A DNA stretch of 20,000 nt from an uncultured virus (IMG/VR IMGVR_UViG_3300024258_000016) (IMGVR_UViG_3300024258_000016); one strand, 5' to 3'. Shown: positions 1 to 20,000, numbered from the stretch's first letter. Notes: a model not told the origin generated them from the letters alone. Translations and numbers: made by a program.

Positions 1-399
1 AACGTAATTATATGTAGTCAAAGTTTCTGAACAAGCGATATCTTCCATTGTCAAATCTTCCGCTCGGACGTGAACATATCCTCCTTGATCTTTTGCAACT
101 AAACCTTTTCTTAAGTTAATTTTAAGTTTACACATTACTCGATGTTCATACGATCCTCTCAAACTCATACCATTTTCAAGAAAGATCTCTCTACTTGCTA
201 ATTTTGGAGAATTATAAAACGCTTCAATCTTTCGATATCCATTGAGAGTTCTTACACTAATATCGACAAAGTCATTCTTAATTGTATTATCTTCTTCAAT
301 TTTGATATCAAGTTTTTTGAATAATTCACCAATTTGGATTGTTTCTAACTTGTTGGTATTGTTCCATTTAATGTCAACATTTGTATCGTAAAATTGACA
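1..399 (-). mobile_element. Intein (N-terminal splicing region) inserted immediately after the Walker A lysine of the helicase
   Basis: After GGGK the expected S/T is replaced by CQFYDTNVDI (block A, Cys codon 397-399). This is followed by IQIGELF, VRTLNGYRKI, block B-like LENGMSLRGSYEHRVM and VRAEDLTMED, all typical of Hint domains. Confidence 0.88.
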
Positions 400-1026
400 T
401 TTTCCGCCCCCACTGGTCGAAATTACCACTCCCATTTCGCCCTTACCAAGGCCACCTTGAGTAATCTTGTCAACTTCTTCCCAACCAGTAGGGATCTCTT
501 TTCTCATCTTATCTTCGTATCTCTTCTCGAAATCGATGATGAGATCTTGACCCAGATTGTTATCGACACCTAACTTTAGAGCATCATTAACAATCTTCTT
601 AATCTTATCATACGATGCCTCATTGGCCTCTTCAATCAACGGAACAGATTGTAAAATAGCTGCCTTTAACTTCTGCCCCTTGGCAAAGTCAATAGCTTTC
701 TCTTTTGTATATTCTGCCCCCTCAATCTCTACAGATAACTTAATTTTGGCATAGAATCCCCTAACCTGTTCTTGAACAAGTTCAATTTCTTTATCCAACT
801 CTGTTCTCAATAGAACTTCAATAATTTTATATGTTGGGTGAGTCTTGTATTTATGTCGATAGTCAAAAATGAGATGAATAAATGTTCTTAGATATTCATA
901 CTCAAAAAAACTATACTCTAACAACTCCCCAAATTGATCCGCAAAGGCCCTGTCAAGTAACAGCAAGTGTACTACATTCTCTTGAAAGCCCTTCCCAAAT
1001 CTTGAAAATGTTTCATTATTTGTCAT
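1..1026 (-). CDS. dnaB: Replicative DnaB/T4 gp41-like helicase, intein-containing (3' part outside window)
   Basis: Not in the ORF track. Manual translation from ATG at 1026 (MTNNETFSRFGKGFQENVVHLL...) is open to the left edge. It contains IPTGWEEVDKITQGGLGKGEMGVVISTSGGGK, the typical SF4 helicase lead-in to Walker A. Confidence 0.9.
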   Translation of the reverse strand, partial: MTNNETFSRFGKGFQENVVHLLLLDRAFADQFGELLEYSFFEYEYLRTFIHLIFDYRHKYKTHPTYKIIEVLLRTELDKEIELVQEQVRGFYAKIKLSVEIEGAEYTKEKAIDFAKGQKLKAAILQSVPLIEEANEASYDKIKKIVNDALKLGVDNNLGQDLIIDFEKRYEDKMRKEIPTGWEEVDKITQGGLGKGEMGVVISTSGGGKCQFYDTNVDIKWNNTNKLETIQIGELFKKLDIKIEEDNTIKNDFVDISVRTLNGYRKIEAFYNSPKLASREIFLENGMSLRGSYEHRVMCKLKINLRKGLVAKDQGGYVHVRAEDLTMEDIACSETLTTYNYV

Positions 1027-1047
1027 ATATGTTTTTCCTTATTAATG

Positions 1048-1227
1048 TTAGTCTTCTACTAATGATTCTGTATCTACATAATTTAAATTACCATCACCAT
1101 CAAATGTAAAACACGCCTCTGCATCTGCCTTTGTAAACACAACATAAACAGAATCATATCTTGTAGTTGTTGTATATTTAATTTCTGCCCATTCTAGCAT
1201 ATCGATAAATTGCTCAAAATGTGTCAT
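1048..1227 (-). CDS. Small hypothetical protein (59 aa) with FTFDxDG motif
   Basis: Below the ORF-track cutoff. Manual translation: MTHFEQFIDMLEWAEIKYTTTTRYDSVYVVFTKADAEACFTFDGDGNLNYVDTESLVED*. It fills the gap between endonuclease and helicase, with AAGGA upstream. Confidence 0.75.
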   Translation of the reverse strand: MTHFEQFIDMLEWAEIKYTTTTRYDSVYVVFTKADAEACFTFDGDGNLNYVDTESLVED

Positions 1228-2254
1228 ATTGTCCTTTTGTTAACAAGTTGTGTTCATAAAGGCTTATCTTTTTTTCAATTACCCAACCCTTATAATTTCC
1301 AACTCTTTTTATCTCTTGTAAATTAACTTTATCTTTCCAACTCTTTACGTTCTTGTTTATTCCATCATCTCCGTAAAAAAAATCTCTCATTCCTTTTGTC
1401 CCTATAATCGTATACAAATTCCCCAAAGGATCTAGAACATAATAAACTAACTTTAATTTTTCTGATGCTTTGTCTGTAGTTTCTTTTGTATGTTTTTTTC
1501 CAAAAAAGTGATTGTTTTTCCCTCGACAACTTTCTCTAAACTCTTCGCTTCTGGGCTTTCTAAGTTTTTCGAGAGTCGCTTCCGAATGCCAGGGTTTTCC
1601 GTTATTTCTCTTCGTCTCTGTTGCTCGTTCCCTTTGCTCCTTTGTCTGTGGAGTTGCCCGAGCTTTTTTCAAATTTTCACTAGAAATCTTTATATTTTCT
1701 GGCCTTCTTGAGTTTTTTGAAATCTTTTCTTTCGTCTCTTCGCTGTGTCGTCTACCTGTTGCTTTCTTCCTAAGATTTTCGATTGCTTCTGGATGTTCTT
1801 TGTAATGCTTCTTTAATGATTCACTAATTTTTTTCCTGCATTCATCCTCTTTGAGGGGATCTCGATTTCTCTTTTCATTTGGATGATTTTTGTAGTAATT
1901 TTTGGTTGCTTGACTTAATTTCTCTCTTGTTTCTTTAGAAACTTCATATGCTTTTCCTCCACCACCTTCGAGGTTACACAAATTCCCTAACCCATATTTT
2001 TCAATCTCTTCCTTTTCTCTGTCATACACGGTCTGTTCATCCAAACATTCAAACTCCTTTTTATATTCAACATCCTCATATCCTTCATTTAATATTTTCT
2101 TAATTTTTGAATATAGTTTAGCATTTGTCCCGTTTGGGTACTGTCCTCTCTTCACAGCATTGATATGGTGCCTCATTCTATTTCCGCTTCCCTTCCCAAC
2201 GTAAAATACAGTTTCGTCTCTTGGGTCGATCAATAAATAAACATAATATTCCAT
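1214..2254 (-). CDS. Free-standing GIY-YIG (LEM-3-like) homing endonuclease with NUMOD3-type DNA-binding repeats
   Basis: N-terminal YYVYLLIDPRDETVFYVGKGSGNR...E...N GIY-YIG domain; repeats such as VSKETREKLS, HSEETKEKIS, HSEATLEKL and GKNNHFFGKKHTKET; strong GGGAGG RBS. Confidence 0.88.
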   Translation of the reverse strand: MEYYVYLLIDPRDETVFYVGKGSGNRMRHHINAVKRGQYPNGTNAKLYSKIKKILNEGYEDVEYKKEFECLDEQTVYDREKEEIEKYGLGNLCNLEGGGGKAYEVSKETREKLSQATKNYYKNHPNEKRNRDPLKEDECRKKISESLKKHYKEHPEAIENLRKKATGRRHSEETKEKISKNSRRPENIKISSENLKKARATPQTKEQRERATETKRNNGKPWHSEATLEKLRKPRSEEFRESCRGKNNHFFGKKHTKETTDKASEKLKLVYYVLDPLGNLYTIIGTKGMRDFFYGDDGINKNVKSWKDKVNLQEIKRVGNYKGWVIEKKISLYEHNLLTKGQYDTF

Positions 2255-2302
2255 TTTCTCTTCCTCCCTTATACCATTAAGTAGTAACGAAGATGGGAAT
2301 CT

Positions 2303-3139
2303 TTACACCATTTTGTTTATTTTTTTCAAAAATTCAACTTTTTCAGAACCTTTTAAGTTATTTTCTTTATTGATGGCAGAACTGAATGTTTCTGCCATGA
2401 TGTGTGACTGTAACACGCTTCTCAAAATCTCAATTTCTTGTGCAGAGAAAGTAGTTGCATTTAGATTATAATCTTCAAACGCACTCAAAGCAATTGGAAC
2501 CCATTCTTTAACAATTTCGTAAATTACTTTTGCATACTCTCGAATTTCAATTTGGGCATGTTCGTCAAGTCTTTGACTCAAAAAATTGAATATATTACGA
2601 AGATTCATGCTCCAATAGAATTCTGTATAAATAGAGGTCGGGAGTACCACTCTCGAAATCTCTCTTGAAACTCCGCTTTCCAATAAAGCTTCGTACGCTT
2701 TTGCCGAATCGTTAACGCTTTTTTGTATTAATTCAACACTTTGCTTTTGAATTTCTTCCTCAAGGGGTTTCTCGCTACCTTGTTTATTTAAAACTCCTTG
2801 CCCAAAAATACGACTCTCTTCGGGAATGAAAAAGTTGCTTTCCAATTTTGAATATCTCCCAGAGATTTCGTTTCGAGAACTTGCCCGATAAGTATAAAAT
2901 TGTCTTGCAACAAAAATCGGCATCTTCATGTGCAACTTTATTTGACACATTTCGAAAGGAGACCAATGAGAATTTCTCATTAAGTATCGAATAAGCTTTT
3001 CGTCCGAAGATTTGTTTTTCAACTTCCCTCCGCTGTAGGAAACTCGTGCAGATTGACAGATGGAGCGATCATCCCCCATCGTGTCAATTAGCTGCACAAA
3101 TCCCTTATCTAATACTTTAACTTCTTTATACTCGCTCAT
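2303..3139 (-). CDS. thyX: Flavin-dependent thymidylate synthase
   Basis: ARVSY, LIRYLMRNSHWSPFE, PIFVARQ...NEISGRYS, REISRVVLP, NLRN, RLDEHAQIEIR. The RHR motif reads TYR. Confidence 0.93.
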   Translation of the reverse strand: MSEYKEVKVLDKGFVQLIDTMGDDRSICQSARVSYSGGKLKNKSSDEKLIRYLMRNSHWSPFEMCQIKLHMKMPIFVARQFYTYRASSRNEISGRYSKLESNFFIPEESRIFGQGVLNKQGSEKPLEEEIQKQSVELIQKSVNDSAKAYEALLESGVSREISRVVLPTSIYTEFYWSMNLRNIFNFLSQRLDEHAQIEIREYAKVIYEIVKEWVPIALSAFEDYNLNATTFSAQEIEILRSVLQSHIMAETFSSAINKENNLKGSEKVEFLKKINKMV

Positions 3140-3142
3140 AAA

Positions 3143-3568
3143 TTACCAGCGAGCCTCTTTGCCTCTTGTATCCACATGAACAAACAGATTATGCTCATCA
3201 AGATAGACAGATAATCCACCCTTCAAAATGTCTCCATTTGTCTGCATGACGTTGATCGTATCATACAGTCTGTTCAAGTCTTCTTGCTTCTCTTCGAGGG
3301 TAGTATCCTCTGTCCAATCGTTAGGACGAATGTCTGCCGCTCTTGCCCGAACATGCTGACTTGTCGTTTCCCCTCCTACACTCGTATTATAGGTTAAGGT
3401 ACGAAACCCACTAAGTACTGTCAATCCTCCACCCCATTCATCTCGAATGAATTGTAAGGTCAATGCCAATGTTCGGATCTCTGCTTTGATGTCTCGTCCT
3501 TCTGTGATTACCTTTGTTCCATCTTTGCAATCAAATTCATGCATTGAAAAATTACGTGTTAGTTGCAT
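3143..3568 (-). CDS. Peptidase M15 family (D-Ala-D-Ala carboxypeptidase-like, YcbK-like) zinc peptidase; possible endolysin
   Basis: NFSMHEFDCKDG, SGFRT..YN..VGG...SQH....AADI and FVHVDTRG..ARW carry the H/D/H zinc ligands. Confidence 0.9.
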   Translation of the reverse strand: MQLTRNFSMHEFDCKDGTKVITEGRDIKAEIRTLALTLQFIRDEWGGGLTVLSGFRTLTYNTSVGGETTSQHVRARAADIRPNDWTEDTTLEEKQEDLNRLYDTINVMQTNGDILKGGLSVYLDEHNLFVHVDTRGKEARW

Positions 3569-3578
3569 TATTGTCTCC

Positions 3579-3872
3579 TTAATTCTTGTAAAATTCGTCT
3601 AATTTCTTCTTACTTGTTCTCTTCGCGATCATAAACTTTTTGAACTCTTCATACTGTCTGTATGACATAAACTCTCGAAGAGCTTCCATACTGTAAAATA
3701 GTTTCAAGTCAAGATTTGCAGAAGGACTTCCATCAATTGGGGCCTTTTCTTCTTTCATGAAAAGAAATAACTGATCACGATCCCAATCGTCTGGGTATTC
3801 TTCCAAAATCGGGAATCTTGCTGCACCTTTTGCAAATTTGAACTTACGGCTTGGCTCTTCGAGAGTTGTCAT
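3579..3872 (-). CDS. Hypothetical protein
   Basis: 97-aa ORF tightly packed in the operon; no recognisable motif. Confidence 0.75.
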   Translation of the reverse strand: MTTLEEPSRKFKFAKGAARFPILEEYPDDWDRDQLFLFMKEEKAPIDGSPSANLDLKLFYSMEALREFMSYRQYEEFKKFMIAKRTSKKKLDEFYKN

Positions 3873-3874
3873 GA

Positions 3875-4438
3875 TTATACCCGATGCTTGTTAATCCATT
3901 CCCATTCGGATGATGTATGGACCTCTACGGTCAGTAGAGTAGTGTGCATTACTTCTGCCTGTACTTTAAATGTTGCAATTGCATATTCATATGCAAGCTC
4001 TTTTGTTGGACGCACGGTGTCAAATAGAGTATTCGAAGAAACCCAAGTATCATCTCCCCCAGTTGCGAATCGTCCACGACAGACAAACCCTCTTGGTGTT
4101 ACCGGATCACTGTGAGTTGTCACTTGCGCATAAGGAACGTTGATAACGTCTTGATGCAATCCTCCATTGACATCTCTGCCTGAAGCATCTTGTTCGTATG
4201 ACCAACTACCTTCTGGTTCAAGATCTTCATTGACATCATCTTCTTCGATTTCATTTTCTTCAATCTGCTTTTCGACATTAAGTTCAATTAGTACACCATC
4301 ATCATCGAAAGTAAAAAGAACAATATCTCCCTCATCGCTCTCCACACGAAGAGTCTTATCGTATGGCCCATTCCGAAATAGTCCAGAAGGGGCACCATAA
4401 TTGTCAAACATATCCTTAGCCGTTTTTAGATCATTCAT
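3875..4438 (-). CDS. Hypothetical acidic two-domain protein, paralog of 4473..5015
   Basis: AGGAG RBS; N-domain ending LFTFDDDG, acidic linker, C-domain GFVCR...VEVHTSSEWEW. Confidence 0.8.
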   Translation of the reverse strand: MNDLKTAKDMFDNYGAPSGLFRNGPYDKTLRVESDEGDIVLFTFDDDGVLIELNVEKQIEENEIEEDDVNEDLEPEGSWSYEQDASGRDVNGGLHQDVINVPYAQVTTHSDPVTPRGFVCRGRFATGGDDTWVSSNTLFDTVRPTKELAYEYAIATFKVQAEVMHTTLLTVEVHTSSEWEWINKHRV

Positions 4439-4472
4439 TTTTTTCTCCTTTTGTTGTTATAGTTATTTGATC

Positions 4473-5015
4473 TTACCAGTTATATCCATTAGTATTGTCT
4501 TTGGCCCATTCCCAACCCTTCTTTGTAAAGGCTTCAACCAACATGATGGAGGACGTTGCATCTGCTACCTCATGAAATTCAACCTTGGCATTAGTGATGG
4601 CCTGATTTGTAGTGTCAGCAAATTCATCAACAACGATAAATGTACGATCATTTTCACTGTCTTTAACAGAAATGAGCTTGACACGGACTACAAACCCACC
4701 TTCACGGACTTCCAAATCTTCACCATGAACAGGTTCTGACTCGTCATCAAACTCGTCATCGTCGTACTCATCTTCATCGTCGTCAATATCACTATCGTCC
4801 CAAAGTCCAGGCCAAAGACCTTCAACTTCATCCTCATCCTCTGCCGAACAAGAATAAGCATTGACAAACTTTTCTTCCTCATCAAAGTAAAAAGATACCT
4901 CTCGCGTAAAATCATCAGTGTCAATAGTAATTCCTCGGTCTCCGTATGTATATTTAAAGCAAATGTTAAGCTTCTTACACATATTCATCATTGTCTGCAT
5001 GTCTGTAATGTTCAT
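4473..5015 (-). CDS. Hypothetical acidic two-domain protein, paralog of 3875..4438
   Basis: AGGAG RBS; SFYFDEEE, D/E-rich linker (DDSDIDDDEDEYDDDEFDDE), C-domain GFVVR...VEAFTKKGWEW. Confidence 0.8.
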   Translation of the reverse strand: MNITDMQTMMNMCKKLNICFKYTYGDRGITIDTDDFTREVSFYFDEEEKFVNAYSCSAEDEDEVEGLWPGLWDDSDIDDDEDEYDDDEFDDESEPVHGEDLEVREGGFVVRVKLISVKDSENDRTFIVVDEFADTTNQAITNAKVEFHEVADATSSIMLVEAFTKKGWEWAKDNTNGYNW

Positions 5016-5037
5016 TTTATTTTCTCCTTTTGTTTGT

Positions 5038-5292
5038 TTATCGTACTTTTCGTTTCTGAGTTTCTTCTCTAAGCTTAAGCCTCATTGCCTTGATAAATTC
5101 CTGCTTAATCTTTTCCCCAAGCTCTTCGTAGGCATAGTCTGCACCACGACTACCCATAGACTGAGCAACTTCTCTCATTGGCAACTTAATCTCAAGAATA
5201 CGATACTCTTGTCGATCCTTTGTGTCAATAAAACTATGTTCTCCAATCACAACTTCAAGATATCTTGCTTCCCTTAGTTTCTTATCAGCCAT
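5038..5292 (-). CDS. Hypothetical protein
   Basis: 84-aa ORF with GGAGG RBS, overlapping the upstream gene's stop. Confidence 0.75.
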   Translation of the reverse strand: MADKKLREARYLEVVIGEHSFIDTKDRQEYRILEIKLPMREVAQSMGSRGADYAYEELGEKIKQEFIKAMRLKLREETQKRKVR

Positions 5293-5581
5293 TATTTTTC
5301 CTCCAAATGTTAATTACTTGCTTCTTTGTCAAATCTAACTTATCCCCTGCCTTTAGGCCATACAGATCTGGTTGAAATAAGGTATCATCAATTGCTACTT
5401 TTAACTGATCTCCCTTTCTGTATGTAACCTTGCCCCAAACTCGTTCTGGGATCTTTTCTTTCTTATTGAAGATTGCAATCTCTACAATCACATTCTTCTT
5501 GATTTCAGTCATAATTGGAGGTTTATCATCATCAGACTTTGCCACCATTTTATCTTTTCTTTCAAGAATTACATAAGACAT
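5285..5581 (-). CDS. Hypothetical protein, weakly DUF2314-like beta protein
   Basis: ERVWGKV...AIDD motif resembles the ExxWxxV...G.l.N pattern of DUF2314. The family call is tentative. Confidence 0.65.
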   Translation of the reverse strand: MSYVILERKDKMVAKSDDDKPPIMTEIKKNVIVEIAIFNKKEKIPERVWGKVTYRKGDQLKVAIDDTLFQPDLYGLKAGDKLDLTKKQVINIWRKNNG

Positions 5582-5787
5582 CAGGTTCTATCTCCAACAA
5601 CAACTTGGATTGACATCCTCTTCTTCAAAGGACATTCTTCTGGAATATCATTCTTAAAGTATCTTGCCGCATTAATGGCTGTCTTGCTTACTCCACAAAA
5701 ATCTTGCACCCTATCTCTCAAGGGGCACTTACTACAAGTTGTTACTGTGATTACTCCATTGTCATTCACTTCCCATCGATTTGCCAT
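5581..5787 (-). CDS. Small Cys-rich (putative zinc-binding) phage protein
   Basis: CSKCP...FC...IPEECPL pattern common in phage small proteins; GGAGG RBS. Confidence 0.75.
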   Translation of the reverse strand: MANRWEVNDNGVITVTTCSKCPLRDRVQDFCGVSKTAINAARYFKNDIPEECPLKKRMSIQVVVGDRT

Positions 5788-5788
5788 C

Positions 5789-6784
5789 TCAATCCTCCAA
5801 TTGCGAATCTCTTACAATTCGTCTCATGTGTTTAAATAACCCTACAAGATTCAAGTCCATGAATCCATCTTCTCCCATCATCCTTTGAAACTTTTGTTCG
5901 TGAAGTTCCATCTTTTGCTCTTCGAGAGTAAGTCTTACTTTGTCCTTGTCATTAATAGTCATCATTGGAGATGATAGCTGCATCATCTTATAGTTTCTTT
6001 CAATGATGTCTTTACCTTCAAGGATATCGTTATAGATCTTTAATTTGCTCTCTTCTTTGTCAATCATGTCAGAACAGTAATCGTAAATATCGCTCATATA
6101 GATATCACGATCTTCATGAAGAAATGGAACCTTCTTTGTCAAAGTCTTAAAACCAACACCACGAACTCCATGTAAATTATCTGATGCATCACCAATGATT
6201 GCCCTGGCCAATGCCATATTCCTTGGATGTACCTTATACTGCTCAATTATGTTCCCTACATTTAATAGTTCATTTTGAGTAGGTCTCATCAACAATGTTG
6301 AACCATTGCAAAGTTGCATGAAATCCTTATCCGAGGACACAATAATCTTACCATATTCTTCCAGACTTGTCAAGGATGAAATGTACGAAATAACATCATC
6401 TGCTTCGGTCTCCGGGAACATAAATTGATGGATTGGAAGGTGTGATAAAAACTCTACAAATCTGTCCATCTGCCAATACTTGTTCTCTCTAAGGTCTTCC
6501 TCTGACATCCCCTCTGTCTCATAATTTCGACGAATGGGTTTTCTACCCTCCTTGTACTCCTTCATGATAGTACGACGCTTCTTTGACCCTCCTGGGCCGT
6601 CATAGACAGCTACTATCATATCTGGCTTAACCTTGTCACAAAGGAATTGTAACGACTTCAATGTCCCTACAATTCCCCCAATTGGATGTCCTGTCGTTGA
6701 ACTGATATTTGGTACCACAATATATGACTTTAAAAATGCCATAGTTGTATCCCAAACGATAATTCTTTTCTTTCTAATTGTCAT
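5789..6784 (-). CDS. 5'-3' exonuclease / flap endonuclease (T4 RNase H / PolI 5' nuclease-like)
   Basis: VYDG, YKEGR, EADDVI, SSDKDF and GDASDNLHGVRGVGFKT (H3TH). The start is probably ATG at 6784 (MTIRKK), with GAGG upstream, rather than 6811. Confidence 0.92.
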   Translation of the reverse strand: MTIRKKRIIVWDTTMAFLKSYIVVPNISSTTGHPIGGIVGTLKSLQFLCDKVKPDMIVAVYDGPGGSKKRRTIMKEYKEGRKPIRRNYETEGMSEEDLRENKYWQMDRFVEFLSHLPIHQFMFPETEADDVISYISSLTSLEEYGKIIVSSDKDFMQLCNGSTLLMRPTQNELLNVGNIIEQYKVHPRNMALARAIIGDASDNLHGVRGVGFKTLTKKVPFLHEDRDIYMSDIYDYCSDMIDKEESKLKIYNDILEGKDIIERNYKMMQLSSPMMTINDKDKVRLTLEEQKMELHEQKFQRMMGEDGFMDLNLVGLFKHMRRIVRDSQLED

Positions 6785-6989
6785 ATAAAATTTCCTCTTC
6801 TCTGTTCTCAAAAATGAGTATACAATTTTCTCGTATATATTCTAAATCATATGTAAATGTTAAATATTGTAGTGAAGAATATACCAGAAAACGAGAATAC
6901 ATCACCTCTCTGTACGTTCTGTCTTCCAAAATTGTCACATATTCTTCATATTCTTTATCATACCAGATACTGTGTTTTCTAATCTTCAT
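6774..6989 (-). CDS. Short paralogous hypothetical protein (array member 5)
   Basis: Likely start MKIRKHSIWYDKEY after GGAG; shares SIWYD with member 4 and KEY..Y..ILE.R with member 1. Confidence 0.7.
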   Translation of the reverse strand: MKIRKHSIWYDKEYEEYVTILEDRTYREVMYSRFLVYSSLQYLTFTYDLEYIRENCILIFENREEEILYDN

Positions 6990-7206
6990 GGTGCTCTCCA
7001 CTGTATCCGATAATTGGTCTAGTTTTATCTTCCCAGACAAGGTGAAATGCCTCGTTAAATCCCCAAAGACTTATTGAAATCATCTTTTTGTCACTAAAGT
7101 AGACTACTTTCATCCATCTACTTGCACTATCTTCATGATAAGAATCGAGATATGCATATTCTCCACAATCATCATCATACCAAATACTATATTGTCGAAG
7201 ATTCAT
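6979..7206 (-). CDS. Short paralogous hypothetical protein (array member 4)
   Basis: Likely start MNLRQYSIWYD with ATGA overlap on the upstream stop. Confidence 0.7.
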   Translation of the reverse strand: MNLRQYSIWYDDDCGEYAYLDSYHEDSASRWMKVVYFSDKKMISISLWGFNEAFHLVWEDKTRPIIGYSGEHHED

Positions 7207-7420
7207 TGCTTTACAACCCAAGTAATGTACTTTTCATTCGATTTAAACCAATACTTGTGTTCTGTAAATGTTTTATCTTTTAATTTTCCATTCAACACTG
7301 TCATTTCCACTGTTGACGAAGAGATAATCTTTGTTACAACTTCCCATCTCTTAAGTGTTCCTTCATGAAAATAGTAAACGTCCCCTACTTTAATATTCAT
7401 TGCTTTACAATCCAAGTGAT
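7201..7420. repeat. Near-identical 26-bp direct repeat at two gene junctions (7201-7226 and 7395-7420)
   Basis: attcattgctttacaacccaagtaat versus attcattgctttacaatccaagtgat, 2 mismatches. Confidence 0.9.
7203..7400 (-). CDS. Short paralogous hypothetical protein (array member 3), SH3/KOW-like
   Basis: MNIKVGDVYY...KRWE...LNG...TFTE...ITWVVKQ; ATGA overlap. Confidence 0.75.
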   Translation of the reverse strand: MNIKVGDVYYFHEGTLKRWEVVTKIISSSTVEMTVLNGKLKDKTFTEHKYWFKSNEKYITWVVKQ

Positions 7421-7594
7421 TTCATTTTTATTTTCTTCATACCAACTCTCAGTCTCAAGGATAAACCTATTCTTTTGGATTCCACCTTTTGCCACAAATC
7501 CGACACAATACGAGTCATTTACGTCCTTATCTATCTTTGTTATAATTTCTACAACATCATTATAACGGTAAATGTCACCTACTTTCATATTCAT
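7397..7594 (-). CDS. Short paralogous hypothetical protein (array member 2), SH3/KOW-like
   Basis: MNMKVGDIYRY...EIITKI...ITWIVKQ. Confidence 0.75.
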   Translation of the reverse strand: MNMKVGDIYRYNDVVEIITKIDKDVNDSYCVGFVAKGGIQKNRFILETESWYEENKNEITWIVKQ

Positions 7595-7595
7595 T

Positions 7596-7787
7596 TTATC
7601 CTATAATATGGACTAATAACGGCACAATGCGGTCGTGCTTATACCAAGCTAAGTCTTCTGTGAATGTTCTTCCTCCTTCTGTCCCGTTCAGAGCCATTAC
7701 AAGATAATGAGTCTTTCGAATTTCAAGTATCATTTCGTATCGTTTATACTCTTTATAGTAATAAATTGTACCAAATTTAAGTTCCAT
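7596..7787 (-). CDS. Short paralogous hypothetical protein (array member 1)
   Basis: Likely start MELKFGTIYYYKEYKRYE...LNG...TFTE...W, similar to member 3. Confidence 0.7.
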   Translation of the reverse strand: MELKFGTIYYYKEYKRYEMILEIRKTHYLVMALNGTEGGRTFTEDLAWYKHDRIVPLLVHIIG

Positions 7788-8067
7788 ATCTGCACCAAAT
7801 CCAAGTTCCTTTACTATTACATGTGTTTGAGATGACAAGGAATCTCGTTTTACATTTTGAACATCTTAGTTCTTCAATGTTTTCAATACCCTGTCTCTTC
7901 CTTCTCCATCTTGTATACCATTTTACCTTATCCGTAATAGAATTGCAAGAACAAATTGGACAGATTTTAAAATGTTGACCATCCTCTTCATACAATTTGC
8001 CATACCACCAAACTCTTGGAGATACGTTAATTAATTTACATGGAGGAATAAACTCATCATTACTCAT
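7777..8067 (-). CDS. Putative zinc-ribbon protein
   Basis: Likely start MSNDEF at 8067, overlapping the upstream stop; CPIC...CSKC pairs. Confidence 0.7.
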   Translation of the reverse strand: MSNDEFIPPCKLINVSPRVWWYGKLYEEDGQHFKICPICSCNSITDKVKWYTRWRRKRQGIENIEELRCSKCKTRFLVISNTCNSKGTWIWCRYGT

Positions 8068-8311
8068 CGTCAAAAGAACCGTAGTAACAGTTACTATCTT
8101 CTTGGTGTTTTGTTTCATTGTCAACACCACACACAATCTTCCACTCATCACTTCTTGAGGTTACTGTTGCATACGGACATTCCCTCGAACACCAAAAAGC
8201 ACTATCATACCATACTGGATTGGGTTTCTTATCCAATTTTAAACACAATGCTTCAATTGCATTCTCCAAATTCTTGATATACTCTTCTGTTTCTCTTTCG
8301 ATATCCAACAT
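8060..8311 (-). CDS. Small Cys-rich hypothetical protein
   Basis: 83 aa with GAGGAG RBS; helical N-terminus, then C-x3-CP...C...C. Confidence 0.75.
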   Translation of the reverse strand: MLDIERETEEYIKNLENAIEALCLKLDKKPNPVWYDSAFWCSRECPYATVTSRSDEWKIVCGVDNETKHQEDSNCYYGSFDDE

Positions 8312-8322
8312 TTTATTCTCCT

Positions 8323-9477
8323 CTATTCATCTTTTATAGGAATACCATTATTGTTGCCTTCGACATCATAAAAGTCTGACGCCTTCCCCGTCTTGTGAGC
8401 AAACTTGTAAATCAATTCCTCATCAAGAAGTTCAACTACACGATTATAGAATTTCTCTTCTTTTAATTTTTCAATCCACTCTGATTGCCTCCACTTCCCA
8501 CTATTTGTTCCGTCAGCATAATCAAGAGTATTCCACGCTCCTGGATGAAAATGTTCTGATGATCGAATAGCTTCGAACCAAGATTCTTCATCCTGCACTG
8601 CAAGTTTGTCTCCACCCCAAAGGATCTTGAAGATCGCTTGTCTCCATTGAGTACCAAATCTTGACTTAATGATTGTAGCTTTTACTTCCGATCCGATCCT
8701 AAACCCATTATCATCTTCTACGAATGAAGATTTAGCAGCCCTACCTTCTAACCAGATTCTCAAAGAATAGGCATAAGTTAACGACTTTCCTCCTGGTGTG
8801 AAATATTTTTCTTTAATTGTTGCATATTTCATATTAATCGAAGAATCAATGTTGATCTTCAACTGATTAAGAACTAACAATGTCGATTCGTGATTCGCAA
8901 TTGGAATCAATAGCTTTCGCAATCCTTTAGACATAACTCGGGCTTTGACTGCAACATCTTCGGCAGGATTGAAAGTCCCTGTCATATCTGAATTTGTTGG
9001 TGTTTGTGCTAAAGAATCAAAAACAAACAATGTTCGATTAGGAGACGATCCCAATACATCTTCAATAGTTTCAAGAACAAATTCGCAAGATGTTGCTTGA
9101 ACATACACAAGCTTTTCCAAATCACATCCAATTTGTTCAAGAAAATCGGGATCAATTGCAGATTCTGAATCGAAATAAATCACATCCATCCCTTGTTCAA
9201 GAGCGTTTGCTGCAATTTGCGCTGCCATGTAAGATTTGCCAACAGATTCTAATCCTGCCAATTCTACAATCTTGCCAATTGGGATCCCTCCCACTCTTCC
9301 AGATGCAATGACATTATCTAACCATTTACTTCCTGTTGGAATCCATCCCTTTACTTCTGTTGGGTTTTCGTCTTTATCGAGGTTGAAGGCAACATTCATT
9401 CCTGCCTTCTTATTGATCATCTTTCGAATGTCAAAAGCAGTTGACACTTTTACTGCCTCTTTCTTCTTCTTTGCCAT
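8323..9477 (-). CDS. recA: RecA/UvsX-like recombinase
   Basis: IPTGS..LD, Walker A GLESVGKS, YFDSE, Walker B LFVFDS, LNQL, TPGGK, KSRFG. Confidence 0.95.
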   Translation of the reverse strand: MAKKKKEAVKVSTAFDIRKMINKKAGMNVAFNLDKDENPTEVKGWIPTGSKWLDNVIASGRVGGIPIGKIVELAGLESVGKSYMAAQIAANALEQGMDVIYFDSESAIDPDFLEQIGCDLEKLVYVQATSCEFVLETIEDVLGSSPNRTLFVFDSLAQTPTNSDMTGTFNPAEDVAVKARVMSKGLRKLLIPIANHESTLLVLNQLKINIDSSINMKYATIKEKYFTPGGKSLTYAYSLRIWLEGRAAKSSFVEDDNGFRIGSEVKATIIKSRFGTQWRQAIFKILWGGDKLAVQDEESWFEAIRSSEHFHPGAWNTLDYADGTNSGKWRQSEWIEKLKEEKFYNRVVELLDEELIYKFAHKTGKASDFYDVEGNNNGIPIKDE

Positions 9478-9510
9478 TTATTATTCTCCCTTCTTGTTAA
9501 TAATAGCACT

Positions 9511-9548
9511 TGTGGAGGGATAGGCTTAAACTATACTATCCCTCCACA
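9511..9548. other. Perfect 13-bp inverted repeat (hairpin) between ssb and recA
   Basis: tgtggagggatag (9511-9523), 12-nt loop, ctatccctccaca (9536-9548). No U-tract follows it on the coding (minus) strand. Confidence 0.8.
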
Positions 9549-9572
9549 TTATTTATCCAATCTTATGTGTTC

Positions 9573-10367
9573 TTATACTTCATCCAATTCTGCAAACTTG
9601 CGGTCAATCTCGTCTGCTTCCGGGTCTGATGATGGCTGATCTTCTCCTTTTGGAGTTTGTGTAGCATTCTTCTCAACAGGAGGGGCATCATTTAGCCCAA
9701 GAGACTCGTCAAGCTTCTCTTGGATCTCGTCTCTTGTCAGTCTTCGCATTTGTTCCATAATATTGGGAATCGAAGACATAATGCCCTGCACCTCTTCTGC
9801 AGTCTCTGCCAACTTGCTTGGCATTCGTCGAGGGTCGATGACAGTATCAGGATACAACTTTCCTTCTGCCGTTGCATGAAACACTGTCAAGTCTGTCCCC
9901 GTCTCTGAGTCTGTAAGATCTCCATAGTCAGGGTTTGTGAACTTACGAGTAAGTTCTGCCGCAACTGTCTTACTATATGACCAAATTCGAGGACCATCCT
10001 CTTCCTTTCCTCTTACTAGTACTGGAGAATACCAACGCTGATTGGCGAACATCTTAATAGCCTGTCGCTTCATTGTCTCATCACCAGTTTCCTTGCTCTT
10101 CTGGAACAGTTCTGTTGCCCAATCGCATACAGGACAATCCTCCCCAAAATTCTTTCGAGGACAAAGGAATGATGCAATTGTCTTTCCATTCTTTGTCAAA
10201 TAATGAAGATGATAAGTCTCCCAAGCATCGCCATTAACCTCCAACATTCGGAACACTTGTGGTTCCTTTGTAACCTTTGCAAAAAGATTATCTTTCTTGT
10301 CCTCGCCGGAACCTCCAGCTTTGAAACTCTTGGCACGATCTGCCATCTTACCTAAATTAACTCCCAT
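9573..10367 (-). CDS. Single-stranded DNA-binding protein, T4 gp32-like
   Basis: H...CP...CPVC zinc site, R-W-Y-x-P-V-L-V-R-G, YGDLTD...GTDL, acidic C-terminal tail (DEIDRKFAELDEV); adjacent to recA; AGGAGG RBS. Confidence 0.85.
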   Translation of the reverse strand: MGVNLGKMADRAKSFKAGGSGEDKKDNLFAKVTKEPQVFRMLEVNGDAWETYHLHYLTKNGKTIASFLCPRKNFGEDCPVCDWATELFQKSKETGDETMKRQAIKMFANQRWYSPVLVRGKEEDGPRIWSYSKTVAAELTRKFTNPDYGDLTDSETGTDLTVFHATAEGKLYPDTVIDPRRMPSKLAETAEEVQGIMSSIPNIMEQMRRLTRDEIQEKLDESLGLNDAPPVEKNATQTPKGEDQPSSDPEADEIDRKFAELDEV

Positions 10368-10380
10368 CTTGAACCTCCTT

Positions 10381-10683
10381 TTATACCTTTGTCAGTTTGT
10401 ATGTGACGCCTTCAATTGTCACAGTTTGTCCTTCACATGAAGGATTTAATTTTTTGTTATAGTCTTCTTCTGTGTATTTTAGACCTTCAATATACCATTT
10501 TTTCCTGCCATCGGTGTAAATGGCAGCAGGGCCGTCAATGCGATGACACTTGCCATTTTGATACCAAAATTTGGCACCGTCAGCGTCTTTGATGGCAGGA
10601 CCATCATTGCGGTGATAAACACCATCTTCGTTATACCAAATAGTGGTACCCTTGTCGTTGATCGTTACTCTATACACTTCCAT
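10381..10683 (-). CDS. HRxDGPA-repeat (MORN-like) protein
   Basis: Repeats WY.xxG.xHRxDGPA (HRNDGPA, HRIDGPA); C-terminal VTIEGVTYKL. Confidence 0.8.
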   Translation of the reverse strand: MEVYRVTINDKGTTIWYNEDGVYHRNDGPAIKDADGAKFWYQNGKCHRIDGPAAIYTDGRKKWYIEGLKYTEEDYNKKLNPSCEGQTVTIEGVTYKLTKV

Positions 10684-10952
10684 TACTTGGATTCTCCTTC
10701 TGTCAAATTAAATCTACTTTCACTAATTTCCAAATCTTCGACATCTCCAATTGCAGCCTTCCAATTGAAAATACGAAAACCATCTGCATCAAGATCATAA
10801 ACCAATTCCAATCCTTCTCCTAATGTTCGCTTCTTGCCAGTCCCTTTGACAAGTCCTTCCATTACCAACGTTGGCATGTCAGAAAGACGAACAAAGAACA
10901 TGTCCCTATTTTCCCCATTCTTCTTCTTAAATGTTCCACGATACGCCTTCAT
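10683..10952 (-). CDS. Small Sm/SH3-like beta-barrel protein (WYL_2/DUF2693-like)
   Basis: FKKKNGENRDM...VYDLDADGFRIFNW matches the F.K.dG..R.M...yD....gwRsF pattern; AGGAGG RBS. Confidence 0.65.
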   Translation of the reverse strand: MKAYRGTFKKKNGENRDMFFVRLSDMPTLVMEGLVKGTGKKRTLGEGLELVYDLDADGFRIFNWKAAIGDVEDLEISESRFNLTEGESK

Positions 10953-10978
10953 AGCAGCCTCCTTGATTGTTATAATAC

Positions 10979-11007
10979 ATTATACCCTAAGTTCCCCAAA
11001 TAGTCAA
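10979..11007 (-). promoter_or_regulatory. Sigma70-type promoter for the Sm-like/ssb/recA genes
   Basis: TTGACT (11007-11002), 17-bp spacer, TATAAT (10984-10979), then AGGAGG and ATG at 10952. Confidence 0.85.
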
Positions 11008-11053
11008 GTCCTTTCTTTTAATTTTTGTTCTCGCTCCTTGAAATACCTGTCCC

Positions 11054-11863
11054 TTAATAAGGCTGAATGTGAGAACTGAAAGCTTGAACGAAACAATAAC
11101 TACGTTCATAATCTGTGGAATATATACCATACGTTGTTTTGATCTTTCCATTATTTGACTGCTCCTTCATGTTGTCTTGGATAGTTGATAGCAACTCCCC
11201 ATCTTCTTTTAAAATGCTCTCAGGTACAGCATAATAATATCTCTTTTCTCTGATATTGTCAATAGGAAAATATAACAGATCTTTCTTTTCTTCAATGTCA
11301 AATGTACCAAACGTTGACATCCTTGCCGTCTTATAGACAGGACTCATATTGCCCATGAGAGGGGCTGTGTTGGTGTATACGTTGATCATATGGTAAGGGT
11401 AGGCTATCGCATCATTAATCTTACTTGTGTAGCCAATAATGGGCATATTGCCTAAAATGTGTGCCAACTGTCCTACAGATATAATTGACATATCTGTTAT
11501 TAATCCTGATCTAGCAAACTCTTGTAAAATATGGAATGTCGCCCTATCTTGTTTTAATGCAACTTCATCTGTTATGTTTAATATGTTTGGCTTAATGTAC
11601 AATACCTTTAATGACTTTTCCTTTACCTTTTCCATCAATGCCAAGGTCATTCCAGAAATGTATGATCCTCCTGTTACGATGAATGTCAATTCTTCATCCT
11701 TGTCGTTACACAATACCCCCATATTGAAATCAGATGCACTTGTCTCATATTCTTCTGGTGTTTGATTTCCTACTTCCATTATCTCTTTTAAATTATATTC
11801 TGGATATTGTGATAATTTTTTTGCCAACGCTATCGACTTTTCCCCTAGTGATATGATTTTCAT
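11054..11863 (-). CDS. Divergent tubulin/FtsZ-like protein
   Basis: N-terminal KIISLGEKSIALA (degenerate T1 loop I.GlG..G.nia), FIVTGGSYISG (degenerate GGGTGSG), then helix, VLYIKP strand, ...SIIS and INDAIA in tubulin/FtsZ order and spacing; 269 aa. Confidence 0.6.
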   Translation of the reverse strand: MKIISLGEKSIALAKKLSQYPEYNLKEIMEVGNQTPEEYETSASDFNMGVLCNDKDEELTFIVTGGSYISGMTLALMEKVKEKSLKVLYIKPNILNITDEVALKQDRATFHILQEFARSGLITDMSIISVGQLAHILGNMPIIGYTSKINDAIAYPYHMINVYTNTAPLMGNMSPVYKTARMSTFGTFDIEEKKDLLYFPIDNIREKRYYYAVPESILKEDGELLSTIQDNMKEQSNNGKIKTTYGIYSTDYERSYCFVQAFSSHIQPY

Positions 11864-13032
11864 ATATTTATTTTCTCCATTTCTCCAAAGTTTTTTCCCA
11901 TCTCAAGGGTTGATAGTATCTTCCCATATCTCGTATCTTCGAATATTCTCTTTATCTCTCGGACAAGCGATCTGTCTTCTCTATGTAGGTCGATTGCTAC
12001 ATTATCGTGTACCATAAATGACACAAAACTCTTCTTTCCTTTTAGTAGCTTTCTAATCTCGTATACTTGCTCAAGAAACATATCGGATGCTGTGCTTTGA
12101 ATGATATAGCTCAAAGCGTGATGGTCATCTGCCTTAATCTTTCTTCTAAAGTCTGTATATACTATACCATCGCGATAGTATTTGTCAAGGATTTTCTTTT
12201 TATCGTATGCAAACCCAAAATCTTGCACTTCAACGTGTTCTTCTCTTTCACTTCCATATAACCAAGCAAATGTCATCTTCTTTACTTCTGTTCTTGTCTT
12301 ATCTTTCTTTAATATTTGCCTATTGTGCTCGTGAATATCAATGCTTGGTTGCTTCTCACCATTTAGACCCAACAAAACGCGCAATTCTGCTGCATTATAA
12401 TCAAGATTGACGAACATGTCATTGTGAGGAACAATTACAACTCTATCTTCCTTCTTAATATTAAGAATTGGAAATGATTTACTATTAATCCCCAATCTGC
12501 CAGTTTTAGATGTAAATGGATTATAAGAAAGCACTCCTGATGGGCATTTGTTATAATTAATCATCTTTGCCATTCTCTTATCAATATTTAATGGCCTAAT
12601 ATCTGTGATTATCTTTATAATCTTCAACATATGATTGTAATTTTCTGGTTTATCGTAGGTATCGAATACATATTTGCATATTAGATCTTTAATTCTTGCA
12701 TATTCTCTTACAACTTTATCCGGCACAAGATCATAGAAACAATACTTATCCAAGTTGATCTTTGAAGTGGCAAAAGATCTATAGTATGCTTTCAATTTAT
12801 TGTTGATTTGTTTGAATTCTTCTTTTAACCCTTCTGGACATACTTGTGATGGTGTTTTACCTTCAGCATATAATTGTGCATATTCGATTGGTAGGTCTTC
12901 GAGATATGGGTAATAATTCCATGTATCTGTAATAATTGGCTTATCTACTTCTTCTAATTCGTAGAATGTTCCTTCAACACAGATACGCTTACAGTTGTAG
13001 TTTTTGTCATCTAATACTTGAAAAAGGGACAC
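11860..13032 (-). CDS. polA: Short family A DNA polymerase (polymerase domain, no evident exonuclease)
   Basis: KTGRL, motif A LDYNAAELRVL, motif B RTEVKKMTFAWLYG, IIQSTASD, motif C MVHDN; GTG start with AAGGAG RBS. Confidence 0.88.
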   Translation of the reverse strand: MSLFQVLDDKNYNCKRICVEGTFYELEEVDKPIITDTWNYYPYLEDLPIEYAQLYAEGKTPSQVCPEGLKEEFKQINNKLKAYYRSFATSKINLDKYCFYDLVPDKVVREYARIKDLICKYVFDTYDKPENYNHMLKIIKIITDIRPLNIDKRMAKMINYNKCPSGVLSYNPFTSKTGRLGINSKSFPILNIKKEDRVVIVPHNDMFVNLDYNAAELRVLLGLNGEKQPSIDIHEHNRQILKKDKTRTEVKKMTFAWLYGSEREEHVEVQDFGFAYDKKKILDKYYRDGIVYTDFRRKIKADDHHALSYIIQSTASDMFLEQVYEIRKLLKGKKSFVSFMVHDNVAIDLHREDRSLVREIKRIFEDTRYGKILSTLEMGKNFGEMEKINI

Positions 13033-13049
13033 AACTTCTCCTTATGATA

Positions 13050-14162
13050 TTATGTAATCTCTGTATTAATATACCACAAGGATCTTTGTATGTCAACGTG
13101 TTTCTTTAGAGTGAGTGCTTTTGATTTGATTTTTTTCTTTTCTTTATCGGAATAGTCATTTTGTGCTTCGATGAATTTGATATCAAGATAGGTGTTAAAC
13201 CAATAGTCGTCATTGTACTTTCTTGATACAACTCCAACTTCTCTTTGTCTTTGACAACATGTTCTCTCTTCAATGATGAAGTCTCCCTTCTCTCTTAAGA
13301 AGTCTTTATACGATTCTTCAATCATTTTTTGAAGTGTTGTTAACTCATCTCGATATACAATATTATAATATACTTCAAATATATTGTCAAGGGTAATCTC
13401 GTATGTGTCCATATATCTTTGCATCTTTGGAGAATTTAATTGTGCTACCAATCTCCAAGGGACATTCTTGTCAACTGCAAATCCAAACCTTTGCGCTTCG
13501 TTCTTATAAAAGCTGAACATATTGTCTTTAATGTATTTATTGTACTTCGCGTTGTCATCATCGTATGTCCCTTCTCCAATTTCGATAATGAGACCATTTG
13601 TTCTTTGAAAGAACATGTTTGATGTCAAAAATAAAGATTGAGTGATAGGAAGCATTTTACCATTAAGCATAAAAGATTTCAACAATTCCTTTACATAGTC
13701 GTTAAACGTTACAATCTTCTTATCATCTACAGAATCGAAAAGTGGTTTCTTGAAGACTCCTGTGAAATAATTTTCATATGTTGCATCCAAGCCTATCCAT
13801 CCTACTTTTGGAGTAATGTTCGTAAAGATACTTTTCTTGTCAAATGTTTTGTTATTTGATGCTCGTTCCATACTGGATTGGAATTCTTTAAAAGCATCTG
13901 CAACAAAATTTAATACTTGTATCTTATCTATGTTGACAAGATATTCCTCTTTTAATTTAATAGAATTCCCTTCCTTGTCAAGTAAACCGTAGTATTTATT
14001 TTCTTCCCAAAGATCAATAGTCCTGATATTTCTGACAAGTATGTTGTCTTTGTAATACTTTCTTTGTTTAAAGAGATCTGAAGATACAAGTTCATTACTT
14101 GCCTTTGGTAATTCGATCTTGCCTTTCTTATTTTTTCTTAATGTATTTGATGTTAAAATCAT
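13050..14162 (-). CDS. Hypothetical protein, last gene of the tail/baseplate block
   Basis: 370-aa ORF. Motifs FVADAF and GFAVDKNVPWRLVA look conserved, but function is not recognised. Confidence 0.8.
   Translation of the reverse strand: MILTSNTLRKNKKGKIELPKASNELVSSDLFKQRKYYKDNILVRNIRTIDLWEENKYYGLLDKEGNSIKLKEEYLVNIDKIQVLNFVADAFKEFQSSMERASNNKTFDKKSIFTNITPKVGWIGLDATYENYFTGVFKKPLFDSVDDKKIVTFNDYVKELLKSFMLNGKMLPITQSLFLTSNMFFQRTNGLIIEIGEGTYDDDNAKYNKYIKDNMFSFYKNEAQRFGFAVDKNVPWRLVAQLNSPKMQRYMDTYEITLDNIFEVYYNIVYRDELTTLQKMIEESYKDFLREKGDFIIEERTCCQRQREVGVVSRKYNDDYWFNTYLDIKFIEAQNDYSDKEKKKIKSKALTLKKHVDIQRSLWYINTEIT
13068..13096 (-). promoter_or_regulatory. Sigma70-type promoter for the polA/tubulin-like pair, inside the 3' end of the upstream gene
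   Basis: TTGACA (13096-13091), 17-bp spacer ending TGG (extended -10 TGn), TATATT (13073-13068). Confidence 0.75.
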
Positions 14163-14223
14163 TTTTATTTTGGCAACCCATCTTAGTCCAGACCTGGGTC
14201 TGAAACTGGGTATCCTCCATTAG

Positions 14224-16740
14224 CTAGGGATTATCTAACACTTCAGCACCATTCTCAGAAGTTAGGGCTTGAATACGGGATCTTTTCAAGTCTGCACCCG
14301 TTTGCCAAACTCCTTTTAGTGTAGTTTCATATCTATCTCTTGATAGATTATTTGCAACATCAATCACCATGTAATATCCGCCAATCCCTAGTGTATCGAG
14401 ATGTTCAGAAGGAACCCCCAATACTGTAGGATCTACATAAATATATTGTCCTGGTCTAAAGATTGGTAAACCATACAATACAACATCTGCATCATATTTG
14501 TCCCTTAATTGGTGAGCATCTAATGTTCCTTCCGATTCCACTCTGGCCTCTGGAAGATATTGTTGTGTTGTTTTTTGGAACGTTACCTTCTTTAAAAATC
14601 CAGTATCTTGTGCCAATCTGAAGTGGTGAATTCCTTTGTCTTCATCTTCTTTCTCGTTTCCCCACAAAGTATCTGAGGCTATACTGTTAACATAGAGAAC
14701 AATGTATGTCCATCTGTGTTCAAGGGCTTCTGCATCATTACTCTCCGAGACATCTTCATCAAACTTTGCAATTTTCATCATTGAAATGTCAATTTCGTTG
14801 GTATCTGTTGGGATATATTGCCCCCATCCTCCATAGTGCTTACGTCCAGGAACTACAATGTGCTCCAATCCTACAGTTACAAGGTTATCATTGGGCTTGT
14901 CAGACACACATTCAGAGCCCAATATTGGCTTAATCATTGTTGTAACGACATCTCTGATTAGTGTTTTCAAATAGTATTTTTGCTTTTCTCTTGCGACAAC
15001 ATACTCAAAGAACCACGTCTCAAGTAGTCCAAGGCTAATTGGCAAATATGCCAAACTTACACTTTTAGTAATACCGTCAATTGGATTTTCATAACTTAAC
15101 GTTCCCAAGAAAAATCGTACCTTTTTTTCTTTTGGATTATACGAACTAAAGCAAAGATCAAGAAAGTCTCCAAAATAAACAAACGGGATTTCAACAGCAT
15201 CTTTTCCAACTTTCATTCTGTTATTTACAAATTCTTTGACATTACTGGCATCTACTTTTTTTGCTTCATTCTTCATCTTGTTATTAAGAAGAAAGTGAGC
15301 TTCGTTTCCCGTTTTCCCTGTTACAATCTGCTTAACCTCGACATTATTATCATTAATTTTTAATACCTTTTTTAGTTCATCATCCTTATCGTCGTCATCT
15401 TTGTTTTTATAGATATCGAGGACAACAGGATCACTTACAATTGCTTTGTAAATCTTGTTAGATGAATACAATCTTCTTAAAAATGCAGAATATACCTCTC
15501 CTTTATATTTTTTTCTTTCCTTGTCAATTTCGTTTTGAATTGCTGATAAAATTTCATCAATAGATTTAAAATAAAGATTTTTTCCCGTCCTTCTCAAAAG
15601 TCCAAAAGAAATGGGAATTCTTTCAACTAATTTTGCAAAGTTTCTGATTTCAATGTCTTTATGAGTTCTTACACTAACAGAGGTCGTATTCGGAGTATCG
15701 TTGTAGGATGGCTTAGATGAAAGAGACTCTCCAGAAAAGACTACATTCTCAATCTTTATCTTTTGTTGTTGTAGGTGTTTTTGCAATTCTTTTGCCGCTT
15801 CGAAAATGTCAAAAAGCTCTTCGAAATCTTTATGTGCTTCCATAATTGCAACATCTGATAGATTTAGAACGTCAGCATCTTGACTTACCAAAGCTCCTTC
15901 AATCGCTGCCTGATACTCTGCATCAATTTCTACCGTTCCATCTTCTTTGTATACAATGTTGTGACTGATTAGTCCAAGGAACATTTCCATATTCAACTTT
16001 TTTAATGTTTCTTTAAGCTTTGGGCTATCGTCAAACAGTTCTTTTAAAATTGGTCCTGTTGGCAAGTTCCATCCAACAACCAATCTAACCCTGTGATGGA
16101 ATGTCCCAGACTGTGTTAAGAGAGCGTTCTTTGTCGCAACAGTTTGTGTACCATACATAATCAGATCTGCAAAACTATGCTCCAAGTCTTCTTTCATCTT
16201 TCTTACTTCAAAGACATCTTGCATTGATGCAAAATAATATTTAATCTTGCATTTAATCATCTTGTTTGTCTCTGCCATGTTAGTTCCATAGAAATCAAAA
16301 CTAATATCTTTAATACCTGATCCTTCTACTCTTCCCTTTCTGTCTTGAAGAATCTTATCAACAGAATAGGGGTCTACATGATCAGGAAAGGCTACTTCAA
16401 AAGGAACGGTCTTGCCAGTAGAATTGTGTTTGACTACATAAAGACGAATCTTTGGAACTAAAGATGCCATCTGTGCTGGGGTAATCTCGTTAATAACAGA
16501 ATTCATATTCTTCTTTGATACCATTTCATTAATGAGAAGTTGAATATTCCCTGTTAAAACTGAGAGGTTGTTAAATTTCCCCTTTACAATTGCTGCTTTT
16601 TGCTCGTCTTCAGTCTTTCCTTCATAAGTTCCCCAAGCTTCTCTGTTGAAATCACTTCTATCTTGGAAGATCTCTGGTGCATTCATTAACACGCATTGAG
16701 GTTGTAGTCTTTTCTTCTCTAATTTCTTTGGTGTTCCCAT
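14224..16740 (-). CDS. Baseplate hub-like structural protein (T4 gp27 / Mu gp44 / gpD-like C-terminus)
   Basis: C-terminal YDADVVLYGLPIFRPGQYIYV...LGIGGYYMVIDV.N......YETTLKG is typical of hub proteins; lies downstream of TMP, tube-like and LysM genes. Confidence 0.65.
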   Translation of the reverse strand: MGTPKKLEKKRLQPQCVLMNAPEIFQDRSDFNREAWGTYEGKTEDEQKAAIVKGKFNNLSVLTGNIQLLINEMVSKKNMNSVINEITPAQMASLVPKIRLYVVKHNSTGKTVPFEVAFPDHVDPYSVDKILQDRKGRVEGSGIKDISFDFYGTNMAETNKMIKCKIKYYFASMQDVFEVRKMKEDLEHSFADLIMYGTQTVATKNALLTQSGTFHHRVRLVVGWNLPTGPILKELFDDSPKLKETLKKLNMEMFLGLISHNIVYKEDGTVEIDAEYQAAIEGALVSQDADVLNLSDVAIMEAHKDFEELFDIFEAAKELQKHLQQQKIKIENVVFSGESLSSKPSYNDTPNTTSVSVRTHKDIEIRNFAKLVERIPISFGLLRRTGKNLYFKSIDEILSAIQNEIDKERKKYKGEVYSAFLRRLYSSNKIYKAIVSDPVVLDIYKNKDDDDKDDELKKVLKINDNNVEVKQIVTGKTGNEAHFLLNNKMKNEAKKVDASNVKEFVNNRMKVGKDAVEIPFVYFGDFLDLCFSSYNPKEKKVRFFLGTLSYENPIDGITKSVSLAYLPISLGLLETWFFEYVVAREKQKYYLKTLIRDVVTTMIKPILGSECVSDKPNDNLVTVGLEHIVVPGRKHYGGWGQYIPTDTNEIDISMMKIAKFDEDVSESNDAEALEHRWTYIVLYVNSIASDTLWGNEKEDEDKGIHHFRLAQDTGFLKKVTFQKTTQQYLPEARVESEGTLDAHQLRDKYDADVVLYGLPIFRPGQYIYVDPTVLGVPSEHLDTLGIGGYYMVIDVANNLSRDRYETTLKGVWQTGADLKRSRIQALTSENGAEVLDNP

Positions 16741-16744
16741 CTCG

Positions 16745-17089
16745 TTATCCTATCGTAAGTAATGTTATTATCCTATCTAGAGGATAAGGAATGTTTATCT
16801 GCTCTCCTAATTGAACGTGGAACTCTGTTGGTTTTTGATTGTAAAATGCAATAACCCACCACACCTTGGGATCTCCATAGTGTTCTGCTGCCAATTTCCA
16901 ATAACTATCGCCAGATGTCCATATGTGCTGAACTGTTGTTATGTCTCTCAACTGTTCTCTTGATGGATATGACAATTCTGGTGTGTTATATTGGTTGATA
17001 TGTTTTACATTTCTTTTATCGAAATAAGAACGATACTGTTCTGCATTGTTCCTCATCTTTTGTCTGTTATCGTATCTTGTTCTTGTCAT
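16745..17089 (-). CDS. LysM-containing baseplate wedge / tail X-like protein (gp53-like)
   Basis: HIWTSGDSYWKLAAEHYGDPKVWWVIAFYN...LGEQINIP. Confidence 0.85.
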   Translation of the reverse strand: MTRTRYDNRQKMRNNAEQYRSYFDKRNVKHINQYNTPELSYPSREQLRDITTVQHIWTSGDSYWKLAAEHYGDPKVWWVIAFYNQKPTEFHVQLGEQINIPYPLDRIITLLTIG

Positions 17090-17105
17090 GTTGTACCTCG
17101 TATTG

Positions 17106-17882
17106 TTAACTTAAATTTAAACTCATAGCGTTTCCGTTAGCATCAAGAATTGCCTCCTCTGCACTCTCGAAGATTGCCTCCTCTGCAACATTCTCCTCAA
17201 TCGTTGGCAAAGTGTTGTCAACAATCATTGAAGAATTATCTTTCAATGATACTACATCTTTTGAATTCAAACCATATGGAAAGTTTCCCTTATCTCTTTT
17301 GGCACCGTCTTTCGAATCCCATCCCAATTTGTGAGTGTGAGCAACTGTCAATGTAAAGCTCAAGTTAATCTTTTGAGGGAAGGCAGAGTTGCCATTGTCA
17401 TTTGTCATAAAGAATCCAGATTCAACATCAGGATCATATTTAAATCCTTTAACTGTCCCTAATAATCCTCCGCGATGAGCATCTTTGGCAGATGGCTTGT
17501 CTGAATCACAGATCAGGTTGAGAAATTTGATCTTAAACAAAGGAGGAGCTACCATTCTTCCTACTCCACCATTCTTTCCTTCGTAGACTGGGTATAGCAT
17601 TGAAAACAATGCCTCACAAGATTTGAGATTTTCTTTTGCCTCTTTGACATCTGCAGCAATAACATCCCATCCCAATGATAAAACTCTTTTTGTTCCTTTA
17701 AATGTCTGGATTGGATCCATTCTCCCAAAGACTTCTTCTTGGTTCCAATCTGATTCATAGTTATCTTCGTATTGAGTTAGCCAAGACATAAACTTAATTT
17801 GCCTTCCTGTTGATACGTGATATAACCACACATAAGCATTGTTTGCATTTGCGACTTGTTTTGGTCCGTTTATATATGCCAT
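17106..17882 (-). CDS. Tube-fold baseplate / tail tube initiator protein (CIS tube-like)
   Basis: YEDNYESDWNQEEVFGRMDPIQTFKGTKRVLSL, LYPVY, PPL..IKF.NL, PQKINLSFTLTV; directly follows the TMP. Confidence 0.65.
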   Translation of the reverse strand: MAYINGPKQVANANNAYVWLYHVSTGRQIKFMSWLTQYEDNYESDWNQEEVFGRMDPIQTFKGTKRVLSLGWDVIAADVKEAKENLKSCEALFSMLYPVYEGKNGGVGRMVAPPLFKIKFLNLICDSDKPSAKDAHRGGLLGTVKGFKYDPDVESGFFMTNDNGNSAFPQKINLSFTLTVAHTHKLGWDSKDGAKRDKGNFPYGLNSKDVVSLKDNSSMIVDNTLPTIEENVAEEAIFESAEEAILDANGNAMSLNLS

Positions 17883-17898
17883 TTTCTATATCCTATTT

Positions 17899-20000
17899 TT
17901 ATCTCGCCAATGTCAAGTTGGTGTCATTTAACAATTCTTTTACATTCTCAACAATAACCTCTCCGAGAACTCGATCATCAATCTTCAACACAACTTTCTT
18001 CCCAGATGAGCCCGATGTTGTGTCATTCTTCCCAGATGAGCCCGATGTTGTGTCATTACTACCACCTCCATCAAGTGCCTTTGTCAAACCATTCAGTGCT
18101 TTTGCCAAATTGTTCATTGATTCTGCATTCTTTGCTTCTTGCATAACTGTCGTCATACTGTCAAATACTTCAACAATCTTTGTACTTGAATCTCCAATTG
18201 CTCTTGTATTGGTTAACGCAGAATCGAATGCATACAACTTATCCATAGGTAATTCATCAAGAACGCTGCCCATTCCTTTGATTCCATCAACAACCCCTGA
18301 AAAGCTTGCCCCTGATAAATTGCCAATGCTTGTGAATAGGTTTGCAAAACTGTTAATTAGATATCCAATACTTCCAACAATCAAGCCTACACTAAATGCA
18401 ACAATTGCCAAAGATGCTCCAAACAACGCAACTCCTGGAGATGCCATCTTTCCTGCCACACCAAGAGAAATTAATCCAGGCGCTGCAGTTGCCCCTGCCA
18501 ATCCAAGAAGCTTGATTGTTCCTGCCGCAAGTGCTGTTTTTGCTCCGAACGTCATTAAAACAATGCCAAGAACTGCCAAAACTGCTCCAAACCATTTCAT
18601 GCCCTTTGACACGTTCAACAATCCATCGACCATCCAGGAAAGAAGTGATACAATTGGCTCAACAAGTACTGCAAGTTGATATCCAAGCAACTTTACTTTT
18701 TGTAAAAATGATGTTGCATCCTTTGCTGCATCTGCCAATTGCTCTTGAGTTACTGCCAAAGCTTTCATCCCAGAAACTGCCTTTCGATATTCGCTAAATG
18801 ATTGTCCAAATAATTTGTTTGCAACAGTCATGTCTTTAATTCCTGCAGCATTCATAATTGCCAATCTGTTATACTTGTCTAGCGAGTCCCACGATTTGTT
18901 TGTCAAATCAAGAGACTGTCTCAACATTGAAATTCTCTTCTCTTCTGATGCATTAACGAGATCGATTGCATTCAACAAAGGTCCACCCAAAACTGCATTC
19001 AATTGTCCTGCCACTTCTGCAGCACCTTTAAATGTGTCAAATTGCCCCACAATTGCCAACAAGTTTTGCATTTCAATTCCTGTTGCTTTAAATATTCGTT
19101 GCAATCCTTCAAATACTTTTTGTCCTTTATCCCCGTGTGCTGCCATCATACTCATTGCTGATGCAAAGTCGCTTGTCATCTTCCCCATTGAGATATTAAG
19201 TTCTTTTGCCAATCCTGCAACTTGCCTAATTGTCAATTCTGCTGCACTTTCTGTCATGTAAAAAGCTTTGACAAGATCATCCAACATCTTCGGAGCATTC
19301 GATACTCCCAATTTTGTTAGTGCTCCAACAGTTTTGACAAGAGATATTTGCGTTTCATCGCTTACTTCTGTAAATGTTCTCATCTCTGTGTATAGTTTTG
19401 CAAAAGCTTCTGAAGTTTCTCCCATCGACATCCCAACATCTAAGTTCGCATAATACGATTCTGTCATTACTGATGTGTAGTCTTCCATCGCACCAGTTGT
19501 TGCAAAGAATCTTTCTCTTGCAGAAAACAGTTCTGCTACTAATCCCGCTGTTGATACTTTAACTTTGCTTAAAATTGATGCTCCAATATTCCCGGCAGTG
19601 TAAATTTCACCCATCGATTTCAAAAGGTGTTTAGAAGTATATCCAAGCTTTTTCATTTCTACGATCTGACCAGTAAGAGAATTCTTAAATGCATCTGAAG
19701 ATACCAATGTGTATCTTAAGGCGATGCTTTTTAAAACTTTGTCAAATCCTCCTAAAGCTTGTTCTGTCTTTTTTGATTGTTCTTCCTTTTCTTTGTCTAC
19801 TTCTACTTCTAATCTTAGTAGTTTTATTCTTTCTTTTTGAACTTGGATTGCCGACTCTTGCGCTTTAACTGAGGTTTTTTGTGTTTCGATGTTTTCAAGA
19901 GCAATGTCTAATAAATCCTGCTTTAAACCAATCTCTTCCTCTGTTAATTCAATTTCTCCAGATTGGGCATCAAGAATTTCTTTATTCAAAACTTCAGCTT
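17899..20000 (-). CDS. Tail tape measure protein (5' end outside window)
   Basis: Frame is open to the right edge; long Ala/Leu/Lys-rich helical protein with a hydrophobic Gly/Ala-rich segment and C-terminal VVLKIDDRVLGEVI; upstream of baseplate genes. Confidence 0.85.
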   Translation of the reverse strand, partial: AEVLNKEILDAQSGEIELTEEEIGLKQDLLDIALENIETQKTSVKAQESAIQVQKERIKLLRLEVEVDKEKEEQSKKTEQALGGFDKVLKSIALRYTLVSSDAFKNSLTGQIVEMKKLGYTSKHLLKSMGEIYTAGNIGASILSKVKVSTAGLVAELFSARERFFATTGAMEDYTSVMTESYYANLDVGMSMGETSEAFAKLYTEMRTFTEVSDETQISLVKTVGALTKLGVSNAPKMLDDLVKAFYMTESAAELTIRQVAGLAKELNISMGKMTSDFASAMSMMAAHGDKGQKVFEGLQRIFKATGIEMQNLLAIVGQFDTFKGAAEVAGQLNAVLGGPLLNAIDLVNASEEKRISMLRQSLDLTNKSWDSLDKYNRLAIMNAAGIKDMTVANKLFGQSFSEYRKAVSGMKALAVTQEQLADAAKDATSFLQKVKLLGYQLAVLVEPIVSLLSWMVDGLLNVSKGMKWFGAVLAVLGIVLMTFGAKTALAAGTIKLLGLAGATAAPGLISLGVAGKMASPGVALFGASLAIVAFSVGLIVGSIGYLINSFANLFTSIGNLSGASFSGVVDGIKGMGSVLDELPMDKLYAFDSALTNTRAIGDSSTKIVEVFDSMTTVMQEAKNAESMNNLAKALNGLTKALDGGGSNDTTSGSSGKNDTTSGSSGKKVVLKIDDRVLGEVIVENVKELLNDTNLTLAR
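17996..18057. repeat. Exact 30-bp tandem duplication in the TMP C-terminus (NDTTSGSSGK x2)
   Basis: ttcttcccagatgagcccgatgttgtgtca repeated with period 30. Confidence 0.95.

Follow-up and report, generated by a model that had tools for sequence, protein, structure and literature searches.

The window analyzed here is a 20,000-nucleotide stretch of DNA from an uncultured virus (IMG/VR IMGVR_UViG_3300024258_000016), and its minus strand carries a replication and recombination module. The first gene in the module (positions 11860 to 13032) encodes a 390-residue protein with a family A DNA polymerase domain, recognized by Pfam, fold, and motifs, which we call mini-PolA; its start codon is GTG, 3' of a AAGGAGAAG ribosome-binding site. 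The second gene (11054 to 11863) encodes a 269-residue tubulin-like protein. The stop codon of the former (TGA) overlaps the start codon of the latter in an ATGA at 11860 to 11863, within the sequence ...ATATGAAAATC..., as the initial annotation of this DNA had described. Small variable genes follow, and then come, on the same strand, the genes for a gp32-type single-strand DNA-binding protein (9573 to 10367; Pfam gp32, 1.9e-15), a UvsX/RecA recombinase (8323 to 9477; Pfam RecA, 2.8e-34, and phrog_97), and, farther downstream, a separate 5'-3' exonuclease/FEN (5789 to 6811; Pfam 5_3_exonuc_N, 4e-23, and phrog_107).

Two sigma-70-like promoter matches flank the pair of overlapping genes on the minus strand. 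One, the TG-extended TTGACA-17-TATATT (13068 to 13096; 11/12, by consensus match only), lies before the mini-PolA gene, within the 3' end of an upstream ORF of 370 residues. The other, TTGACT-17-TATAAT (10979 to 11007; also 11/12), falls between the tubulin stop codon and the next gene. The initial annotation had located both matches correctly; its proposal that they delimit the pair calls for caution. Such matches are frequent in the AT-rich DNA of the window (42, versus 22.2 ± 4.4 in shuffled sequences), and equally scoring sites occur within both the mini-PolA gene (12422 and 12188) and the tubulin gene (11262). The minus strand yielded no terminator-like site, and we regard the two matches as possible starts and not as the boundary of a unit. 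Across related loci, a match of at least 10/12 lies within 120 nt upstream of mini-PolA in 21 of 52, and 31 of 68 have one just past the tubulin gene, the background being 106 of 1,360 random windows from the same loci.

The mini-PolA and the separate nuclease

The mini-PolA scores 39.5 bits against Pfam DNA_pol_A (PF00476; gathering score, 34.3). Its AF2 model (pLDDT, 90.5) shares the palm/fingers/thumb fold with family A polymerases at Z scores of 21 to 23 (VIA Z of 22.9 for Pol nu, 21.4 for Klenow with residues 1 to 386 of the model compared to residues 351 to 928 of the chain, and 21.2 for T7 DNAP). The catalytic residues named in the initial annotation are intact: in 30 aligned homologues, D211 of motif A, R247, K251, and Y259 of motif B, and H342 and D343 of motif C are invariant, and F255 of motif B is nearly so. 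Motif C departs from that of other family A polymerases in that its second carboxylate is not conserved; the position after HD is occupied by S in 22 homologues, by E and A in 2 each, and by N in 4, among them the window copy with its previously noted HDN.

The N-terminal stub of about 100 to 150 residues retains next to nothing of an exonuclease, again in agreement with the earlier description. The Exo carboxylates are gone apart from D8, the sole remnant of a would-be Exo I motif, and the protein contains neither a DEDD-type 3'-5' proofreading domain nor a 5'-3' nuclease domain. The stub has features of its own that are invariant in the 30 homologues, a Lys two residues past D8 and three Cys residues (C14, C65, and C98). 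We considered whether these ~150 residues form a novel domain and rejected the idea, since they align with the Klenow-type exonuclease region and, weakly, with DEDD nucleases (residues 1 to 148; VIA Z, 5.4 to 6.5). As judged from sequence and model, the N terminus appears to be a vestigial, inactive 3'-5' exonuclease-like stub, and the mini-PolA, by its motifs and predicted fold, a catalytically intact polymerase domain that is exonuclease-dead. It is also short, with 390 residues compared with 574 to 860 in the family A relatives aligned, and distant from the Pol I of mycobacteriophages (22 to 26% identity by tblastn). The 5'-3' nuclease is encoded separately here, by the FEN gene, which would supply the nuclease half of a divided Pol I function. 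A DnaE-type Pol III alpha is encoded by this genome and by all three relatives with a completeness of at least 95%; this enzyme probably acts as the replicase, and the mini-PolA probably does not.

The tubulin-like protein and its family

Sequence searches with the 269-residue protein returned no match in Pfam, PHROG, or NCBIfam, no match anywhere in this genome was found for PF00091, and a tblastn search of 50,697 phage records had no hit. The probabilities obtained with hhalign were 0.2% for E. coli FtsZ and 0.6% for PhuZ of phiKZ, and the family profile retrieved nothing relevant from the sequences of the PDB, the best match being cysteine synthase (E value, 0.21). Among 33 family members, 5 match PF00091 weakly (best E value, 0.036), which ties it with TrkA_N as the most-matched Pfam family, and 1 matches NCBIfam ftsZ (E value, 0.061). 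In short, nonsignificant local alignments, the SN...Y..KIN of the family is in register with IPND...F...ND of FtsZ. Because the family cannot be linked by sequence to either FtsZ or PhuZ at a significant level, our mapping of T1 to T7 rests on topology and on these short alignments.

Structure comparison gave a far clearer answer. The AF2 model (pLDDT, 88.8; pTM, 0.88) is most similar to CetZ (VIA Z, 23.4; 246 residues aligned, root mean square deviation of 2.8) and CetZ2 (22.9), followed by TubZ (21.5; 264 residues, 3.5), gamma-tubulin (20.6), FtsZ (20.1), and PhuZ (15.0 to 15.2). These tubulin superfamily alignments span residues 1 to 269, and the next unrelated fold has a Z score of 7.8. 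Foldseek against the PDB placed FtsZ and TubZ on top (E value, 2e-11), the best BFVD matches are phage FtsZ, tubulin, and PhuZ proteins, and in the ESM Atlas, an independent model (pTM, 0.90) has its structural neighbors among viral PF00091 clusters (TM score, 0.84 to 0.87). The tubulin fold, suspected from the beginning, is upheld by the CetZ and Foldseek matches, and the models describe the protein as a complete two-domain tubulin/FtsZ fold, which comprises a Rossmann-like N-domain for nucleotide binding, the core helix H7, and a C-terminal beta/alpha domain, and as a minimal member of the superfamily. This fold is pared down. DSSP applied to the model shows that a single strand in the N-terminal domain (S3, with the glycine-rich T3 loop) and helices H8 and H9 are missing or reduced, and the protein stops directly after the last strand (S10), without a C-terminal tail. 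It is acidic like tubulins, with a pI of 5.25 (family median, 5.65).

The family comprises 865 clusters at 50% identity with an E value of ≤1e-3, 345 of them with an E value of ≤1e-30, and its members have 258 to 300 residues. In our sample, all members come from uncultured marine myoviruses that are T4-like (Far-T4-type) and have a size of about 150 to 200 kb. This lineage has a gp23-type capsid and a T4-type baseplate; the phages nearest to the one studied here are Rhodothermus phage RM378, Flavobacterium phage immuto, and Microcystis phage Mel-JY01. Querying with a very divergent family member (P0231) confirmed no further loci. We found no description of the family in the portions of the literature returned by a full-text search, papers on Far-T4 and jumbo phages included. 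The assignment of the fold has a precedent: one ESM Atlas cluster of the family already bears the automatic name "Tubulin/FtsZ GTPase domain-containing."

To our knowledge, PhuZ and TubZ are the only two types of phage tubulin characterized so far. Both have at least 300 residues, keep the GTPase motifs, use a C-terminal tail in their filaments, and function in DNA positioning. TubZ, the tubulin of type III partition systems on plasmids and prophages (for example, Bacillus pBtoxis/pXO1 and Clostridium phage c-st), has the same fold as our protein (Z scores of 21.5 for 4ei7, 20.0 for 3m8k, and 18.7 for 4xcq of c-st) and is likewise carried by mobile elements, and the ESM Atlas neighbors of the family, by features and structure, include viral clusters with C-terminal Pfam families of TubZ. 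However, the matched TubZ chains are longer (303 to 393 residues, compared with 269), and our protein lacks the tail, the GGGTG(S/T)G loop, and a PF00091 match. TubZ is encoded in a partition operon, whereas the gene described here is part of a lytic-type replication and recombination block. None of the neighboring small ORFs has a DNA-binding Pfam or PHROG match that would indicate a TubR-like protein, a search that a very divergent TubR would escape, and between 9400 and 14300 no centromere-like iterons (tubC) were found, there being no repeat family beyond two-copy chance matches.

PhuZ, the spindle tubulin of the nucleus-forming jumbo phages of the Chimalliviridae, is another phage tubulin homologue, and our protein is plausibly also made during DNA replication. 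The structural match to PhuZ is nevertheless lower than those to CetZ, TubZ, and FtsZ, our protein has no tail, and the phages belong to a different, T4-like lineage. Chimallin, the protein of the nuclear shell (gp54 of phiKZ), used as a single-sequence query without a positive control, had no match in this genome and three near-complete relatives. CetZ and FtsZ are the best structural matches overall, yet their sequence identity is only 10 to 13%, and they differ from our protein in S3/T3, H8, and H9, which are missing or reduced here, and in the T7 acid, which is not conserved here.

Nucleotide pocket and invariant residues

The typical pocket of the family combines GxGxxGC(N) in T1 and GGSGxIS in T4 with an Asn that follows S6 and with Y...N on H7. 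The commonest forms of T4 are GGSG(H/S/Y)ISA, and its positions are conserved at 0.95 (G65), 0.68 (G67), and 0.82 (S70). Of 237 sequences, 185 retain G5, G7, G10, N130, and N150, and it is plausible from these residues that most family members have retained the nucleotide pocket. In the remaining 52 sequences, roughly one-fifth of the family, several pocket residues have been lost; G67 of T4 has changed to S, E, or D, and Y145 is conserved at only 0.62, compared with 0.88 in the others. The window copy belongs to this group. Since 185 of the 237 sequences keep the glycines, a glycine-rich T1 is typical of the family; the window copy reads SLGEKSIA in place of the consensus GLGQAGCN and has no GxGxxG. 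Its T4 reads TGGSYISG instead of the tubulin signature GGGTG(S/T)G, and T6 is degenerate too. The initial annotation had called the protein a degenerate tubulin, a description that fits the window copy well. In the T7 region (positions 165 to 181, mapped by topology), the family has no strongly conserved acid, the best being E/D at 0.70 at position 178, and the window copy has no D or E there at all and no helix H8 by DSSP. By comparison, E37, Y39, E40, Q114, R118, S119, R181, and Q267 are conserved at 0.83 to 1.00 in both groups.

Pocket residues that are lost together in 52 of 237 sequences, while eight family-specific residues are kept equally in both groups, would fit a nonpolymerizing pseudo-GTPase adaptor. 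Such a protein would be a rigid platform that binds another replication or recombination protein, with gp32, UvsX, and a DnaB-type helicase (for example as its loader) as candidates, through the invariant residues, and nucleotide would be optional. The lack of a conserved catalytic acid in T7, of H8, and of a tail points in the same direction. So does the place of the gene just upstream of gp32, the position that gene 59, encoding the helicase loader, occupies in T4; a Pfam scan of 111 ORFs detected no helicase loader. We still consider an adaptor unlikely. All of the characterized proteins with the two-domain tubulin fold that we know of (FtsZ, tubulin, TubZ, PhuZ, and CetZ) polymerize, and 185 of the 237 members keep a pocket that looks competent for nucleotide binding.

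The T7 region also bears on the idea of a host-directed tubulin mimic, a T7-defective FtsZ-like protein that would cap or poison host FtsZ and stop division during infection. The protein has an FtsZ-type fold and lacks the acidic T7 residues needed to activate hydrolysis by the neighboring subunit, and phages are known to block FtsZ. The known blockers are unrelated small proteins. A mimic seems highly improbable to us: copolymerization with host FtsZ is unlikely because sequence similarity to FtsZ is undetectable, the gene resides in a replication module and not among early host-takeover genes, and the family-specific invariant residues have no counterpart in FtsZ.

Gene neighborhood and possible roles

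The mini-PolA gene is upstream of the tubulin gene in all 68 related loci that reach far enough and in 27 of 27 such loci of a subclade with only ~30% identity, which confirms the two as conserved neighbors, and the two ORFs overlap or are at most 30 nt apart in 53 of the 68. Together with the ATGA overlap, this arrangement could mean that the tubulin-like protein is dedicated to the mini-PolA as its partner, for example as a processivity, tethering, or localization subunit, made at a fixed ratio via translational coupling. A polymerase trimmed to 390 residues could plausibly need help in holding DNA, and no beta-clamp (N-domain) was found in the four genomes. However, the adjacency does not single out the two genes, because the whole block of baseplate genes, PolA, tubulin, gp32, and UvsX is syntenic, and gp32 is an equally constant neighbor: of 80 loci, 76 have it downstream of the tubulin gene, and the other 4 end within ~340 nt. 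Moreover, 15 of the 68 loci carry 283 to 2,625 nt of other DNA between the PolA and tubulin genes; this cargo is unrelated and includes a thioesterase with a nucleotidyltransferase-like ORF, small ORFs of 100 to 113 residues, and large unknown ORFs. A weak search among proteins of 523 to 2,000 residues found no PolA-tubulin fusion.

The cultured Microcystis phage Mel-JY01 also argues against a dedicated partnership. It has a mini-PolA homologue (hhalign, 97.3%) in a like module with no detectable tubulin relative; between this homologue and gp32 lie ORFs of 129, 110, and 428 residues, the last with a SAM-lyase domain, and comparison of the 428-residue and a 253-residue ORF with our protein revealed no similarity. 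In the 484-kb uncultured phage LR756508.1, a 452-residue PolA is followed by a 358-residue ORF that has no similarity to our protein (hhalign, 0.1%) and no Pfam match. Complex prediction for the mini-PolA and the tubulin-like protein gave 0.39, 0.00, and 0.00 in separate runs, compared with a mark of 0.32 and without controls, a result that speaks neither for nor against a complex. We consider a dedicated partner of the mini-PolA distinctly improbable.

The reading that we prefer, tentatively and at somewhat less than even confidence, is that of a TubZ/PhuZ-like scaffold in a replication and recombination module, accompanied by a gap-filling-type mini-PolA and a DnaE replicase. We hypothesize that the tubulin-like protein is a self-associating scaffold, made alongside the replication and recombination proteins, that organizes or positions the replicating phage DNA. 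Contact surfaces between subunits or with partners could be formed by the conserved acidic residues that open H3 and by the basic residues that end H5 and precede S7; this placement is inferred. In the phage studied here, assembly would be independent of canonical GTP binding. The mini-PolA, with the separate FEN, probably serves in gap filling, maturation of Okazaki fragments, or recombination-primed synthesis. The absence of a tail, of a strongly conserved T7/H8 acid, of TubR and iterons, of significant sequence links to FtsZ and PhuZ, and of a chimallin match (a weak negative) speaks against a scaffold.

A bolder and quite unlikely possibility is that the tubulin fold has become a nucleotide-independent structural subunit of a recombination-dependent replication machine, which bridges mini-PolA, gp32, and UvsX or loads a DnaB-type helicase via E37/Y39/E40 and Q114/R118/S119/R181. 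If true, this would be a role known for no tubulin/FtsZ homologue, and it would occur in an abundant marine phage lineage. The fixed place of the gene between the polymerase and gp32/UvsX provides a concrete, testable hypothesis.

In summary, the mini-PolA is a very small and, from sequence and model, apparently active family A polymerase, and the protein encoded next to it represents a third family of phage tubulins, large and invisible to Pfam, PHROGs, and NCBIfam. With 258 to 300 residues, reduced T3, H8, and H9, and no tail, this family illustrates how much can be trimmed from the fold. About a fifth of its members have lost pocket residues, with other residues invariant, and the family thereby provides a natural series on what a tubulin fold may do without GTP.

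Tubulin fold of the 269-aa protein

The 269-aa protein (11054-11863, minus strand) has no match in Pfam, PHROGs or NCBIfam, and tblastn detected neither it nor any member of its family among 50,697 phage records. Its relatives, mostly 270 to 300 aa long, comprise 103 sequences in 90% clusters and 865 clusters at 50% identity. An AF2 model built from an alignment with 33 relatives (pLDDT 88.8, pTM 0.88) was compared with 48,161 chains using VIA-align. CetZ was the best match (Z 23.4; 246 aligned residues, rmsd 2.8), followed by CetZ2 (Z 22.9), TubZ (Z 21.5), gamma-tubulin (Z 20.6), FtsZ (Z 20.1), phage c-st TubZ (Z 18.7) and PhuZ (Z 15), all of these tubulin-family matches covering residues 1-269; the next unrelated fold, a short-chain dehydrogenase, scored only Z 7.8. 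Foldseek returned FtsZ and TubZ at E 2e-11, and the top BFVD matches are phage proteins labelled FtsZ, cell division protein, tubulin or PhuZ. A separate model of the protein in the ESM Atlas (pTM 0.90) has viral PF00091 clusters as structural neighbours outside the family (TM 0.84-0.87). The initial annotation had called the protein tubulin-like from sequence alone, and the AF2 model, VIA-align, Foldseek, BFVD and the ESM Atlas concur that this was right: as modelled, the protein is a tubulin.

According to DSSP, the model differs from known tubulins in having five N-domain strands rather than six, a 17-residue loop as the T7 region with helix H8 absent, and a short hairpin in the place of H9; it also stops directly after the last strand.

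Conserved residues and the decayed copy

Topology led to a putative assignment of loops T1 to T7, for which the sole further support is short, non-significant local alignments of the family "SN...Y..KIN" with FtsZ "IPND...F...ND" and of "GLGxAGC" with PhuZ "GGAGF". We scored conservation in 237 family sequences, the 90% clusters plus the 150 top-ranked clusters at 50% identity; because this sample is mixed, the proportions are rough. The presumed T1 retains G5 (0.89), G7 (0.99), G10 (0.88) and C11 (0.80), most commonly as GLGQAGCN, and the presumed T4 retains G65 (0.95), G67 (0.68) and S70 (0.82), most commonly as GGSG(H/S/Y)ISA. P92 (0.91) and D/E93 (0.89) would belong to T5, N130 (0.87) to T6, and Y145 (0.82) and N150 (0.89) to H7, while the putative T7 region has no strongly conserved acid, its best E/D position reaching 0.70. 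The highest conservation lies in family-specific residues. E37, Y39 and E40 come from a PEEYE motif at the putative start of H3, and Q114, R118 and S119 from LQEFARSG, with which H5 ends. R181, T184 and G186 open the C-domain. Also in this class are three tyrosines (Y23, Y89 and Y209) and the C-terminal Q267.

The protein had been described as degenerate, and departures from the family forms at T1 (SLGEKSIA), T4 (TGGSYISG) and position 130 (V) bear this out. Residues 165-181 contain neither D nor E, and the linker between S2 and PEEYE, at 7 residues, is the shortest in the sample (median, 17). Judged by these residues, the window's copy is a decayed family member. Nor does it stand alone: G5, G7, G10, N130 and N150 are not all kept in 52 of the 237 sequences, where 79% have S, E or D in place of G67 and the fraction with Y145 drops to 0.62, which suggests that canonical nucleotide binding has been given up repeatedly within the family. 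Both the canonical and the departing group retain the family-specific residues at 0.83-1.00, suggesting that the function of the family depends on them.

A mini-PolA and its conserved neighbourhood

The window spans bases 47172-67171, on the reverse strand, of a 122.7-kb IMG/VR virus record with an estimated completeness of 59%; nearly every gene in the window lies on its minus strand. Pfam and PHROGs matches name a gp25-type baseplate wedge protein (16745-17089), listed before two unnamed proteins (838 and 370 aa), the 390-aa mini-PolA (11860-13032, minus strand; Pfam PolA) and the tubulin-like gene; two small ORFs (89 and 100 aa), gp32 (9573-10367), UvsX (8323-9477) and a 5'-3' exonuclease/FEN (5789-6811) follow. 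An M15 endolysin, ThyX, a GIY-YIG homing endonuclease and a DnaB-type helicase are found further along. A scan of the remainder of the record, covering 85 ORFs no shorter than 100 aa, revealed a gp23-type capsid protein, T4-type terminase, sheath and baseplate proteins, ribonucleotide reductase, ATP ligase, a DnaG-like primase, GroEL, ClpP and DnaJ. The closest records by capsid protein are an uncultured 484-kb phage, Microcystis phage Mel-JY01, Flavobacterium phage immuto and Rhodothermus phage RM378, a neighbourhood that corresponds to the "Far-T4" group of Roux et al. 2015 (PMC4360716).

The genes for ClpP, the GroEL-type chaperonin and DnaJ lie outside the window in the same genome (loci L087:13599-15766 and L088:6849-7445); a survey of jumbo phages (PMC7824862) reports a tendency for HSP60 and tubulin to occur together in these phages. 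The DnaB-type helicase carries an intein (an Intein_splicing match within DnaB_C; window 1-1026, minus strand, and locus L086:12146-14095), and a second ORF, of 758 aa (L083:8096-10372), matches an intein weakly. Homing endonuclease genes of the GIY-YIG and HNH types occur at several places across the genome (window 1214-2254; L083:3172-4140; L084:5751-6986; L088:19165-19533). Three ORFs (window 10381-10683, minus strand; L088:5186-5986; L089:4511-4897) contain W-Y-x-N/D-G-x-x-H-R-x-D-G-P-A repeat units, with weak DUF6745 matches under the Pfam threshold. The first sits between the tubulin gene and gp32 in this phage and was found in 0 of the 110 related loci fetched (tblastn, E<=1e-3).

The mini-PolA passes the Pfam PolA threshold (39.5 bits; cut-off, 34.3), and its predicted model (pLDDT 90.5) matches, among others, human Pol nu (Z 22.9), the Klenow fragment (Z 21.4; model residues 1-386 onto chain residues 351-928) and T7 DNA polymerase (Z 21.2). 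An alignment of 30 homologues from related loci upheld the catalytic residues noted earlier: D211 of motif A, R247, K251 and Y259 of motif B, and H342 and D343 of motif C are invariant, and F255 nearly so. R247, K251, F255 and Y259 are spaced like the R/K/F/Y of Klenow. The initial annotation noted HDN instead of HDE; the window does have N, but this is one variant at a position that the family leaves unconstrained (of the 30 sequences 22 have S, 4 have N, the window among them, 2 have E and 2 have A).

The N-terminus had been said to lack Exo motifs. It can still be aligned to the exonuclease portion of Klenow-type enzymes, for which reason we rejected a new domain, and on its own it matches DEDD nucleases weakly, at Z 5.4-6.5. 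D8 is the single invariant acid, accompanied by a Lys and three Cys that are likewise invariant, so the region is, by its retained residues, an exonuclease-dead stub. Within residues 1-100, C14, C65 and C98 are invariant in the 30 homologues, as are Q5, D8, K10 and W38; the three cysteines could coordinate a metal or form disulphides. The 5'-3' nuclease (FEN) is encoded by a separate gene, and the genome of this T4-like phage carries, outside the window, an 1138-aa DnaE-type Pol III alpha (G000:C1:77837-81253; L087:5837-9253) with PHP, catalytic, finger and HhH domains, also present in 3 of 3 relatives at least 95% complete. A beta-clamp N-domain had no match in four genomes. Exactly one mini-PolA occurs in each of five relatives. 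From the separate FEN, the DnaE-type enzyme and the lone mini-PolA, we infer that mini-PolA and FEN form a split Pol I and not the main replicase; it would serve in gap filling, Okazaki maturation or recombination-primed synthesis.

The two ORFs, their ATGA overlap (11860-11863) and the two promoter-like matches are all where they had been placed, and PolA has a GTG start preceded by a ribosome-binding site. The promoter matches are to be read with caution. Related loci carry a promoter-like site (at least 10/12 matches) within 120 nt upstream of PolA in 21/52 cases and just past the tubulin gene in 31/68, against 106/1360 random windows, so the borders are enriched for such sites and do not always carry one. 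The region holds 42 promoter-like matches (22.2 +/- 4.4 in shuffles), three equally scoring sites fall inside the PolA and tubulin genes themselves, and no terminator-like site was found on its coding strand.

Is the tubulin-like protein a partner of the polymerase, as originally proposed? We surveyed the best 80 of 562 confirmed related IMG/VR loci, 12 of which have less than 400 nt upstream of the tubulin gene. In all of the other 68 a mini-PolA lies upstream, its ORF overlapping or at most 30 nt away in 53 and 283-2625 nt away in 15. The spacer holds a conserved-size ORF (about 100-113 aa) without known family in eight loci, larger ORFs without known family in four, and a 4HBT thioesterase with a nucleotidyltransferase-like ORF of about 380 aa in two (L003:4404-5999; L032:754-2381); in one locus (L039) it has no ORF and PolA is apparently broken. 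gp32 lies downstream in 76/80 loci, and the remaining four end too soon. The order is the same in 27/27 loci with upstream DNA from a subclade whose identity to the window's protein is only about 30%, two of these contigs being already counted in the 68. The synteny covers the entire gp25-to-UvsX stretch, so adjacency alone does not mark PolA as the partner.

In more distant phages the module persists with no detectable tubulin. In Mel-JY01 the homologue of mini-PolA (hhalign 97.3%, E 2e-11) is followed by 129-aa and 110-aa ORFs, a 428-aa SAM-lyase-domain protein, gp32, RecA and FEN; the module of LR756508.1 has a 452-aa PolA, a 358-aa ORF without identification, gp32, UvsX and FEN. The Mel-JY01 homologue, WWT39333.1 (408 aa; locus L124:2820-4046), is annotated as hypothetical, is not recognised by Pfam and has YD in place of HD in motif C. 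It comes from a cultured cyanophage and would be an accessible experimental relative of mini-PolA.

A third type of phage tubulin

To our knowledge, every characterised protein of the tubulin/FtsZ fold self-assembles. The phage tubulins PhuZ and TubZ position DNA (PMC7824862). The location in a replication and recombination block, the acidity of the 269-aa protein, as in tubulins, and a plausible nucleotide pocket in most members favour a TubZ/PhuZ-like scaffold as the most likely role. Such a scaffold would organise replicating phage DNA, and in the window's copy its contacts would no longer be under GTP control. Several points count against a classical dynamic filament: the tail and H8 are absent, the T7 acid is unconserved, no TubR/tubC-like partner was found near the gene, and a weak search gave no match to chimallin. 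These leave real room for a non-polymerising adaptor or for the polymerase partner originally proposed.

Full-text literature searching found no description of the family; the text seen of PMC4360716 mentions neither tubulin nor FtsZ, and that of PMC7824862 does not describe the family. BFVD has no close same-family match, the best being a 452-aa phage FtsZ (TM 0.77), and one ESM Atlas cluster of the family has already been named automatically "Tubulin/FtsZ GTPase domain-containing". The family is a third, minimal type of phage tubulin, and its place in the genome is both unusual and strictly conserved.
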